A stretch of DNA of 64,000 bases, from contig OZ242358.1 of assembly GCA_965208835.1 (NCBI GenBank), positions 1,280,001 through 1,344,000 on the forward strand. Reading direction: 5' to 3'. Positions 1 through 64,000 of the stretch are shown here, in pieces. The notes below the pieces were generated by a model that made no database searches, was not told where the DNA came from, and saw nothing but the letters and a program-made list of their open reading frames with translations. This DNA is from Candidatus Latescibacterota bacterium (GTDB taxonomy: Bacteria > Latescibacterota > UBA2968 > GCA-2709665). Within the stretch, counting starts at the first letter, position 1; every line of letters begins with the position of its first letter. The position numbers and the translations under genes were made by a program.

Positions 1-1001
1 AAGTGGTGCTGAGTATGACGCCCAAGGACTCGCACGGCGTGATCGCGATGACGTCCGCGAGGCGAGGCGCGCATGTTATTACCGAGATTCCGGTTGGGCT
101 CACCCGAAGGTACGCGAAGGCCGTTGCGCGGACATGCGAAGAACACGGCGTGCTGTGGGAGGTGGCGGAGCAGGTGTGGCTGTGGCCGCGGGAGCGACTG
201 AAGAAGAAGATTATCGAGGCCGGCCTGCTGGGCGATCTGACGCATTCGCGCTTGTGGTACCTGACCGGACAATATCATGGGTTCAACGGAGTCCGCACGT
301 TGCTGGGCCGAGAGGGGAAGCGGGTGCTGGGCTATTGCGGAGAAGTGCCGGCGCTGCCGTACGCAGCCTACGGCGGGGAGCCGGAGACCACGGTGATGTG
401 GGACCACGCGGTGGTCGAGTTCGAGGGCGGTATCGTCTGCCTCTTCGAAAAGCCGCCGCGCGCCTTCCCTTCCCCGGCGCAGGGTTTCCCCACCGGCTGG
501 CACGTTGAAGGGACCCGTGGATACCTGGACCAGAGTCAGCTCGTGCTGTACAACGAGAAAACGCCGCGGGCATACGCTCTGCTGGAGCGTAACGTGGAAG
601 TCGGCGGAGAATCGGTACTGGACGTCGCGCACGTGGAGACGGATCCGCCGGTCGTGTGGGAGAATCCGTACAGGAAGTGGCGAATCGGCTCGGCCGATGA
701 CGTCGCCAAGGCGAGCATACTCGTCAGCTTTCACAATGCGATTACCACTGGCGGCCGGCCGCAGTACGGGCATGAAAACGCGCTGAAAGACTGGGAAATC
801 TGCCTTGCCGTGCGGGAAAGCGCAAGGAGGGGAAATACGTGGGTCGACCTGCCCCTGGGCGAACCTACGGAGCTGGAGAGAAAAATCGAGGAGGAGTTCG
901 TGCTGCGATACGGTCACGACCCGATTGAAGAGCCCGAAAAGCTGCTGGACGCGAACTTCACCCGTTCGGCCACCCTGTGGCCCTTCGCGCACTGGCTGTG
1001 A
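1..1001 (+). CDS. Gfo/Idh/MocA-family oxidoreductase (5' truncated by window edge)
   Basis: Open from the window start; 'TPKDSH...GAHVITEIPV...EEHGVLWEVAEQ' resembles the H/EKP region of the family; typical C-terminal 'GRPQYGHENALKDWEICLAVRESA'. Confidence 0.7.
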   Translation, partial: VVLSMTPKDSHGVIAMTSARRGAHVITEIPVGLTRRYAKAVARTCEEHGVLWEVAEQVWLWPRERLKKKIIEAGLLGDLTHSRLWYLTGQYHGFNGVRTLLGREGKRVLGYCGEVPALPYAAYGGEPETTVMWDHAVVEFEGGIVCLFEKPPRAFPSPAQGFPTGWHVEGTRGYLDQSQLVLYNEKTPRAYALLERNVEVGGESVLDVAHVETDPPVVWENPYRKWRIGSADDVAKASILVSFHNAITTGGRPQYGHENALKDWEICLAVRESARRGNTWVDLPLGEPTELERKIEEEFVLRYGHDPIEEPEKLLDANFTRSATLWPFAHWL

Positions 1002-1015
1002 GAGAGGAAATCCAC

Positions 1016-2125
1016 GTGAAAATCGACTCCGCGGAAATACGATATGTCGAACTGCCGCTGATTTCACCGTGGCGGACCGCATACGGCGAGGATGCGTCGA
1101 TACACTCCGTGATGGTCAAACTGTGCGGCGACGGGGTGGAAGCGTGGGGCGAGGCGGCGCCGTTCTACGCCCCCACCTATTCGCCCGAATCGGCGCGGTC
1201 CGTCTATGAGACTGCCCGGGAGTTTTTTCTGCCGAGAATCGTAGGTCGGACGCTGGATACCGCAGAGGAAGTCGCCGAACGAATATCGATCTTCAAGGGG
1301 AATCCGTTCTCCAAAGCCGCGGTGGAAACGGCCTGGTGGGCGCTCGACAGCAAATTGAGAGGGGTCCCGCTCTGGCGCGCGCTGGGGGCGGATGAGCCGG
1401 TGGTGCGTTGCGGAGCCGACTTCGGGGTCCAGGATACGATAGACGAGCTTCTCGCGCTGATCCAGGGCGCCGTGGACGCGGGCTTTCCGCGGATCAAGCT
1501 GAAGGTGAAACACGCATGGGATATCGAGATGCTGGATGCCGTGAGGTCTGCCTTTCCCGATCCCGTGATTCACGTGGACTGCAACTCCGGCTACGACCTT
1601 AAGGCGGATTTTGATACGCTGGCGGCTTTCGACCGGTTCAACCTGGCGATGATCGAACAGCCCCTGGACCATACGGATCTCGTCGACCACGCCGAGTTGC
1701 AGCGTCGCATCGAGACGCCGGTGTGCCTGGATGAATCGGTCACGCGCCCCCGCGACTTCGAGTTGGCGTTGAAAATCGACGCGTGCCGCGTGATCAACGT
1801 AAAGCCGGGACGCGTGGGCGGGCTGGACAACGCGGTGCGAATTCACAATATGGCGCGAGACGCGGGGATGCCGGCGTGGGTTGGCGGGATGCTGGAAAGC
1901 GGGGTGGGTGCGGGTATCTGCGCTGCGTTGGGAACTCTGCCGGGATTCACCTATCCTGCGGACGTGTTTCCGTCTTCCAAATTCTACGCTGAAGATATTA
2001 CGGATCGATCGGTCGAACAGGACGAAAACTGCAATGTTGTACTGGACGAAACGCCCGGAGTGGGATTCGATCCGGTTCAGGAACGCCTGGATGCGGTGAC
2101 AGCGATGCGGGAGGTGATTGAATAA
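1016..2125 (+). CDS. o-succinylbenzoate synthase / N-acylamino acid racemase (enolase superfamily)
   Basis: KLK motif (RIKLKV), metal ligands VDCN, IEQP, LDES; 'WVGGMLESGVG'; GTG start at 1016 after GAGAGG. Confidence 0.85.
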   Translation: MKIDSAEIRYVELPLISPWRTAYGEDASIHSVMVKLCGDGVEAWGEAAPFYAPTYSPESARSVYETAREFFLPRIVGRTLDTAEEVAERISIFKGNPFSKAAVETAWWALDSKLRGVPLWRALGADEPVVRCGADFGVQDTIDELLALIQGAVDAGFPRIKLKVKHAWDIEMLDAVRSAFPDPVIHVDCNSGYDLKADFDTLAAFDRFNLAMIEQPLDHTDLVDHAELQRRIETPVCLDESVTRPRDFELALKIDACRVINVKPGRVGGLDNAVRIHNMARDAGMPAWVGGMLESGVGAGICAALGTLPGFTYPADVFPSSKFYAEDITDRSVEQDENCNVVLDETPGVGFDPVQERLDAVTAMREVIE

Positions 2126-2232
2126 GGGGACGTCTCGACCGCGCTCAGAATGACGGGAGAGCCGATTCTCGAACCCGTCGGTAACCGTCAATGGTCCCCG
2201 TCGCAGGCTGAAAATGCGTCGGGTTTCCTGTT

Positions 2233-3579
2233 TCAGAAAAGCCGCGCCAGCAGGTCGTCCGCGAGGGTCTCCATGGCCGGGGCAGTGCCCACGCCGCCCA
2301 GAGAGGAGTTGGCCGCCCAGGTTTCGTATCCGCCCTCCTCGGAAAGGGCTCTGTCGGTACAGATGTAGCCGATGTAACCGTTGGCGAGACTTACGACAAA
2401 CACCGGACTGGCGGACGCCCGGGTCTTGATTCCCAGGCCGGACTCGACGAAGACCTCGCCCGGAAGCGCAACGATGGCGGCGTCGCCGAGCCTGAATGCC
2501 TGCACCTGAGCGCTCATTCTGGATGGCAGCTTCGCCAGGCGTTGACATTCCATCGCGTAGATGTCCACTATAGACCGCGGGATGGGTTGGCCCACAACCC
2601 AGCTGAAGGGGCCTTTTTCGTATTCCGGTGGATCGTCGGGCGACGCAAGGATTATTTCGGCCACTTCCAGGTCTTCGGGCGTGATCGTTCTGGGCGAGAA
2701 ATCGAATGAACCGGTAGTGGCCGCGAGATCCAGACTATCCTGCATATCCATCAGCTGGATTTCGGTGAGCATGTGGCCGGCCAGGACGTTGGCCATTTTC
2801 TTCGCGTGCGCATGACCGCTGTCCTTCCACCTGCGGCGACCGCTGAAGTCGATGTTGTTGATCTGGCCGGACGCGGCATTCCACAGCAGGGGGACGCATT
2901 CACCGCCCAGATAACGGCGCATCTGCCTGAAGAAGTGTCCGAAGTAATCCGCCGAGATGCCACCTCCGGCGCCGATGTAATGTAGGGAGTAGCTGGCAAT
3001 GGCCGACATTGGATCGCCGTTCAGGTCCTCGACGTAGGCCATTGCGAGTTCCGGGTCAGTGGGGCCCGAGGGTTCGATCAGGTCCGGGTTGCCCACCCCG
3101 GGGTTCATCCGCACGGTCCCGTCCTTCATCCGCCAGCGGCGGTTGAACGCGATACGGTCTTCCTCCACGCTTGCGAAGCCGATTCGCGCGGGGCGCAGGC
3201 GGCGGCACGCGAGTTCTGCGGCGTCCGCGATCTTGAGGTGGAGCCATTCGATGTAGTCCGAATCGCCGTCCGTACCCAGCAAGTCCGCGATGCCGCCCCC
3301 ACTGTGTGTGTGGGTCGCATTGATCATCGTGTTTTCGATCGGGATGCCGCACCGCTGCGCCACGCGCTGCCTTGCGCGGTCCGCGATATTCCGCGGCATG
3401 GCGATGAGATCGCAGGTGATGAAGGCGACGCGGGTATGGCCGTTGTCCAGGACGAGGGCTTTGGCCAGGAGTTCGTCCTGGACGTCATCGGCGTATCCCG
3501 GCCGATGCCCCCCGGGAATGGTCACGCCCAGCCAGGGGGTGATGTTGGCCGTGGCAGCGCCTGCCTGTAAAGCGCCCAT
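2233..3579 (-). CDS. Neutral/alkaline ceramidase-like hydrolase
   Basis: Motifs INATHTHSG, FNRR, ISADYFG, LPGEVF, ANGYIGY, GGYE. Confidence 0.75.
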   Translation of the reverse strand: MGALQAGAATANITPWLGVTIPGGHRPGYADDVQDELLAKALVLDNGHTRVAFITCDLIAMPRNIADRARQRVAQRCGIPIENTMINATHTHSGGGIADLLGTDGDSDYIEWLHLKIADAAELACRRLRPARIGFASVEEDRIAFNRRWRMKDGTVRMNPGVGNPDLIEPSGPTDPELAMAYVEDLNGDPMSAIASYSLHYIGAGGGISADYFGHFFRQMRRYLGGECVPLLWNAASGQINNIDFSGRRRWKDSGHAHAKKMANVLAGHMLTEIQLMDMQDSLDLAATTGSFDFSPRTITPEDLEVAEIILASPDDPPEYEKGPFSWVVGQPIPRSIVDIYAMECQRLAKLPSRMSAQVQAFRLGDAAIVALPGEVFVESGLGIKTRASASPVFVVSLANGYIGYICTDRALSEEGGYETWAANSSLGGVGTAPAMETLADDLLARLF

Positions 3580-3603
3580 TGGAGTTCTCCTGTTGTGGCG
3601 GGT

Positions 3604-4605
3604 TTACTCGATACTCAGAAACTCGCCGCCCCGGCGCGCGGATTCTTCCGCCATGATGCATGCTCTGGCAACGGCCAGCACGTCGGAGGTGGAGATGAAG
3701 TTCTCCTCGCCGTCGGAGAACGCGTCTACCATCGTTTCCACAAAGCTGCTGTTGCGTTCAGGTGGGAACTCGGGTTCGTACGCGCCCTTGCCATCGGCAA
3801 CGATGAGCAGGCTGTCTGACGCATACGCCCGGAGGTGGGCCGATCCCTTCGTGCCCATGATGATGAAGCGCGTGTCGCCGAATGACGGAGAGTCTTCGGG
3901 AGTCAGCCAATCCGCGGTGAGAAGTGCGCAGGCTCCGGTACTCAACTGAAATGACGCCTGAATGTGGTCCATCTCAAGCTTTTGCGGGCCGTGCGTATGC
4001 CTCTTGCATGTGCCGAGCGCATGCACGCCCACGCATTCGGCGCCCGTGAGCCAGCGGACCTGGTCCACGCCGTGGCACGCGACGTCGCTGAAGGTGCCCG
4101 TATAGATCTGCGGATCGAAATACCAGTCGGGAGCCCAGGGGCCGAGTTTGTGGGGATGGGTGGAGATCAGACTGACGATCTCTCCGAGTTCTCCTGCCAG
4201 AATGGCTTCCCTCAGCGCGATGAAAGGCGGGTAACTGCGGGAGGTATAGAACATTGTCAGGCGGACGTTGTGACGCTGGACTGCGGTTCGGATACGATCC
4301 CAATCGTCCAGAGAACGGCAGAGCGGTTTGTCCAGGAACACATGGGCGCCCGCCGCGGCGCAGGCTTCGATCATGTCCACCTTCTCGTGGTGGCCCACGC
4401 CTTCCATGACCACGTCGGCGCGGGTCCCTTCCAGCATGTCCGTCAACGTGGGATAGCGGGGGACGTCGACGTCGCGCGTGTACTGTTCGTACAGGGCGTC
4501 GTCGGGTTCCACGATGCCGACGAGTTCCGCGTTGGAGGCGTTGACCGCGGACCTGAACATGCTGCCGATGTGTCCGTAATGGACACCCATAACACCAATT
4601 TTCAT
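3604..4605 (-). CDS. Gfo/Idh/MocA-family oxidoreductase
   Basis: N-terminal Rossmann fold, 'GAHVFLDKPL', 'DVACHGVD'. Confidence 0.85.
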   Translation of the reverse strand: MKIGVMGVHYGHIGSMFRSAVNASNAELVGIVEPDDALYEQYTRDVDVPRYPTLTDMLEGTRADVVMEGVGHHEKVDMIEACAAAGAHVFLDKPLCRSLDDWDRIRTAVQRHNVRLTMFYTSRSYPPFIALREAILAGELGEIVSLISTHPHKLGPWAPDWYFDPQIYTGTFSDVACHGVDQVRWLTGAECVGVHALGTCKRHTHGPQKLEMDHIQASFQLSTGACALLTADWLTPEDSPSFGDTRFIIMGTKGSAHLRAYASDSLLIVADGKGAYEPEFPPERNSSFVETMVDAFSDGEENFISTSDVLAVARACIMAEESARRGGEFLSIE

Positions 4606-4615
4606 TTTCTGACTC

Positions 4616-5734
4616 CTACCCCGAATAACGTCTCACCCTTTCCCGGTCCAACTCAATCCCCAGTCCCGGAGTGGTGGGTATGGAAAGCAGGCCGGCGTCG
4701 TCGAGCTGGAAGGGTTCGGTGAGGATGTCTTCTATGTAGGGCGACGGGGTGATGTATTCCACCCAGCGGGCCGTAGGATGAGCGGCGGCCAGGTGGAGGT
4801 CCGCCGCCAGGCCTACCGCGGTGTTCCATCCGTGGGTGACCAGCAGCACGTTGTGATTGCATGCGTGCCAGAGGATGCGGCGGGTCTCCGAAAGGCCGCC
4901 GACTTTCGTGGCGTCCGGCTGAACGATATCGAAGGCGCCGCGCGCAATCCAGGAAATGAAGCTTTGTCGACGGGTCAGGACCTCGCCCCCGGCAATGGGG
5001 ACTGGGGCGTTTTGACGCAGGGCGATGAATCCCTCGAGATCGTCCGGCGGCAGGGCTTCCTCGAACCAGACCACGTCGTAGCCGGCCAGCATCCGCGCGG
5101 TTTCGAGCGCCCATTTATACCCGTGCGGCCAGAACTGATCGCTGCCGCCCGCGTCGACCATCAGTTCGACATCCGGTCCCACCGTGTCTCGAGCGAGCTT
5201 GACGAGACGTTCGTCTGTGCGCATGTCCTCGCGGCCGAAGGGTCCCCAGCCGAGCTTGAGCGCGCGAAAACCCCGGGAAACGGCCGACTCCAGAGTCTGT
5301 TTGAAAGCAGCGTCGTCTGCCTCGAAGAGGAGGGAGCCATAGGGCTTGATCCTGTGTCGGTAATATCCACCCAGAAGGCGACCCACGGGTTGTCCGCTGG
5401 CTTTGCCCAGGAGGTCCCACAATGCGATGTCGATGCCCGAAATGGCGTGCGTGACCGAGCCGCCCCGGCCCTGCCAGAAGGTCGACTGGTGGAGTTTTTC
5501 GGAGACGCGTTCCGGTTCGATGGCCGATTCACCGATAAAGTGGGGTTTCAGAAGATCCAGCGCGGCGTCCACCAGGGCCCTGCTGGTGGCCACGCTTCCC
5601 AGCCCGGTCAGGCCGCTGTCCGTATGCACTTCCAACAGCGTGTGCAGGTTTTCCGACGGCGGCGTTTCGGCTGCCCAGCCGGATTTCGGCGTTGCTCCCA
5701 TGAGAGCGATTGTCTGGATACCGGTAATTTTCAT
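4616..5734 (-). CDS. Mandelate racemase/muconate lactonizing enzyme family protein
   Basis: 'AISGIDIALWDLLGK', KLG, LMVDAG, WFEEAL, AGGE, DIVQPD; start moved to MKITGIQT (5734). Confidence 0.88.
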   Translation of the reverse strand: MKITGIQTIALMGATPKSGWAAETPPSENLHTLLEVHTDSGLTGLGSVATSRALVDAALDLLKPHFIGESAIEPERVSEKLHQSTFWQGRGGSVTHAISGIDIALWDLLGKASGQPVGRLLGGYYRHRIKPYGSLLFEADDAAFKQTLESAVSRGFRALKLGWGPFGREDMRTDERLVKLARDTVGPDVELMVDAGGSDQFWPHGYKWALETARMLAGYDVVWFEEALPPDDLEGFIALRQNAPVPIAGGEVLTRRQSFISWIARGAFDIVQPDATKVGGLSETRRILWHACNHNVLLVTHGWNTAVGLAADLHLAAAHPTARWVEYITPSPYIEDILTEPFQLDDAGLLSIPTTPGLGIELDRERVRRYSG

Positions 5735-6139
5735 GACGTCCAATGGGTATTGGTAACTACCGACCATCTCGAGACGGACGACGGGGTCATCGGGTGGGGT
5801 ACCGGAGCGACATCGGAGAAACATAACTCCGGCGTCTGTTTCGATCCTGGCGAATGGTGCGACACCCAATATATGGAATCCGTCAGTTTGCTTCAACAGG
5901 AAATCGAGGTTGACTGGCGTATATCGATCTGCCAAAATGGCAGTTCCCTGGTATTCGCGTGGTCCATTCGAAATCGAGTTCCTTTGTCGACCGGCTTGAT
6001 ATATCGTAACATGATAAATTCCAATGTGATAGACGCGGCACACTCTTTAAGGTACGAATGTTGCATGCTCTATGGACCTATAACGGGTTACCGAAATCTG
6101 GCCGTCGAGTAGCAGCAAACGAGGCTGCCAGCAAAAAGA

Positions 6140-6356
6140 GGGTAGACGTAAGCCGGTAGACGGGAGAGCACCACACCCCGCCCCACCACCGGGTGAGACG
6201 AAAGACGGGAGAGGGGAGAGATTTCCTGCCTTGTGAGGATTCTTTTCGTGTCGAAGACAAGAAGGAAAAACATACCGGGCAAGGATTTCTTCTCCCATCT
6301 CACCTCTACCGGCTCCCCGCATTTCTCCTACCGTCTACCCTCTTCCCTCTCACCGC
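6140..6356. repeat. Outer pair of 4x heptamer arms (6140-6167, 6327-6356) enclosing copy C1
   Basis: GGGTAGA CGTAAGC CGGTAGA CGGGAGA ... CCTACCG TCTACCC TCTTCCC TCTCACC GC. Confidence 0.7.
6190..6320 (-). repeat. 131-bp heptamer-armed intergenic element, copy C1
   Basis: On the minus strand: GC + 4 heptamers + 71-bp core (AGAAATCCTTGCC...TGTCTTCGACA...GGCAGGAAATC) + 4 TCT heptamers. Confidence 0.9.
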
Positions 6357-6366
6357 TTTTGGGAGA

Positions 6367-6405
6367 CCTCTCCCCCCAACCCCCTCTCCTAAAGGAAAGG
6401 GGGAG
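6367..6405. repeat. REP-like hairpin (CCCCCTCTCC...GGAAAGGGGG type)
   Basis: cctctccccccaaccccctctcctaaaggaaagggggag; one copy in the window. Confidence 0.5.
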
Positions 6406-6457
6406 GAAAAACAGGGGTTGACCTGACGCAGTACTTCGTCAATGGAATCTCTGAAAC

Positions 6458-8980
6458 ATGGAAGGAGCGAATCGGATGTCGGACGAGAAAACGTCAGAAA
6501 GCATCGAAGTCATCGACCGAACCCACGTCCCGGGCGAAGTGCCTGTATTGAGAAGCAAAGAAGTCGTCATCTTTCCCTATATGTTGTCACCATTGCTGAT
6601 TGAAAGCGAACAGGCGATCCGTGCCGTGGACACGGCCGTAAACGGCGGACACCGGGTTGTTGCATTATTCGGGCAGAAACCCGGTCCGGAACAGGGGAAT
6701 TCCGAACCCGACGACGAGGCCGGCGACGCGGAAAGTGAAATTCAGGCCGAGGACCTGTATCAGGTTGGCACGGCGGTGCAGGTGGTCCGGATGCAGCGAA
6801 CGCCGGACAACAAGCTGCAGGTTCTTGTGAACGGGATTACCCGCGTGGGTCTTGAGGAACTGATTCAGACCATGCCCTATCCACTGGCGCGGGTCAGGGT
6901 GCTGGAGGGTTGGGCGGAAAAAACCAATGAGCTGGAAGCGCTCTCCCGGAACGTGCTGGGTCTGTTCAAGAAGGCGATGGATCTGGTGCCCAATGTGCCC
7001 AAAGAACTGATGGCTGCGCTGGATTCTCTGAGCGAACAGGAACAGAAGGCGGATTTTATCGCGTCCCAGTTCAACATCAGGTTCGAGGAACGCCAGGAAG
7101 TCTTGTCCGAACTCAACCTGCGCCTGAGGTTCGAGCTGATTCACAAGTTTCTTACGCGGGAAGTCGAAATCCTGGAGCTGCGGCAGAAAATCGAGAGCGA
7201 TGCGGCCGGGTCCATGGATGAGGCGCAGCGTGAGTATTTCCTCCGTCAACAACTCAAGGCCATCCGTGAGGAACTTGGGGAAGGCGGAGACGAAGTCGAA
7301 GAAATGGAGGAGTTGTCCTCAAAGGTCGAGGCCGCGGGCATGCCGGACGAGGCTCGAAAGGCCGCCGATCGAGAGCTTTCGCGGATGGAGAAGATGCCCG
7401 GCGAATCCGCCGAATATACGGTGTCTCGAACGTATCTCGACTGGCTGGTGGAGCTGCCATGGAGCAAAGCGAGCGAAGATCGTATCGACGTGGACCGGGC
7501 GCAGAAGATTTTGGACGATGACCACTACGGGATCGAAAAGCCGAAGGATCGGATCCTGGAATATCTGGCGGTGCGAGGGCTGAAAAACGACATGCGGGGG
7601 CCGATTCTGTGCCTGGTGGGTCCTCCGGGCACGGGAAAGACGTCGCTGGGGCGATCCGTGGCGCGTGCGCTGGACCGTACATTTGTCCGGATATCGCTGG
7701 GCGGCGTACGGGACGAATCGGAAGTCAGGGGCCACAGGCGGACCTACGTGGGCGCGCTTCCCGGCCGGATCATTCAGGGATTGCGCCGGGCGGGCACGAA
7801 CAACCCGGTGTTCATGCTGGACGAGATCGACAAGCTGGGCGCCGATTTCCGGGGCGACCCGTCCGCGGCGCTGCTGGAGGTACTGGATCCCGAACAGAAT
7901 TGCCGATTCGAAGACCACTATCTGGACGTACCGTTCGATCTTTCACAGGTGATGTTCATTGCCACGGCGAACACGCTGCATACGATTCCGCACGCGCTGC
8001 TGGACCGGATGGAAATCCTTGAACTTCCGGGTTACACGGAGCAGGAAAAGCTGCAGATCGCCCGCAGCTATCTGGTGCCCAGGCAGCTTGAGGAGCACGG
8101 ATTGACGGCCAGGCGGCTGGAGATCGACAACGGGGCGCTGACGGGTCTGATCCGGTACTATACCTCCGAGGCGGGGTTGCGCAACCTGGAGCGGGCGGTC
8201 GGGACGTTGTGCCGCAAGGTGGCGCGCCGGTTCGCCCAGGGTCGTAAACGAAAGATGATGGTGAAGACCGGCCATTTGCAGGAATACCTGGGACCCCGCC
8301 AGTTTCAGCACGAAATCGCCGAGGACAACGATGAAGTGGGCGTTGCGGCGGGCCTTGCGGTGACGTCCGCGGGCGGGGACGTTATGTTTGTCGAGGCAAC
8401 ATTGATGCCCGGCGGCGGGAATCTGAATCTGACCGGACAAGCCGGGGACGTGATGCAGGAATCCGTCCAGGCCGCGATGACCTACGTGCGCTCAAGATGG
8501 GAGAGCCTGGGGTTGACGGAAAAGTTCAACGAGGCAAGGGACGTACACATTCACGCGCCTGCGGGAGCCGTGCCCAAGGACGGTCCGTCCGCGGGAATCA
8601 CGATGGCGGCTGTACTGGCGTCAGTTTTCACGGGACGGCCGGTCCGAAAGGACGTGGCGATGACCGGAGAGATCACCCTTCGCGGCAAGGTGCTGCCGGT
8701 CGGCGGCATACGCGACAAGGTGCTGGCGGCCCACCGGGCGGGCATCCGGACCGTGATCCTGCCCGAAAAGAACCGGAAGGACCTTGAGGAAGTGCCGGAT
8801 ACCGTTCGCAAGGACGTGAAGCTGGTGTTCGCCGACCACATGGACAAGGTGCTGGACACGGCGCTGGTCAAAAAGAGAAGGACGCCGTCCAAGCGCCACT
8901 CCGGAACCACAGGCAGCAGGCCGTCCGTCCGCACCGGCAACCGCCGCCGACCGGCCGTAACGGCGGGCTCGGGAGAGTGA
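6458..8980 (+). CDS. lon: ATP-dependent Lon protease
   Basis: LON N-domain, Walker A GPPGTGKT, RRTYVGALPGRII, LDEIDK, catalytic PKDGPSAG and Lys in GGIRDK. Confidence 0.97.
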   Translation: MEGANRMSDEKTSESIEVIDRTHVPGEVPVLRSKEVVIFPYMLSPLLIESEQAIRAVDTAVNGGHRVVALFGQKPGPEQGNSEPDDEAGDAESEIQAEDLYQVGTAVQVVRMQRTPDNKLQVLVNGITRVGLEELIQTMPYPLARVRVLEGWAEKTNELEALSRNVLGLFKKAMDLVPNVPKELMAALDSLSEQEQKADFIASQFNIRFEERQEVLSELNLRLRFELIHKFLTREVEILELRQKIESDAAGSMDEAQREYFLRQQLKAIREELGEGGDEVEEMEELSSKVEAAGMPDEARKAADRELSRMEKMPGESAEYTVSRTYLDWLVELPWSKASEDRIDVDRAQKILDDDHYGIEKPKDRILEYLAVRGLKNDMRGPILCLVGPPGTGKTSLGRSVARALDRTFVRISLGGVRDESEVRGHRRTYVGALPGRIIQGLRRAGTNNPVFMLDEIDKLGADFRGDPSAALLEVLDPEQNCRFEDHYLDVPFDLSQVMFIATANTLHTIPHALLDRMEILELPGYTEQEKLQIARSYLVPRQLEEHGLTARRLEIDNGALTGLIRYYTSEAGLRNLERAVGTLCRKVARRFAQGRKRKMMVKTGHLQEYLGPRQFQHEIAEDNDEVGVAAGLAVTSAGGDVMFVEATLMPGGGNLNLTGQAGDVMQESVQAAMTYVRSRWESLGLTEKFNEARDVHIHAPAGAVPKDGPSAGITMAAVLASVFTGRPVRKDVAMTGEITLRGKVLPVGGIRDKVLAAHRAGIRTVILPEKNRKDLEEVPDTVRKDVKLVFADHMDKVLDTALVKKRRTPSKRHSGTTGSRPSVRTGNRRRPAVTAGSGE

Positions 8981-9015
8981 GGGTCGGTGCAGAATACACG
9001 ACGAGAAGTCATGAG

Positions 9016-9057
9016 AAAACGGAAGGGTCGAAGCGCAAGATAGCGGCTTCGACCCTT
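9016..9057 (-). terminator. Repeated intrinsic terminator/REP-like hairpin, copy E1
   Basis: AAGGGTCGAAG-cgcaagatagcgg-CTTCGACCCTT with a T-tract on the minus strand; lies between convergent genes. Confidence 0.65.
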
Positions 9058-9236
9058 GTCATTTCGGACAATTGTCATTTTAGCGTTGAGGGCCGGATCT
9101 CTTGACGTCCCGGCACGATTGATGGGATCTCCGGCGTGGAAACGCGAAAGTCCAGGAGCTGATGATGCGGACGACGTGTCAATGTGCTGAATTGGACAAA
9201 CCGTCACGTTTGTTCCTCTTCTGCCGCAATGTACCT

Positions 9237-10685
9237 TCAGGGAATTTCGGCCTTTACGTGACCGGTACCGGTATCCCGGTGGTCCACGATGGGTCGTGGT
9301 GGCGTACCGAACGAACTGGACGCGGGCTTGCTTGCGCCAGCACTTCGTCGGAATTGTGACAGACCGTCCATGCTGATCGTGGCCCTGCCGCCGGTTGCTT
9401 CATAGAAATTGTACCACAAGTCAAACTCGTCTTCACCCGCGTAGCTGAACAAGGATGCGTCCCCGCTCAGGTTCTCCAGCACCCATCGGGTCGCCGGGTA
9501 CTCTTCAGTGATCAGAAGAATAACGGCTGCTCGGAAATCCTTCTGTGCCTGCGAATAGTCGGGAACACGCGGGCCTATCTTGGCAATGATGTCCTCGATT
9601 GTATATGTCCTTACTTGACTCGCGGAGAAAGACCTGAAATCCCAAGAAACCCAGTTTTCGTTTATGTCGGAAAGCGGCCCCCAGTCCTCAGCAACCGGCT
9701 TGGCGTCCTCCGCAACCCAGAGGTCAGGAACTTCAACCGGTGGTATGAATCCCGCCAGGTACAATTCGATAGGACTAAGGAGTTTGTTGTAGACCCCTAC
9801 GGGATTGAACTTACTAGAGCTGCGGTACCGCCCGTTCCCATGATCGACCAAGCCGGCAATGTCAAAACCCCCAAGAACGCCGTTGGCGCTGCTGAAGCCC
9901 CAATGCACGGTATATGGTCGAGGTACAATGTCAAGGAAGTTTGCCCAGCGGTGAGTTAATTCGTGCAGAAGCGGCCCCTCAATAAGATTGGTATACAGAC
10001 GCTCGGAATCCCAAAGGCCCCGGCTGAACTCCGTGACTACACCGTGGGAGAGAAATACCACACCCTGCAGTTTCCTGGAAGATCCCCAATCTCCATTGGA
10101 AAAAGACTCCAGGCCGATCCCTTGCACATCGTTTCTTACACGACTGTAAAAGGCTCCTACGAAAGCTCCGGAATCAAGCTGATCTATACGCAAGCTGGGG
10201 ATGAACACCAGAAAATCAAACTCATCGTTGAAATACCTGAAGAATCGCGCAGCATACTCGCGCAGTGGAAGACCACCTGCGGCAAGGTCCTCTTTTACAG
10301 GTAAGACAAATACGTTGTCATTATAGATCTCCGGATCAACAAAGGCGACGACCGGGGAGGGCGCCTCCTTGCCGAAGTTCTGCGCGAAGATCACAAAGTC
10401 TGAAAACCCGATTTCCCCATCACCGTTCAGATCATACGTGCCGTCGTACGTTTCGTCGCCCTGGCGCGCTCCGAACACGCCCGCGAAGATCAGAAAGTCG
10501 CCAAACCCGATCGTCCCGTCGCCGTCGAAGTCGAGAATAGTCGCGGTATCGTCGTCGTTGGCGTTGACGGAGATCGCAGATGCTGTCGCGCCACCATAGT
10601 CTGAACTGACGCCGATAGCGGCGACGAATATGGATGCCAATAGCGCGAGGGCGGCAGTACATATCGCGACCTTTAAGTAAGTCAT
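9237..10685 (-). CDS. Secreted dockerin/EF-hand-like protein with a zincin (HExxH) metalloprotease domain
   Basis: Signal peptide; two DxDGDG/DLNGDG Ca-binding loops (DFDGDGTIGFGDF, DLNGDGEIGFSDF); 'LLHELTHRW' then 'VHWG'; AGGAGG Shine-Dalgarno (SD). Confidence 0.8.
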   Translation of the reverse strand: MTYLKVAICTAALALLASIFVAAIGVSSDYGGATASAISVNANDDDTATILDFDGDGTIGFGDFLIFAGVFGARQGDETYDGTYDLNGDGEIGFSDFVIFAQNFGKEAPSPVVAFVDPEIYNDNVFVLPVKEDLAAGGLPLREYAARFFRYFNDEFDFLVFIPSLRIDQLDSGAFVGAFYSRVRNDVQGIGLESFSNGDWGSSRKLQGVVFLSHGVVTEFSRGLWDSERLYTNLIEGPLLHELTHRWANFLDIVPRPYTVHWGFSSANGVLGGFDIAGLVDHGNGRYRSSSKFNPVGVYNKLLSPIELYLAGFIPPVEVPDLWVAEDAKPVAEDWGPLSDINENWVSWDFRSFSASQVRTYTIEDIIAKIGPRVPDYSQAQKDFRAAVILLITEEYPATRWVLENLSGDASLFSYAGEDEFDLWYNFYEATGGRATISMDGLSQFRRSAGASKPASSSFGTPPRPIVDHRDTGTGHVKAEIP

Positions 10686-10910
10686 TGTGCGAACCCTCCT
10701 GTTCGCGATTCCAGGATTTCTACACGGCTAGAGTCATCGATGCCGCGGGAACGGTGCGACGCGACTCAACATTCCGGCTGGTCGGAGATTCTGGGTCCCG
10801 TAGAGTTTCTTTGGTTCTGTAATGGAACGAAATGCGGAATCGGCGTTCTAAATCGGCTGTTTGTCGAATCGTGCAGAGTTTGTTTCGAGCAACACGATAA
10901 AGATGCGTGA

Positions 10911-10953
10911 TACGGGTGATGTCGAAAGCTCGGCAGAACGACGTCGATGCGGG
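10911..10953. repeat. 43-bp direct repeat, partner at 13717-13759, bracketing the LRR gene
   Basis: TACGGGTGATG-N9-CGGCAGAACGAC-N11; 35/43 identical ungapped by my count. Confidence 0.7.
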
Positions 10954-10963
10954 GCGCGGACAT

Positions 10964-13285
10964 TCACCGGCTGATCGTCCGTACGATGCGCCCCTGCTGA
11001 TCTACTACGTAGATGGGTTCATCCATCAGCCCGGCGCCGCATTTAAGCTCATGCTCTGCCACGGCTGGCACGCCGGGATGCCCCGTCGCGTAGCCATCGC
11101 TGAACTCGATGCCAATGCCCCACACCCGTTCAGCGCCTTCCAGCAGACTGGTCCGGTCGTCTGCGGGATCCAAGAGCGGTCTCGCCTGGATTGAACCCTG
11201 GACGTCCGGAACGGCGTGCGTTGCGACGGCGGTCTTCGCGCCTGAAGGCACCAACGGCAGGGTAAATGGGTAAGCCTGGGAGACATCCACGCTGTAGCCG
11301 AGATCGGCCATGGACTGCACCGTGATCGCGCTGAGCGCCCTTCCCCCGCCAGGCGTCATGAGTTCAAGTTGGGATTCCGGCCCAAAAGACCCGAACACAG
11401 AACCCCTCCAGTGCGACCCATCCATCTTCGCCACAGGCACCTTCGCACCCGTGTAAGCCCGCCCGCCCGCGTCGTCGAAGGCCGCAACTGCCAGCCGGCC
11501 GTTGAAGTGCGTGTCGGCATTCGGGTCGTCCCAGGACAGGTTCTGACGGAAGCCGGTCTGGGCCCAGACCGGCCCGCCGAACCCCACAACGTGCCCGATC
11601 TCGTGAAGCCCTGAAATCAGCGAAATGGCGAAGCGCAAGCCGAACGCCATGCAGCCCACGACAGGCAGATGGGTCTCCTCGCGCAAGAGATGTGGCCGAC
11701 CCCACGCACCGAAGTATTGCTCGCGAGGAATGCTGGTTATGTAAATACGCAGGTCGTCTATCCGCTCCCCGGAAGGGATCGCGTAGGAATGATCGCCGCA
11801 CTGACCCGACAAGCCCTGTGTAAATGTATAGTCCGGCAGATCCTCTGTTATCACCGACATCCACCGCCGTGCCGCGAATCGGAGCACATTCTTCCGGGTC
11901 TCATCGAACTGGTTGGTGAGGAACACGAGCTCGATGTTGAACTCTCTCTCTCGCAACGGGGTCGGGTCGAAGAGTACTGTAACGCCTCGAGCCCGAAGGG
12001 CGGGAATATGATCGTTGATGGAGGTGAAGCTCAGGGGGTTTTCCCAAAGGGTCAGCTCTGTCAGTTTGGTCAATCCGGAAAGCGCCGTGAGGTCTGAAAT
12101 GTTTGTTCCGGAAAGATACAACCTTTTCAAGTCGGTCAATCCGGAAAGCGCCGAGAGTTCCGTGATGTTGGTCAGGAAAAGGTCCAGCTCTGTCAGTTTG
12201 GTCAATCCGGAAAGCGCCGAGAGTTCCGTAATGTTGGTTATGGAAAGATCTAACCATGTCAGTTTGGTCAAACCGGAGAGCGCCGAGAGATCCGTGATGT
12301 TGGTTGCGGAAAGGTCTAACCACGTCAGGTTGGTCAAATCCCCAATCGGCGAGAGGACCGTGATGTTGGTTTGGTAAAGGTCCAGCTCTGTCAGTTTGGT
12401 CAAGCCGGAAAGCGCCGTGAGGTCCGTGACGTTGGTTACAGAAAGGTCCAGCCACTTCAGGTTGGTCAAACCCCCAAGCGCCGTGAGGTCCGAAGCGTTG
12501 GTTCCGGAAAGGTCCAGCCACGTCAGGTTGGTCAAGCCGGAGAGTGCCGTGAGGTCCGAAATATTGTTGTCGTTAAGGGCCAATTGTCTCAGGTTGGCCA
12601 GGCCCTCAAGTGCCAGGAGGTCGGTGATATTGTTGTACCAAAGATACAGCCGTGTCAGACTGGTCAAGCCAGCAAGTGCCGAGAGGTCAGAGATGTTCGT
12701 TCGGAAAAGGTTCAATGATCTCAGGTTGGTCAAGCCCGTAAGCGCCGAGAAGTCTGTGATGTTGTTGTTCGATAGATCAAGACTCGTCAGGTTCGTGGCA
12801 GACTCCAGGCCAGACAAATCGTTAATGCCCGCGTCTCTTGCCTGCAGGTGATAAAGAGTTTTCATTTCGGCCAGGGTGATCGTCGCGCCTCTCGCCTTGT
12901 TCAAGGCCGCCTCAATCGCCGCGCGGAGGTTGACGTCGGGGATGACGACGGCCGGGGAGGGTGCGTCCTTTCCGAAGTTCTGTGCGAAGATCACAAAGTC
13001 GGAAAACCCGATCTCCCCATCGCCGTTCAAATCGTACGTGGCGTCGTACTTCTCGTCCCCCTGGCTCGCTCCGAACACGCCCGCGAAGATCAGAAAGTCG
13101 CCAAACCCGATCGTCCCGTCGCCGTCGAAGTCGGGAATAGTCGCGGTATCCTCGCCGCTTTCGTCGACGGAGATCGAGTGTGCTGTTACCGCACCACCGA
13201 CTGAATCAGCGCCGATTGCGGCGTAGCACACGACTGCCAGCAGCACGAGCGTGGCAATACCCATTACGCATTTCCAGACAGTCAT
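10964..13285 (-). CDS. Secreted dockerin/EF-hand + internalin-like LRR + leishmanolysin(M8)-like metalloprotease
   Basis: Signal peptide, same dockerin-like module, 'IPDVNLRAAIEAAL' cap, about 12 22-aa LRRs, 'LHEIGHVVGFG', 'GSHWR', 'ELMT', 'LSAITVQSMADLGY'. Confidence 0.88.
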   Translation of the reverse strand: MTVWKCVMGIATLVLLAVVCYAAIGADSVGGAVTAHSISVDESGEDTATIPDFDGDGTIGFGDFLIFAGVFGASQGDEKYDATYDLNGDGEIGFSDFVIFAQNFGKDAPSPAVVIPDVNLRAAIEAALNKARGATITLAEMKTLYHLQARDAGINDLSGLESATNLTSLDLSNNNITDFSALTGLTNLRSLNLFRTNISDLSALAGLTSLTRLYLWYNNITDLLALEGLANLRQLALNDNNISDLTALSGLTNLTWLDLSGTNASDLTALGGLTNLKWLDLSVTNVTDLTALSGLTKLTELDLYQTNITVLSPIGDLTNLTWLDLSATNITDLSALSGLTKLTWLDLSITNITELSALSGLTKLTELDLFLTNITELSALSGLTDLKRLYLSGTNISDLTALSGLTKLTELTLWENPLSFTSINDHIPALRARGVTVLFDPTPLREREFNIELVFLTNQFDETRKNVLRFAARRWMSVITEDLPDYTFTQGLSGQCGDHSYAIPSGERIDDLRIYITSIPREQYFGAWGRPHLLREETHLPVVGCMAFGLRFAISLISGLHEIGHVVGFGGPVWAQTGFRQNLSWDDPNADTHFNGRLAVAAFDDAGGRAYTGAKVPVAKMDGSHWRGSVFGSFGPESQLELMTPGGGRALSAITVQSMADLGYSVDVSQAYPFTLPLVPSGAKTAVATHAVPDVQGSIQARPLLDPADDRTSLLEGAERVWGIGIEFSDGYATGHPGVPAVAEHELKCGAGLMDEPIYVVDQQGRIVRTISR
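12030..12856 (-). repeat. 66-bp coding tandem repeats (12 full + 1 partial LRR)
   Basis: Consensus LTxLDLSxTNITDLSALSGLTN/K; boundaries approximate. Confidence 0.9.
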
Positions 13286-13716
13286 GATTCCATCCCCCTC
13301 TCGTGAGTCGGAGATTTCGATACGGCCAAAGTCTACGATGCTGCCTGAATGGAGAGACGCGGCGCTCTACTCTGCCGGGTCAGGCATGTTGTTACTGTAA
13401 GGTTTATTCGTTTGGTCATTGTTTGATTGTAGCCGTTATTGCGCACGGGAATCTTGCGAATCCATGCATCGGTAGTTACGGGGTCCTTCAGGATGCCCTG
13501 GACATCCGGGACTCCGTGCGACCTGTATACGAATAAGCCATAATATAGTAACCAGATACATGATAATATAGTGATATATAGATATTTTTTATGATAAATA
13601 CGTGCCATCTATCCAATGCAGCATTTTTAATCGGCTCCGGAGGGGTCCGGCACCGCATCGCGGGCTGCCGACGCATACATCGGAAAAAAGACCCAATTGA
13701 GATGGGAAGGCGTGGG

Positions 13717-13759
13717 TACGGGTGATGGAGAATGGCCGGCAGAACGACCTGGAGGCGGG
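13717..13759. repeat. 43-bp direct repeat, partner at 10911-10953
   Basis: TACGGGTGATGGAGAATGGCCGGCAGAACGACCTGGAGGCGGG. Confidence 0.7.
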
Positions 13760-13781
13760 CAGACAGGAAAGTCTGCCCCAC
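13757..13781 (-). repeat. GTGG-type REP-like hairpin
   Basis: Minus strand GTG-GGGCAGAC-tttcct-GTCTGCCC, perfect 8-bp stem. Confidence 0.55.
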
Positions 13782-13923
13782 CCTCGGACCGGCTTCCTGA
13801 GAGAGTCTGCGCAGATCTGAGGGGACCACTTCGCGGATGATTCTGCGACGCATCGTGGAAGTAAACAGCTGCGGCCAAATGTAGCGAAGCCGCGATTTCG
13901 CAGTCGCTGGAAACGGCGTTCAG

Positions 13924-13967
13924 AAAAACAAGAAGGGTCGAAGCGCGCTTGTGCGGCTTCGACCCTT
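13924..13967 (-). terminator. Repeated terminator, copy E2
   Basis: AAGGGTCGAAG-cgcgcttgtgcgg-CTTCGACCCTT followed by CTTGTTTTT on the minus strand, about 55 nt after the MNT-HEPN stop. Confidence 0.7.
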
Positions 13968-14021
13968 GAATCTGCCACCTACATCGGATGTATTTGGAAG
14001 CCTGCAGATGACCTGTCGTCC

Positions 14022-14837
14022 CTATTCGGTTCCAGACTCCTCTGCTGCGGTTGCGTTCAGCGCACGGATGCGGGCGATAATGGCTTCGACGGTCTCCTTT
14101 ACTGCCGATAGCAGCGCATCGCGGTCTTCGATGACCACATGCGCGTCTGCATAGCGGTACCGCACAGCGTACCGGGTCAGCCACGCCAGCTTCTCACCGG
14201 CCGGCGTGTGGATTTCATTGGGATGCTGTCGCACGATTGCGGCAAGCTTCGCAAGATCATGCGTGTTACGATAGTCGGCGTCGAGCGCCGAAATCCACCC
14301 TTTCAGCGCGTTTTCCATCGCCTGCTGTGCGGTAAACCCGATCAGTTCCTGAGAAGACCGGGAGTCTTCCACAAGGACTACCAGATCTCCGAGACTCCGC
14401 CGGGCATTGGCGACACGTTGTCGTATATCGGGCCAGTTGGACGGTTCCGGGTTGTCGTAGTCTACCTTGTCGCCATTCCCGTCAAAACCGTCGCGGACGG
14501 CCTGACCCGCCACGTGGTTTCGCGCCCGGCGACCGTCGTGGAAGGCTTTCTCGCCCAGGTGGACCAGATCGACGCCGATCAAGTCGCCATACAGTTCCTC
14601 CGCCTTGCGGTGGGCTGCCACGCTCGTGTCTTGATACCCCTGCCGATCCGTGGAGTCAGCGTCGGTGATGATGAGCAGGTCGATGTCCGACTGCGGGCTG
14701 TAGTCGCCACGGGCGCGCGATCCGAACAGGATGACCCGGTCCGCGTGGACCGCTTCGCTGACAGCCAGGGCGACGGCGCAGGCCTTCGGGTCGGGCGCGT
14801 TGCGTGTCGGGAGCTTTGGCGTCGTGTTCGTAGACAT
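14022..14837 (-). CDS. Fused minimal nucleotidyltransferase (MNT) - HEPN protein
   Basis: 'ILFGSRARGD...SDIDLLII' (GS, DxD) followed by HEPN 'FTAQQAMENALKG...THDL...YAVRYRY'. Confidence 0.88.
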   Translation of the reverse strand: MSTNTTPKLPTRNAPDPKACAVALAVSEAVHADRVILFGSRARGDYSPQSDIDLLIITDADSTDRQGYQDTSVAAHRKAEELYGDLIGVDLVHLGEKAFHDGRRARNHVAGQAVRDGFDGNGDKVDYDNPEPSNWPDIRQRVANARRSLGDLVVLVEDSRSSQELIGFTAQQAMENALKGWISALDADYRNTHDLAKLAAIVRQHPNEIHTPAGEKLAWLTRYAVRYRYADAHVVIEDRDALLSAVKETVEAIIARIRALNATAAEESGTE

Positions 14838-14908
14838 TCCGGTTCACACGGATGTTTTTCGTTCGTCTGGTTGCCGATCGGAGCCAGGGATTTGACTGAG
14901 GCCCCGGC

Positions 14909-16276
14909 TCAGCCCGTCCAGGGCCCGCTGATGGCCAGGGTGATCCCGGGCGATTGAATGTTGGCGTAGAGCGTGCGGCCGTCGGGCGAGAACGTGGCGC
15001 CGGCGAACTCGGACTCGTTGAAGGCGTTGCGGCCGAGCTTGTAGAGCCGCCCCTCCGGCGTGACGCCTACCAGATGGTTGTCCCCTCCGCCGTCCTCGCA
15101 GAGTACGAGGTCGCCCCAGGGCGCCACCGTGAGGTTGTCGCAGTTCTCCACCAGATTGCCGTCGTTGGGCTCGATGAACAGTTCAAGGGTTCCCGGCGCG
15201 GCGGTTTCGTCGGGTGTCCCCTCGTTGGGGCTCGGCTCGTAGCGCCACACCTGCCCTTTCTTCTTCTCGCCGCCGCTGGTGCATGCGAAGTAGACGGCCT
15301 CCCGGCCGTACCACATGCCCTCGCCGCGGGAGAAGCGGGCGGCGCCCTTGTCGAAGCCCTGGTCGCGCAGGTCATTTTCCGGTGACTCCACGTCCTCCAT
15401 ATCGACCCAGGCCGCGGCCAGACGGTCCCCGGGAGCGACGGTCTGCGACCCGTGGTTGTCCGTGTCCAGGCTCGGCTGGTCGCGGGCCATGAGCGCCTGC
15501 AGCCTGCCACCGGCCGCGAGACGTCCGGGCTCGTCGGGCAGGTAGCGGTAGATGAGACCGTCGCCGGCGTCTTCGGTCTGATAGACGATGCCCGTCGCCG
15601 GATGGACGGCCACGGCCTCGTGGTTGAAGCGGCCCATCGCCTTCAGGGCAACGGGTTCCGCCGGCCCCGTATCCGGTCCTGCCGGGACCTCGAAGTTGTA
15701 CCCGTGGTCCTGTTCGTGGTCGTCGTCGGCGCGCTGGGTCGTTTCCTCGCAGGTGATCCAGCTCCCCCAGGGGGTGAGGCCGCCGGCGCAGTTGCGCACG
15801 GTGCCTGCCAGGCTGAGGTAATGTTTCTCCAACTCATCGTTGGGGCCGAGTACGAAGGTCGTCGTCCCCCCCTGGGGCGGGTCGCCGTGGCCCCAGTCGT
15901 AGAATCGTTCCCGCGGTACTTTGCGGAGACGCTCGTTCTCATCGCCAAAGGCGCCGACCTTGCGGGCCCCGGCACTGAGTTCGTGGTTGCAGACCAGCAG
16001 GGTCCGTCCCTCCGCGCCGGGAAAGGCGGCCATGGCGTCGGGCAGGCCCGGCACCCGCAGGCCATCGTCCATCTCGTCGCCGGTGCGGGAGATCACACGG
16101 TAGGTAAAGCCCTTGGGCAGGTCGATGATCCCGCCCGGGTCCGGCAGCATGGGGCCGTAGCCCACGGCGATCCCCTCCCCAAGGGCCTCGCCCAAGACCA
16201 CGTAGCTCTGCAACCCCTGGAATCCAATGCTGACCGCGGCCGCCGACTTCAGAAACTGTCTTCTGGTGACTGGCAT
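14909..16276 (-). CDS. phoX: PhoX/DUF839-family alkaline phosphatase, Tat-exported
   Basis: Tat motif TRRQFLK; NHE, NCAGG.TPWGSWITCEE, GRFNHEA, DNL, EDG, SEFAGATFSPDG..L..NIQ. Confidence 0.85.
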   Translation of the reverse strand: MPVTRRQFLKSAAAVSIGFQGLQSYVVLGEALGEGIAVGYGPMLPDPGGIIDLPKGFTYRVISRTGDEMDDGLRVPGLPDAMAAFPGAEGRTLLVCNHELSAGARKVGAFGDENERLRKVPRERFYDWGHGDPPQGGTTTFVLGPNDELEKHYLSLAGTVRNCAGGLTPWGSWITCEETTQRADDDHEQDHGYNFEVPAGPDTGPAEPVALKAMGRFNHEAVAVHPATGIVYQTEDAGDGLIYRYLPDEPGRLAAGGRLQALMARDQPSLDTDNHGSQTVAPGDRLAAAWVDMEDVESPENDLRDQGFDKGAARFSRGEGMWYGREAVYFACTSGGEKKKGQVWRYEPSPNEGTPDETAAPGTLELFIEPNDGNLVENCDNLTVAPWGDLVLCEDGGGDNHLVGVTPEGRLYKLGRNAFNESEFAGATFSPDGRTLYANIQSPGITLAISGPWTG

Positions 16277-16348
16277 CTGCTCGTTCCTCCCTCAATAATG
16301 AATATACATAGATGGCGGCCTCCCCGCCGACGCTGAGGCCGTGGGACC

Positions 16349-17401
16349 TTATTGCTCGGTCTCCGTTTTCTTGTTTTCCCCGGTTCCCTGATCAATGCTC
16401 GTCTGCTCTTCGAGCCGTCGTTTCTCTGCTTTGCGTCTGTCCAGTTCCAGGATGGCATTCCGGTATTTCCCGCTGGATTTCCGGGCGTAGGCTTCCTGTA
16501 GAGCGGCGCGCGCCTGGTCGAAGCGGTCCGAATACATGCAGCTCAGTCCAAGGTTGTAATACGCCTTATGGACTTCGGGAGAATTGGAGTAGGTCTCCGC
16601 CGCCTCCTGAAAGACGTCGACCGCGGAATCCCAGTTATCCATCTGAACCAATCTGAAACCGCGTTCCAACTCCGGCATTTCCTTGTCGGTTTCAAACGAT
16701 ACATATACGCGTTCGGTATATGGCACGATCATCTGTTCCAGGGCCCGCACGATATCCGCCCGGCATGCCGCGAAGAGCCGCCTGCGATCCGCATTGTCGA
16801 TACTTGCCTTTGCCGGAGTCTTCCCCGAGGTTCTTATGGTCTCGCGCCTGGAAAAATTCCTGCTGGCCAATATCTCTGATGTGCGCAGATCCACAACTCG
16901 CAGTTGGACTTCTACTCGCGCGGTACCCCTGCGTTTGAATTCCCGCCCGGTGGTTCCTTTTTCTGTCTTTCTGTTTTTCTTCCTGACGTCTTCGTTGATT
17001 TCCTCTTCGTCGTAGTCGTAGGCCAGCAGGCCGCCCGAGATGAGGACGACGTTCCCATTATCGTTTTCCCGGCTGCGTCCGGCTTTCAGGTTTTCATAGT
17101 CGAGGAGTTTAAATCGATCGGACTGTGCGAGGGCCTGCGACATCTCGGCGGCGAATCGTCGGATCCAGGTGTCTCGAGATTCCACGCCTTGAAGATATTT
17201 CCCGAAATCGTCCAGTTTCGATACGAACCCGCTCCCCGCGCCCTTGATTTCACCAATTGCGATCCTGTCATAATCGCCCAGGTTGATTTCGGCTGGACGG
17301 GTGACGAGAATGGAGACGCTCCTGCTGGCACAACCTGAAATCCATCCCGTGGCGACAAGGGCTGACAGTACGATGAGATTGCGAGTGCACATTCTGCTCA
17401 T
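16349..17401 (-). CDS. Lipoprotein with CsgG-like domain and C-terminal TPR
   Basis: Lipobox ISG-C; 'VEVQLRVVDLRTSEIL'; TPR 'AYYNLGLSCMYSDRFDQARAALQEAY'. Confidence 0.7.
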   Translation of the reverse strand: MSRMCTRNLIVLSALVATGWISGCASRSVSILVTRPAEINLGDYDRIAIGEIKGAGSGFVSKLDDFGKYLQGVESRDTWIRRFAAEMSQALAQSDRFKLLDYENLKAGRSRENDNGNVVLISGGLLAYDYDEEEINEDVRKKNRKTEKGTTGREFKRRGTARVEVQLRVVDLRTSEILASRNFSRRETIRTSGKTPAKASIDNADRRRLFAACRADIVRALEQMIVPYTERVYVSFETDKEMPELERGFRLVQMDNWDSAVDVFQEAAETYSNSPEVHKAYYNLGLSCMYSDRFDQARAALQEAYARKSSGKYRNAILELDRRKAEKRRLEEQTSIDQGTGENKKTETEQ

Positions 17402-17465
17402 CGTGCTTTACTCCGATAGTCTGGACGATTCGTTGTGCCGGCGATCGGCCGCAGGTACGGGTTCC

Positions 17466-17508
17466 AAAACAAGAAAGGTCGAAGCGCTCTTCAGCAGCCT
17501 CGACCCTC
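17466..17508 (-). terminator. Repeated terminator, copy E3
   Basis: AAAGGTCGAAG-cgctcttcagcag-CCTCGACCCTC followed by CTTGTTTT on the minus strand, about 15 nt after the selenoprotein stop. Confidence 0.65.
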
Positions 17509-17523
17509 GTTTCCTGCGATGTA

Positions 17524-17760
17524 TCATATACGTTTCGCTATTTCGGGCTGGATTTCTTCATACTCGGGGAAGCGGCCTTCCTTGAGTTTGGAGAACGCGA
17601 GTTCGCCGTCGATGGTGACTTCAAAACGTCCGCCGCCGGCGGGAATCAGCGTGAAGCTATCGATGTCCTGCTTGAATTCTCTCAGCAGCCTGTCCGTCAA
17701 ACTGACGGTCTCGTCTTCGTAGCCTCAAGCCGCGCAGTATTCGATGTCGATTCTGGGCAT
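17524..17760 (-). CDS. Rdx-family (SelT/SelW/SelH-like) selenoprotein, 78 aa, in-frame UGA read as Sec
   Basis: MPRIDIEYCAAUGYEDETVSLTDRLLREFKQDIDSFTLIPAGGGRFEVTIDGELAFSKLKEGRFPEYEEIQPEIAKRI; CxxU motif, TGA at 17727-17725, AAGGAGG SD; missing from the ORF track. Confidence 0.92.
17694..17708 (-). promoter_or_regulatory. Bacterial SECIS-like hairpin
   Basis: CCGUCA-GUU-UGACGG starting 16 nt after the UGA, with GU in the apical loop. Confidence 0.75.
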
Positions 17761-17786
17761 GTGGCGCCTCCTTGACGCGTGCGGAT

Positions 17787-17971
17787 GAAAGAGAAGAAAG
17801 TCGAGGAGAGAGTGGAGAGAAGTGAGAAAAGAGTGGAGAGAAGTGAGAAAAGAGAGGGTCGAGGGCCTCTCGCTTCTCTACCCTACCGCGGCTCCCGATC
17901 TGCATTTCCTCACTCCTCACTCCTCTTTTCTCTCTCCTGGCTCTTCACTCCTCCCTCCTCACTCCTCGCTT
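17787..17971. repeat. GAG-heptamer purine/pyrimidine element, copy D1
   Basis: 8 GAGNNNN units (17803-17858), then 9 CTCNNNN-type units (17909-17971); homologous to 44371-44536 in inverted orientation. Confidence 0.85.
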
Positions 17972-17974
17972 CCT

Positions 17975-18003
17975 AATATATCCCGTACAGCCATGATTGT
18001 CAA
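17975..18003 (-). promoter_or_regulatory. Sigma70-type promoter for the selenoprotein gene
   Basis: TTGACA-17-TATATT. Confidence 0.7.
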
Positions 18004-18041
18004 TGTCAAGCCCGTGGTCTGGGTTCAATTGGGGAATCCGC

Positions 18042-18070
18042 TTGACCGTCGACGTGGAGTGGGTTAGATT
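18042..18070 (+). promoter_or_regulatory. Sigma70-type promoter for the carboxypeptidase operon
   Basis: TTGACC-17-TAGATT. Confidence 0.6.
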
Positions 18071-18119
18071 GCAGCGGCATTCGAAGCGGTTGTCGGCAAG
18101 GCACGAAGGGAGAACTGCA

Positions 18120-19631
18120 ATGTCCACGCAGCAGGCGTACGAGGACCTCATCGGTCATTGGAAGGAACTCCAGTTGCTGGAGTCCTGCGCGGCCGTGCTG
18201 GGTTGGGACGAACGCACGTATATGCCCCGCGGCGGCGCGGCGCACCGTGCCGAACAGCACGCCCTGCTGGCCGGGATGGCGCACGAGCGGGCGACGGCGC
18301 CCGTGGTGGGAGAATTGCTGTCGCGCATCGAGAAGGGTGATGAGCACTTCCAGCCGGACTCGGCGCCTGCGGTGAACGTACGGGAAATCCGGCGAGAATA
18401 CGACCGACGGACCAAGTTGCCGCAGTCCCTGGTGGTGGCGCTCGCGAAGGCCACAACGTTGGCGGAACAGGCCTGGCAGGAGGCGCGGGAGAAATCGACG
18501 TTCGAGGTGTTCCGTCCGCATCTCAAAGAGGTGGTAGGGCTCACCCGGGAGATGGCGGCGGCGCTAAGGACCGAAGGTTCGGCATACGATGCGCTCCTGG
18601 ACCGGTTTGAACCTGGAGAAACCTCGAAGAATCTCAAGAGGGTGTTTGGGGCGCTACGGGACGAACTGGCCCCGCTGGTCGCGGCGATTGTGGATTCGGG
18701 AAGGGCGCCCGACGCATCGATCCTTACCCGCGACTATCCCGTGACCGAACAGGCGTCTTTCGGCGTCGCCGCGGCGACGGCCATGGGTTTCGACTTCGAG
18801 CGCGGGCGGCTGGATGAGACCGTGCACCCATTCTGTTCGGGGATCGGCCCCGGAGACACGAGAATAACCACCCGGTACGACCGCAACCAGTTTGCGCAGG
18901 CTTTCTTCGGTACGCTCCACGAGGCGGGTCACGGCATGTATGACCAGGGACTGGATGACGCGCATTCGGGAACGCCGATGGCAGACGCGGTGTCTCTGGG
19001 AATTCACGAGTCCCAGTCCCGGATGTGGGAGAATTTCGTGGGGCGCGGCCGGGCGTTCTGGACGCACTTTTTTCCGAAAGCGCGGGATGTGTTTCCCGCG
19101 GCTCTGACGGACGTATCGCCGGATGCGTTCTATTTCGCGGTAAACGATGTGCGGCCCTCGTTCATCCGGGTGGAGGCGGACGAGGCCACGTACAATTTGC
19201 ACATTTTGCTGCGATTCGCGCTGGAGGAGGCGCTGGTGGAGGGCGATCTGACGGTAGCGGACGTCCCCGGCGCGTGGAACGAGCGGTTCGAGAAGGATTT
19301 CGGCTTGAATCCGCCGGATGACGCGCACGGGTGTCTTCAGGACGTGCACTGGAGTGCAGGGTTGATCGGATATTTTCCTACCTATACGCTTGGAAATCTC
19401 TACGCCGCTCAGTTTTTCGAAGCGGCCCGCACGGATCTTGGCGATCTCGACGGGCAGTTCGCCAAAGGAATGTTCGGCCCGCTGCTGGGTTGGCTGAGGG
19501 ACAGGATCCATCGGCACGGAATGCGCTATCGGGCGACGGAACTGGTGGAGGTGGTTTCAGGGGAACCCCTGGGTCACAGGGCATTGATGACGCATCTGAA
19601 GGCCAAATTCGGACCGCTTTATGGGGTTTGA
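18120..19631 (+). CDS. Carboxypeptidase M32 (Taq-like)
   Basis: HPF, DTRITTRY, HEAGH, GIHESQSR, IRVEADE, GCLQDVHW, GYFPTYTLG; start MSTQQAY at 18120. Confidence 0.95.
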   Translation: MSTQQAYEDLIGHWKELQLLESCAAVLGWDERTYMPRGGAAHRAEQHALLAGMAHERATAPVVGELLSRIEKGDEHFQPDSAPAVNVREIRREYDRRTKLPQSLVVALAKATTLAEQAWQEAREKSTFEVFRPHLKEVVGLTREMAAALRTEGSAYDALLDRFEPGETSKNLKRVFGALRDELAPLVAAIVDSGRAPDASILTRDYPVTEQASFGVAAATAMGFDFERGRLDETVHPFCSGIGPGDTRITTRYDRNQFAQAFFGTLHEAGHGMYDQGLDDAHSGTPMADAVSLGIHESQSRMWENFVGRGRAFWTHFFPKARDVFPAALTDVSPDAFYFAVNDVRPSFIRVEADEATYNLHILLRFALEEALVEGDLTVADVPGAWNERFEKDFGLNPPDDAHGCLQDVHWSAGLIGYFPTYTLGNLYAAQFFEAARTDLGDLDGQFAKGMFGPLLGWLRDRIHRHGMRYRATELVEVVSGEPLGHRALMTHLKAKFGPLYGV

Positions 19632-20580
19632 TCCTTCGGACATCCGGCCGGTGATTCTGGATGCGGACCCGGGCGTGGACGACGCCCTGGCCATCATGCT
19701 GGCGCTGGGCTCCCCCGAACTGCAGGTGCTTGGCATCTGCACCGTGAGCGGCAACGTGCCGCTGGATATCGGAACCGGGAACGCGCTGAAGGTGCTGGCT
19801 TTGCTGGGTCGCGACGAGGTTCCTGTTTACCCCGGCGCTGAAGGTCCGCTCCGGAAGGAAGCCGTTTTCGCCACCGAGGTACACGGACCCGGAGGACTGG
19901 GGGATTCCGGATTGCCGCTGCCAGGCCGCTCGCCTGCGGGTGACGCGGTCTCGTTTATGATCGAGACCCTTTTGGCGCGGCCACGGGAGGTGACGTTGAT
20001 CGCCGTCGGGCCGCTGACCAACCTGGCCCTGGCGGAAGCGCGGGCGCCCGGGGTGTTGAAGAAAGCCCGGGAGGTGTGTGTGATGGGCGGCGCCGTCGAC
20101 GAGCCCGGTAACGTTACGCCGTTGGCGGAGTTCAATTTCTTCGCCGATCCCGACGCCGCCAGACAGGTCCTTCGTTCCGGTGCAGACGTTACACTGGCGC
20201 CTCTGGACGTGACCCATCGGGTGGCATTGGAAGCATCGCATCTTGCACAATTTCCCGCGTCGCCCGCAGGTGTCTTCGTAAGAGAAGCGGTGCGGCCCGC
20301 CATGGATCTCATCAGGCGGGTTCAGAATCGACATCGTTTTTTTCTGCACGATCCGTTGGCGGTGGGGCTGGCGATCGATCCGTCAGTTTTTGGATTCGAG
20401 ACCGTATTCGCGGACGTGGAGACAGAGGGTGTTCTCACCGCGGGACAGGTTGTGGCGGACCGGCGGTCGTTCACGAAGGTCGGGAACCGCAAGGGACTGC
20501 CTGTGAACTGCGCGATGGACGTGGATGCCGGTCGATTCCTGGCGTTATTCCTGTCCCGGATTTTACCTTCAGCCGTATAG
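19621..20580 (+). CDS. Inosine-uridine preferring nucleoside hydrolase
   Basis: DADPGVDDA, VHGPGGLG, GPLTNLA, AEFNFFADP, LHDP. Confidence 0.93.
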   Translation: MGFDPSDIRPVILDADPGVDDALAIMLALGSPELQVLGICTVSGNVPLDIGTGNALKVLALLGRDEVPVYPGAEGPLRKEAVFATEVHGPGGLGDSGLPLPGRSPAGDAVSFMIETLLARPREVTLIAVGPLTNLALAEARAPGVLKKAREVCVMGGAVDEPGNVTPLAEFNFFADPDAARQVLRSGADVTLAPLDVTHRVALEASHLAQFPASPAGVFVREAVRPAMDLIRRVQNRHRFFLHDPLAVGLAIDPSVFGFETVFADVETEGVLTAGQVVADRRSFTKVGNRKGLPVNCAMDVDAGRFLALFLSRILPSAV

Positions 20581-20740
20581 CAGCCCGTTGAAAAAGTCCA
20601 TCCGGGCTACGGCCGGCCCTTGCGGTCGAAATACTGCGTTGCGCTCCCTCGCCGAATCGAGGGATGGGACTCGGTCGCGCGCCTTGTCTTCGACCACAAT
20701 GGCTCGGCCTCGCCTGCAGAGCGACTTTCTCAACGGACTG
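20581..20740 (+). mobile_element. MITE family A, copy A1 (160 bp)
   Basis: Imperfect 18-bp TIRs CAGCCCGTTGAAAAAGTC / GACTTTCTCAACGGACTG; perfect 4-bp flanking duplication ATAG; homologues at 45549, 47645 and 27937. Confidence 0.88.
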
Positions 20741-20761
20741 ATAGCGGAAGGGTTTCCTGGG

Positions 20762-21508
20762 TTGAAAGCAATCATCATCGGCGCGGGGCGAGGAATGCGA
20801 TTAATGCCGCATACGAAAGACGCTCCGAAATGTCTTGCGGTGGTGAAGGGCCGGCGCATTCTGGATTGGGGCCTGGACGCATTGCGTTCGGCCGGCTTGC
20901 ACGATATCGTCTTCGTCGGCGGCTACCGCATCGAGCAGGTGCAGATCGGGTATCCCGGCCTTACGTATTGTCACAACGCGGACTGGCCGAATAACAACAT
21001 CCTGATGTCCCTGATGCACGCTGAATTCCATATGGACGAAGGCTTCGTCTGCGCCTATTCGGATATTCTCTACAGACCTGAGATTGTCTCGAATCTGATG
21101 CGCAGTACGCACGAGATCACGCTCGTCTGCGATACGGCCTGGCGGACGCGATATCAGAAACGGACCGAGCATCCTGAGTACGACGCCGAGAAAGTGGCCA
21201 GCGTGGGCAACCGGGTGGTAGCGATCGGAAGAAACCTGCCCGGCGAAATCGCACACGGCGAGTATACGGGCATTGCCCGTTTCGGACGAGACGGAACCGT
21301 GCAGTTGCGGGAAGCCTATCACCGGGCAAAGACGTTGTACAACGGCCGGTCTTTTCAATCGGCCGCCACCTTTCAGAAAGCGTATCTGATCGACTTGTAT
21401 CAGGAGATGCTTGACGCCGAGGTCCCGATCCATCTGATGGAGACGGACGGAGGGTACATGGAAATCGACACGAATCAGGATTTCCGGATCGCGCGGGAGG
21501 AATGGTAG
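20762..21508 (+). CDS. Phosphocholine cytidylyltransferase-like (LicC-family) nucleotidyltransferase
   Basis: 'KAIIIGAGRGMRL.PHTKDAPKCL', YSDILY, EIDTNQD; TTG start at 20762. Confidence 0.85.
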   Translation: MKAIIIGAGRGMRLMPHTKDAPKCLAVVKGRRILDWGLDALRSAGLHDIVFVGGYRIEQVQIGYPGLTYCHNADWPNNNILMSLMHAEFHMDEGFVCAYSDILYRPEIVSNLMRSTHEITLVCDTAWRTRYQKRTEHPEYDAEKVASVGNRVVAIGRNLPGEIAHGEYTGIARFGRDGTVQLREAYHRAKTLYNGRSFQSAATFQKAYLIDLYQEMLDAEVPIHLMETDGGYMEIDTNQDFRIAREEW

Positions 21509-21509
21509 C

Positions 21510-22571
21510 ATGGGAAGCAACCGGATTCTATTCCCCGCCGGGGTCGTCGGAAGCATGCCTCGGTCACAGTTCGTGCGGGACCTGCTGGATCCCGGAAAAG
21601 CGCCTGATGATCCCGACGAGTTATCCGTCCGGATGGATGCCGCCGTGGACTACGTTCTGGCGTTGCAGGAAGCCGCCGGCCTGGACATCGTCTCCGACGG
21701 GGAATACCGCCGCCGGTCCTATATCGGCATTATCGCCGATGTCGCGGACGGGTTCGCGCGCGAACGGAAGGGTGGACGCTGGTGGCACACGGTGGTGGAA
21801 CCCGTCGAAGCGAAACGGACGGGTCTTGCCGCGGCCGAGGCGAAATATTTGAAGGCCCGGACCGGGAAAGCCATCAAGGTGTGCCTGCCTTCCCCCTATC
21901 TGCTTGGCCAGCGGATGTGGCATCCGCAACGTTCGATCGACGCGTATCCCACGCGCGAAGCGTTTATGCGCGCACTGGTGCCCATTCTGCGGGGCGAACT
22001 GCTGTTGCTGCGGGACGCGGGCGCCGACGTGGTCCAGTTCGACGACCCGCACCTCTGTCTGTTTGTGGATCCCGATGTTCGCGGGAGCTACGAGAACCCG
22101 GACCGGGAGGTGGACCTCTCCGTGGATCTCCTGAACGAGATTGTGGACGGCGTTGACGGGTTGGCCGTGGCCGTGCACCTGTGCCGGAGAAACAAGGGCC
22201 GCGCCGGCTGGGTCGGTCAGGGAGGATACGGACCGATTCTGTCCGCTCTGCTGCGTTTGAACGTGGATCAGTACGTGATGGAATTCGCCGTCCCCGCCGC
22301 GGGTGATATGGACGTATTGGAGCAGATCCCGCAAGACCGGCAGGTGGGACTTGGGTGCGTGGACTGCAGGTCTCCCAGGATCGATGCCGTGGGTGAAATT
22401 ATGCATCGGGTGGAAAACGCTTTGGAATTCCTGCGCCCGGAACAGATCGTACTGAATCCCGATTGCGGCTTTGCGCCGGGCAACGCGGCGGAAATCCCCG
22501 TTGAGGAGGCCTACGCGAAGCTGCGCAACGAGGCGGGCGCCGCGCGACAACTGAGGGAGAAATACGGATAG
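21510..22571 (+). CDS. Cobalamin-independent methionine synthase II family protein
   Basis: VVGSMPR, SDGEYRR, VQFDDP, HLCRRN (HxC), NPDCGF. Confidence 0.88.
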   Translation: MGSNRILFPAGVVGSMPRSQFVRDLLDPGKAPDDPDELSVRMDAAVDYVLALQEAAGLDIVSDGEYRRRSYIGIIADVADGFARERKGGRWWHTVVEPVEAKRTGLAAAEAKYLKARTGKAIKVCLPSPYLLGQRMWHPQRSIDAYPTREAFMRALVPILRGELLLLRDAGADVVQFDDPHLCLFVDPDVRGSYENPDREVDLSVDLLNEIVDGVDGLAVAVHLCRRNKGRAGWVGQGGYGPILSALLRLNVDQYVMEFAVPAAGDMDVLEQIPQDRQVGLGCVDCRSPRIDAVGEIMHRVENALEFLRPEQIVLNPDCGFAPGNAAEIPVEEAYAKLRNEAGAARQLREKYG

Positions 22572-22589
22572 GCGGAAATCGCTGTCGCG

Positions 22590-23549
22590 TCAGGGATTTT
22601 TCCGGAGCTGGAGGTACGATTCGTATCGCCGGCGGGAGACTTCGTCGCGGTCCACTGCATCCTTGACGATGCAGCCCGGTTCGCTGCCGTGGGTACAGTT
22701 CCGAAAACGGCAATGTCCGGGCAGGTTCCGGAATTCCGGAAAGAGCCCGGGGATTTCTTCCGTATCTATCTCCCACAGGTGGAATTCACGTATGCCCGGC
22801 AGATCGCCGACCATGCCTCCGGCGTCGAGTTCGACGAGTTCCGTGTGGGTGGTCGTGTGACGGCCTTCCCCGGTGGTTTCGCTGACTTCGCTCGTCCGCA
22901 ACTCGAGGCCCGGCTGCAGCCAGTTGAGCAGGCTGGATTTACCCACCCCCGACGGCCCCATGAAAAGCGAAATCCGGTTCCTCAGGAGGTTGAGGAACGC
23001 TTGCCTGCCTCTATCGGAAACGATGCTCGTGAACACAACCGGGTATCCGATTTGCTCGTAGACCGAAGCCGTCGTCTCGAACGCGGCGAGGCAGGGCAGG
23101 TCCAGTTTGTTGAAACAGATGGCGGCCGGGATCTCCCACCATTCCGCAACGGCCAGCATCCGGTCAAGCATATTCCAGTCCGGCGGCGGTTCGTCCACCG
23201 AGAAGACCGGCATGAGTTGATCGATGTTGGCTGCCAGGATCTGTTCTTTCCCTGAACTACCCGATGCTCTTCTGGATATCTTGTTGCGCCTGGGCAGAAC
23301 TTCACGGATAAGACCGGTATTCCCTTCGCCGGTATCGATCCGTACCCGGTCACCAATTGCAACGGGGTCCACGACCCGCGTGCGGCGGACGGCCTGTACC
23401 CGGTTTCGCCGCGAACCGGGCGCCGCTTCGGGGTATTGAAGCTGTTTTCTCAATTTGCTCGAAACGGCACAGTCGACCACCCGGTTTCCAACGGCGACGT
23501 AGTAGTGCCTGCGGTGTTCCCGGATGACAATGCCTTCTATGTGTTCCAT
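22590..23549 (-). CDS. rsgA: Ribosome small subunit-dependent GTPase A
   Basis: AANID, FNKLD, GPSGVGKSSL, GRHTTT, DLPG, CRFRNCTHGSEPGC; start MEHIEG at 23549. Confidence 0.93.
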   Translation of the reverse strand: MEHIEGIVIREHRRHYYVAVGNRVVDCAVSSKLRKQLQYPEAAPGSRRNRVQAVRRTRVVDPVAIGDRVRIDTGEGNTGLIREVLPRRNKISRRASGSSGKEQILAANIDQLMPVFSVDEPPPDWNMLDRMLAVAEWWEIPAAICFNKLDLPCLAAFETTASVYEQIGYPVVFTSIVSDRGRQAFLNLLRNRISLFMGPSGVGKSSLLNWLQPGLELRTSEVSETTGEGRHTTTHTELVELDAGGMVGDLPGIREFHLWEIDTEEIPGLFPEFRNLPGHCRFRNCTHGSEPGCIVKDAVDRDEVSRRRYESYLQLRKNP

Positions 23550-23678
23550 AACGGGTCCGGCAAGCTGAAAGTGTTCCGATCCACATTGTTCCGTCGGGCG
23601 TTGTCGACTTTCCAACGTGCTGTAAAAAGAAGGTTTATGGTAGATATCAGCCAACGGGCAACGGGCTGCGGGGCACGG

Positions 23679-23707
23679 AAAATACGGAGCCGAAATTTCT
23701 TTGTCAA
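23679..23707 (-). promoter_or_regulatory. Sigma70-type promoter for rsgA
   Basis: TTGACA-17-TATTTT. Confidence 0.6.
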
Positions 23708-23767
23708 GAAAAACGACTACATAGCGCATATTCCGATTCGCGCCCGTCGGGAGCCCGGTGAATCGGG

Positions 23768-23796
23768 TTGACTTTGTACGGCCATTTGTATATTCT
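23768..23796 (+). promoter_or_regulatory. Sigma70-type promoter directly upstream of element C2
   Basis: TTGACT-17-TATTCT. Confidence 0.65.
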
Positions 23797-23803
23797 TCCA
23801 GAG

Positions 23804-23933
23804 GCGGGAAGAGGTGAGACGGAAGCCGGGAGAAGAAATCCTTGCCGATCTGTTCCTCCTCTATGCCTCCGGCAAAATTTGAAACCCTACGAGGCAGGTC
23901 GTCTCTAACCTCTTACGTCTCCCGTCTCCCCGC
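23804..23933 (+). repeat. Heptamer-armed element, copy C2 (130 bp)
   Basis: GC GGGAAGA GGTGAGA CGGAAGC CGGGAGA + 70-bp core + TCTAACC TCTTACG TCTCCCG TCTCCCC GC. Confidence 0.9.
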
Positions 23934-24012
23934 ATTTTTTCTTCTCTCTACCCGCGTTCAGGCTTTTTGTGGCCAATTTGGCGCTTATCTTTTTTCGAAT
24001 TGAGATTTTATC

Positions 24013-24762
24013 GTGGAACAGGATCTGTCACCGATTTTCAAGCGCTGGATCTTCGATCCACAGAAGACCTGTGCCAGAAAGATCGTGGGAATCGACGGAC
24101 GGGAGAAGCTTCAGGTCCGTTTCGAGCTGGGCCTTTTGCAGATGGAGATGACCGGTCGACCCGACGGCAAGTCCCCCAAAGGATATGGCTCGGCCCTTGA
24201 TGCGTACCTCGATCGTCTGGAGGCGCACCGCCGACAACACGGTTCAGATGAAGGTTTCCGGCTGGATGAACAGGCATGCAATGTGTTGTGGACGGAGGGA
24301 GTACAATTCTATCAGCGGTACGTCTGCCTGATGCATCTGGGCGACTATGAAGGGGTTTTGAGGGACACCACGCACAATCTGGCGTTGCTTGATCTGGTGA
24401 GGACATTTTCCGGAGATGAAGAGATCAAGTGTGAGTTTGAGCGTTCACGGACGTGCGTTCTCATGGTACACACCAGATCCAAGGGTGAAATCTGTCTGCT
24501 GAATGGAGATTCCGAGGGTGCACTGGAGGTGGTGCGGGAGGGTATCGAGGAAATCCGGAGCTTTCTGATCGAGTCGGGAGACCCGGACTCGCTCGAATGC
24601 AGTGATGAACTTCGTACGCTGGAAGAATGGGAGGATGAGATTCAGCGGAAATACCCCGCCTGCGCCAGGGAGAACCTTCTGGATCAGATTCAGACGGCGG
24701 TCGCAATGGAGCGTTACGAACAGGCTGCGATCTTGAGAAACCGTCTTCGCGGACTCAACTAA
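24013..24762 (+). CDS. UvrB/UvrC (UVR) motif-containing conserved protein
   Basis: 'GREKLQVRFELGLLQMEMTGRPDG', 'QFYQRY', C-terminal UVR 'AVAMERYEQAAILRNRL'. Confidence 0.8.
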   Translation: MEQDLSPIFKRWIFDPQKTCARKIVGIDGREKLQVRFELGLLQMEMTGRPDGKSPKGYGSALDAYLDRLEAHRRQHGSDEGFRLDEQACNVLWTEGVQFYQRYVCLMHLGDYEGVLRDTTHNLALLDLVRTFSGDEEIKCEFERSRTCVLMVHTRSKGEICLLNGDSEGALEVVREGIEEIRSFLIESGDPDSLECSDELRTLEEWEDEIQRKYPACARENLLDQIQTAVAMERYEQAAILRNRLRGLN

Positions 24763-24926
24763 GAAGCTGTTTTAAAATTCCCAGCGGTCTTCGCACGGCT
24801 GCAAAAGCGCCGGTCGGCGTTGGTCAAACCCACCCGTATAAACAAATATGGGCGGATTTTCCCGCCTTGACCGCCACTTTTTCGCTCGCGCTCTGGAACT
24901 CACCGGTAATTTTAAAAACAGCTTCT
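24762..24926 (+). mobile_element. MITE family B (165 bp)
   Basis: TIRs AGAAGCTGTTTTAAAATT / AATTTTAAAAACAGCTTCT; internal GGTC-GGCGTTG-N40-CGCCTT-GACC; begins in the TAA stop of the upstream gene. Confidence 0.8.
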
Positions 24927-25000
24927 GAATTCGTTTCCGACAGCCGAACAGGATGTCCACGCGGGGCTGCGGCGCCGTGCGGACGACAAAACAGCATATT

Positions 25001-25041
25001 CCGAATCTGAGCAGCGATGCGTTTTCAGATCCGGTTTTTTT
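25001..25041 (+). terminator. Putative intrinsic terminator
   Basis: CCGaATCTGA...TCAGATcCGG followed by T7. Confidence 0.5.
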
Positions 25042-25106
25042 GTTTGTGGAGGCGGTGCCGTTCCTGATTTTTTCGTGTCGAATGACGGCGGCTGAAGTGA
25101 GGGGGC

Positions 25107-26366
25107 ATGGGTCCTGAGTTCATGATCGCACGCAGGCATTTCCGGTCATTGCGCGCCCGGAGGCGGATCTCGTTTACGATTGGTATCGCCGCGGTCGGCG
25201 TGGCATTGGGTGTGTCGTCGCTGGTGATTGTGATGTCCGTCATGAACGGGTACACCAATATGATTCGCGAGCGTCTGCTTGGCGTGAACGCGCATTTGAC
25301 CGTGCGAAAGTCCTATCGCAAGCCCATTTCGGACTACGGGCCGGTGATCCGCACTTTGGAAGACCACCCTGAGGTGCTTGCGGTGTCTCCCTTTATTCAT
25401 GCGGAGGGGTTTGTCTTCCGGAAGCCGGCCGCGGCGGGTGTGGTGAAGTCGGGTGTTCTTGTGCGAGGTGTCGACCCGGGGGCCTTTGTCCGTACCAGCG
25501 ACGTGGGTACTTACATCCGGGACGGGACAATAGATCTCGGTCCACGCGAGCAAAAGGGTTCGCGGGCGGTACACGGCATCCTGTTGGGCCAGGTTCTGGC
25601 ACAAAGACTTGATGCAGGCCCCGGGGACGATGTGTACCTGGGCCTGGTACCGAAGAACATCCTCGGCGGCCGTGGACGCCGCTGGCAGCGTTACCGGGTG
25701 ACCGGGGTCTTCAACACCGGTTATTTCGAGTTCGATTCCCGTCTTGTCTATGTCTCGCTCGACGCCGCGAGGCGGGACCTGGGCTGGCAGGACGCCGTAA
25801 CCGGTATCCGAATGCGATTGCGGGACCCGATGGCAGCCGACCGGTTGGGCGCGACGTTCAGACAGCTCCTGCGTGAGACGTATCCCGGTCTATTTGCCTC
25901 TTCGTGGACGCGGAACTTCGGGAGTTTCTACGTATTGATCCAGTTGCAGAAATGGACGTTCTTCCTGATTCTGAGCCTTATCGTGGTTGTGGCGGGGTTT
26001 AACATCATCAGTATTCTCACGATGATTGTCACCGATCGTCGCCGGGAAATCGGCATCCTCAAGGCAATGGGAATGATCCCGGGGCGAATCGGACGGATCT
26101 TTACGCTGGAAGGCCTGGTCGTCGGCGTGACGGGAATCGCAATCGGGAATCTGCTTGGGTTCTCCGTCTGCTGGATTCAGAAGCAATTCGAAGTGATCCG
26201 GGTTCCGGGAGAGGTCTACTACGTCAGTGCGTTGCCGGTGGAGATGCGCCCGGAGGATTTCGGGCTTGTGTCCCTGTGCGCCATTCTGATCTGTTACCTT
26301 TTCAGCCTGTATCCGTCCCGGGATGCGGCAGCCCTGGATCCGGTGGATGCGATCCGCTATGAGTGA
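25107..26366 (+). CDS. LolC/LolE-family lipoprotein-releasing ABC permease
   Basis: 'IARRHFR', 'VMSVMNG', MacB-type periplasmic domain, 'AGFNIISILTMIV.DRRREIGILKAMG', 'LDPVDAIRYE'. Confidence 0.9.
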   Translation: MGPEFMIARRHFRSLRARRRISFTIGIAAVGVALGVSSLVIVMSVMNGYTNMIRERLLGVNAHLTVRKSYRKPISDYGPVIRTLEDHPEVLAVSPFIHAEGFVFRKPAAAGVVKSGVLVRGVDPGAFVRTSDVGTYIRDGTIDLGPREQKGSRAVHGILLGQVLAQRLDAGPGDDVYLGLVPKNILGGRGRRWQRYRVTGVFNTGYFEFDSRLVYVSLDAARRDLGWQDAVTGIRMRLRDPMAADRLGATFRQLLRETYPGLFASSWTRNFGSFYVLIQLQKWTFFLILSLIVVVAGFNIISILTMIVTDRRREIGILKAMGMIPGRIGRIFTLEGLVVGVTGIAIGNLLGFSVCWIQKQFEVIRVPGEVYYVSALPVEMRPEDFGLVSLCAILICYLFSLYPSRDAAALDPVDAIRYE

Positions 26367-26458
26367 TCGCCGTCGCGCGCAGGCTCCCGGGTACCGGACG
26401 TGGCGGGTGGGCCGCACGGTCCCTGGCGATGGCATCGGTCCCGGGCAGGAGATCGGCG

Positions 26459-27709
26459 ATGTATGAGTTCCTGATTGCACGACGGTATCTTCGCTCGATG
26501 CGGCGCCGGAAACGGGTCTCGTTCACGGTGGTGGTGGCGGCGGGGGGCGTGGGTCTGGGCGTCGCGGCGTTGGTGATCGTGTTATCGGTGTCGAACGGAT
26601 TCTCGACGCTGGTATGGGACCGGTTGCTGGGAGTAAACGCACATGCGACGTTGAGGAAGGAGGCAGGGCAGCGGATCGAAGACCCCGGGAAACTCCTGAA
26701 CGCACTGTCCGCCCTTCCGCAGGTTACTGCCGTTTCTCCGTTTGTGGCTTCGGAAGGCGCCCTGTTGCACCGGTCCTTCGACGACGAGGTATATAGCGCG
26801 GGTGTGATGGTGCGGGGCGTAACGCCGGACGGATTGGAGGCGGTAAGCGATCTGGCGGACTATATCTGGGGAGGCGCGCTGGACCTCGGTCCCCGGGAAA
26901 CGGAAGGACGCGGACGGGTATACGGTATCGTAATCGGACGCTATCTCGCCGATCAACTGGGTGTGCGGGTAGGATCCGAAGTGCATCTATGGATCCTGCC
27001 GCATGAGATTTTCGCCGCGCAGACCCGGTTCCGGCGTTATGTGGTCACCGGCATCTTCAATTCGGGCAACCCTGAGTTCGATAGCGGTCTGGCCTATGTC
27101 TCGCTTGCTGCAGCCCGACGGGACCTGGGTTGGGAGAACCACATTACAGGCGTCCGCCTCCGTTTCGGCGATGCGTATCGGGCGCAGGAAATCAGTGCGG
27201 CTGTCGAGGAATCGGTCAGAAGGCTGGATCCGGCGCTTGCCGCGCATCCCTGGATGCGGGACCACGGCAATCTGTATTTTTCGATTCACCTGGAGAAGTG
27301 GGCGAGTTTTCTGGGTATCGGGCTGATCGTTGTGGTGGCCGGCTTCAACATCGTCAGCGTGCTGACCATGAATGTGGCCGAAAGGCGCCGGGAGATTGGC
27401 ATTCTGAAGACCCTTGGGGTGCCGCCGCGACGGATTGGACGGATATTTACCTGGCAGGGTCTGGCTGTGGGGCTGTCCGGCGTGTTGTTTGGAAATCTGG
27501 TGGGTTTTGCCCTGTGCTGGGCGCAGCAGCGGTACGAACTTCTGAAGATTCCGGGAGATGTCCTGATCACGCAGGCGTTGCCCGTGGAGATGCAGGCGTC
27601 TGATTTTCTGGCGATCTCGGCCTCCGCCGCCCTGATCTGCTATCTGTTTACGCTGTTCCCCGCCAGAGACGCCGCTGCGCTGGACCCCGTTGAGGCAATC
27701 AGAGTGTAG
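26459..27709 (+). CDS. LolC/LolE-family ABC permease (paralogue)
   Basis: Same motifs; start MYEFLIARRYL at 26459 after a GGAG SD. Confidence 0.9.
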   Translation: MYEFLIARRYLRSMRRRKRVSFTVVVAAGGVGLGVAALVIVLSVSNGFSTLVWDRLLGVNAHATLRKEAGQRIEDPGKLLNALSALPQVTAVSPFVASEGALLHRSFDDEVYSAGVMVRGVTPDGLEAVSDLADYIWGGALDLGPRETEGRGRVYGIVIGRYLADQLGVRVGSEVHLWILPHEIFAAQTRFRRYVVTGIFNSGNPEFDSGLAYVSLAAARRDLGWENHITGVRLRFGDAYRAQEISAAVEESVRRLDPALAAHPWMRDHGNLYFSIHLEKWASFLGIGLIVVVAGFNIVSVLTMNVAERRREIGILKTLGVPPRRIGRIFTWQGLAVGLSGVLFGNLVGFALCWAQQRYELLKIPGDVLITQALPVEMQASDFLAISASAALICYLFTLFPARDAAALDPVEAIRV

Positions 27710-27771
27710 TCCGGGCAAACGTCCGGGACCGACGCTGACGGTAGAGCGAAAACGGAGCCCGAAAGGGTATA

Positions 27772-27936
27772 ATGGACCCCGATCCCTTCAAATCGTATCC
27801 GCACGGCGACCCCAGGCGTCCACCTTCGAGGGTGTTCCTGGTGCTGCTGGCCGTTGCCGTTGCGATTGCAGTCACTTTGTTCGCCGCCCTCATTGTCTAT
27901 CTGCGCGAGGTCTGGACCGCCCAGCCGCTGGGCTAG
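27772..27936 (+). CDS. Small single-pass membrane protein (54 aa)
   Basis: MDPDPFKSYPHGDPRRPPSRVFLVLLAVAVAIAVTLFAALIVYLREVWTAQPLG; 24-aa hydrophobic stretch preceded by arginines; AAGGG SD; below the ORF-track length cutoff. Confidence 0.6.
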   Translation: MDPDPFKSYPHGDPRRPPSRVFLVLLAVAVAIAVTLFAALIVYLREVWTAQPLG

Positions 27937-27957
27937 CAGTCCGTTGATAAAGTCGCT
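27937..27957 (-). mobile_element. Solo TIR of MITE family A
   Basis: CTAG|CAGTCCGTTGATAAAGTCGCT, identical to the first 21 nt of copy A2. Confidence 0.7.
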
Positions 27958-27974
27958 GCTTGAAGTTAAATGCG

Positions 27975-28004
27975 AAAAGGCCCGGACAGCCGTCCGGGCT
28001 TTTT
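27975..28004. terminator. Bidirectional intrinsic terminator
   Basis: AAAAG-GCCCGGAC-agcc-GTCCGGGC-TTTTT between convergent genes. Confidence 0.8.
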
Positions 28005-28030
28005 AATTTCCTCATAGACGGGAACGCCAT

Positions 28031-28768
28031 TCAGTACGTGGCGCGTCCGCCGCTGACGTCGTAGCACTGACCCGTTGTAAAGGTGGCTTCGTCGGAGGCC
28101 AGAAAGTGTACCAATGCGGCGACCTCGCCGGGTTTGCCGAGGCGGCCCATCGGTATTTTGGACGTGAGAACGGCGGCCCGTTCCGGATCCAGGCTCAGGG
28201 TCATTTCGGTTTCGATGAGTGCGGGCGCGACGCAATTGACCCTTATATTGTCGTCGAGCACCTCCTTTGCCAGTGCTTTCGTGAAACAGATGACACCGGC
28301 TTTGGAGACAGAGTAGGCGGCCATGTTGGCGTTTCCCTCCTTGCCCGAGATCGAGGCGATGGAGACGATCGCACCCCTCTTGCGCTTCGCCATGTGAGGG
28401 ACGACGGCGCGTGAACAGAGGAAGACTCCCTTGAGGTTGGTGCCTATCACCCTGTCCCAGTCTGCTTCGCTCAGGTCCCTCACCGGCGCCTCCGGACCCA
28501 CAACGCCGGCATTATTGACCAGGATATCGATCTGACCGAGGCGGCCCAGAACGGTGTTCACCATGCGGGTCACATCCTCGCTTCCGGATACATCCGCTTT
28601 CAGGGCGAGGCTTATGGTGGAAGACGGGACGGTCGGCGGATCGAGGTCCGCGATGGCGACGGTCGCGCCCGCGGTCGCCAGGCGGTCCGCGATGGCGGAC
28701 CCGATGCCCCTGGCTGCGCCGGTGACGAGGGCAACCCGGCCGGTGAGGTCCATGAACGTCTCTGTCAT
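28031..28768 (-). CDS. Short-chain dehydrogenase/reductase (FabG-like)
   Basis: TGAARGIG, NNAG, YSVSK (YxxxK), IRVNCVAP. Confidence 0.92.
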   Translation of the reverse strand: MTETFMDLTGRVALVTGAARGIGSAIADRLATAGATVAIADLDPPTVPSSTISLALKADVSGSEDVTRMVNTVLGRLGQIDILVNNAGVVGPEAPVRDLSEADWDRVIGTNLKGVFLCSRAVVPHMAKRKRGAIVSIASISGKEGNANMAAYSVSKAGVICFTKALAKEVLDDNIRVNCVAPALIETEMTLSLDPERAAVLTSKIPMGRLGKPGEVAALVHFLASDEATFTTGQCYDVSGGRATY

Positions 28769-28835
28769 GGTTGTTCTCTCAATCGTTTACGTCTAACTTC
28801 GGAAAGAGGTGAGCCGATAGAGGAAAAGCTTGAAA

Positions 28836-28966
28836 TCGGGAAGACGGGAGCCGTGAGCCGTGAGAAGACGTCCTTGCCCCACCGGTTCTTCGTTTATGTC
28901 ACCGACAAGAAGTGAGACCACAAGGGGCAGGAAGTCTCTTGCGTCTCCCCTCTCCCTTCTCACCTC
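28836..28966 (+). repeat. Heptamer-armed element, copy C3 (131 bp)
   Basis: GGGAAGA CGGGAGC CGTGAGC CGTGAGA + 71-bp core + TCTTGCG TCTCCCC TCTCCCT TCTCACC; extra heptamers upstream at 28801-28821. Confidence 0.85.
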
Positions 28967-28979
28967 ACTTAGATTCAGT

Positions 28980-30053
28980 TCAGTCCATGTATTCGATGAG
29001 TTTCCGGTTCGCCCTCGAGAAAGCATAGTCTTCCAGACTCTCAGGCGAGACCCATCTCACGTCAGAGCAGTTGCGCGCGCGCGCCTCTCCGCCCGAATAG
29101 TCGCACTGAAAGGCGTGCATGGTCACGCTGAAATGGGTAAATGCGTGTTTGACGGTTCTGAACCGGTTCCGAACGGCCGCGTCGACGCCGGCTGCCTCGC
29201 GCACGGCGCGAATACAGGTGTCACTCAACGACTCTTCGTCCGCCTGACGTGCCGAGGGGAACTCCCAGAGCCCGCCGAGAAGTCCGTTTTCAGGCCGCCG
29301 GGCAATCAGGACGCAGTCTTTCCGGGATACGATTCCAACGCCCAGGATGTAATGAGGACGCGGTTTCTTTCGTGCTTTGACCGGGAGCGACTCCGCGATG
29401 CCGGCGCGAAAAGCGGCGCAATGTCCGTTTACGGGGCAGGAACCACAGCGGGGCGCTCGCGGTCGGCAGACCGTCGCGCCAAGTTCCATTATCGCCTGGT
29501 TGTGCTCGCCGGCGTCGCCGCTGTGCAGCAGGTTGTCCGCCAGTTTCTGGAGATTCGCTCTGGTGCGGGTTTGGCCCACGTCGTCCTGAATTCCGAAGAG
29601 ACGGCACAGTACGCGGACGACGTTGCCATCGAGTACGGCATAGTCCCGGTCGTAGGCAATGCTCAGGACCGCGGCCGTTGTGTAGGGGCCAAATCCGGGC
29701 AGTGAGGCGAGTTCGTCATAAACATCCGGCACGGCGCCGTCATGCCTGTCCACGATGTACTGGGCTGTCCTGTGGAGATTTCGGGCCCGGGTATAGTATC
29801 CAAGGCCCTCCCAGGCCTTGAGAACCCGGTCCCGCGGCGTACTTGCGAGAGCGTGAACGGTCGGAAAATCTCTCAGGAAACGCGTGTAGTAGGGAATAAC
29901 GGTCTCGACCTGTGTCTGCTGCAGCATGAACTCGGAGAGCAGGACGTGGTATGGATCGGTCGTATCTCGCCACGGAAGATCCCGCTTCTCCCGTCGATAC
30001 CAGGCGAGCAGACCTCGTTTTATCGCCGCACGTTTGGATGGTTTGATCGCCAT
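28980..30053 (-). CDS. mutY: A/G-specific adenine glycosylase
   Basis: RDLPWR, SEFMLQQTQV, WEGLGYY.RARNL, LPGFGPYT, DGNVVRV, 4Fe-4S cysteine motif, NUDIX-like C-terminus. Confidence 0.96.
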   Translation of the reverse strand: MAIKPSKRAAIKRGLLAWYRREKRDLPWRDTTDPYHVLLSEFMLQQTQVETVIPYYTRFLRDFPTVHALASTPRDRVLKAWEGLGYYTRARNLHRTAQYIVDRHDGAVPDVYDELASLPGFGPYTTAAVLSIAYDRDYAVLDGNVVRVLCRLFGIQDDVGQTRTRANLQKLADNLLHSGDAGEHNQAIMELGATVCRPRAPRCGSCPVNGHCAAFRAGIAESLPVKARKKPRPHYILGVGIVSRKDCVLIARRPENGLLGGLWEFPSARQADEESLSDTCIRAVREAAGVDAAVRNRFRTVKHAFTHFSVTMHAFQCDYSGGEARARNCSDVRWVSPESLEDYAFSRANRKLIEYMD

Positions 30054-30071
30054 GTCTTCTGTTGGTGAACC

Positions 30072-30389
30072 TCACGTCGCCGCACCGGGACGGTCTTCTT
30101 TCCGGCGACGTTTCTCTTCGGCAATATCGCTGGCGTGACCCTTGACGACGTCCGGCGGGCTGCTTCTGATCAAATGCTGCAAAGCCAGCAGGAACAACAG
30201 GATATCTTCGCCATATCCCAGGTGGGGGAACAACGCTTCCGGCAACAGGTCCACCGGCGAAATCCCGTAGAGAATGACCAGGTAGACCAGCAGTTTGCTG
30301 TACCACGGTACGCGCGGGTCTTTCATCAGACGCCAGGACAGTCTGATATATTGGGGCAGGCGAAAGAGAATGGAGATGAGGCCGCGCAT
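30072..30389 (-). CDS. YkvA/DUF1232-family membrane protein
   Basis: 'DPRVPWYSK...YGISPVDLLPE...LGYGEDI'. Confidence 0.85.
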   Translation of the reverse strand: MRGLISILFRLPQYIRLSWRLMKDPRVPWYSKLLVYLVILYGISPVDLLPEALFPHLGYGEDILLFLLALQHLIRSSPPDVVKGHASDIAEEKRRRKEDRPGAAT

Positions 30390-30435
30390 GGCAGTAGCGG
30401 TCGGGGTCAGATGGACGCAATACACGTTTTCCTGT

Positions 30436-31428
30436 CTAACCCCTGCCAAGATAGGATCTGACCCTGGGGTGACTCAGCACGTCCGGATTGATGATGTGCG
30501 CGGGTTCCCGACCCTCCAGGGCGTCGGTGACCTGGCCGTAGGTCCTGTGGTCCAGGCGCACCGCCGAAGCGTCGGTCATGCCGGCGTTGTGATTGGTACA
30601 GATGATACGCGGATGCCCCTTGTGGATGGCGCGGGGGCCGTCCACCGGGTCGTCTACAACGTAGTACCAGAGTCGTTCTTCGACAATGGCGCGGTTGACG
30701 GCAACGTCGTCCACCAGAGTTCCCCTCGAGGGGTTGATCAGGGAAGCGTGGGGCGGCATGGCGCAGAGCAGATCGTAGGTGACAATGGCGTCCGCGCCGG
30801 ATACGTGCAGGGAGACGGTGTCGCATTCCCTGAACAGGTCGATTGGATCGCCGACCGGCTCCGCCCCGTACTGCGACGCGAGTTCGGCGATGTCTGGGCG
30901 GACGTCGTAGACGAGCAGGCGCCCCCTGTCGCCCAGAAGCGGTTTCGCGCGTTCGGCGACGGCCTGGCCGATGCGCCCGAATCCGTAAAGGCCAAGCGTG
31001 GTTTCCGCGGCTTCGTAGGTTCTGATGAGAGAGAAGTCGCCGCTGTGGGAGAGCTGGTTCAGGGTGTAGACGCGCTTCAGCGTCGCCATCCACTGGGCAA
31101 TGGTGTATTCGGCCACCGTGACCAGGTGTTCCGGGGCGATGGTGACGATCACGCCGTGTCGTGTGGCCGCATCGAGGTTGACTTTCTCGTAACCGACGCC
31201 CCACCGGGAGATGATTCGCAGGTCCGTTGCGGCTTCGTAGAAGCTCTCGTGAATATGCGAGGAACTCGCGATAACGCCAACCACGCCGTCGGCATCGTCT
31301 TCAGTCAGTTCGCCCGAATAGTAATCCACGTTTGCAAACCTGGCCAGTCCATCCATCCCCTGCCGGCGGCTGTCCGAGTCGAATTCGGGGTTCCGCATGT
31401 TGGCGGACAACAGGATTCTCTTTTGCAT
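30436..31428 (-). CDS. D-isomer specific 2-hydroxyacid dehydrogenase
   Basis: RWGVGYE, GLYGFGRIG, INPSRG, TNHNAG. Confidence 0.88.
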   Translation of the reverse strand: MQKRILLSANMRNPEFDSDSRRQGMDGLARFANVDYYSGELTEDDADGVVGVIASSSHIHESFYEAATDLRIISRWGVGYEKVNLDAATRHGVIVTIAPEHLVTVAEYTIAQWMATLKRVYTLNQLSHSGDFSLIRTYEAAETTLGLYGFGRIGQAVAERAKPLLGDRGRLLVYDVRPDIAELASQYGAEPVGDPIDLFRECDTVSLHVSGADAIVTYDLLCAMPPHASLINPSRGTLVDDVAVNRAIVEERLWYYVVDDPVDGPRAIHKGHPRIICTNHNAGMTDASAVRLDHRTYGQVTDALEGREPAHIINPDVLSHPRVRSYLGRG

Positions 31429-31439
31429 GCATTCCCTCG

Positions 31440-31457
31440 TTTTAAGACAGCTTCTTA
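31440..31457 (-). mobile_element. Solo TIR of MITE family B
   Basis: Minus strand TA-AGAAGCTGTCTTAAAA, matching the ends of 24762-24926. Confidence 0.55.
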
Positions 31458-31463
31458 ATGGTG

Positions 31464-33143
31464 TTACGCGTTCTGCCGATTCACGATTTCCTGTACGATT
31501 TCCCGCAGGACGCTGCGCTGGACCTTTCCCGTGGAAGTCATCGGCAGGCGGTCCGGATCGAACGGTATGGTCTTGAAGGGTGCTTCAAAGGGACTCAGGT
31601 TCGCCACGGCCCCCGCTCGTCCCGCGTCGAGTATACGCCTGGCTGCTTCCACCTGCATTTCGGGCGCCATCCCGTTGCGGAAGACCAGCGCGGCGCAAAC
31701 GTCCTGTCCCCAGCGTTTGTCCTCCAGGCCCGTGACGTAGGCCGCGGCGAGATCGGGAAAGGCTTCCACGAGGGCGTTTTCAACCGCTATAGGCGAGATG
31801 TTCACGCCGCCCTTGATAACGATCTCCTTCTTTCGGCTGTGTACGACGTAGTAATTCCGGCCGCCGATGGTGCGCCGGAGCCCGATATCGCCGGTGTGAA
31901 ACCAGCCGTTCCGGAAGACTTCCTCCGTGGCTCCGGGCTGGTTGAGGTAGCCGCCGGATACGACCGGCCCGCGAACCAGAATTTCACCCGCTTCGCCGGG
32001 CGGCGGATCGCCATCGAGGCGGATATTGTTGTTGTCCAGTTCGACGCCCGCGGCGTTCTGCTCCAGAGCCACCCTGTATTCGTCATCGGGCAGGTCGGGC
32101 GGAACGCCTGTCACCCGCAGGCTGACTTCGGTGGTGCCGTAGCCCTGGATCAGGCGTATCCCGAAGCGATCGTGAAAACGGACGGCGGCGCCCGCGGGAA
32201 CGGGCGCGCTGCCGATCATGATCTTTTGCAGTGCGGAAATGTCGTGTCCGGCCGCGTCGAACGCGTCGGCGTCGGCAAGAAGGTCTCGCATGATCGTCGG
32301 GACGATGCTGCTTGAAGTGGCTTTCTCTTCTGCGATCACAGGCCAGAAATTCGAGGCGCTGTAGCGGGAGTTGAGAATGAGCGTTCCACCGGCCATGAAC
32401 AGCGCTATCGAGAACACGGTTGAATTCACGTGATGCAGCGGCAGGACCAGGCTCAGGCGTTCGTTTCCGTCGAAACGCAGCCACCGGCCGATGCCATCCG
32501 CATTGCTTGCGATGCTCTGCCTTGTGAGCAGGACGCCCTTGGGCTTGCCGGTTGTTCCGGATGTGTAGAGGATGATCCCCGTGGTCTGTTCCCCGATGAC
32601 GTCGCCGCTCCATTCCGGTTCGAGGTCGGTGGACCGATCAACGTCGCCCGACAGCAGGCCGTCCGTGGCCGCAATCGGGATCTCCGGCGCGACCTTCCGC
32701 TCTGAATCCAGGTCGTCAGGGAGGACGCACAGCAATTTGACGTTCGAGTCTTCGAGTTTGTATCGTTTGCGTTCCGGCGTGTCGCGCCTGAGATCCAGCG
32801 GGACCGCGGTCGCGCCAAGGCGGAAGAGTGCCTGGGTGATCAGGAGGACTTCGGGACAATTGGGCATGGCCAGGGATACCCGGTCTCCGGGGCCGATGCC
32901 ATAGTCAACGTGAAGCCGGTCCGTAAGCGCGGCCGTTTGCCGGCTAAGGTCTCCGTACGTGATAATCGACCGTTCTTGCCGGTCCAGGTCGCGGAAGATG
33001 ATGGCCGCGTGATTTTCACCACGCGATGCCCTATGCCGAAGAAGGTGCGTGAAGTTCTTCCAGGGAAAGCGATAGACGTGAGGGCGGCCATTTTTATTAC
33101 ATGTGAAGATCCGTGGGTCCATAGTGATTGAACTGTCGGTCAT
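31464..33143 (-). CDS. Class I adenylate-forming enzyme (acyl-CoA synthetase, MenE-like)
   Basis: YTSGTTGKPKG, GYGTTE, WFHTGD, IKGGVNI, LPMTSTGK. Confidence 0.9.
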   Translation of the reverse strand: MTDSSITMDPRIFTCNKNGRPHVYRFPWKNFTHLLRHRASRGENHAAIIFRDLDRQERSIITYGDLSRQTAALTDRLHVDYGIGPGDRVSLAMPNCPEVLLITQALFRLGATAVPLDLRRDTPERKRYKLEDSNVKLLCVLPDDLDSERKVAPEIPIAATDGLLSGDVDRSTDLEPEWSGDVIGEQTTGIILYTSGTTGKPKGVLLTRQSIASNADGIGRWLRFDGNERLSLVLPLHHVNSTVFSIALFMAGGTLILNSRYSASNFWPVIAEEKATSSSIVPTIMRDLLADADAFDAAGHDISALQKIMIGSAPVPAGAAVRFHDRFGIRLIQGYGTTEVSLRVTGVPPDLPDDEYRVALEQNAAGVELDNNNIRLDGDPPPGEAGEILVRGPVVSGGYLNQPGATEEVFRNGWFHTGDIGLRRTIGGRNYYVVHSRKKEIVIKGGVNISPIAVENALVEAFPDLAAAYVTGLEDKRWGQDVCAALVFRNGMAPEMQVEAARRILDAGRAGAVANLSPFEAPFKTIPFDPDRLPMTSTGKVQRSVLREIVQEIVNRQNA

Positions 33144-33173
33144 CGCAACCGTATGAGGCGTCTGGAAGCTTGA

Positions 33174-34265
33174 TCAGGTCCCGAGGGTTTCGCATCGGGC
33201 CCTGTGGAGAAGATGGTGGTCGGCCAGGACGATCGCGATCATGGATTCGACCATCGGCACCGCGCGGGGGAGGACGCAGGGATCGTGGCGGCCTCGGCCC
33301 GATAACGTGGCGGGTTTACCGTGAATATCTACGGTCTCCTGAGTCCTGAGGATGGTTGCGGTCGGTTTGAATGCGGCACGAATCACGATGTTCTCGCCGT
33401 TGGAGATCCCGCCCTGAATACCGCCCGACCGGTTGGTGCGCGTGCGTATCCTTTCTCCGTCATTGTAGAACGGATCGTTGTGGCTGGAACCGGTGAGTTT
33501 CGTGCCTGCGAAACCTGATCCGATTTCGAATCCCTTGCAGGCCGGCAGAGAAAGGATGGCTTTACCCAGGTTGGCTTCCAGTTTGTCGAATACGGGTTCC
33601 CCGAGGCCAGGCGGCACGTTGCGCGCTACGGCTTCCACGACGCCTCCGAGGGAGTCGCCGTCTTTGCGGGCCTGTTCGATCTGTTCGATCATTTGGTCGG
33701 CGATCCTGGAATCGGGGCAGCGGACGATGTTGGATTCGATCTGGTCACGCGTAACCACATCGGGATCGATGTCTGCCTCCAGACCGCGAACGCGTTTGAC
33801 AAAGGCAAGGACCTCAACTCCCAGCGTTTGATACAGGATTTTTCGCGCAATCGCCCCCGCAGCCACGCGGCCGATTGTCTCTCTTGCACTGGCCCGCCCG
33901 CCGCCTTTCCAGTCGCGAACTCCGTATTTTGCCTGGTAGGTGTAGTCGGCGTGGGAGGGGCGGTATTTTACCCTCATTTCCTCGTAGTCTCTGGATCGGG
34001 CGTCCCGGTTCCGCACAATCAGTGAGATCGGCGTGCCTAGGGTCCTTCCTTCGAAGACACCAGACAGGATTTCGACCCGGTCTTCTTCCTTTCGCTGGGT
34101 GGTAATCCTGCTCTGGCCGGGTCTGCGCCGGTCTAGTTCGGTCTGGATCTCCGCCGACGTTATTTCGAGATTGGGCGGGCAGCCGTCAATTACGACGCCC
34201 ACGCCGCCGCCGTGAGACTCGCCCCAGGTGGTGATGCGAAAGAGGTGACCGAATGTGTTGCCCAT
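33174..34265 (-). CDS. aroC: Chorismate synthase
   Basis: [40 protein letters not shown]. Confidence 0.97.
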
Positions 34266-34343
34266 GCGACGTTCGCTCCTGGCTGAATTCCTCCGGATTT
34301 CCGTCTCGCGCAGCCGTCGTCCCGCCCCGCCGGAAACGGCCTC

Positions 34344-34372
34344 AATTTACCGAATCCACAAATCAGGGTCAA
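34344..34372 (-). promoter_or_regulatory. Sigma70-type promoter for aroC
   Basis: TTGACC-17-TAAATT. Confidence 0.6.
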
Positions 34373-34443
34373 GCAAAAGTCTGTGTGTGAGAACGATTTT
34401 GGCGCAGGGACAGACGTGGCGCAAGCCCCCGACCCGCGACATC

Positions 34444-34472
34444 TTGACAGGGTCGGGACGCGGGCCTATCTT
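34444..34472 (+). promoter_or_regulatory. Sigma70-type promoter for the creatininase-like gene
   Basis: TTGACA-17-TATCTT. Confidence 0.65.
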
Positions 34473-34572
34473 GTGCTCGCCGGGTGTTCTGTCCGGGAAG
34501 CAGATCGCCTGAATTGCCGGGCGGATGTGACGTCTTTCGGGGACGGAACACCGTTCTTCACCGGAGGTCTGC

Positions 34573-35355
34573 ATGGAGGAAAACAACTCGGGTATTCTGG
34601 AAGAAATGACGATCGACCAGGTCCGGGGGCTGAAGCCGGACGTTGCCGTGATTCCGATCGGGTCAACGGAACCGCACGGCCCCGCGCTGCCATACGGTAC
34701 GGACAGCTATCGCGCGGAGGCGATCGCCTACGGCGCCACGCGGGCGGCGAACAGCCTGGGCGGAAGCGTGGTTTGCCTGCCCACCGTCCGGGTCAGCCTG
34801 AACAACAACTTTCGCGCCTTTCCTTTCGCCTGCCGCATGCGCGTGTCAACGTTTATGGCCATGCTGGAGGACCTGGTAAACATGTGCGAGGCGGATGGTA
34901 TCGGGAAGGTGGTATTCGTCAACGCACACGGAGGCAATCCGGACGTGATCCGGGCGGCAATGCGAGATCTGGCCGCCGAAGACGGCGCATTCGTCTGCAT
35001 GATACAGGCGTCTTCCTGTGCGTCGCGGGAAGCGCGTCAGGTCTGCGAGAAGCCCAGCGACCACGCGGGCGAGGAGGAGACGTCTCAAATGCTCTATCTG
35101 CGTCCCGACCTCGTCAATGAAGCGAAGATCGGCGACAATCCGCGGATCCAGCCGTCGCTGGAGGTCCTGACGGAGTTCCAGGTGGATTTCGTCAGGCCCT
35201 GGCATCTTTACATGCCGGCGTCCGCCGGCGGAGACGCAACCCGTGCATCCCGGGAGAAGGGCAGGATCGTAATCGATTCAAGCATTGAGGGTACGGGCAG
35301 GTTTCTGGTCGAACTGTCCAGAGCAGACAGGAATAGCGATTTTCCGTACGCGTAG
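34573..35355 (+). CDS. Creatininase-family amidohydrolase
   Basis: PIGSTEPHG.ALP.GTD, VNAHGGN, DHAGEEETS, GRIV. Confidence 0.9.
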   Translation: MEENNSGILEEMTIDQVRGLKPDVAVIPIGSTEPHGPALPYGTDSYRAEAIAYGATRAANSLGGSVVCLPTVRVSLNNNFRAFPFACRMRVSTFMAMLEDLVNMCEADGIGKVVFVNAHGGNPDVIRAAMRDLAAEDGAFVCMIQASSCASREARQVCEKPSDHAGEEETSQMLYLRPDLVNEAKIGDNPRIQPSLEVLTEFQVDFVRPWHLYMPASAGGDATRASREKGRIVIDSSIEGTGRFLVELSRADRNSDFPYA

Positions 35356-35496
35356 GCGCCGGACTCCCTGTAAGCGTCCCTCCGGCCTGTACGCCGTGTG
35401 CAGAGCAGCGTCGTTCTGCACGGGTACCTTCTGTGCCTTTTGTGGCCAATTTGACTGTTGTCTTTTTTCTAATTGAGGTTAATACCAGAGGAGATC

Positions 35497-36594
35497 ATGG
35501 TAAAATACAGTGACCTGGGGGTAAAGCCCTTCATCAACGCCAGCGGAACGATCACGACCCTCGGCGGAAGTCTGATGCCGGCCGAAGTGCTGGATGCCAT
35601 GCAGGCGGCGGCGGGAGCGTTCGTCGATCTTCCGGAACTGAACGAACAGGCGGGCCGGTACCTGGCAGGAAAGATCGGCGTCGAGTCGGCGTTCGTGTCG
35701 TGCGGCGCGGCAAGCGGCATGCAGCTGTGCGCGGCAGCCTGCCTGACGGGTACGGACGAGAAGAGGGCACGGGCATTGCCGCATACCGAAGGCTGGCGGA
35801 ACGAGTTCGTGGTCAGTCTCGTGGACTCCCATACCTATATTCATCAGGGGATCGAGGTCTGCGGCGGCAGGCTGGTGCGGGTGGGCAGCAGGACCGAGGT
35901 GGCGGTCGGGGACATCCTGGGCGGGATCACGGAGCGGACGGCGGCCGTGGTCCACTTCCTGGGTACGCAGAGTAGGGCGCAGCTCGAAGAGGTGGTTGCC
36001 GGGGCCGACCGGATGGGAGTCCCGGTGGTGGTAGACGCAGCGGCGCAGCTTCCGCCCAGGACAAATCTCACGGAGGTTGCGGGCATCGGCGCGAGCCTTG
36101 TTGTATTCAGCGGCGGCAAGGGTCTTCGGGGCCCCCAGTGTACGGGTCTGGTCCTGGGAAAGGGCGATTACGTGGACGCGGTCCGGTTGAATGCGAGTCC
36201 GTTCAGCGCCGTGGGCCGCGGCATGAAGGTGGGCAAGGAAGAGATCCTCGGGCTGCTGGCGGCGGTGGACCTGTTTCTGGAAGGGAGCGACGAGGAGGAC
36301 CGGACAACCTGGTATCGACAGGCGAAGCGTGTGGTTGAACTCGTGGCGGAGGTACCCGGCGCCACAACGTATGTATTGGGCGAGGGCCAGCAGGCTTCTC
36401 CCGATTTCGCACCCAGGGCGTACGTTGATCTGGATGAAAGTGAAACCCTCCGGGTGATACGGGCGATGCGGGAAGGGGAGCCGCCGGTAGTGGTCCGTTC
36501 AAGCGGGAGTGGAATCGTGGTGGATCCGATGACGCTGACGCCCGGCGATGAGGAGATCGTCGGCCGTCGATTAAAGGAGGAGCTTGGCCGATGA
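35497..36594 (+). CDS. SelA-like/DgaE-family PLP-dependent enzyme
   Basis: LGVKPFINASGTIT.LGGS, VVDAAA, FSGGK..RGPQ..G, GRGMKVGKEE. Confidence 0.85.
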   Translation: MVKYSDLGVKPFINASGTITTLGGSLMPAEVLDAMQAAAGAFVDLPELNEQAGRYLAGKIGVESAFVSCGAASGMQLCAAACLTGTDEKRARALPHTEGWRNEFVVSLVDSHTYIHQGIEVCGGRLVRVGSRTEVAVGDILGGITERTAAVVHFLGTQSRAQLEEVVAGADRMGVPVVVDAAAQLPPRTNLTEVAGIGASLVVFSGGKGLRGPQCTGLVLGKGDYVDAVRLNASPFSAVGRGMKVGKEEILGLLAAVDLFLEGSDEEDRTTWYRQAKRVVELVAEVPGATTYVLGEGQQASPDFAPRAYVDLDESETLRVIRAMREGEPPVVVRSSGSGIVVDPMTLTPGDEEIVGRRLKEELGR

Positions 36595-37427
36595 TCGATG
36601 CCCATCTGCATATTGGACATATGGGCAGGAGTATCGAGAATACGATCGGGCATATCGACGGTATCGGGGCGGAGAAGGCTGTATTCCTTCCAATCGAGAC
36701 GGCCGACGGGGAGTACGAGTGGCTCACCGAAACGGTGGCCCAGGCTCATGAGCGGTACCCGGACAGGGTCATTCCCTTCTGCCACGTGGATGTGACTCGC
36801 GACGACGCGGTTGCGGAACTCGAACGACGCGCGGCAACGGGAGTGTTCAGGGGATACGGGGAACAGAAACAGCACCTGCCGTTGAACCATCCCGGTCTGG
36901 AGCGCGTGCTGGCCTTCTGCAACGAGATGCGCTGGCCCGTTACGTGGCATTTCCAGGAGGGGAGTCGGGGTTACAACCAGGGAATCGCGCATTTGGAAAC
37001 GCTCGTGCGCAAGTTCCGTGACATCAGGTTCATTGGGCACGCGCAGTCCTGGTGGTCCAATATCAGCGCTGAGGTGCCGCCGCCGGAGGAGACACTATAC
37101 CCGACTGGGCCGGTGGTTCCGGGCGGACTGGCGGACCGACTGCTGTCCGATTACGAGAATGTATACGCGGACCTTTCAGCGGGGTCGGGACTGGGGGCCA
37201 TCACCCGGGACGAGGCGTTCGGCAGGGACTTTCTGAAGCGCCACCGGCGGAAACTGCTGTTCGCCACGGATTGCCCGTGTGTGGATGGGCGGGGAACCGA
37301 CTATCCGCCGGGATGTTTTGCGGCGAAGAGTCTGCCTCTCCTGAGACGGATGGTGGACGATCCCGAGGCATTGGAGGACATTCTGCACCGGAACGCGGTG
37401 CGCGTGATTGGGCTGGAAGGGAATTGA
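36591..37427 (+). CDS. Amidohydrolase (Amidohydro_2 family)
   Basis: IDAHLH, YGEQK, FIGHA, YADLSAGSG, LFATD, NAVR. Confidence 0.85.
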   Translation: MIDAHLHIGHMGRSIENTIGHIDGIGAEKAVFLPIETADGEYEWLTETVAQAHERYPDRVIPFCHVDVTRDDAVAELERRAATGVFRGYGEQKQHLPLNHPGLERVLAFCNEMRWPVTWHFQEGSRGYNQGIAHLETLVRKFRDIRFIGHAQSWWSNISAEVPPPEETLYPTGPVVPGGLADRLLSDYENVYADLSAGSGLGAITRDEAFGRDFLKRHRRKLLFATDCPCVDGRGTDYPPGCFAAKSLPLLRRMVDDPEALEDILHRNAVRVIGLEGN

Positions 37428-37727
37428 ACAACAGAAGCCCGATGTCTTTCGCATCAACAGAAGGTCATTTCCCAGATATGCAATTGGTAGGAAAAACCCT
37501 TGTGGTTGGCTTGATTTTGGCTGATTGCTGTTCGCACTCGAATTGTTAAACGGTTGACTAACGCGTTGCCTGTCGCGAACACTACCAGAGCAGAGCGCGT
37601 GGTTCCGTTCTGCGCCGGAGACCGGTTGTAATCCGATGCTGGTAGGGCAAAGAATCGTGTGCGTCCGGTGAGGCGATTCGCGCTGTGCCTGTGGCAGGCC
37701 CGGCGCCCAGCGGCGACAATTCTAAAG

Positions 37728-37858
37728 GCGGTGAGAAGGTAGAGGGAAGCCGGTAGAGGAAGTCCTTGCCCGATATTTTAATCTTTCTTGCCTCTGGCAC
37801 GAGAAGAAACCTCGCAAGGCAGGCAATCTCTACCCTCTCCCGTCTTCCGTCTCCCCGC
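37728..37858 (+). repeat. Heptamer-armed element, copy C4 (131 bp)
   Basis: GC GGTGAGA AGGTAGA GGGAAGC CGGTAGA + 71-bp core + TCTACCC TCTCCCG TCTTCCG TCTCCCC GC. Confidence 0.92.
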
Positions 37859-37988
37859 TCTTAAGGAACTCGCCGAAGGCAGGGAATTTGGGGAGAGGTT
37901 TTGTGTTTGGAGTAAGTCATCCCTTCATTCTCTATAATTCGCCTTTCGTTTCTGTGTAAATTGACATCGCGGGAGTGTAAGGTTCGGG

Positions 37989-39440
37989 ATGTCCATTTCA
38001 ATTAAAGATGCTGCCTTGAACGTCCTGAATATGAGAGCGCGGATGCCCTTCCGATATGGGATCGCGTCTCTCGTCGCCGTGCCCCATCTGTTCGTCCGGG
38101 TGACCGCGGAGATCGACGGACGCCGCGAGGTGGGACTCGCCGCGGATGGGCTCCCGCCCAAGTGGTTTACGAAGAACCCCGAGGCGTCATTCGAAGACGA
38201 CCTCGAGGAAATGCTGACGGTCATCCGGCAGGCGTGCCGGCTGGCTCTGGCGGCGGGCCCGGCGGAGTCCGTCTATGGTCTCTGGCGGGAAACCTACAAC
38301 GGTCAGAAGGAATGGGCTGCAGCCACACCGTACCCGCCATTGCTGTGGGGTTTCGGCGTGAGCCTGGTCGAGCGCGCTCTAATCGACGCGTTTTGCCGGA
38401 ACACCGGGGCAAGGTTCGAAAGTGCATTACGTGAAAATGCTTTCGGCATTCGGCTGGGAGAGATTTGCCGCGAACTTGGCGGGGAGGAACCCCGGGCGTT
38501 GCTGCCCGAAAGAGCGAGCAGGTCGATTGTGGCGCGCCATACCGTGGGGTTGACCGACCCCCTGACAGACGCGGACATCCCGACGGACGAACGCGTGGAC
38601 GACGGCCTTCCGCAATCTCTCGAAGCCAGTATAAAGACGTACGGTCTGTCGCATTTGAAAATCAAGCTGTGCGGCGATTCGGACCAGGACGCGGAACGGC
38701 TGAAGGACATCGCCACATTGATGGAACGACATTCCGGAACTGACTACGCGTTTACGCTGGACGGTAACGAGCAATATACCGAAATCGACCCGTTCCGCGC
38801 GTTGTGGGATTCGATTGCGTCGGACCCGTCGCTCGACGCGTTCATGCGACGGCTGCTGTTTGTCGAGCAGCCGCTGAGGCGGGATGTTGCCCTGGGCGCG
38901 GCAGCGGGTCGGGCGATGCGCGACTGGCCAGGCCGTCCGCCGATGATTATCGACGAGTCCGACGGGACGCTGACCAGCGCGGCGGAAGCGCTGGAACTGG
39001 GATACGCGGGAACCAGCCACAAGAATTGCAAGGGGATCTTCAAGGGCGTCGCCAGCGCCTGCCTCATCGCGGACAGACGGAAGAAGGACCCCGGCCGGAG
39101 ATTCGTTCTGAGCAGCGAGGACCTGGGGAACGTCGGCCCCGTCGCGCTGCTGCAGGATCTGGCGGTGGCCGCGTGCCTGGGCGTGGGTCATACCGAGCGC
39201 AACGGTCATCACTATTTCACGGGGTTGAGCATGTATCCCCCGGACATACAGGAGCAGGTCCTCCGGAATCACGGCGGGCTCTACCGCCGTCACGACGCCG
39301 GGTTTCCGACGCTGGACGTTCGGGGCGGCCGGCTGGATATCGGCAGCGTCGTCGCTGCGCCATTCGGTTACGGGTTCGAGCTGGACACCACGCGCTTTAC
39401 CCCGCTGGAAGACTGGTCGGCGGGATCTCTGGATCTTTGA
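37989..39440 (+). CDS. Uncharacterised enolase-superfamily protein
   Basis: KIKL, LDGNEQY, FVEQP, IIDESD metal-ligand pattern; SHKNCKG. Confidence 0.7.
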   Translation: MSISIKDAALNVLNMRARMPFRYGIASLVAVPHLFVRVTAEIDGRREVGLAADGLPPKWFTKNPEASFEDDLEEMLTVIRQACRLALAAGPAESVYGLWRETYNGQKEWAAATPYPPLLWGFGVSLVERALIDAFCRNTGARFESALRENAFGIRLGEICRELGGEEPRALLPERASRSIVARHTVGLTDPLTDADIPTDERVDDGLPQSLEASIKTYGLSHLKIKLCGDSDQDAERLKDIATLMERHSGTDYAFTLDGNEQYTEIDPFRALWDSIASDPSLDAFMRRLLFVEQPLRRDVALGAAAGRAMRDWPGRPPMIIDESDGTLTSAAEALELGYAGTSHKNCKGIFKGVASACLIADRRKKDPGRRFVLSSEDLGNVGPVALLQDLAVAACLGVGHTERNGHHYFTGLSMYPPDIQEQVLRNHGGLYRRHDAGFPTLDVRGGRLDIGSVVAAPFGYGFELDTTRFTPLEDWSAGSLDL

Positions 39441-39549
39441 GGATCTTCTGGTGAAATGTGTCGCTTGTTCCTCCGGCCGCCGCGGGATGAAGCGCGTTCA
39501 GCAACCCGGGTTGCAGTGAAGAAGATTCCAGGTTTCTCGGGAGGCAGGT

Positions 39550-40890
39550 TTGGGACAGATCGACTGGAATGCGGTCCGGGACGAGGTGACGGGATACCTT
39601 CAGGATCTGATCCGCCTGGACACGACCAATCCACCGGGAAACGAGATACTCGCCGCGAAGTACCTCGCCGGCGTGTTGCGGCGCGAAGGGTTCGATCCCC
39701 GGGTGACCGAATCGAAGCCGGGGCGGGGAAACGTGACGGCCCGGCTTTCCGCTGGTGGCGAACCGCTGGTGTTGCTGGGGCATACGGACGTGGTCGCGGT
39801 GGAACCCGACCGGTGGCGTCATCCGCCGTTCGGGGGACAGGTGCGCGACGGGTACGTCTGGGGCCGCGGCGCGCTGGATATGAAAAACATGGTCGCGGCG
39901 GAGTTGATGGTGTTTCTGTTGTTGAAGCGGCAACGGATCGATCTGAAGCGTGACGTGATATTCGCGGCCACGGCGGATGAAGAGGCGGGCAAGGGAGACC
40001 ACGGTGTCGGCTGGCTGCTGGACAACCATCCGGAGCAGGTCGACGCGCCGTTTGTGCTGACGGAGGGCGGCGGCGCGGAATTCCGGGTGGGCGATGCCCG
40101 GTTCTATACCTGCCAGACCGGACAGAAGGGTATCTGCAGATTCCGAATGGCGGCCGGCGGTCAGCCCGGACACGGCTCCAGGCCGCACCGGGAAAACGCG
40201 GTGGTGAGGTTGTCGGAAGCGGTCGCCGCCCTGGGGCAGGCCGAGTTGCCTATGCATCCCTCGGAGACGGTCCGGGCGTATCTCGAGAGGATCGCCGAAA
40301 CCCAGGATGCCCGCACCGCGGACAGGCTGCGTCGTGTCCTGGAGCCCGCACACAGCGAGGCGGCGCTCGAATCGCTTCCGCTGGCGCCTGAATTCGTGTC
40401 GAACCTGCGGGCTTCGCTGCGAAATACCGCTTCCGTGACCATGCTGGATGCCGGACAGAAGATCAACGTGATTCCCGCCGAGGCCACAGCGTGGGTCGAC
40501 GGCAGACTGGCGCCCGGACAGACAGAAGCAAGTTTCTTCGAAGAGATCCGACCGCTCATCGGAGACGACGTCCGTATCGAAGTAGACCAGTACAGCCCCC
40601 CTCTGGAGGCCGGGATCGACTCGCCGTTGTACCGGACAATCGTGGAGGTGATGGCGGATCACGATCCGGGGGCGCACGTCGTGCCGTCGCAATCCACGGG
40701 GGGAACGGATGCCAAACACATCTGTCCGCGAAGGCCGTCGACGCAGGTGTACGGGTTCATGCCCTATCGGGGAGCCCCCGGAGAAGAGGAGTGGCAGCTG
40801 ATTCACGGGCACGACGAACGCACATCCGTAGAGAATCTGGCTCTCGCCACCCGGGTGCTATTCGATATCGTCTGTCGCTTCTGCGGCTAA
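39550..40890 (+). CDS. M20/M25/M40-family metallo-hydrolase
   Basis: GHTDVV, GRGALDMK, ADEE, GHGS, GGTD, IHGHDE. Confidence 0.92.
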   Translation: MGQIDWNAVRDEVTGYLQDLIRLDTTNPPGNEILAAKYLAGVLRREGFDPRVTESKPGRGNVTARLSAGGEPLVLLGHTDVVAVEPDRWRHPPFGGQVRDGYVWGRGALDMKNMVAAELMVFLLLKRQRIDLKRDVIFAATADEEAGKGDHGVGWLLDNHPEQVDAPFVLTEGGGAEFRVGDARFYTCQTGQKGICRFRMAAGGQPGHGSRPHRENAVVRLSEAVAALGQAELPMHPSETVRAYLERIAETQDARTADRLRRVLEPAHSEAALESLPLAPEFVSNLRASLRNTASVTMLDAGQKINVIPAEATAWVDGRLAPGQTEASFFEEIRPLIGDDVRIEVDQYSPPLEAGIDSPLYRTIVEVMADHDPGAHVVPSQSTGGTDAKHICPRRPSTQVYGFMPYRGAPGEEEWQLIHGHDERTSVENLALATRVLFDIVCRFCG

Positions 40891-40936
40891 TACTCGTCGA
40901 AGCCCGTTTCGGCGGAAACCGATCGGAGGGATTCAG

Positions 40937-41911
40937 ATGCGGGTGCTGGTCACGGACTTTGCGTGGGCCGACCTCAGTGTGGAACAGGGCGTCCTGGAGG
41001 GGATCGGGGTCGAACTTGTGCCCGCGCCGGATGGCAACGAAGAGACGCTGGCGCGGCTTGCCGTCGGCGCAAGCGGCATCATGACCTGCTGGGCCCAGAC
41101 CACGCGATGGGTCATCGAGGCCGCGCTGCCGGATCTGAAGGTGGTCACGCGATACGGCGTGGGGTTGGACAATATAGATGTGGCCTGCGCAACCGCCCGG
41201 AAGATTCCCGTGGCGTACGTGCCGGACTATTGTATGTCGGACGTGGCGGAACACGCGATGGCGCTGTTGCTGGCGCTGTCTAGGAAGGTGGCGGGTTTTG
41301 ACCGCTCGGTTCGGGGGGATGTATGGGATATACAGGCCTGCCTGCCCCTGAATCGCCTGACCGGGCAAACGCTTGGGCTAATCGGTTTCGGCCGTATCGC
41401 ACGGGAGGTCGCGGTCCGCGCAGCGCCGTTCGGACTTCGCGTTCTGACAACGGCGCCGTCGCTGCCGCCGGGCACCACGGCGCCAGGCGGCGTCGAGGTC
41501 GTAACGCTGGATGTCTTGCTGGACACGTCGGACTACGTTTCGGTCCACTGTCCCTCCACGGATGCGACGCGGGGACTTATCGACACGAATGCCCTTCGCA
41601 GGATGAAACCCACGGCCTGCCTGATCAATACGTCGCGAGGCGATATCGTGGACGAGACCGCGCTGGCCGATGCGCTGGATGCGGGCGAGATCGCGGGGGC
41701 CGCCCTGGATGTCCGTGTCGAGGAGCCGCCGGGCGAGGGTGACCGGCTTATCGGGATGCCCCAGGTGATCCATACGCCCCATGCGGCGTTTTATTCGGCG
41801 GAGTCCCTGATCGAACTCCGGGAACGCGCCGCTATGGAGACCCGCAGGGTGCTGCAGGGAGAAGAACCCGAAAACCTGGTGAATCCGGAATACCGGCGGG
41901 CGGGAGGGTGA
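40937..41911 (+). CDS. D-2-hydroxyacid dehydrogenase (CtBP/PGDH-like)
   Basis: RYGVGLDNID, VPDYC, GLIGFGRIA, INTSRG, TPHAAFYS. Confidence 0.9.
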   Translation: MRVLVTDFAWADLSVEQGVLEGIGVELVPAPDGNEETLARLAVGASGIMTCWAQTTRWVIEAALPDLKVVTRYGVGLDNIDVACATARKIPVAYVPDYCMSDVAEHAMALLLALSRKVAGFDRSVRGDVWDIQACLPLNRLTGQTLGLIGFGRIAREVAVRAAPFGLRVLTTAPSLPPGTTAPGGVEVVTLDVLLDTSDYVSVHCPSTDATRGLIDTNALRRMKPTACLINTSRGDIVDETALADALDAGEIAGAALDVRVEEPPGEGDRLIGMPQVIHTPHAAFYSAESLIELRERAAMETRRVLQGEEPENLVNPEYRRAGG

Positions 41912-41915
41912 CGTG

Positions 41916-43283
41916 ATGTCCGAAAGACCCAATATACTGGTACTTATGTGCGACCAGCTGCGGCGCGACGCCCTGTCGATTCACGGCGACGTGAACCTGA
42001 AGACGCCGCATATCGACGGACTTGCGACGCGGGGCGTCAGATTCTCGAACGCCTGTTCGACCTATCCGATCTGCGTGCCGTTCCGATTCACGTTCATGAC
42101 GGGAGAGTACGCTCACAGCCGGAAGGTCCCCGGTATCGAGTACCGGATGTCACCCACGGAATACACGTTGGCCGATGCGTTCAACGAGGCGGGGTACGAA
42201 ACGGTATACGTGGGAAAGTGGCACCTGGACGGCGGTCACGGAAGAATGGGCTCCGCGCTCGAGTGCGGGCGTACGCCGGTGCCCCGGGCGTACCAGGGCC
42301 GGTGGGAGAAGTGGTTCGGATTCGAACTCAGAAACGCGCCCTTCGACACGTACTATTTCGAGGACGACGACCCGACGCCGCGGCCCGTTGAAGGCTATCA
42401 GACCGACGGATTGTACGATATCGGAATGAACTACCTTGCATCGGAGCGGGATTCGACGAGGCCCTTCTGTATGGTCATTTCGGTCGAGCCGCCGCACGAC
42501 CCGTTCGAAGCGCCGCCCGATATTCAGGCGGCATGGGAAGCCCGGGAGATTGAACTGCCACCCAATTTCGAGGCGTCCGACGCGGCGCGTTCCGAGGCAT
42601 TTTTGCTGGATCGCAAGCGCTATTACGCGATGGTGGAGAATCTGGATGGCAACGTCAAGCGGATGATGGACTTTCTGGAGGCGCAGGGCCTGGCGGAGAA
42701 TACCGTTGTGATGTTTGTCTCGGACCACGGCGAACTGGGCGGCAGCCACGGTCTGAAAGGGAAGCAGTGGCCGTACGAGGAGTCCGTGGGCATTCCCGCG
42801 ATAATCTTCGACCCCCGTTTTTCAGGTCGTGCGGGTGCCGCCATCGAGGATCCGATCTGCACGGAGGATTTTTTCCCGACGCTGCTGGGTCTGGCAGGGT
42901 TGACCCCCGGCGAACATCTGCCGGGCACGGACCTGTCTCCTCTGATTCGCGGAGAGATTGACTCGCTGGATCGGGAAGGCGTACTGCTGGAGTTTGTGGC
43001 GGAACTCCGAAAGGGAATGGCGTTCAACAGGTGGGTGTGGCGCGGGTTTCGCAGCAGGCGGTACAAGTATATCGTCCGTGGAGACAAAATGGGCGCGGGC
43101 GCGTGGCAGTTCTTCGATCTTGAAGCCGATCCGTACGAGCGGAGGAACCTGATCGATCACCCCGACTTCCAGGATGAAATCGCCCGGCACCACAGGCTTC
43201 TCAGGGAACGGCTGCTCGAGACCGGCGACCACTTTGTATTGCTGCCGGCGTTCGGTTGCGAGGGCGTGAACATGTGGCAATAG
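41916..43283 (+). CDS. Sulfatase (Cys-type)
   Basis: PNIL..MCDQLR, CVPFR (CxPxR), GKWHL, PPHDP, SDHGE, KQWPYEES. Confidence 0.92.
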   Translation: MSERPNILVLMCDQLRRDALSIHGDVNLKTPHIDGLATRGVRFSNACSTYPICVPFRFTFMTGEYAHSRKVPGIEYRMSPTEYTLADAFNEAGYETVYVGKWHLDGGHGRMGSALECGRTPVPRAYQGRWEKWFGFELRNAPFDTYYFEDDDPTPRPVEGYQTDGLYDIGMNYLASERDSTRPFCMVISVEPPHDPFEAPPDIQAAWEAREIELPPNFEASDAARSEAFLLDRKRYYAMVENLDGNVKRMMDFLEAQGLAENTVVMFVSDHGELGGSHGLKGKQWPYEESVGIPAIIFDPRFSGRAGAAIEDPICTEDFFPTLLGLAGLTPGEHLPGTDLSPLIRGEIDSLDREGVLLEFVAELRKGMAFNRWVWRGFRSRRYKYIVRGDKMGAGAWQFFDLEADPYERRNLIDHPDFQDEIARHHRLLRERLLETGDHFVLLPAFGCEGVNMWQ

Positions 43284-43322
43284 TGTTTGGAACCGAAACC
43301 CCGGTTTGTCCGGCTGGATGAA

Positions 43323-44363
43323 TTAATCGTCCTGGAACCAGGCGCGAAAGGTGGGCTCGTATGGGGGTTGGGCCACGCCCTTCTCGGTGACGATGGCCGT
43401 GACCAGCCGTGCGGGCGTGACGTCGAAGGCCGGATTGTAGACATTGACGCCTCCCGGCGCGGTCTGTCTGCCCATGCCGCGGGTGACTTCTTCCGGTTTG
43501 CGTTCTTCGATGGGAATTTCCTCGCCGCGGGGCAGGGACATGTCGATGGTGGAGAGCGGGGCGGCGACGTAGAGGGGCACGTCGTGCTCCCGTGCCAGAA
43601 TGGCCAGTCCGTAGGTGCCGATCTTGTTGGCCACATCGCCGTTGGCGGCAATGCGGTCGGCGCCTACGATGACGCTGTCGATGTTCTTCTGACGCAGGAC
43701 CGACGCCGCCATACTGTCGCAGATCACCGTGACGTCGACGCCGCTCTGACGGAGTTCCCACGCCGTGAGCCGCGAACCCTGCAGCAGGGGGCGGGTTTCA
43801 TCGGCAAAAACCGCGACCTGTTTTCCGGCTTCAACCGCCGCGTAGATCACGGCCAGCGCCGTGCCGTAATCCGCGGTGGCCAGGGCGCCCGCGTTGCAGT
43901 GGGTGAGTACGGTGGCGCTGTGATTGAGCAGTTCTGCGCCGTTCTTTCCTATCTGCCTGCAGACCTTCCTGTCTTCCTCGAATATCTCCTGCGCTTCCTC
44001 CAGCAGCCGGTCCCGGATCTGAATGGGATGTTGATCGGCGACTTCGCTGAGCCGCCTGCCCATCCGGTCCAGCGCCCAGAAGAGATTCACGGCGGTGGGT
44101 CGGGTGCGAGCCAGTCTCTCAATTGCCTTCCTTGTCCCTGATACGACATCAGACCCGGCGTTCAGGGCCTCCCGCGCGCCGATGACAACACCGTACGCCG
44201 CGGCCACGCCGATCGCCGGAGCGCCCCGGACCCTGAGGCTTTCGATGGCTTCGGCAACGGTTTCCACGTCTCCGCAGTCGATCCGGACGTATCGTTCGGG
44301 CAGAACGGTCTGATCGATCAGACGGAGGGTATCATCTACCCAGGCGATGGTTGGAACAGGCAT
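43323..44363 (-). CDS. mtnA: S-methyl-5-thioribose-1-phosphate isomerase
   Basis: VRGAPAIG, TRPTAVNL, LTHCNAGALAT, DETRPLLQGSRLTAWEL, GADRIAANGDVANKIGTY; start MPVPTI at 44363. Confidence 0.95.
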   Translation of the reverse strand: MPVPTIAWVDDTLRLIDQTVLPERYVRIDCGDVETVAEAIESLRVRGAPAIGVAAAYGVVIGAREALNAGSDVVSGTRKAIERLARTRPTAVNLFWALDRMGRRLSEVADQHPIQIRDRLLEEAQEIFEEDRKVCRQIGKNGAELLNHSATVLTHCNAGALATADYGTALAVIYAAVEAGKQVAVFADETRPLLQGSRLTAWELRQSGVDVTVICDSMAASVLRQKNIDSVIVGADRIAANGDVANKIGTYGLAILAREHDVPLYVAAPLSTIDMSLPRGEEIPIEERKPEEVTRGMGRQTAPGGVNVYNPAFDVTPARLVTAIVTEKGVAQPPYEPTFRAWFQDD

Positions 44364-44370
44364 CGGTCGT

Positions 44371-44536
44371 AGTGAGTAGCGAGGAGCGAGGTAAGAGGAG
44401 TGAGGAGTGAGAAGCGAGGAGTGAGGAAAGAGGAGTGAGGAGTGAGAGAAACCCACTTCTCTCCACTCTCTCCTCGCCTCTCTCTCTTTTCTCACTTCTC
44501 TCCACTCTCTCCTCGCCTTTCTTCACTCTCTCCTCT
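44371..44536. repeat. GAG-heptamer purine/pyrimidine element, copy D2
   Basis: About 11 GAGNNNN units, then a CTC arm; the minus strand shares GAAGAAAG(G/T)CGAGGAGAGAGTGGAGAGAAGTGAGAAAAGAG with D1. Confidence 0.85.
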
Positions 44537-44561
44537 ATTCTGTTACCGCGACGCAAGGTCG

Positions 44562-44963
44562 TCAGGAAAGTTCCGCGGGACGTTCAACGGAGGATGCTTC
44601 GGCGAGTGAGGGGTCTTCTTCGATCTGTTCCGATGGGGCGTCGCCCCACAGGCGTTCGAGGCGATAGAACGCCCGCGCCCTGGGCTGGAAGATGTGCACG
44701 ACCACGTCGATGTAGTCAAACAGAACCCAGGTACGCGATTCCTGTCCCTCGATATGCCACGGACGGTAGCCCGCCGCTTTCGTGCCTTCCTGAAGCGCGT
44801 CCGCCAGGGCTTTGACGTGCACGCCCGAATTGCCGGTACAGATGATAAAATAGTCGGCGACATCGGAGACCGTGCGCAAATCGATCAGAAGAAGGTCTTC
44901 GCCCTTTCGGGACTGAAGGCATTCGATGCAGAGGTCCAGCATTTCACGTATCTGATTGGACAA
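44562..44963 (-). CDS. rsfS: Ribosome silencing factor
   Basis: KGEDLLLIDLR...ADYFIICTG, WVLFDYIDVVVHIF...RAFYRLERLWGDAP; start could be the ATG near 44942. Confidence 0.93.
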   Translation of the reverse strand: MSNQIREMLDLCIECLQSRKGEDLLLIDLRTVSDVADYFIICTGNSGVHVKALADALQEGTKAAGYRPWHIEGQESRTWVLFDYIDVVVHIFQPRARAFYRLERLWGDAPSEQIEEDPSLAEASSVERPAELS

Positions 44964-45007
44964 TTCGGTTCCGTTCCGTGACAGGACGACTGCTGTTGCG
45001 TTCGCGG

Positions 45008-45541
45008 CTATCGTCGCGGCCGGTCCGGGGGCAAGATACCCAGGCGTTCGTAATCCCTGCCTATAATGACCGCAACCTGCTCGATGCGATACGGGTCATG
45101 TACGATTTGTTGAATGTGCGTCCGAAGTCCCATCGCACCGGCCACCGTGCGGGCGTTTTCAAGCTTGCCGGCCCGGTCGATCACGATGGTTTCGGGATAG
45201 TTGAAGCTATCGGCATTTTTCCACGACATGACGTCGAAACCCGCTTCCCGCAGGTAACGCCCAACCTTTTCCGCGACCCCGGCAACGCCGCATCCGTTGA
45301 GTACTTCGATCCGGATCGCCTGAATCGTATCCGGCATGGTATTCGAGGAAAGTTCCCGTTTCGGCACGGGGAGAGATTCCGGGATCGGTACGGCGAGAGA
45401 TTCCGGCTTCGGCGCGGCGAAGGGTTCAGGATCTGATATGGCTGAAGGGGGTTCCGACGGCAGCCGTCGATGGATGTCGAAGACGGCAAACCCTGCAAAG
45501 GTCAACGCCCCCACAGCAAGCAGGATGATCTTCCGTGACAT
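45008..45541 (-). CDS. LytR C-terminal domain membrane protein
   Basis: N-terminal TM helix, Pro-rich linker, 'IEVLNGCGVAGVA', 'NADSFNY.ET', 'VIIGRDY'. Confidence 0.85.
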   Translation of the reverse strand: MSRKIILLAVGALTFAGFAVFDIHRRLPSEPPSAISDPEPFAAPKPESLAVPIPESLPVPKRELSSNTMPDTIQAIRIEVLNGCGVAGVAEKVGRYLREAGFDVMSWKNADSFNYPETIVIDRAGKLENARTVAGAMGLRTHIQQIVHDPYRIEQVAVIIGRDYERLGILPPDRPRR

Positions 45542-45548
45542 CTGCTAT

Positions 45549-45647
45549 CAGTCCGTTGATAAAGTCGCTCTGCAGGCGAGTCCGAGCAACGCAGTATTTC
45601 GACCGCAAGGGCCGGCCGCAGCCCGGATGGACTTTTGCAACGGGCTG
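45549..45647 (-). mobile_element. MITE family A, copy A2 (99 bp, internal deletion)
   Basis: Both TIRs present; flanks CTAT/CTGT; lacks about 60 bp of the central core of A1. Confidence 0.85.
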
Positions 45648-45729
45648 CTGTGCCCCAAAAACGGAACGGGACACCGCCCGGCACGCCCGGACGCATGTCC
45701 CGTAAGAAAGAGTGACCCGGAGACGATTT

Positions 45730-46212
45730 TCAATGCCGAAATCGGCTGCCGGATCGATAATAGGGCGAATTGCTCAATTGGATTTCAATCTGGATGTTTT
45801 CCCTGGGCTGGTAGAACATGCCCACGTAGGGAATGACGAGCCTCGTGTTGTTACTGTTACCCAGCCCCGATCCGAAGGTGAAGCTGCCCTGGAGAACGTG
45901 TTCGAGGCCGACCTGCGCCTCGAACAGGAGGGGCTTCTTTGTATTCGCGCGGTAACTGATGGTATTCAGATAGTACTGGCTTGCGCCGCCGAAGGCGCCG
46001 GAGCGGAAGTTGAATCCGACCGTGTTCCTGAACGAAAGCCTGTCTGAGTCGAACAGACCCTTGAACTTCTCACCGAGTCCAAGAGGTTTGGGCGAAAAAT
46101 CGATTGTTTTCAGTGCGGGAAGTTTCGCCGGCTGAGGTTGGAGTAGCGGTTCAGCAGACGCCGAAGAGACTGCGAAAAACGAAATGGCCAGCATAATCAC
46201 AAGCATTTTCAT
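45730..46212 (-). CDS. Secreted hypothetical protein (beta-strand rich)
   Basis: AGGAGG SD, signal peptide MKMLVIMLAISFFAVSSASA; 'YLNTISYR', 'YQPRENIQIEIQ'. Confidence 0.7.
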   Translation of the reverse strand: MKMLVIMLAISFFAVSSASAEPLLQPQPAKLPALKTIDFSPKPLGLGEKFKGLFDSDRLSFRNTVGFNFRSGAFGGASQYYLNTISYRANTKKPLLFEAQVGLEHVLQGSFTFGSGLGNSNNTRLVIPYVGMFYQPRENIQIEIQLSNSPYYRSGSRFRH

Positions 46213-46267
46213 CTGGTCTTCCTCCTGCATTCCCGGCATGTTACGCCGCATTCAATAAACGTGACAA

Positions 46268-46296
46268 AGAATACGATAATAAAAATGGCTTGTCAA
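46268..46296 (-). promoter_or_regulatory. Sigma70-type promoter for the hypothetical-LytR_C-rsfS-mtnA run
   Basis: TTGACA-17-TATTCT. Confidence 0.7.
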
Positions 46297-46476
46297 GGGC
46301 TATTGGCTTCAATCGCCATACTACCTGTTGGACGTTTGAGACGTGAAAAGCGTTCCATAAAGCCTCTGGCGTTGTTGCCGCGCGGCTGGCAGGCTCTGAT
46401 TCTCGGGTGCCGCTTTGGTCCTTATACACCAAACATTGTCGTATGGACTCCCGTTCAAACGTCCCCGGACGGACAT

Positions 46477-47598
46477 CTACGCCTCCTCCATAAGTTCCAC
46501 AAACCGATCGAAGAGGTATTCGGCGTCGTGCGGACCCGCGGATGCTTCGGGGTGGTATTGTACGCAGAAGATGGGCAGGCGCTTGTGCCGCAACCCTTCC
46601 AGAGTGTTGTCATTCAGGTTGATGTGGGTGACTTCCACCTCGTGGTGGTCCAGCGAATCCGCGTCCACGGCGAAACCGTGGTTCTGGGACGTTATTTCCA
46701 CTTTGCCCGTATCCAGTTCCCGGACCGGCTGGTTGGCGCCGCGATGGCCGAATTTCAGTTTGTACGTCCGTCCGCCGAGCGCCAGACCCAGCAACTGATG
46801 GCCGAGGCAGATGCCAAAGGTCGGTCTGACACGCATAAGTGTACGGATGTTCTCCACCGCATAAGTAAGCGGCTCGGGGTCGCCCGGCCCGTTTGACAGG
46901 AAGACCCCGTCCGGGTCGATTTCCAGCAGCTGATCCGCCGGCGAGTCGGCCGGAAATACGGTGACGTCACAGCCGCGGCTGACGAGGTATCGCAGGATAT
47001 TCCGCTTGACGCCGAAATCGTAGACGGCCACGCGGAATCGGGGGTCTTTCCGGAGCGCTTCCGTCCGCCCGTTCTCATAATCGAACAGGCCTTCGGTCCA
47101 GCGGTAGGGTTCGCTGCAACTGGCCGCGCGGGCAAGGTCCCGTCCCACCATACCCGGCGAATTTCTGGCCTTTTCAACCAGGCTGTTCCGGTCCTGATCC
47201 AGGGTGGACAGGACACTCTTCATCGCGCCTTCGGTGCGGATGCGCCGGGTCAGCGCCCGGGTGTCGATCCCCTGTATGCCCAGGATGTCATTGCGTTTCA
47301 GGTAGTCGCCGAGTGATTCGCAAGAACGCCAGTTGCTGGGCAGTTCGCAATATTCCCTGACCACGAAACCCTCCACCTGGGGCCCGGCGGACTCCACGTC
47401 GTCAGGATTGACGCCGTAGTTTCCAATGAGGGGATAGGTCATGGCGACGATCTGACCCTTGTAGGACGGGTCAGTCAGGATTTCCTGGTACCCGGTGATG
47501 CTGGTATTGAATACGGCCTCGCCCACGCATTCACCGGGCGCGCCGAAGGACTCTCCCTCGTAGCAGGTTCCGTCTTCCAGGGCAAGTATTGCTTTCAT
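46477..47598 (-). CDS. carA: Carbamoyl-phosphate synthase small subunit
   Basis: [45 protein letters not shown]. Confidence 0.97.
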
Positions 47599-47644
47599 GG
47601 ATGTGGGTCGCTCCTCGGGAGTGCCGGCACTCAGGTTTGTTTAA

Positions 47645-47968
47645 CAGTCCGTTGAAAACGTCGCTCTGAAGGCGAGGTATGGTGTCCCGTCCCGGAAATA
47701 TGTCACCATTCATCCGCCGATTCATCCCGTCTGGCGGCGTTGCCTTCGCTCGGTGACCTTTCGCAGGTCGCCTTGCTCAGACGCCTTGCCAGCCAGGCGA
47801 CTCGGCGTCCGAATTTCGGCAATCTATTTCCGGGTCGGAACACGTGCCATTGTGGGCGAAGACAAGGCGCGCAACCGAGTCCCATCCTTCGATTCGGCGA
47901 GGGCGCGCAACGCAGTATTTCGACCGCAAGGGCCGGCCGTAGTGCGGATGGACTTTTTCAACGGGCTG
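47645..47968 (-). mobile_element. MITE family A, copy A3, carrying a nested MITE
   Basis: A-type TIRs at both ends, flanks TTAA/TCAA; aligns to A1 once 47682-47843 is removed. Confidence 0.85.
47682..47843 (+). mobile_element. MITE family G nested inside A3 (162 bp)
   Basis: 19-bp TIRs GTGTCCCGTCCCGGAAATA / TATTTCCGGGTCGGAACAC (2 mismatches); internal CTGGC-GGCGTTG-N39-CGCCTT-GCCAG. Confidence 0.82.
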
Positions 47969-48005
47969 TCAATGGTCTCCGGTTCGCCGCCTCGCATTGG
48001 GCGCC

Positions 48006-49316
48006 TCAGGCCGTTTGATTTCCGTCGTCGTCCGGGTCGTGGGTCACGCGTCCTCCGAGAATCGTGAGGACTGCCCTGCCGATCAGCGTGTGCCCATGAA
48101 ACGGCGTGTTCCGGGACCTGGAGCGGAACGCACGGGCGTCGACGGTCCAGCTGAGCGATGGATCGATGACCGAGACATCTCCCGGCGCACCTGCAGACAG
48201 GGTGCCGCCGTCAATACCCAGGATCCGTGCGGGCGCCGCGGTAAGCATCCGTATTACGTCGGATGCGCAAAGGATGCCGGGTTCGACAAGATGGGTGAAA
48301 AAGGTCCCCACGGCGGTTTCCAGCCCCAGGATTCCGTTGGGCGCTTCGGGGAAACGCTGGAGTTTTTCCGAAACCGTGTGCGGCGCGTGGTCTGTGGCAA
48401 GTACATCGATGGTGCCGTCGGCGAGTCCCTCGAGCAAAGCGTCGCGATCGTCGGCCGAACGCAGCGGCGGGCTCATCTTGCCCTGCGTTCCGTAGACGGG
48501 CACGTCTTCGTCCGTCAGTGCGATGTGGTGCGGCGTGGCTTCGCATGTAACTTCCAGGTCCTCCGACTTGGCGCGGCGCACGAGATCCACGGCTCGCCGG
48601 ACGCTGATATGGAGAATGTGAAGGCGACCGCCAACCGAGCGCACCAGGTCGATGTCCCGCTCAACCATGGCCGCCTCGCCTTCAGCAGGCATACCACGTA
48701 TGTCCAGTTCGCGCGACACGGCGCCTTCGTGCATGTGCCCGCCCCTCGTGAGCGCGAAAACCTCCGAGTGCGGGCAGACGGGAAACCCGTGCCGTTCCGA
48801 CAGGCGCATGAGATCGCGCATGACGGCGTCGGATTCAATCGGCAGTCCATCGTCGGAGAATCCGACGGCGCCGGCGTCCAGAAGGGCGTCGATATTGGTG
48901 AGTTGCTCCCCGTCCATCCCTTTTGTCGCGCATGCAATCGGATAGACGCGCGCATCCGCATGCCGGGCCTTGTCCAGGATGTATTCGACAGTTTCGGGCG
49001 AATCGATCGGAGGGTCGGTGTTTGGCAGGCAGGCGACCGTGGTGAATCCGCCTGAAGCCGCGGCCCGGCACCCGGTTTCCACGGTTTCCTTCTCGGGGAA
49101 CCCGGGGTCCCGCAGGTGGACGTGCATGTCGATGAGTCCGGGGACGACCAGCATTCCGGTGACGTCGATGACTCGAGCGCCGGCAGGGGGTTCGATTCCT
49201 GCAGCAATACGGTCGATGAGTCCGTCGCGGATAAGAAGGTCCGCGGACGCGTCGACCGCGTTGGCGGGATCGATGATTCTTCCGTTCTTGAGAAGAATTG
49301 ACGTGGCTGGGACCAT
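48006..49316 (-). CDS. pyrC: Dihydroorotase (type I)
   Basis: PGLIDMHVHLRDPG, GGFTTVACLPNT, FSDDG, TCEATPHH, KMSPPLR, ATDHAPH, SRNTPF. Confidence 0.95.
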   Translation of the reverse strand: MVPATSILLKNGRIIDPANAVDASADLLIRDGLIDRIAAGIEPPAGARVIDVTGMLVVPGLIDMHVHLRDPGFPEKETVETGCRAAASGGFTTVACLPNTDPPIDSPETVEYILDKARHADARVYPIACATKGMDGEQLTNIDALLDAGAVGFSDDGLPIESDAVMRDLMRLSERHGFPVCPHSEVFALTRGGHMHEGAVSRELDIRGMPAEGEAAMVERDIDLVRSVGGRLHILHISVRRAVDLVRRAKSEDLEVTCEATPHHIALTDEDVPVYGTQGKMSPPLRSADDRDALLEGLADGTIDVLATDHAPHTVSEKLQRFPEAPNGILGLETAVGTFFTHLVEPGILCASDVIRMLTAAPARILGIDGGTLSAGAPGDVSVIDPSLSWTVDARAFRSRSRNTPFHGHTLIGRAVLTILGGRVTHDPDDDGNQTA

Positions 49317-49355
49317 TAGACAACGGGGGTGCGACGGTGAGGAATTTTGAATGCA

Positions 49356-49384
49356 AAGTTACCGGCGGGGGCTGTTTCTGTCAA
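49356..49384 (-). promoter_or_regulatory. Sigma70-type promoter for pyrC-carA
   Basis: TTGACA-17-TAACTT. Confidence 0.6.
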
Positions 49385-49490
49385 GCGGATTCCTCTTAAG
49401 AAAGGTGTATTGGCGTCACGCGGCTTGCTGTTTCGCAGGACGGTGCGTATCTTTCCCGGAAACGACGTCGAAAACGAATGGAGGCCTCCC

Positions 49491-50621
49491 ATGTTTTCCG
49501 TATTTCTGACTGCGTCGGTATTGATTGCGGTGCTGCTGGGTCCCGCATCGGCCATGGCTTCAACGGAGAAAGGTCCAATGCCGCCTTTTCGTACGTTGCC
49601 CGTACCTGAAGATTTGGAGATTTCATCAGAAGAGGATCGGGCATACCTGGAGAACGTGCTGAAGAGCATCTTCCCGGACGGAACCGGAGGATTGACGGAC
49701 GAGCAGAAAGGGATCGCGATTTTGCGTTACGCGTCGTCTGCTCTCGAACTGAAGAACAACGGCGGGTCCGCCACGAAGATCATAAAGGAGGGCTATGCGA
49801 TCTGCGGCGGGCTCTCGCACGTGCACCGGGTCCTCTGCCGGATGGTGGGGCTGCCTTCCCGGTACATCGGCGCGTTCAATCTCCGTCCGATCATGGGCAG
49901 CCACGCCATCAGCGAGGTGTACTACGACGGGAAATGGCATCTGCTGGACCCCACGTTCGGTCTGTTCTTCTATTCGAGAGAGAATTATGACGGCACGGGA
50001 GAAATCGCGTCCTTCCACGATCTCGTGATGGCGGCGGACCGTTGGACGGCCCTCAAGGTGGTCGAACGGCCGTGGATCGGACGGTACGACGATACGGTCC
50101 GGTCCCACGGGGTTACGGCCGTGGAGGCGGATTACCTGAAGGACAGGTACAAGACGCCGATCCTGGATCTCTACCGGAAATACCTCGCGGAGACATTTCC
50201 GATCGCCTACGGACACAACGACCCGGTGTCCTATCCCGTCGACGCGGACCTGGAAACACAGGAAGAGATGTGGATCGGCGAAGCGGACGGGAGTAACGGC
50301 GACGTCCTGAGATTGGTGACGAACGGATCCGCTTACGTGGGCGGCCACTACCTGGGTGGGTCGTATCCGCCCGGCTTCCATACATGGTCGGTCAGAACCC
50401 CGGGGCCGTGTCGTATACAGATCGAATATTTCAGTACGCACGACAACCCGCCCGTACTCAAGCTGTCTCCGCTGAAGTCGGCGCGAATTGTCTCGGTGCG
50501 CAAGGAGGACAAAAAGGTCGTCCTCGACCTTCAGGCAATCGGGCCGGAGGTTATTGTGTCTGTCTATTGCCCTGAAGGCACGTTTGCCGTGGATGCGATC
50601 AGGGCGGCGCGCATCCGCTGA
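49491..50621 (+). CDS. Secreted transglutaminase-like domain protein
   Basis: GGAGG SD, signal peptide; Cys-His-Asp triad pattern ICGG...VGLPSR...HAISEVYYDGKWHLLDPT. Confidence 0.8.
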   Translation: MFSVFLTASVLIAVLLGPASAMASTEKGPMPPFRTLPVPEDLEISSEEDRAYLENVLKSIFPDGTGGLTDEQKGIAILRYASSALELKNNGGSATKIIKEGYAICGGLSHVHRVLCRMVGLPSRYIGAFNLRPIMGSHAISEVYYDGKWHLLDPTFGLFFYSRENYDGTGEIASFHDLVMAADRWTALKVVERPWIGRYDDTVRSHGVTAVEADYLKDRYKTPILDLYRKYLAETFPIAYGHNDPVSYPVDADLETQEEMWIGEADGSNGDVLRLVTNGSAYVGGHYLGGSYPPGFHTWSVRTPGPCRIQIEYFSTHDNPPVLKLSPLKSARIVSVRKEDKKVVLDLQAIGPEVIVSVYCPEGTFAVDAIRAARIR

Positions 50622-50687
50622 ACAAGCGCGTCCGCGGATCCGCGACAGGACCTCACAGGCGAGCCCCTTCCACAATGGAGCCAGATA

Positions 50688-53183
50688 ATGACCCGGATTC
50701 TGCGTGAGGAACATCCCCGGCTGTACCGTCCGGCCGACGATCCGTTGTACAGGTTCAACCCGCCGGAGGATGAGGCCCGAAAACGTATTCTGGGAAACAT
50801 CCTCGCGGACTGCGAGGAATACCGTTCTCAGCGTCCGTGGAAACGCATCCCCGAACGGCCGGACAGCCCGCACCCGTACCACCAGCTGTACCTCACCTTC
50901 TATACGGGGATGCACGCAACCGCGCTCATGGAGAACTATGCATTCGCGTGGAAGCTGACCGGTGAGCCGCGCTGGCTGAAACGCGCCAGAGACTGGATGC
51001 GGGCGGCGTCTGAGTGGGAGCACAGCGACCGCGTGGAGGAGCATTTCTATACCGCAAATCGCTATATGCAGGCGTTTGCGCTCTCGCTGGACCTGCTGGA
51101 CGATGTGTTGCCGGACGGCGAAAAAGTACGGGCGACGGCGTGCCTCGTTCGGTTGATGGAGCGCTGGTGGCCCGACGTGGAGAGGTCCAGGCATTCGTCC
51201 GACGGACGGCACCACGCCGTGGTCGACAACGGGCACTTCGGCGCGGCGGCCCTGCATCTGCTTGGAAAGCATCCCGATGCGGAAGCGTGGGTGGCGGCCG
51301 TTGTCGACCGGTTTCGTGCCGGGGTGATGCCCAATGGCTGCGGGCGGGACGGCGAGCCCGGAGACGGCGCCTCGTTCTGGCCGTGGGAGAACCTGTGGAT
51401 GCTTCACTTCGCCGACGCGCTGCGAAATGTAACCGGCGAGGATCTCTACAGAGAGTTCCCGAAGCGCCTGGAACGGCCCCTGAAGTGGTTCCGTTACCAC
51501 CTGGCGCCCCCGGAGGTGATCGAAGACAGGGTCTATTATCCGCAGAATTCGAACGTGATTACGGGCAGTCAGCTCAATGCGTGTTCGGTGACCCTGCTTC
51601 GCCTGGCTCAGGAGGCGGGAGACGGGGAGATGCGTGACGTGGCGCTCGGCGATCCGAGATTGGGGAGGCTTTACAGATTCGGAATGGGCGTGAAGGGCAC
51701 CAGTGCCGAGTGCATGGTCTCGTACGGTCCGTATGCGTATTGCTATTGCGATCCGGCGTTCCATCCGTCCCGTCGCAGGCAGGAACTGCCGCTTTCCAGG
51801 ACGTTTATGCGGGCGCACTATGGCGAGGCGGGGATCCTTAGAAGCGGATGGGACAGGGATGCGGTCGTCTGCAGCGTGACCGGATACAAGGGCGGGGGCG
51901 CTCACGGGTATCTGAACCTGCACGCACAGTGGTCCGGTTATCCGGTCCTGAAGTCGATCTCCGCGGAAGAGGCGCAGCCGGTGGCCTGCGGGAGTCTTCC
52001 CTTCGTGGGCGGCCAGAACGAGATCGTTGCGTTTCTGAAGCGGCTGGACAGGCAGGAGCGGTTCGACCGGTTGCGCGTCCAGTCCGTTCGAACGGACCAG
52101 GAATACTGGCTGCTGAAGGGAGCCTGGCCAATCCTGGTGACGGCCTTGAGACGCCGTCGCCGCGGGGTGAAGTTGACGCGAAGACGGAGCGAGGGTTTTG
52201 CGCGATTGAATGGTCGGGACTGTCTGCAGTACGAACGCGGACCTTTCTTCAATCCCAGGGCCGGCGAATTGAAGATGCGTTTCCGGCTGAATGGCGAGCC
52301 AGGTAAAGACGGGCCAGGGGTTCTGTTCAATACGGGAATCGGCGTGGGGCGCGTGATGGGAAGCCGGGTGAACAATTACTCGCTGGCGATAATGGAAGGA
52401 AACGCGCTCACGTTCGTCGTACAGAGCCAGCGAAATACGTCGGTTGAGATGACGTCGCCCGTGAAGATCGAAACCGGCACGTGGCACGACGCGGCCATCC
52501 GTTGGGGCGGGTTCAACCGCCGGGGGGACAGTCCGTTCATCGAGATCGAAGTCGACGGCAGCAGGAACCGGTTCGACGATCCCGCGGTTTTCGGAGAACT
52601 GGGCGTGGATTCGCAGAACCTCGAATCGCGCGACGAGCCCAGGACGTTCTACATCAAGTCGAATACGGTGCTCGCCTTCGGCGGCGCGGTCCAGATGCCC
52701 GGGACAGGGTTGAAATGCGATCTCGCCATGCTGGACCTGAAGTGCCCCGGGCGCCGGCGACTGAAGGTGGATTTCGAGACGGACATGGGGCCCGAAACGG
52801 GAAGCGCTGCGTTTGGTTGGAAATTGAACCCGGTGGACCTGCGGGACGTGCGGTCAGACCTGGCGCAGTTCGGTGCGGGCGAGCGGACCGTCGACGTAAT
52901 GCCGCTTTTCGGCGAGGGCGCCTGTTGCGAGCAGGAGGAGGTCCCCTTCGCACCCGCCGGACTGGCGGCGGGAAGCCTGAAGAGCTTCGTCCCGGGCGGA
53001 CGGGACCCCAGCACGCGCACGCGTCTTTGGACACCCGGGGACGTCCTGGTCTTCGCGTTCCTGGATCACAGCCTTAACGCGCAGGTGACAGCAGACGAGA
53101 ATGGATTCGTGTTCGGGGCGGGCAACGATCGCTACGCGTTCGACGTCAATGGAACGGGCGAGGATATCCTCACCATGATTTAA
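50688..53183 (+). CDS. Heparinase II/III / DUF4962-like lyase-fold protein with LamG-like insert
   Basis: Helical N-terminus 'AFAWKLTGEPRWLKRARDW', 'DGEPGDGASFW', 'GILRSGW'; LamG-like 'GTWHDAAIRWG...IEVDG'. Confidence 0.55.
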   Translation: MTRILREEHPRLYRPADDPLYRFNPPEDEARKRILGNILADCEEYRSQRPWKRIPERPDSPHPYHQLYLTFYTGMHATALMENYAFAWKLTGEPRWLKRARDWMRAASEWEHSDRVEEHFYTANRYMQAFALSLDLLDDVLPDGEKVRATACLVRLMERWWPDVERSRHSSDGRHHAVVDNGHFGAAALHLLGKHPDAEAWVAAVVDRFRAGVMPNGCGRDGEPGDGASFWPWENLWMLHFADALRNVTGEDLYREFPKRLERPLKWFRYHLAPPEVIEDRVYYPQNSNVITGSQLNACSVTLLRLAQEAGDGEMRDVALGDPRLGRLYRFGMGVKGTSAECMVSYGPYAYCYCDPAFHPSRRRQELPLSRTFMRAHYGEAGILRSGWDRDAVVCSVTGYKGGGAHGYLNLHAQWSGYPVLKSISAEEAQPVACGSLPFVGGQNEIVAFLKRLDRQERFDRLRVQSVRTDQEYWLLKGAWPILVTALRRRRRGVKLTRRRSEGFARLNGRDCLQYERGPFFNPRAGELKMRFRLNGEPGKDGPGVLFNTGIGVGRVMGSRVNNYSLAIMEGNALTFVVQSQRNTSVEMTSPVKIETGTWHDAAIRWGGFNRRGDSPFIEIEVDGSRNRFDDPAVFGELGVDSQNLESRDEPRTFYIKSNTVLAFGGAVQMPGTGLKCDLAMLDLKCPGRRRLKVDFETDMGPETGSAAFGWKLNPVDLRDVRSDLAQFGAGERTVDVMPLFGEGACCEQEEVPFAPAGLAAGSLKSFVPGGRDPSTRTRLWTPGDVLVFAFLDHSLNAQVTADENGFVFGAGNDRYAFDVNGTGEDILTMI

Positions 53184-53218
53184 GGGAGCATGTAGGGATT
53201 TCAGCGGCCACTCGCCGA

Positions 53219-53392
53219 CCCTTCGGCAATCCTTCGGCATTTCGACAAGCTCAATGCAGGCGGGCTCAGGACAACGGCTCAGGGAGCGGCTCGGGGCGCC
53301 CCACGGGGGCTTGCGGCGAAACACTTTGGCCGCGGGCTAAATGACGTTCGTTGAGCAATTCGATGCGTGGTCATTGAGCTTGTCGAAATGCC
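53219..53392. repeat. Cluster of nested TTCG-N-GCTCA REP-like hairpins with an inverted partner
   Basis: CCCTTCG..TCCTTCG..CATTTCGACAAGCTCAATG..GCTCAGGA..GCTCAGGG; perfect 21-bp inverted copy at 53372-53392. Confidence 0.8.
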
Positions 53393-53451
53393 CGCGATTG
53401 TAAATGTGGTGAACGTCGCTTGGAATCCCTTCCAGGTTGGTTTTTTGTCTT

Positions 53452-53476
53452 GTAGGGGCGTCCCTTGTGGGCGCCC
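53452..53476 (+). repeat. GTAG-type REP hairpin
   Basis: GTAG-GGGCGTCC-cttgt-GGGCGCCC. Confidence 0.65.
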
Positions 53477-53514
53477 GGTTTTCGCGGGCGACATCATTTT
53501 CACGATACTTGAAC

Positions 53515-56500
53515 ATGCATCCCAATTCTCCCAATTGTTACATTTCAATTGACCTGGAGGTCGGAAAGAACGACGGCCGCATCCGTGCTTTCGCTGCGGT
53601 TCGCACGGACACCGATCGGTCCATGATCTTCCAGACGGGGAAAATGACAACGGCGTTGGCGGAACTCGACGATTTCGCCAAAGGCGCGGATTTCCTGCTC
53701 GGCCATAACCTGATTGCCTTCGATCTGCCGCATCTCGCAGCGGCGAATTCGAACCTGCGGCTGTTGAAACTGCCTGCCGTCGATACACTGAAACTGAACC
53801 CTCTCGCCTTTCCTCGCAATCCCTATCACCACCTCGTGAAGCACTACCAGGACCCTCAACTCAGACAAGGGCGCTTAAACGACCCGGAACTCGACGCGCG
53901 CCTCGCCCTGGATGTTTTTCGCGACCAGCGCAGGGCATTGGAGACGGTCATTCGGGACACCCCGGACCTTCCCCTGGCGTGGCACTGGCTCACGTCGACC
54001 GCGGGTGACGGTTCAGGCATCGACGCGTTTTCCGGAAATGAAGCGACCGGTCTCGACGCATTGTTCTCCGCGCTGCGACGGAATCAACGGCCTTCGGACG
54101 CCGAGGCAAGCGCAGCCATAGGCAGCCTCTTGAATGGCAACGCCTGTCAGAACAGCGGCCAGGTTGTCATTCAAAATCCCAAAGAGTTCGGCTGGCCTCT
54201 TGCTTACGCCATCGCCTGGCTGTCGGTCGCCGGGGGCAATTCGGTGATGCCGCCGTGGGTACGGCATCAGTTCCCGGATGCCGGTAAGCTCGTTCGCCGG
54301 TTGCGGGACAGGCCGTGCGGCGAGTCGGACTGCGAATGGTGCAATGAGCGGCACGACCCGCGTAAGGAACTGAAGCGATGGTTCGGATTCGACGACTTTC
54401 GACCGGAACCAGCCGACAAAGACGGTCGCCCGATGCAGCAGAACATCTGCGAAGCTGCAATGGCGGGCGATCACGTTCTGGGCATCCTTCCAACCGGAAC
54501 CGGAAAGTCACTTTGTTACCAAATTCCCGCTCTGTCTCGCTATGACAAGATTGGCGCGCTGACCGTGGTGATTTCGCCGCTCGTCGCACTCATGGCTGAC
54601 CAGGTTGCCGGGCTGGAAGCAAGGGGAATATCCTCCTGTGTGGCCATCAACGGACTGCTATCGATGCCCGAACGCGCCGATGCGCTGGACCGGGTGCGTC
54701 TCGGGGACGCCGGGATGGTACTCGTTTCGCCCGAGCAACTCCGCAGTCACTCCTTCCGTCGTGTCCTGGACCAACGCGAAATCGGCGCGTGGGTGCTGGA
54801 CGAAGCCCATTGCCTCTCGCGATGGGGCCACGATTTCCGTCCCGATTACCGCTATATAGGACGGTTCATCCGTGAGAAGGCGGGAGAGGAGCCGATCCCC
54901 CCGGTGATATGCCTGACGGCGACCGCAAAGCCCGACGTCGTCGCCGACATCAGACAGCATTTTCAGGACGAGTTACAGATCGAGTTAAGCGTGTTCGACG
55001 GCGGGGCCCAGCGTACGAATCTGGAATTCGTGGTCGTGAAGACGACCGAACCGGAGAAATTCGCGCACATCCATCAGATACTGATGGCGGACCTGCCGCC
55101 GGATACCCCCGGGGGCGCCATCGTCTATTGCGCAACGCGACGCCAGACGGAAGAGGCGGCGCAGTTCCTCCAAATGAAGGACGTTGCCGCGGAATACTTT
55201 CACGCGGGGCTGCAGCCTGAGACCAAGAAGAGCGTGCAGCAGCGATTCATCGAGGGCGAGTTGCGGGTGATTACGGCCACCAATGCCTTCGGCATGGGCA
55301 TCGACAAACCGGACGTGCGCCTGGTGATTCACGCGGACATTCCCGGTTCGCTGGAGAACTACATGCAGGAGGCCGGCCGCGCGGGGCGGGACCGAAAGAC
55401 CGCGCGATGCGTACTCCTTTACACGCCGGAGGACGTGGAACGGCAGTTCGGCATGTCGGCATATTCGCGGCTCACAAGGCGGGAGATCCACGGTGTCCTG
55501 AGGGCACTCCGAAATCTGGACCGCAAGAAACGGCTTGGCGGTGAGGTTGTTGCTACAACAGGTGAGATCCTTGGTGAAGACCACGAAAATGCCTTCGAAC
55601 GGGACTCCGCCACGGACGATACACGTGTACGAACCGCCGTCTCCTGGCTGGAAGAAACGGTATTGTTGTCCCGGGAGGAAAACCGGGTACAGGTATTCCC
55701 ATCGTCTCTGCGAGTCAACACAGTGAAGGAGGCAAGTGCCAAGTTCCAGAGGCGAAGGATTGCAGAGGGATATCGACGGCAGTTGCTGAGAATCGTCGAA
55801 GCACTCATCGATGCGGATCCCGACGAGGGTATCTCTACGGACGAACTGATGGGCGTGTCCGGGTTGAGTCCCGAAGGCGTACGTCGCGCCATGTACGATC
55901 TCGAGCAGCTCGGTATCGCCAGCAATGATACTGCACTTACTGCCTTTGTTCATGCTGGCGTGGCGCGAAACTCACGGAAGCGCTTTGATGAAGCGGTGGA
56001 GCTGGAGAATGGTTTGATCGCGCAGATGCGGGAGACCGCACCTGATATGAGCAAGGGAGACAAGTGGCCACTCTTTTTGCGCCTTGCCTCTCAGAAGCTG
56101 CGAGACGAGGATGTGGCCGATCCCCTTCCCGAGAGACTGTGGCGCATCTTGCGCAGTATCGCCAATGACGGCCGCGGTGAAGGCGGTGACGCGGGCAGTC
56201 TGGGTATACGACGGCGAGACCCCGATACCGTGAACCTCGAACTGCGACGCGAGTGGACGAGCCTCGCAGAACTCGCGTCGCGCCGGCGTGCAGGGGCGAA
56301 ACTCCTGCTCGATCACCTGCTGTCCTGCCTGCCCCCCAACGCTCGCGGCACGGACCTGCTCGCCGAGACGACCCTCGGCAAGCTGCTCGCCGCGATCACG
56401 TCGGATATCGTCCTGAAGAGCAGGAATCCGGAAAAACTGCTGGATCGCGCCCTTTTGTGGCTCCACGAGCAGGAGGTCATACGACTCCACAAGGGCCTCG

Positions 56501-58728
56501 CGGTCTTCCGTCAGGCGATGACGATCAAATTGACGGATGAGAAGCGAGGCTTTGCCAAGTCAGACTTCGAACCGTTGAGGCTTCACTATAAGGGCCAGGC
56601 GCTGCAGATCCACGTCATGGCCGAATTCGCACAACGCGGGTTCGACAATATGGCTGACGCGTTGCGACTGGCACTTGACTATTTCAGTCTCACACAGGAA
56701 GCTTTCCTCAGCCGATGGTTGCCGGAAAGGGGCAAGGAAATCGAGCGGGAGACCACGCCCGAATCCTGGCGGGCAATCGTCGAAAGCCTCAATAATCCCG
56801 TGCAGCAGCGCATCGTCGCGGACGATCGGGAACAGGTGAACGTACTCGTGCTGGCCGGGCCGGGGTCCGGAAAGACCCGCGTACTGGTGCATCGCATCGC
56901 CTACCTTGTCCGCGCACGTCGCGAGAATCCCCGCGGAATTCTGGCGCTGGCCTACAACAGGCACGCGGCGGTCGAGATTCGGAAACGCCTGAAGGAGTTG
57001 ATCGGAGACGATGCCCGGGGTGTGACCGTCCAAACCTGCCACGCGTTGGCGATGCGACTCGTCGGTGTGAGTTTTCAGGATAGGGAACGGCGGCCGCTGG
57101 ACGACGACGCGTTCCGTGAGGTGTTGCGCCAGGCGGTGGCTCTACTGCGCGGTGAGGGTCTGGAGCCGGAAGACGCGGGCGATCAGCGGGAACGGCTGCT
57201 CAGGGGCTTCCGCTGGATCCTGGTAGACGAGTATCAGGACATTGGTGAGGAACAGTACGCACTGATATCGGCCCTCGCCGGAAGGACTCTGCAGGATGAG
57301 GACCGAAAACTCACACTCTTCGCCGTGGGCGACGACGATCAGAACATCTATGCCTTCAACGGCGCTTCGGTAGAGTTCATCCGTCGCTTCGAAGCGGATT
57401 ACGGGCCGAGACCCAGCTACCTCATCGATAATTACCGTTCTACCGGCAACATCATCACAGTGGCCAACGACCTGATCGAACCCGCTCGACAAAGGTTGAA
57501 AACCGGACACCCGATCCGCATCGACCGCGCGCGAGCGAAGAAGCCGCCTGGCGGCGAATGGGCTGGCCTGGATTCCGTCGCACGTGGAAGAGTTCAAGTA
57601 CTGCCTTCGATTCCTGATCCGATTTCGCAGGCGCAGGTCGCCATGAAAGAGTTTCAGCGCCTCGCAGATTTATCGCCGAATTGGGATTGGTCCGCGTGTG
57701 CGGTGATCGCACGCGAGTGGAAATACCTGGACCCGGTGCGCGCGTTCTGTGAAGTGAATGGTATCCCGGCGCAGATGGCGAATGAGGGGATACCCGGTTT
57801 CTGGCACCTGCGGGAAACCCGCGCGTTTGTCGAATGGCTGCGCGGCAGGGACGCCCGCCTTGTGGATGCATCGGGCCTGACTGAGTGGGTGGGAGCTCAG
57901 CCGAAGGGGACATGGACCGAACTTCTGCGGCAGGCACTCGACGAGCACGCCCTGGAAGCCGGAAACGGCGAAGTGCCGGTGGACCACTTCATCGAGTGGT
58001 TGGCAGAGTGGGGGCGGGATGTACGCCGCCGCCAGCGCGGGCTCTTATTGTCGACGGCGCACCGCGCCAAGGGTCTGGAGTTCGATCACATCGTGGTACT
58101 CGACGGTGGCTGGGACAAGAGGAACGGTGGCGAAGACGACGACGCGCCACGCAGGCTCTACTACGTGGCGATGACACGCGCTAAACAGACGCTCGCGCTT
58201 GTTCACTTTCAGGGATCCCGACACGGAGGTCGTCCCGTACGGTCGGACACCGTTAGCGAACCAGCACCACCAGCGTACCTGGAGCCGCTCCACCCGGCGC
58301 CCTATAGATTTCCCGATAACGGCGCAATTCTGCACCGCAAGACTAGTGCTGTCGCGGAAAACTCCAGCGAACTCAGCCGCCAATATCGGCGGCCGACACT
58401 GAGTGAGGTCAACTTAGGCTTTGCCGGTCGGCGCCACGCAGGACATCTCGTGCATCGCGCAATTGCTGACCTGTCAACCGGCGATCCGCTCGAGACGAGG
58501 ATTGACGAATACGGGCGATGGGAATTGCTGGACAGGTCGGGTACGGTGGTGGGACGCCTTGCCGAGGCGTTTGAACCTCCGCCGGACATGCAGTGCAAGA
58601 CCGCCACGGTCTACGCGGTCGTGGCGTGGAGCCGCGAAGCATCGGAACCTGGGTTCCGTGAACATGCAAAATGCGATACCTGGGAGGTTGTGGTACCGGA
58701 ACTGGTGTTCGAACCTGAGAGCGGGTAG
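53515..58728 (+). CDS. Fusion: DEDD-like 3'-5' exonuclease + RecQ (SF2) helicase + UvrD/Rep (SF1) helicase, 1737 aa
   Basis: Exonuclease: SIDLEV, GHNLIAFD, VDTL, DPELDA. RecQ: LPTGTGKSLCYQ, DEAH, WGHDFRPDY, ATNAFGMGIDKPDVR, QEAGRAGRD. UvrD: AGPGSGKT, LVDEYQD, VGDDDQNIY.F.GA, NYRS, TAHRAKGLEF, YVAMTRA. Confidence 0.93.
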   Translation: MHPNSPNCYISIDLEVGKNDGRIRAFAAVRTDTDRSMIFQTGKMTTALAELDDFAKGADFLLGHNLIAFDLPHLAAANSNLRLLKLPAVDTLKLNPLAFPRNPYHHLVKHYQDPQLRQGRLNDPELDARLALDVFRDQRRALETVIRDTPDLPLAWHWLTSTAGDGSGIDAFSGNEATGLDALFSALRRNQRPSDAEASAAIGSLLNGNACQNSGQVVIQNPKEFGWPLAYAIAWLSVAGGNSVMPPWVRHQFPDAGKLVRRLRDRPCGESDCEWCNERHDPRKELKRWFGFDDFRPEPADKDGRPMQQNICEAAMAGDHVLGILPTGTGKSLCYQIPALSRYDKIGALTVVISPLVALMADQVAGLEARGISSCVAINGLLSMPERADALDRVRLGDAGMVLVSPEQLRSHSFRRVLDQREIGAWVLDEAHCLSRWGHDFRPDYRYIGRFIREKAGEEPIPPVICLTATAKPDVVADIRQHFQDELQIELSVFDGGAQRTNLEFVVVKTTEPEKFAHIHQILMADLPPDTPGGAIVYCATRRQTEEAAQFLQMKDVAAEYFHAGLQPETKKSVQQRFIEGELRVITATNAFGMGIDKPDVRLVIHADIPGSLENYMQEAGRAGRDRKTARCVLLYTPEDVERQFGMSAYSRLTRREIHGVLRALRNLDRKKRLGGEVVATTGEILGEDHENAFERDSATDDTRVRTAVSWLEETVLLSREENRVQVFPSSLRVNTVKEASAKFQRRRIAEGYRRQLLRIVEALIDADPDEGISTDELMGVSGLSPEGVRRAMYDLEQLGIASNDTALTAFVHAGVARNSRKRFDEAVELENGLIAQMRETAPDMSKGDKWPLFLRLASQKLRDEDVADPLPERLWRILRSIANDGRGEGGDAGSLGIRRRDPDTVNLELRREWTSLAELASRRRAGAKLLLDHLLSCLPPNARGTDLLAETTLGKLLAAITSDIVLKSRNPEKLLDRALLWLHEQEVIRLHKGLAVFRQAMTIKLTDEKRGFAKSDFEPLRLHYKGQALQIHVMAEFAQRGFDNMADALRLALDYFSLTQEAFLSRWLPERGKEIERETTPESWRAIVESLNNPVQQRIVADDREQVNVLVLAGPGSGKTRVLVHRIAYLVRARRENPRGILALAYNRHAAVEIRKRLKELIGDDARGVTVQTCHALAMRLVGVSFQDRERRPLDDDAFREVLRQAVALLRGEGLEPEDAGDQRERLLRGFRWILVDEYQDIGEEQYALISALAGRTLQDEDRKLTLFAVGDDDQNIYAFNGASVEFIRRFEADYGPRPSYLIDNYRSTGNIITVANDLIEPARQRLKTGHPIRIDRARAKKPPGGEWAGLDSVARGRVQVLPSIPDPISQAQVAMKEFQRLADLSPNWDWSACAVIAREWKYLDPVRAFCEVNGIPAQMANEGIPGFWHLRETRAFVEWLRGRDARLVDASGLTEWVGAQPKGTWTELLRQALDEHALEAGNGEVPVDHFIEWLAEWGRDVRRRQRGLLLSTAHRAKGLEFDHIVVLDGGWDKRNGGEDDDAPRRLYYVAMTRAKQTLALVHFQGSRHGGRPVRSDTVSEPAPPAYLEPLHPAPYRFPDNGAILHRKTSAVAENSSELSRQYRRPTLSEVNLGFAGRRHAGHLVHRAIADLSTGDPLETRIDEYGRWELLDRSGTVVGRLAEAFEPPPDMQCKTATVYAVVAWSREASEPGFREHAKCDTWEVVVPELVFEPESG

Positions 58729-58783
58729 GCCTGCGATGATGGGCGACAGGGTGGCAGATGTTATGGCGTCAGGCAGGTAAATC

Positions 58784-59038
58784 TCATGGAAACCGGTTAT
58801 CAAGGTCTCCATAGATGATTTCGCGCAGATCCTGCCACGAGCAGGATTCCAACGGATCGGACGAACGCGGATTGCCCGTACTTAAATCAGGAAGCCGGTA
58901 TTGAGTTCGAGGCTTCGGTCCGGCGAGTACCTCTCTCAGTCCTTCCTCGACCACCGCGCGCAATGTACGCCCCGACTTCCTCGCGTACTGTTTTGCTCTC
59001 GCCAGCAGTTCGTCTTGAATATCAATCGTTGTTTTCAT
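58784..59038 (-). CDS. VapB-like (DUF2191/RHH) antitoxin, orphan
   Basis: 'MKTTIDIQDELLARAK..AR.SGRTLRAVVEEGLREVL', 84 aa. Confidence 0.85.
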   Translation of the reverse strand: MKTTIDIQDELLARAKQYARKSGRTLRAVVEEGLREVLAGPKPRTQYRLPDLSTGNPRSSDPLESCSWQDLREIIYGDLDNRFP

Positions 59039-59169
59039 GATTCCCATATAATACGATACAGTCGAGCAATAGAAGCAAGTATTCGGTCGAAACCGCATGT
59101 CGCCACTGTCACATATTGTCCTAGGTAGAACAGGCGCACCCTCCGCGGGGCGCGATCTCGCGGATTCGG

Positions 59170-60429
59170 TTACTCATCAATCAAGCCTCGCATAAGTAGA
59201 CTTTCAAATCTACCGTCGTCCGCTCCGCTCTCAAGGGCTTGTCCGATCGCTGTCTCACTAAAAAGCGGTCCTTCTACATCGAACGGTTCGATAACGGTTC
59301 CAAGCTCGTCACGTCGCACGTTGAAAATGCCGATCTCCTCCTGGCTGATCGACTCTCGCTTTGCCTTCAATATTGCATCTACGAACAACGGTGAATGCGT
59401 GGTGACAACAAGCTGCCTTTGGTTTGCAGCGGTCTCGTTTGGAGTCGTAAGTGACAGCAGCAACTGTGCGATCAGTTCGAGTCTTCGAGGGTGAACGCCA
59501 TTCTCGGGTTCCTCCAGTGCGACCAGCGCGCCACCCCAGGGATTCACCGCAATCGCGCATAACGCGAGTACCCGAAGTGTACCTTCCGAAAGCACGCGTG
59601 ACGAGTAATCGATGCCAGATTGCCTTATTGACAAATTGAGTGTGCCACTTTGTTCGTCGAGCCAAACGCTCAGATTTTCCACGCTTGGAATGACCGACCT
59701 CAATGCACGCGATACGGCGTCGAAATACTTGGGTTGCTGGGCCTTGAGTTTATACAGAAAGGGCGCGACATACTCGCCATGGATGCCGATATCTATGACG
59801 TCGGCAGGCGGGACCTCGTTGCGCATGGACATCCGCGGCTCGAAGTAGTAAGTCCGCCAATTGAGCAACTCCGCCCGTACCTGATCGAGCCATGGAAATC
59901 CATCTCCGCTCAGGCTCTGATCCGATAGGATTGTGTGATTCAATCCCGTTGGCTCGTTGCGCCTCTTCGCTATTCCCTTGCGTCGTATGCGAAACTGGTT
60001 GCCTTTCCTCTCAATGATTGGATTACCTTTCGCTTTCCCATTCATTGTTAGTTGTGCAAGAAACTCGTCGGATATGCTCAGTTGCCCCGAATTGAAATCG
60101 ATTTCGGGTTCGACGCGATACCTGTACCGTCCCCGAACAGTCTGAAGCTCCGCATCCAGCGAGAAGGAGGCGGCGCCCTGTCGAAGTATGGCCTGTAATC
60201 CCTTCGAAGCGAAGGAAAACGCCTCGAAAGCATGGCCACGTATCGGGAAACGACCGCCAAGTGCATCGAACAAGGTTCGGGAATTTCCTATCCATGAAAG
60301 TGCCTGGATCGCGTCTATAAGATTACTCTTACCAGCCCCATTCGGACCGAACAGCACAGCCAAGCGGGGCAACTCGATCGTCACCTCGCCAAGCGATTTG
60401 AAGTTTCTGGCTGTTAGTCGGGATAGCAT
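59170..60429 (-). CDS. AAA_21/AbiEii-like (RecF/SMC-type ABC) ATPase
   Basis: RNFKSL, GPNGAGKSN, signature LSEGTLR, Walker B EEPENGVHP, VTTHSP. Confidence 0.88.
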   Translation of the reverse strand: MLSRLTARNFKSLGEVTIELPRLAVLFGPNGAGKSNLIDAIQALSWIGNSRTLFDALGGRFPIRGHAFEAFSFASKGLQAILRQGAASFSLDAELQTVRGRYRYRVEPEIDFNSGQLSISDEFLAQLTMNGKAKGNPIIERKGNQFRIRRKGIAKRRNEPTGLNHTILSDQSLSGDGFPWLDQVRAELLNWRTYYFEPRMSMRNEVPPADVIDIGIHGEYVAPFLYKLKAQQPKYFDAVSRALRSVIPSVENLSVWLDEQSGTLNLSIRQSGIDYSSRVLSEGTLRVLALCAIAVNPWGGALVALEEPENGVHPRRLELIAQLLLSLTTPNETAANQRQLVVTTHSPLFVDAILKAKRESISQEEIGIFNVRRDELGTVIEPFDVEGPLFSETAIGQALESGADDGRFESLLMRGLIDE

Positions 60430-60597
60430 GGTGGCCTCATGTCTCGGCAGTTCTGGACGTGATCAATCGTCCACTTCTTTCCGCTGAATCCAAATTGAAA
60501 CATATAACTCGTTGAAGTTCTCCGACCTTACGATCGCAGGTAGGCACCACCCAAGTACGATTCCCGTTGCAATTCGCTGTTCAGGTACCCAAGGTGG

Positions 60598-60720
60598 CTA
60601 CTGCTCGTTTGCCGGTGCCGCGGCATACGAGATCGCCGCATGGATAGCTTCGCGTGAAACCGAAGGGTAACTCTTCGATATCTCATCGGGATCCACGGTG
60701 ATGTGGTCGCGCCAATCCAT
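60598..60720 (-). pseudogene. Internally deleted DUF433-family (antitoxin-like) gene
   Basis: MDWRDHITVDPD|EISKSYPSVSREAIHAAISYAA joins the N- and C-terminal parts of DUF433 with the central GxxCIxGTR..V..IL segment absent; GGAG SD retained. Confidence 0.75.
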
Positions 60721-60871
60721 GGTGTTTCTCCCTGACGTTTCTCCTGCGTGCTGGGAGTCGCCCTTGGCGAACTTTGTCGTGCCACACAAATATCCTGCCA
60801 ACCGCTTCACCATTCCCTGAAAACGCAGGCGTGTGCATTCTTTTGTAGTATCGGACGATCCGACGGTTCCC

Positions 60872-62170
60872 TCAATCCGCGGGGACCATGTCGGGGGCCT
60901 TGCGCGCGAAGGTGTCGATGGGCGGGAGGTTGCGGTCGGGGCCGAGTTCGAGCTGGCGGGGGCCGACCAGGATCTCCAGGTTGTCCCGCATTTCGGCCAT
61001 CTCGAGGTAGGCGGTGGAGGCTTCGACTTCGCCCAGGTCCAGGGTGTTCTTAATCCAGAGCACCCGTGCGTCCTCCGGCTCGATGAGTCCAATGGACTCG
61101 AGCCCGATCTGCAGAACCTCCTCGTCCGTGGGAAAATGCATGGGGATGGAGGCGGCCGGGGGGTGCTGCCCGGTAATGGCGTTGATGTTCATCGCATGAT
61201 AGTCGATTTTCTCAATCAGCCGGTCCGTGGTGAATTCGGCCATGCCGACGCCTACGGCATTGCCGTGGGTCTTTTCCGTGAGGTCCCGGACGAAGATCCG
61301 CAGCACGTTGGGCGTCTCTCCGTCCATCGCGCGGCGTTCGTTGCGCTTGCGTCCGACCACGTTGGTATCGATGCCGGAGCCGCTGATGTCTTTACCCATC
61401 TCGTCGATGATCAGCAGGTCCACCTCGTCGAACGGCAGCCGGGGGCACCAGGCCTTGGCTTTGACCAGTAGTTCCTTTTCCGCGCTTTCGAAATCCCGCG
61501 CGGGCACCGCGGCAATCTGCGCGGTTTCATCGTAGCCGTTTTCCAGCAGGGCGACGCCGAACGTAATCGGCATCTTTTCCCGCACCGTCTTACCCACTAT
61601 GCGCACGATCTTGTCGAACGAATGATGAATAATGGCGCGGTGGTAGATCGTCGCGCCCTTGTGCTTGCCGAGGCCAATGAGCATCATCTTCATCAGGCCG
61701 CTCTCGATCTCACCCACGAAGCCCGTGTGGGGCTTTACGCGGTTGACGACGACCACGTGGTCGGCCTCGGAGGCGTATTTGTCGAAATAGACGGGCATGC
61801 CGAAATCGGTGACGCCGATTTCGATCACGTCCATCGAGGATCTGACGGGGGCGCCGACCGCCGCTTCGGTGATGCCGTATTCGGCGAGAATTCCGGCCTG
61901 ACCCTCGGCGGTGCCGCCGCCGTGGCTGCCCATGGCTGGAACGATAAAGGGCCGGGCGCCCAGCGCGACCATTTCTTCGACAATTGTCGCGATGACCGTG
62001 TCCAGGTTGGCGATACCTCTGGATCCGGCGGCGATCGCAACCGTGTGACCGGGCTTGATTGTCTCGCCGGGATTGAGATTCCGGATCTCGCGCCGGGTGG
62101 CGCCGGGAATGTCGTCGACGCGCGGCGCGTCGAAGCGCTGGCGGATCCGAAACATGTGGGGGTATTGCAT
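60872..62170 (-). CDS. Lactate racemase (LarA/DUF2088)-like domain protein
   Basis: AIAAGSRGIAN, PAMGSHGGGTAEGQ, NRVKPHT, ESGLMKMMLIGLGK, GKDISGSGIDTNV. Confidence 0.8.
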   Translation of the reverse strand: MQYPHMFRIRQRFDAPRVDDIPGATRREIRNLNPGETIKPGHTVAIAAGSRGIANLDTVIATIVEEMVALGARPFIVPAMGSHGGGTAEGQAGILAEYGITEAAVGAPVRSSMDVIEIGVTDFGMPVYFDKYASEADHVVVVNRVKPHTGFVGEIESGLMKMMLIGLGKHKGATIYHRAIIHHSFDKIVRIVGKTVREKMPITFGVALLENGYDETAQIAAVPARDFESAEKELLVKAKAWCPRLPFDEVDLLIIDEMGKDISGSGIDTNVVGRKRNERRAMDGETPNVLRIFVRDLTEKTHGNAVGVGMAEFTTDRLIEKIDYHAMNINAITGQHPPAASIPMHFPTDEEVLQIGLESIGLIEPEDARVLWIKNTLDLGEVEASTAYLEMAEMRDNLEILVGPRQLELGPDRNLPPIDTFARKAPDMVPAD

Positions 62171-62257
62171 GATAGGCCTCCGGTCGAAGAAGACGATCGT
62201 GAGAATTCGGGTCTTGCATCAAGAGCCGTGCGAATGATGTTCGGATGCGAAGGACTA

Positions 62258-63415
62258 TCACATGGCGGCTTCGTAGAGCGCGATGATGTCCTTAAGTGTG
62301 GTGTGGCGCGGGTTGATCTGGATATTTCCGCTCTTCATCGCGTCTTCCGCCAGCACGGAAATACCTTCAGGCGGAACGCCCACTTCGGTGAGCGTGTCGG
62401 GAATGCCCACGTCGGCAGCCAGGGATTGCACCGCCTCCACGGCAACGTCGGCGGCTTCCACGTGGGACAGGCCTTCGATATTCTCACCCAGCGCGACGGC
62501 GATGTCGGCGAATCGCTCCGGGCACGCGACTTTGTTGAAGTCCATCACCCGTGTGAGCAGGATGGCGTTGGCGACGCCGTGAGGGACCCCGTAATGGCCG
62601 CCCACGGCGTGTGACATCGCGTGCACGTTGCCAAGGCGCGTCTGAGAGAAGGCGATGCCCGCCATATTGCTCGCAAGCAGCATCTGTTCGGTGGCTTCGT
62701 AATTGTGGTTGCTTGAAGCGGCCTGCCGCAGGTTCCGTGCAGTCAGCCGTATGGCGTGCAGCGCCAGGCCGTCGGCTATCGGGTTGGAGGCGCGTGCGAC
62801 GTAGGATTCCACCGCGTGGGTGAGCGCGTCCATTCCGGTAGCGGCGGCGATGGGCATGGGCAGGGTGACGGCTACATTGGCATCCAGAATGCCCACGTCT
62901 GGAATGACGTGCGGACCGCCCACCGCGGCCTTGAAATGGTTGTCGTCCGTGACGACGGCGAAAGGGGTGACTTCGCTGGCGGTGCCGTAGGTGGTGGGCA
63001 CGCACAACAGGAAGGGCACCCGTTTCCGGTCCTGCAGGAGACCGAAGTGGTCTTCGATTCGGCCCCCGTTTTCGGCCAGAACTCCGGCGCACTTGGCGGT
63101 GTCCATCGAAGAGCCGCCGCCGATGGCCAGGAGCCAGTCACAACCTGCTGATTCGTAAAGATCGAAACAGGCCTGCACGACGTGGGCCGGAGGGTTTTCT
63201 TCCACGCCGTCGTAAACCGCAAACGGGATCTCTGCGGCCTCGAGGACGCCCGTGGCCTGCTGGGCCACACCGGCCTTGACGAGTCCCTTATCGGTAACGA
63301 CGAGGGCCTTTTTTTCTGTTCGTTCCGAGAGAATCCCAGGGATTTCCGAAACGCTCCCGCGGCCGGCGAAAAGACGCGTGGGGGAATGGAAGGTGAAGCC
63401 GTTTTGGTCCGTCAC
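62258..63415 (-). CDS. Iron-containing alcohol dehydrogenase
   Basis: GGGSSMDTAK, PTTYGTASEVT, TGMDALTHAVE, HAMSH, PHGVAN; GTG start at 63415 after GGGAG. Confidence 0.93.
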   Translation of the reverse strand: MTDQNGFTFHSPTRLFAGRGSVSEIPGILSERTEKKALVVTDKGLVKAGVAQQATGVLEAAEIPFAVYDGVEENPPAHVVQACFDLYESAGCDWLLAIGGGSSMDTAKCAGVLAENGGRIEDHFGLLQDRKRVPFLLCVPTTYGTASEVTPFAVVTDDNHFKAAVGGPHVIPDVGILDANVAVTLPMPIAAATGMDALTHAVESYVARASNPIADGLALHAIRLTARNLRQAASSNHNYEATEQMLLASNMAGIAFSQTRLGNVHAMSHAVGGHYGVPHGVANAILLTRVMDFNKVACPERFADIAVALGENIEGLSHVEAADVAVEAVQSLAADVGIPDTLTEVGVPPEGISVLAEDAMKSGNIQINPRHTTLKDIIALYEAAM

Positions 63416-63520
63416 GTCAAGTACTCCCAAATGTGCGATGGAACCCGGAACTGCCGTGTCTAATTTAGGCGTTACGCCAATTGCGGACAAGCAGATTCAG
63501 CAGTCAGGAAAGGCATAAAG

Positions 63521-63651
63521 GCGGGGAGACGTAAGAAGGTAGACGGTAGAAGAAATCCTTGCCCGGTATGTTATCGCTTCTGGCCTCCGGCACGAGAAGA
63601 AACTTTACAAGGCAGGCAATCTCTCCCCTCTCCCCTCTTCCCTCTCACCGC
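63521..63651 (+). repeat. Heptamer-armed element, copy C5 (131 bp)
   Basis: GC GGGGAGA CGTAAGA AGGTAGA CGGTAGA + 71-bp core + TCTCCCC TCTCCCC TCTTCCC TCTCACC GC. Confidence 0.92.
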
Positions 63652-63724
63652 ATCAAGGAAAACGGCAAGGAACCAGGGGACGTCAGGGCGTGGTTGGGTT
63701 TCAGGGCCAGGAAACTGATCCAGG

Positions 63725-64000
63725 TCAAAAGATCTTGCCTATTTCATCCCGGTCGAACTCGGGAAGGTCGCGATCTGTATCGTTAATGCGGAGCTTGAGT
63801 CCGAATTCGGATGGTTCCGCACGCGCGACAATTTCGCAGGGGATGCCCGCGGCTCGGATGGCGTCGCGGACCCGGTCGGCGTTTTCCGTCGCCACGCCGA
63901 TCAACAGCGCGCCCGATGAGATGACGCCCAGCGGATCGAGCTGGAACGCATCGCAGAGCAGGCGCGTTTCTTCCGAGGCGAAAAGCGCATCCGCTTCCAC
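63725..64000 (-). CDS. AIR synthase/HypE-like protein, C-terminal part (5' end outside window)
   Basis: 'LCDAFQLDPLGVISSGALLI...AGIPCEIV...RDEI'. Confidence 0.7.
   Translation of the reverse strand: MEADALFASEETRLLCDAFQLDPLGVISSGALLIGVATENADRVRDAIRAAGIPCEIVARAEPSEFGLKLRINDTDRDLPEFDRDEIGKIF

Follow-up and report, generated by a model that had tools for sequence, protein, structure and literature searches.

The 64,000-nucleotide stretch of DNA analysed here (the window) contains five copies of an intergenic repeat of 131 bp, whose two arms are each composed of four degenerate 7-bp units (heptads). The same element is present in 183 strong copies in the source genome (G000) and in all 14 other genomes of the genus. 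The reading that we prefer, and hold tentatively, is that this is a genus-wide, modular, non-autonomous repeat in which the arms may serve as four-site arrays for protein contact, most simply on duplex DNA, and in which modules may be exchanged at arm boundaries.

Anatomy of the 131-bp element

An earlier sequence-only reading of the window had described five copies, each with four heptamers per side around cores of 71, 70, 71, 71 and 71 nt. All five were recovered within 2 nt of where they had been placed, with the same core lengths and heptad numbers (Table 1), and a crude ORF call put all five between ORFs, as that reading had also held. As recovered, they span 6192–6322 on the minus strand and 23802–23931, 28834–28964, 37726–37856 and 63519–63649 on the plus strand. 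Across the 183 copies of G000, the plan of the element is GC, four heptads, a core of 69–72 bp, four inverted heptads and GC, with no ORF between the arms. Among 113 full-model matches, 78 are 131 nt in length, 23 are 130 nt, six are 129 nt and six are 132 nt.

Table 1. Positions in the window of the five copies of the 131-bp element and of the additional modules of Copy 1.
Feature	Position	Strand	Composition	nhmmer score
Copy 1	6192..6320	-	GC + L arm 6291-6318, 71-nt core 6220-6290, R arm 6192-6219	133.1
Copy 1, extra outer left arm	6327..6354	-	GGTGAGA GGGAAGA GGGTAGA CGGTAGG	
Copy 1, 8-nt connector, outer-to-inner left arm	6319-6326	-	AGAAATGC	
Copy 1, 24-nt G-rich connector, inner-to-outer right arm	6168..6191	-	CGGTGGTGGGGCGGGGTGTGGTGC	
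Copy 1, extra outer right arm	6140..6167	-	TCTCCCG TCTACCG GCTTACG TCTACCC	
Copy 2	23804..23933	+	GC, L arm 23806-23833, 70-nt core 23834-23903, R arm 23904-23931, GC	
Copy 3	28836..28966	+	TC, L arm 28838-28865, 71-nt core 28866-28936, R arm 28937-28964, TC	
Copy 4	37728..37858	+	GC, L arm 37730-37757, 71-nt core 37758-37828, R arm 37829-37856, GC	
Copy 5	63521..63651	+	GC, L arm 63523-63550, 71-nt core 63551-63621, R arm 63622-63649, GC	

A column profile of the 183 copies gave the heptad consensus S-G-K-D-A-G-A, in which G2, A5, G6 and A7 are 98–100% conserved and the remaining positions are C/G (position 1), G/T (position 3) and G/T/A (position 4). The four freely variable positions per heptamer of the sequence-only reading are thus variable in part: three vary, each within a restricted alphabet rather than as an 'N', and position 2 is an invariant G. 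Positions 1, 3 and 4 are near-saturated within their alphabets, and these alphabets are complementary between the arms (K/D/S versus M/H/S), indicating that the right arm is the same duplex motif, inverted. Most arms are built from about a dozen heptads in free combination, so that the 183 copies have 128 different left arms and 142 different right arms. The arms are inverted yet degenerate, with four of seven letters fixed per heptad, as compared to the terminal inverted repeats of defined sequence that are the criterion for a MITE.

The number of units per arm is narrowly set. Counting of xGxxAGA units on both strands of G000 detected 470 runs of exactly four, 285 of three and 41 of five, and one strand of a 2-Mb shuffle yielded 53 three-unit and 3 four-unit runs; four-unit runs are far above chance expectation. 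With a strict motif, 342 of 421 arrays in G000 had exactly four units and 118 of 144 inverted pairs were spaced by 69–72 bp. No described family was matched in the 64-kb window at the gathering score of Rfam 15, a search that the sequence-only reading had proposed. At a permissive threshold, one copy produced matches to eukaryotic miRNA and lncRNA families with E values of at least 3.7, i.e. chance matches. The element was also unmatched in a plasmid collection.

Genome-wide copies and modular grammar

A profile built from the five window copies was run on the 5.18-Mb source genome. The 367 hits on both strands resolved into 187 loci, of which 183 scored >70 and four were weaker or partial; as the element is nearly palindromic, every strong hit had a weak mirror image on the other strand. 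This search had been suggested in advance as a check on the family, and its 183 copies have a preferred heptad number and core length. As judged with a crude ORF caller, the spacers hosting copies lie between convergent genes in 48 cases, divergent genes in 43 and co-directional genes in 92. For the co-directional spacers the same caller placed 52 copies in the same orientation as the genes and 40 in the opposite one, so that the occurrence of both orientations noted in the window extends to the genome with no preference.

Copy density is higher near the origin, with a peak of 33 per 250-kb bin near 4.75–5.0 Mb and 0–1 near 2.0–2.9 Mb; judging by GC skew, replication starts at ~5.17 Mb and ends at ~2.66 Mb. 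No replichore strand bias of the copies was evident. Local clustering was observed at 4,206,150–4,215,938 of the genome (L044), where ten copies in one orientation are found in 10 kb, with one to three copies per spacer and ordinary-looking enzyme genes as neighbours. At 441,279–442,060, three copies form a tandem with a period of 326 bp.

Two other repeats were also observed. At 3,749,125–3,749,418 of the genome (L046), the core of a 131-bp copy is split by an unrelated repeat of ~160 bp (ends CTAACAGCCCGTTGA...TCAACGGACTGCTAA; >100 copies elsewhere), which looks like a nested insertion. The window itself contains, at 24760–24926, a MITE of ~167 bp with terminal inverted repeats of ~16–18 bp (AGAAGCTGTYT...AAACAGCTTCT). 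This MITE gave 151 BLAST hits in G000 (101 at ≥150 bp) and hundreds of ~95% copies in five congeners, has a precise empty site in G011 and reaches a contig depth of ~100-fold in public runs.

When copies are oriented by their cores, a grammar for additional arms becomes apparent. In 36 of the 183 copies there is an extra left arm, attached through 6 nt of spacer followed by GC (e.g. AGAAAT+GC), and 35 have an extra right arm beyond a G-rich connector of ~24 nt (AGGTGGTGGGGCGGGGTGTGGT-type). Both extra arms are present in 17 of the 183, including Copy 1. Look-alikes of the 24-nt connector adjoin heptad arrays in a sister family. Sequences recurring outside the arms were also observed (i.e. GCTTTTAAGGAACACGCCG, GCTTCTGAGGGGCCGGGG and GATGAATAGRTACAATTCGTAAARGC; e.g. 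at window positions 37859–37900 and at 4,936–4,939 kb of the genome), which suggests further module types of the same mosaic system.

Distribution in relatives

By BLAST, the element was detected in 14/14 other genomes of the genus and in 0/7 genomes from other genera of the family, with weak matches in 2/19 genomes of the sister family. A core-to-arm junction motif (GGCAGG, 3–8 nt, right arm) was then scanned across 168 genomes of the phylum. It was found in all 15 genomes of the genus, G000 included, with 1–81 hits per genome. Outside the genus it occurred only in genus g6, one to three times in each of 8 of 21 genomes, and the rest of the 168 were without it. Loci fetched from 13 congeners, which constitute a non-random sample, contained 242 arrays, 197 of these with exactly four units, and in 58 of 61 inverted pairs the spacer was 70–73 bp. 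Three sister-family genomes (G034, G022 and G089; loci L062–L073) exhibited heptad dialects of their own (i.e. long arrays of GG[TC][GA]AGA, and AGT[GAT]AGA), the number of pattern hits reaching about 1,800 in a single genome.

Pairing between the arms

The sequence-only reading had remarked that the two arms are not exact complements, and the full set of copies bears this out more strongly than was stated. Mutual information at mirror positions of the two arms was 0.00–0.11 across the 183 copies; the fixed letters are mirror-complementary and the variable letters assort independently. Own arms matched at 5.29 of 12 variable positions as compared to 5.71±0.09 for shuffled partners. Minimum free energies (MFE) of the native copies were -50.9 and -54.7 kcal/mol for the two strands, whereas chimeras carrying the right arm of another copy gave -53.2 and -57.2 kcal/mol (P = 0.9995 for the native copies being the more stable) and perfect arms would give -82 kcal/mol. 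The absence of covariation and the better folding of chimeras indicate that hairpin pairing of the arms is not selected; if anything, it is avoided.

These results bear directly on the main alternative, in which the element acts at the RNA level, the arms, co-transcribed with neighbouring genes, folding as a long imperfect hairpin that is cut by RNase III or that stabilises or insulates mRNAs, in the manner of 23S rRNA intervening sequences and Correia/ERIC-type repeats. We regard this as unlikely. In its favour, the MFE is near -51 kcal/mol and some 22 of 30 arm nucleotides remain paired in the fold, and whichever strand is transcribed, the purine-rich arm comes first (5') and the pyrimidine-rich arm last (3'). 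The conserved letters are also the pairing letters, and a hairpin with obligatory periodic internal loops therefore predicts the same conservation as does protein contact. A precedent is offered by the Coxiella 23S IVS, for which AGAAGA plus tandem GACAGAT heptamers are described before a four-helix-bundle ORF, with the RNase III 5' site at the first of these heptamers, which are in the xGxxAGA register (PMC4990558). Against such a role, own arms are less complementary and fold worse than chimeras, single-copy fold z-scores were -1.4 and -2.6, and RNAalifold returned no consensus structure from the 183 rows. Furthermore, the fixed pairs never flip between G-C and A-U in 183 × 8 heptads, a change that a purely structural constraint would allow. 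The lack of an Rfam match also argues against this role, as does the single 23S gene of the genome (3,034 nt), in which neither a period-7 array nor an arm was detected.

Evolution at orthologous sites

Orthologous sites were sampled for 27 copies in seven congeners. Of these 189 cells, 71 were covered by loci and 118 were not; the covered cells comprised 12 colinear cases, 34 with the element in a rearranged region and 25 without an element between the anchors. The 12 colinear comparisons, which derive from six loci and are non-independent, were used to measure divergence by site class. Differences were observed at 1/358 fixed letters, 22/268 variable letters and 84/844 core positions, as compared to 94/1129 in the intergenic flank and 295/2965 beyond the flanks. 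In these same 12 comparisons the fixed letters differed significantly from the flank (P = 8e-11) and from the variable letters (P = 7e-8), and a smaller ortholog sample agreed on divergence by site class. This distribution indicates that the variable letters and the core are neutral and that constraint in place is confined to four letters per heptad. The proposal in the sequence-only reading of a scaffold selected for geometry rather than sequence is upheld for geometry, since the core drifts at the flank rate and four-unit arms with 70–72-bp spacing are kept across species; it does not hold for sequence, as four letters per heptad are constrained.

Differences between genomes at the inspected junctions consisted of whole modules. 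At one site, the outer arms are identical in G000 and G011 and the interiors differ, with one core of another kind in G011 in place of the connector-arm-core-arm-connector series of G000; further versions were seen in G002 and G009. Orthologs of Copy 2 were present in G011, G009, G006 and G005 and absent in G002, those of Copy 3 were present in G011, G006 and G009 and absent in G005 and G002, and an identical Copy 5 was found in G011. One orthologous copy in G009 is shorter by exactly one heptad. No target duplication was seen at the flanks of copies, in agreement with the sequence-only reading, or at the inspected altered orthologous sites. The comparison of filled and empty sites that had been proposed as a check thus yielded presence, absence and rearrangement, and no clean empty site: the empty or altered sites inspected carry other sequence or whole-module differences. 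Adjacent same-orientation arms were no more alike than random ones (7.08 versus 7.44±0.24; 6.20 versus 6.40±0.24), which provides no sign of arm duplication on insertion.

The suggestion that the element is non-autonomous is in keeping with its copy number, its restriction to one genus and its presence, absence or rearrangement at orthologous sites. Searches for Y1 transposases and among the neighbours of solitary arms identified no transposase gene sharing the ends of the element, and the sole ORF found between arms encodes a four-helix-bundle protein of 119 amino acids. A purely selfish mobile element, the arms of which are end-binding or recombination sites for a transposase or recombinase encoded elsewhere and which has no role after insertion, is an alternative that we consider improbable. 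Junction hits varying from 1 to 81 among the 15 congeners, the 25 of 71 covered cells without an element, same-orientation local clusters (e.g. the ten copies in 10 kb) and a core drifting at the flank rate are all in its favour. It predicts uniform decay, however, whereas the fixed letters are held in place (1/358 versus 94/1129 in the flank). Neither a target duplication nor a clean excision site was seen, unlike the 167-bp MITE of the same genome, no Y1/RAYT gene was detected, and adjacent arms lack excess similarity.

A by-product of heptamer slippage, or solo-arm remnants of four-helix-bundle cassettes, without any selected property, is a very improbable source of the family: intergenic heptamers are reported to be over-represented in bacteria, with polymerase slippage proposed as a cause (PMC4692102), one G009 ortholog lacks exactly one heptad and other genera of the phylum contain long arrays of homogeneous heptamers, but the heterogeneous units within arms hinder slippage, array length is fixed at four rather than polymorphic, the fixed letters are strongly constrained, and a conserved core with fixed spacing is unexpected of remnants.

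Under the preferred reading of a modular protein-contact repeat, the currency of the system would be the 28-bp arm of exactly four degenerate heptads. A putative protein that reads the heptads would make its contacts at G2, A5, G6 and A7, with changes allowed at positions 1, 3 and 4, and the 71-bp core, with arms inverted either side of it, would mainly set the inter-arm distance. Arms are also joined to one another via the fixed connectors (8 nt; 24 nt and G-rich), and differences between loci would arise as whole modules are gained, lost or replaced where arms begin and end, possibly through recombination between arms.

Association with four-helix-bundle genes

The sequence-only reading had likened the arms to repeats around four-helix-bundle genes, correctly as it transpired; its statement that no such ORF is present holds for the window only. 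G000 contains four genes of this family (PF05635), two of which are embedded in SGKDAGA arms and abut 131-bp copies; the other two are associated with different heptad dialects. Versions with an ORF between the arms, which that reading had suggested looking for, are thus present as four-helix-bundle gene cassettes. The arm-embedded gene (TIGR02436/PF05635; 119 aa) is located between the genes for S18 and L9. In this spacer, an arm-cassette-arm arrangement was observed in G000, G011 and record L075; G002 lacks the cassette, and only one arm precedes the shared flank there. The arm-embedded subfamily (≥86% identity) is present in 7 of the 15 genomes of the genus, and the cassette was flanked by arms in 4/4 further genomes where it was located, the locus in a fifth not having been found; the sequences around it differed. 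Its 3' end is conserved as GGCACTCAYATCA plus arm. As arms bound this mobile cassette, the 131-bp unit can be viewed as its ORF-less counterpart. Similarity of the core to the non-coding parts of the cassette was weak (best z of 3.3 among four comparisons), and a common CCTTGCC at the same offset after the arm had a z of 1.4.

The association extends to other lineages. Within the phylum, 13 period-7 arrays were found within 500 bp of 6 of 14 four-helix-bundle genes, with none at periods 5, 6, 8 or 9. Across many phyla, 21 of 80 such genes had a period-7 array no more than 400 bp away, as compared to seven for period 8, two for period 9 and none for periods 4, 5, 6 and 10. At several period-7 loci, the array on one side is approximately the reverse complement of that on the other. 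The link is not obligatory: the PF05635 family was unmatched in G034, which has 1,845 arm hits, and in the congeners G005 and G012. The number of four-helix-bundle genes as compared to the number of arms exhibited a trend only. Among the neighbours of 20 solitary arms (ordinary genes, unique cargo and nested repeats) no candidate for a binding protein was identified.

Other dialects were also observed. The window contains inverted arrays of a second heptad dialect (GGAGTGA/GGAGAGA) at 17835–17937 and 44383–44547. The same dialect flanks another four-helix-bundle gene at 607,590–607,901 of the genome and builds 45-bp and 82-bp tandem repeats at 607–608 kb and 1,514 kb. In a Luteimonas cucumeris record (L093), heptamers of the ACGAATC type adjoin a four-helix-bundle gene and resemble the GGGAATC of Xanthomonas, which hints, on sequence likeness, that the heptamer dialect of a lineage may match the arms of that lineage's own cassettes.

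The four-helix-bundle protein is thus a candidate for the heptad reader, one not required for persistence of the arms. A broader proposal, which we put forward as speculative and consider doubtful at present, is that heptad arrays are cognate docking sites of the four-helix-bundle family (23S-IVS-protein/Avd-like), that subfamilies recognise specific 7-nt dialects, that the gene travels inside a pair of arrays and that ORF-less modules are its satellites.

Comparison with known systems

The BIME/REP (PU) mosaics of enterobacteria and REPIN-RAYT systems comprise hundreds of short intergenic units with a mosaic grammar, fixed-length connectors and a repeat-flanked cognate gene. The heptad family is similar in having intergenic units in both orientations, inverted doublets of about 100–130 bp and a repeat-flanked gene, and its mosaic also has fixed connectors (the 8-nt connector in 36/183 copies, the ~24-nt connector in 35/183 and the 69–72-bp core in 118/144 pairs). 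In BIMEs the unit is a palindromic REP of ~35 bp, whereas here it is an array of four degenerate heptads for which pairing is not selected. The repeat-flanked gene also differs from that of REPIN-RAYT systems, being one for a small four-helix-bundle protein without known catalytic activity. RAYT (Y1 transposase, PF01797) had no matches in G000, and matches were obtained in 6 of 14 control genomes. By analogy, then, the heptad system appears to work most like BIME/REP mosaics and REPIN-RAYT, and lacks the RAYT and the palindromic unit that define them.

Correia/NEMIS and ERIC elements likewise lack an ORF and are intergenic imperfect palindromes of about 100–160 bp, with hundreds of copies that lie in either orientation. 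In these elements the terminal inverted repeats are contiguous and defined in sequence, and those of the Correia type have a TA target duplication; the arms described here are, in contrast, periodic and degenerate, with no duplication seen. The omega protein of plasmid pSM19035, a ribbon-helix-helix protein, binds cooperatively to operator or centromere arrays of consecutive 7-bp units in direct or inverted orientation; one protein unit contacts each 7-bp unit, and tight binding requires several of them. This may serve as an analogy of operation only, as omega arrays occupy few plasmid sites and are unrelated in sequence, as compared to hundreds of arrays in a chromosome here.

The 167-bp MITE is likewise short, ORF-less, multi-copy, intergenic and variable between species. 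Its contiguous terminal repeats of ~16–18 bp and its precise empty site in G011 have no equivalent in the heptad element. With the 23S IVS carrying an S23p/PF05635 ORF, the heptad family shares heptamers of the xGxxAGA register, which in Coxiella lie beside the ORF, its arms bounding a PF05635/TIGR02436 cassette in this genus. The 131-bp unit differs in having no ORF, in being intergenic rather than within rRNA, in its 183 copies and in arms that are not selected to pair.

Lineage-specific intergenic heptamers, sometimes in inverted pairs and of unexplained function, include GGGAATC in Xanthomonas and GGGGAYT in Nostoc (PMC4692102). As described there, these are tandem arrays of variable length with near-identical units, whereas the arms here have exactly four heterogeneous units and a conserved spacer. 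Classification as a heptamer simple-sequence repeat was not supported, given the heterogeneity of the units and the proportion of four-unit arrays (342/421 in G000 and 197/242 in 13 congeners). Supplements aside, the literature searched contained no heptad-armed elements, nor heptamer arms around PF05635 genes except in Coxiella. The titles and abstract openings of papers on PF05635/TIGR02436 mentioned no flanking repeats.

Biological significance

Interspersed repeats of bacteria are usually explained as hairpins or as transposon ends, and the heptad family fits neither explanation well. Its periodic, diverse arms, with pairing not selected and four letters per heptad held between species as the remainder of the element drifts neutrally, provide a testable signature of a multi-site recognition scaffold. 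The presence of these arms around a mobile PF05635 gene, and of period-7 arrays beside such genes in many phyla, ties the orphan function of PF05635 to the excess of heptamer repeats in bacterial genomes. If the docking proposal were true, it would supply a function for a widespread orphan protein family and explain the 7-nt repeat excess in bacterial intergenic DNA, and would represent a partnership like that of REPIN and RAYT built on a small, non-enzymatic nucleic-acid-binding protein.

Follow-up and report, generated by a model that had tools for sequence, protein, structure and literature searches.

The locus and its copies in the window

The window analysed here is a 64,000-nt stretch of DNA comprising bases 1,280,001-1,344,000 of a single 5,180,620-bp contig with 59.5% G+C (genome G000). 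The span 37758-37828 of this window is the middle of a foldback (hairpin-shaped) repeat of about 135 bp that carries no gene. On the plus strand, the repeat begins with a purine-rich left arm (37724..37757) composed of AAA, GCGG and four 7-nt units starting with AGA, continues with a core of fixed length (37758..37826), which is the span originally reported, and closes with a pyrimidine-rich right arm (37827..37862), where 7-nt units starting with TCT are followed by CCCCGC and a T-rich end. The right arm is the inverse complement of the left at the conserved letters. Based on the sequence and on alignments of five and 182 copies, the core contains an outer left box, TCCTTGCC (37763..37770, plus strand), and an outer right box, GGCAGG (37818..37823, plus strand), on either side of a central mini-palindrome (37788..37799, plus strand) of TTGCC, a 3-nt centre and GGCA, the TGCC and GGCA of which occupy 37789-37792 and 37796-37799.

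Four further copies are present in the window. The copy at 23800..23934 (plus strand) sits in a leader directly after a promoter-like site (TTGACT, 17 nt, TATTCT), and that at 28832..28967 (plus strand), with a TGTC/GACA centre, lies between two minus-strand genes. Repeat searching and alignment identified a copy with a GGCC/GGCA centre at 63517..63652 (plus strand), and the copy at 6189..6324 on the minus strand is a long form that has additional arm modules on its outside and a TGTC/GACA centre. The words TCCTTG(C)CC and GGCAGG are identical in all five window copies, as the original prediction had it, but over 182 genomic copies they are conserved and not invariant.

Genome-wide copies and the heptad arms

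A profile built from four copies located 247 non-overlapping places in the genome, of which 182 are full-length copies (81 plus-strand, 101 minus-strand). Copies are frequent in the origin-proximal half of the chromosome and rare near the terminus inferred from skew; adjacent copies often share an orientation, and there is no orientation rule by replichore. According to rough ORF calls, 133 of the 182 copies overlap no ORF, 26 overlap one partially and 23 by more than half. Equally rough gene calls place 36 copies between convergent and 39 between divergent genes, while in tandem gene contexts 50 copies are co-oriented and 34 anti-oriented with the genes, showing no strong bias.

In the 182-copy alignment each arm resolves into a series of four heptads, spelled AGA-S-G-K-N in the left arm and N-M-C-S-TCT in the right one, and the consensus ends of the element are AAA-N-GCGG ... 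CCGC-N-TTT. The AGA/TCT letters and the G/C at phase 5 are 95-100% conserved (mean 1.89 bits), several columns being identical in 182/182 copies, whereas the arm letters between the conserved positions are nearly free (mean 0.81 bits). These heptad arms, which lie outside the reported span and had been left out of the original prediction, are the most constrained part of the element. Arrays that match a strict pattern mostly (325/390) consist of exactly three units plus a closing AGA. A spacing of 69-72 nt separates 93 of the 124 neighbouring purine-then-pyrimidine array pairs, which implies a fixed core length. Longer spacings represent composites built from the same modules, and a search for an autonomous parent among the same 124 pairs found none spaced 300-3000 nt apart. 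In the long form, further arm modules are attached on the outside together with a 26-nt piece; this piece occurs 46 times, in 42 cases directly next to the 3' end of an element. Overall, the element is orientation-neutral in that either transcript reads a purine 5' arm and a pyrimidine 3' arm.

The four boxes of the core

Conservation within the core is highest in the two TTGCC and two GGCA boxes (80-99% per column over 182 copies), where the mean information is 1.59 bits compared with 1.89 bits for the invariant arm positions and 0.98 and 1.22 bits for the two spacers. The spacers are therefore not free to diverge, as had been supposed, and the core is not the most constrained part of the element. 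The exact box is present at columns 54-57 (TGCC) in 106/182 copies, with a further 35 in which a run one C shorter is displayed as a gap, at columns 76-79 (TGCC) in 149, at 83-86 (GGCA) in 144 and at 105-108 (GGCA) in 150; all four are exact together in 62/182 copies. The full words are less common, TCCTTGCC occurring in 59/182 and GGCAGG in 113/182.

Spacing was measured on the 56 copies that match a strict four-box pattern. The TTGCC boxes are 22 nt apart from start to start in 49 of these, 21 nt in six and 23 nt in one, while the 3-nt centre and the 22-nt distance between the GGCA boxes hold without exception among the 56. The predicted arrangement of four short boxes with fixed 22-nt spacing around a 3-nt centre thus held in the larger alignment for the strict-pattern copies, in a core of about 71 nt, and information content over all 182 genomic copies revealed positional conservation rather than uniform decay. 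We conclude that the four TTGCC/GGCA boxes represent a genuinely constrained module in a repeat of selfish appearance, and not an integron-like site. Their role would be either that of a candidate symmetric protein site or that of two short nested helices capping the hairpin.

Distribution and turnover

The source DNA occurs in sponge or marine metagenome runs, and none of the 24 listed is recorded as RNA. The whole element is present in 14/14 sister species and in 0/7 genomes of the family's other genera. The strict arm pattern occurs 14-357 times per genome within the genus and hundreds of times in two species of another genus, where the match is confined to the arms, arranged as direct arrays next to a GTAG-headed palindrome; the rest of the phylum has at most perfect single-unit heptamer tandems.

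Alignment with five relatives placed the focus copy in an intergenic insertion of about 555 bp (37428..37985, plus strand). Two genes abut at this site in L011, L012, L014 and L022, a different short insert is found in L013, and contigs from runs X6 and X8 connect 37427-37431 with 38004-38019 through 19-37 other letters. A second repeat of about 190 bp with some 12 copies surrounds the focus copy (37560..37717 on the left and 37863-37899 on the right, plus strand). It exists in two forms, which carry at the same spot either the foldback element or a 28-nt hairpin (six element-free copies). This ~190-bp repeat is positioned upstream of genes.

The 23800 copy is also present in G009 and G005 and is absent in G003, G002 and G007. 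It is ~98% identical among G000, G009 and G005 save for one exact 7-nt unit deleted in G009, and the sequence surrounding the promoter-like site before it aligns across the six species compared. In a ~98%-identical strain represented by a run X8 contig, 66 nt replace 23799-24019 and the copy is absent. Likewise, the 28832 copy is shared with G009, while its site is nearly empty in G007, G002 and G003 and holds a different palindromic insert in G005.

A comparison of G009 with G000 gave 22 rows with a copy in the same orientation, four with several copies, three with an inverted copy, seven with none and one without synteny, in which three pairs of overlapping loci count some copies twice; the inversions can be seen directly when the syntenic sites are aligned. 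Of 11 syntenic pairs, just three are reciprocal best matches. In the other eight the partner ranks 17-149 of 182, while non-syntenic copies match at 0.86-0.97. The 'empty' sites hold unrelated sequence, indicating replacement with no clean excision or insertion scar. Inverted, absent and swapped syntenic copies point to overwriting or re-insertion at fixed sites and not to simple decay, and members of the family are accordingly seen, both within and between species, to be gained, lost, inverted and replaced by other members at fixed intergenic sites. Element identity between G000 and G009 in aligned orthologous stretches (84.3%) matches that of third codon positions (84.1%), and thus gives no sign of overall purifying selection.

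Folding and covariation

The window centres (TGCC/GGCA twice, TGTC/GACA twice and GGCC/GGCA once) vary in the way that had been taken for covariation, but genome-wide the effect is tiny, with T:A in 3/182 copies. The inner central pair reads C:G in 174 copies, T:A in three, T:G in two, C:A in two and A:G in one. The three T:A copies belong to two unrelated lineages with a core identity of 0.69 between them and nearest neighbours that are C:G, and the central pair is never unpaired in an alignment of 63 sequences. It is the only pair with a clean compensatory change. Since a symmetric T:A change is expected also from a palindromic duplex bound by a dimer, it does not separate a hairpin from a duplex site. 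The 'extra T' between the outer boxes, proposed as an extrahelical base, forms T:G in 134/182 copies and is drawn as U-G by RNAalifold. It is better read as a wobble in an unbroken helix, for which an extrahelical base is not needed.

No covariation extends across the structure as a whole. Column pairs on the hairpin diagonal are Watson-Crick at or below the frequency expected under independence (e.g. 52 observed versus 77 expected for columns 41/119), and core column pairs behave likewise. When 3' halves were swapped between copies, pairing with a copy's own arm was the lower (z -3.9 with wobbles, -5.2 without), and this negative arm covariation could be a subfamily effect; core pairing was marginally above the swap control (z +2.0 and +1.2). 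A covariance model built from the five window copies yielded 63 copies from the window, two other G000 regions and nine sister genomes. In this alignment, which leans towards structure, 85.3% of cells are paired versus 85.2% after shuffling (183/500 shuffles as high) and the covariation score is 0.075 versus 0.068 (43/500 as high), whereas the number of pairs with at least one double change (16 versus 9.7; 0/500 as high) is the only measure above control. Free arm positions are unpaired in 28-42 of 61-63 copies. Over all 182 copies, a mutual-information ranking is headed by subfamily markers and flank variants rather than by pairs, and RNAalifold returned no structure.

These results bear on the possibility that the repeat is an RNA element, co-transcribed and with its arm duplex cut by RNase III and its core helices forming a cap, that serves in processing or stability or as a terminator-like hairpin with AAA and TTT on its two sides. 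We consider this unlikely, though it retains a measure of plausibility. In each copy, the conserved positions give about 22 of 30 arm pairs, and fold z-scores are -1.5 to -3.6. On the other hand, pairing does not exceed the shuffled control, and at the free arm positions at least half of the copies are unpaired. Some copies do lie within operons or leaders, and a purine 5' arm with a pyrimidine 3' arm is available in either orientation. The compensated central pair and the T-G wobble of the outer helix would also fit, yet in the opposite transcript the wobble becomes a C-A mismatch and both orientations are common. RNase III processing of the stems of rRNA intervening sequences (IVS) is described in PMC4990558. 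For the present element, Rfam offers no family: the window as a whole has 0 matches that reach the gathering score, a permissive search of 37540-38000 gave only a microRNA-like match with an E-value of 3.4, and a simple scan found no terminator-like site inside it.

Transposases, recombinases and comparison with other repeats

The G000 assembly, a single contig estimated at 97.8% completeness, contains no match to Y1/HUH transposases (PF01797), for which control matches were obtained in 6/14 named genomes, and none to IS110, TnpB, DDE_Tnp_1, serine recombinases or reverse transcriptases. The best match to the integron integrase (TIGR02249) scores 90.5 bits against a cut-off of 265, and tyrosine recombinases number only two. 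Among transposases, the genome has two IS630-type genes that are dissimilar to each other, IS1595 in two copies and IS3 in two or three. Apart from non-mobile paralogues, IS3 and IS1595 are also its only multi-copy genes, and no heptad ends were found on the IS3, IS1595 or IS630 copies. An autonomous parent with heptad ends and a transposase was not found via arm-pair spacing, multi-copy genes or the IS630-type genes, and flank logos of 135 short-form copies display no target-site duplication, whether TA or other. A plasmid collection searched in distant mode gave no match to the element. Four stretches of IMG/VR retrieved with a 21-nt junction pattern were judged to be chance matches; nhmmer covers the pattern alone.

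An ordinary MITE mobilised by a DDE transposase (IS630, IS5, IS1595 or IS3 type), with the heptads as subterminal sites and the core as a deletion remnant, is in our view a quite improbable origin. Bacterial MITEs such as Correia/CREE, RUP and ERIC are small repeats with inverted ends and many copies that occur within operons and are insertion-polymorphic. The present element agrees with them in size, terminal inverted repeats, lack of coding capacity, copy number, operon positions and insertion polymorphism, and its genome does hold genes of the IS630, IS1595 and IS3 types. However, it differs in lacking a target duplication and a detectable transposase-bearing parent with matching ends, the resident IS ends have no heptads, DDE_Tnp_1 is absent, no neighbouring arm arrays lie 300-3000 bp apart and 'empty' sites hold unrelated sequence. 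Its gene-carrying relatives (see below) encode PF05635 and no transposase.

Two further comparisons can be drawn. REP, BIME and REPIN sequences of Proteobacteria are high-copy, intergenic, imperfect palindromes with modular mosaics and species-specific repertoires. The present family shares the mosaics, the species-specific repertoires and the presence of different members at matching intergenic sites, whereas it has no RAYT/Y1 and its unit is ~135 bp long with heptad arms instead of a 20-40-nt GTAG-headed palindrome; within the element, GTAG arises only by chance, when T fills the free heptad position. The foldback (FB) elements of Drosophila have long inverted ends made of short tandem sub-repeats around a middle piece. 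Here, too, inverted ends of short tandem sub-repeats flank a middle, but FB elements belong to another kingdom and scale and their associated genes are unrelated.

An attC-like or REP-like single-strand substrate for a tyrosine or HUH recombinase is the least supported reading of the four boxes and very unlikely. The attC core sites (R''/L'' and L'/R') have the consensus RYYYAAC ... GTTRRRY. By inspection, these words are absent from the 182-copy consensus, in agreement with the original statement that no integron consensus is present. The element resembles attC as an imperfect palindrome with nested short helices, ten same-orientation copies are clustered between genes at 4.206-4.216 Mb, and cores are inverted at three syntenic sites. 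However, the level of pairing is that of the shuffled control, a copy's two arms match each other no better than they match foreign ones and no covariation spans the structure, which speaks against the folded single-strand substrate that had been proposed. As for enzymes, searches of the genome gave no integron integrase, Y1/HUH, IS110 or serine recombinase and only two tyrosine recombinases, and there is no cassette logic, the genes of the cluster being ordinary metabolic paralogues on the opposite strand.

Barely plausible is the idea that the purine arms are G-quadruplex-forming heptamers like the GGGNATC repeats of Xanthomonas and Nostoc, with four units supplying four G-tracts: most arrays do have three units plus AGA with a GCGGG tract in front, and PMC4692102 reports that quadruplex-forming G-rich heptamer repeats prefer four units, but four GG tracts are present in only 176/364 arms and four GGG tracts in 10/364, the invariant AGA letters would fall in loops and about a fifth of units have an isolated G.

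PF05635 genes and shared arms

Four genes for PF05635, the 23S-rRNA intervening-sequence protein, are encoded in G000 (4933075-4933431, on the minus strand and one of the arm-linked genes, 5107549-5107896, 607596-607913 and 1520182-1520490). Each is framed by its own arrays of 7-nt period, namely AGA-S-G-K-N (two genes), GAGTGAA/GAGAGAA and AATTCTT. The two genes with AGA-S-G-K-N arrays encode proteins 86% identical to each other and are bounded by the arrays on both sides, and one of them abuts a long-form copy; here the arrays are direct and not inverted. Close orthologues (86-99% identity) of the arm-linked gene are present in 7/15 genomes of the genus, and arrays lie within ~100 bp at all seven loci (G000 plus six sister species), compared with 0/6 loci with distant PF05635 paralogues, the short locus L169 being left out. 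In G003 and G014, a purine array, the PF05635 gene and a pyrimidine array together form a gene-carrying foldback unit of ~530 bp. Compared by eye only, the 71-nt core shows no clear sequence relation to the interior of the gene-carrying units.

Eight genomes within the genus have many repeats but no close orthologue, and neither array-rich species from the other genus has one; G022 and G034, each with hundreds of arrays, are among the genomes in which none was found. Persistence of the repeats thus does not require the protein.

The nearest known parallel is the 23S rRNA IVS with an S23p/PF05635 ORF, known from Coxiella, Leptospira and Salmonella. According to PMC4990558, the Coxiella IVS has stem-forming terminal inverted repeats that are cut by RNase III, carries tandem GACAGAT heptamers in variable number before the S23p ORF, and belongs to a class of elements long proposed as mobile, an old hypothesis. 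The likeness to the present family extends to the long-stem terminal inverted repeats, to tandem heptamers beside the ORF (GACAGAT being AGA-T-G-A-C in the AGA register) and to a PF05635 gene inside full-length units, which here means the relatives and not the 135-bp copy itself. Unit number varies between Coxiella strains, and one exact 7-nt unit is deleted from the G009 copy described above. Unlike the IVS, the copies here lie, in the regions examined, between protein genes and are mostly gene-less, with a 71-nt core and hundreds per genome. RNase III cutting, reported for IVS stems, would be hypothetical here.

Proposed origin and significance

On balance, and with restrained confidence, we favour the view that the repeat is a ~135-bp gene-less, IVS-like foldback element with heptad arms that are read by a protein, spread by copy-and-replace and with the boxes as a second module. 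It builds on what is documented above: the architecture of the element, its conservation in a fixed phase with no constraint on pairing, its distribution and turnover, and the arms in common with PF05635 units. The 135-bp element would be a non-autonomous relative of the gene-carrying IVS-like units, and the invariant heptad positions would be read as sequence by a protein rather than kept for base pairing. As the sole element-borne candidate, the PF05635 protein may be the reader. Spread and overwriting could proceed by copy-and-replace or conversion with the arms as common ends, and the four boxes may constitute a second constrained cis-module, as a symmetric protein site or as two nested capping helices. 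It counts against this explanation that PF05635 is, to our knowledge, not a known recombinase or nuclease.

A bolder and rather doubtful version is that PF05635, as an oligomeric four-helix bundle, reads AGA-N4 (four to five per arm), joins the arms and drives copy-and-replace 'homing' into existing hairpins. If so, the presence of different and sometimes inverted members at syntenic sites would be explained with no recourse to a known transposase or reverse transcriptase, the 71-nt four-box core would serve as the minimal cis-acting cassette in the place of the gene, and the 23S-rRNA IVS proteins would be a mobility or maintenance factor of widespread bacterial foldback repeats.

Small intergenic palindromic repeats are common and mostly have no known partner protein or mechanism. 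The present high-copy family, from an uncultured phylum, brings together invariant letters that are set in a strict 7-nt phase among free ones and are not constrained by pairing, copies that are overwritten and inverted at fixed sites of a genome lacking the usual transposases and reverse transcriptase, and arms in common with PF05635 units. We know of no established role for PF05635 proteins outside diversity-generating retroelements (DGRs), and a link to heptad arrays would give the family such a role and would connect rRNA intervening sequences with intergenic heptamer repeats in several phyla. A resemblance of PF05635 to the Avd protein of DGRs is noted in PMC10053308. Within the literature covered, which lay outside subscription journals, we found nothing on Latescibacterota repeats, and nothing that ties PF05635 in general to intergenic foldback repeats with heptamer arms.

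Neighbouring repeats and other observations

The window contains several other repeats. One of these, at 24755-24932, is another hairpin-ended repeat, ~167-178 bp long, whose inverted ends are perfect and of the AGAAGCTGTTTTAAAATT type. It has at least 101 near-full copies in G000 (median identity 83%) and dozens at 91-97% in sister species, and its word depth in contigs is ~100-fold over the flanks; DDE_Tnp_1 has no match in G000. A module of 46-66 nt (23962-24007 and 35435-35480) has 22 near-full copies genome-wide and often adjoins the foldback element. Both window copies end a few bases before a gene start, and from its sequence, the GAGG of the module could be a ribosome-binding site, so that the module looks like a portable leader. 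At 3749129-3749410 in G000, a foldback copy is split by the ~160-bp insertion of another repeat, which is related to a 73-nt repeat found in the window at 45575-45647 and 47896-47968.

A 66-nt unit, which would be 22 codons if coding, is repeated head to tail at least ten times in 11980-12873, and a 300-nt segment is duplicated at 10346-10645 and 12946-13245 with 84% identity. A 46-nt GC-rich palindrome of terminator-like shape, GGGTCGAAGC ... GCTTCGACCC, occurs three times (9013-9058, 13923-13968 and 17464-17509). Several foldback copies, e.g. those at 4215478 and 4951713 in G000, are flanked by a GTAG-headed GC-rich palindrome, GTAGGGGCGACCGGCCGGTCGCC, which also occurs in L013 near 2900 and is REP-like in form, though G000 has no Y1 transposase. 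In G022, a similar GTAGGGACAGGCC...GCCTGTCC hairpin accompanies the heptad arrays.

The ten same-orientation copies at 4,206,000-4,216,000 of G000 (L143) occupy all spacers along a run of minus-strand genes, which include three homocysteine S-methyltransferase paralogues and two GFO/IDH/MocA oxidoreductases. A cassette array was considered for this cluster and rejected, as the genes are ordinary metabolic ones and there is no tandem repeat. Finally, G008 and G001 carry multi-copy genes for a 463-aa reverse transcriptase (16 and 13 matches), none of which were found in G000, G009 or G002, and these genes are group II intron-like by size and copy number.
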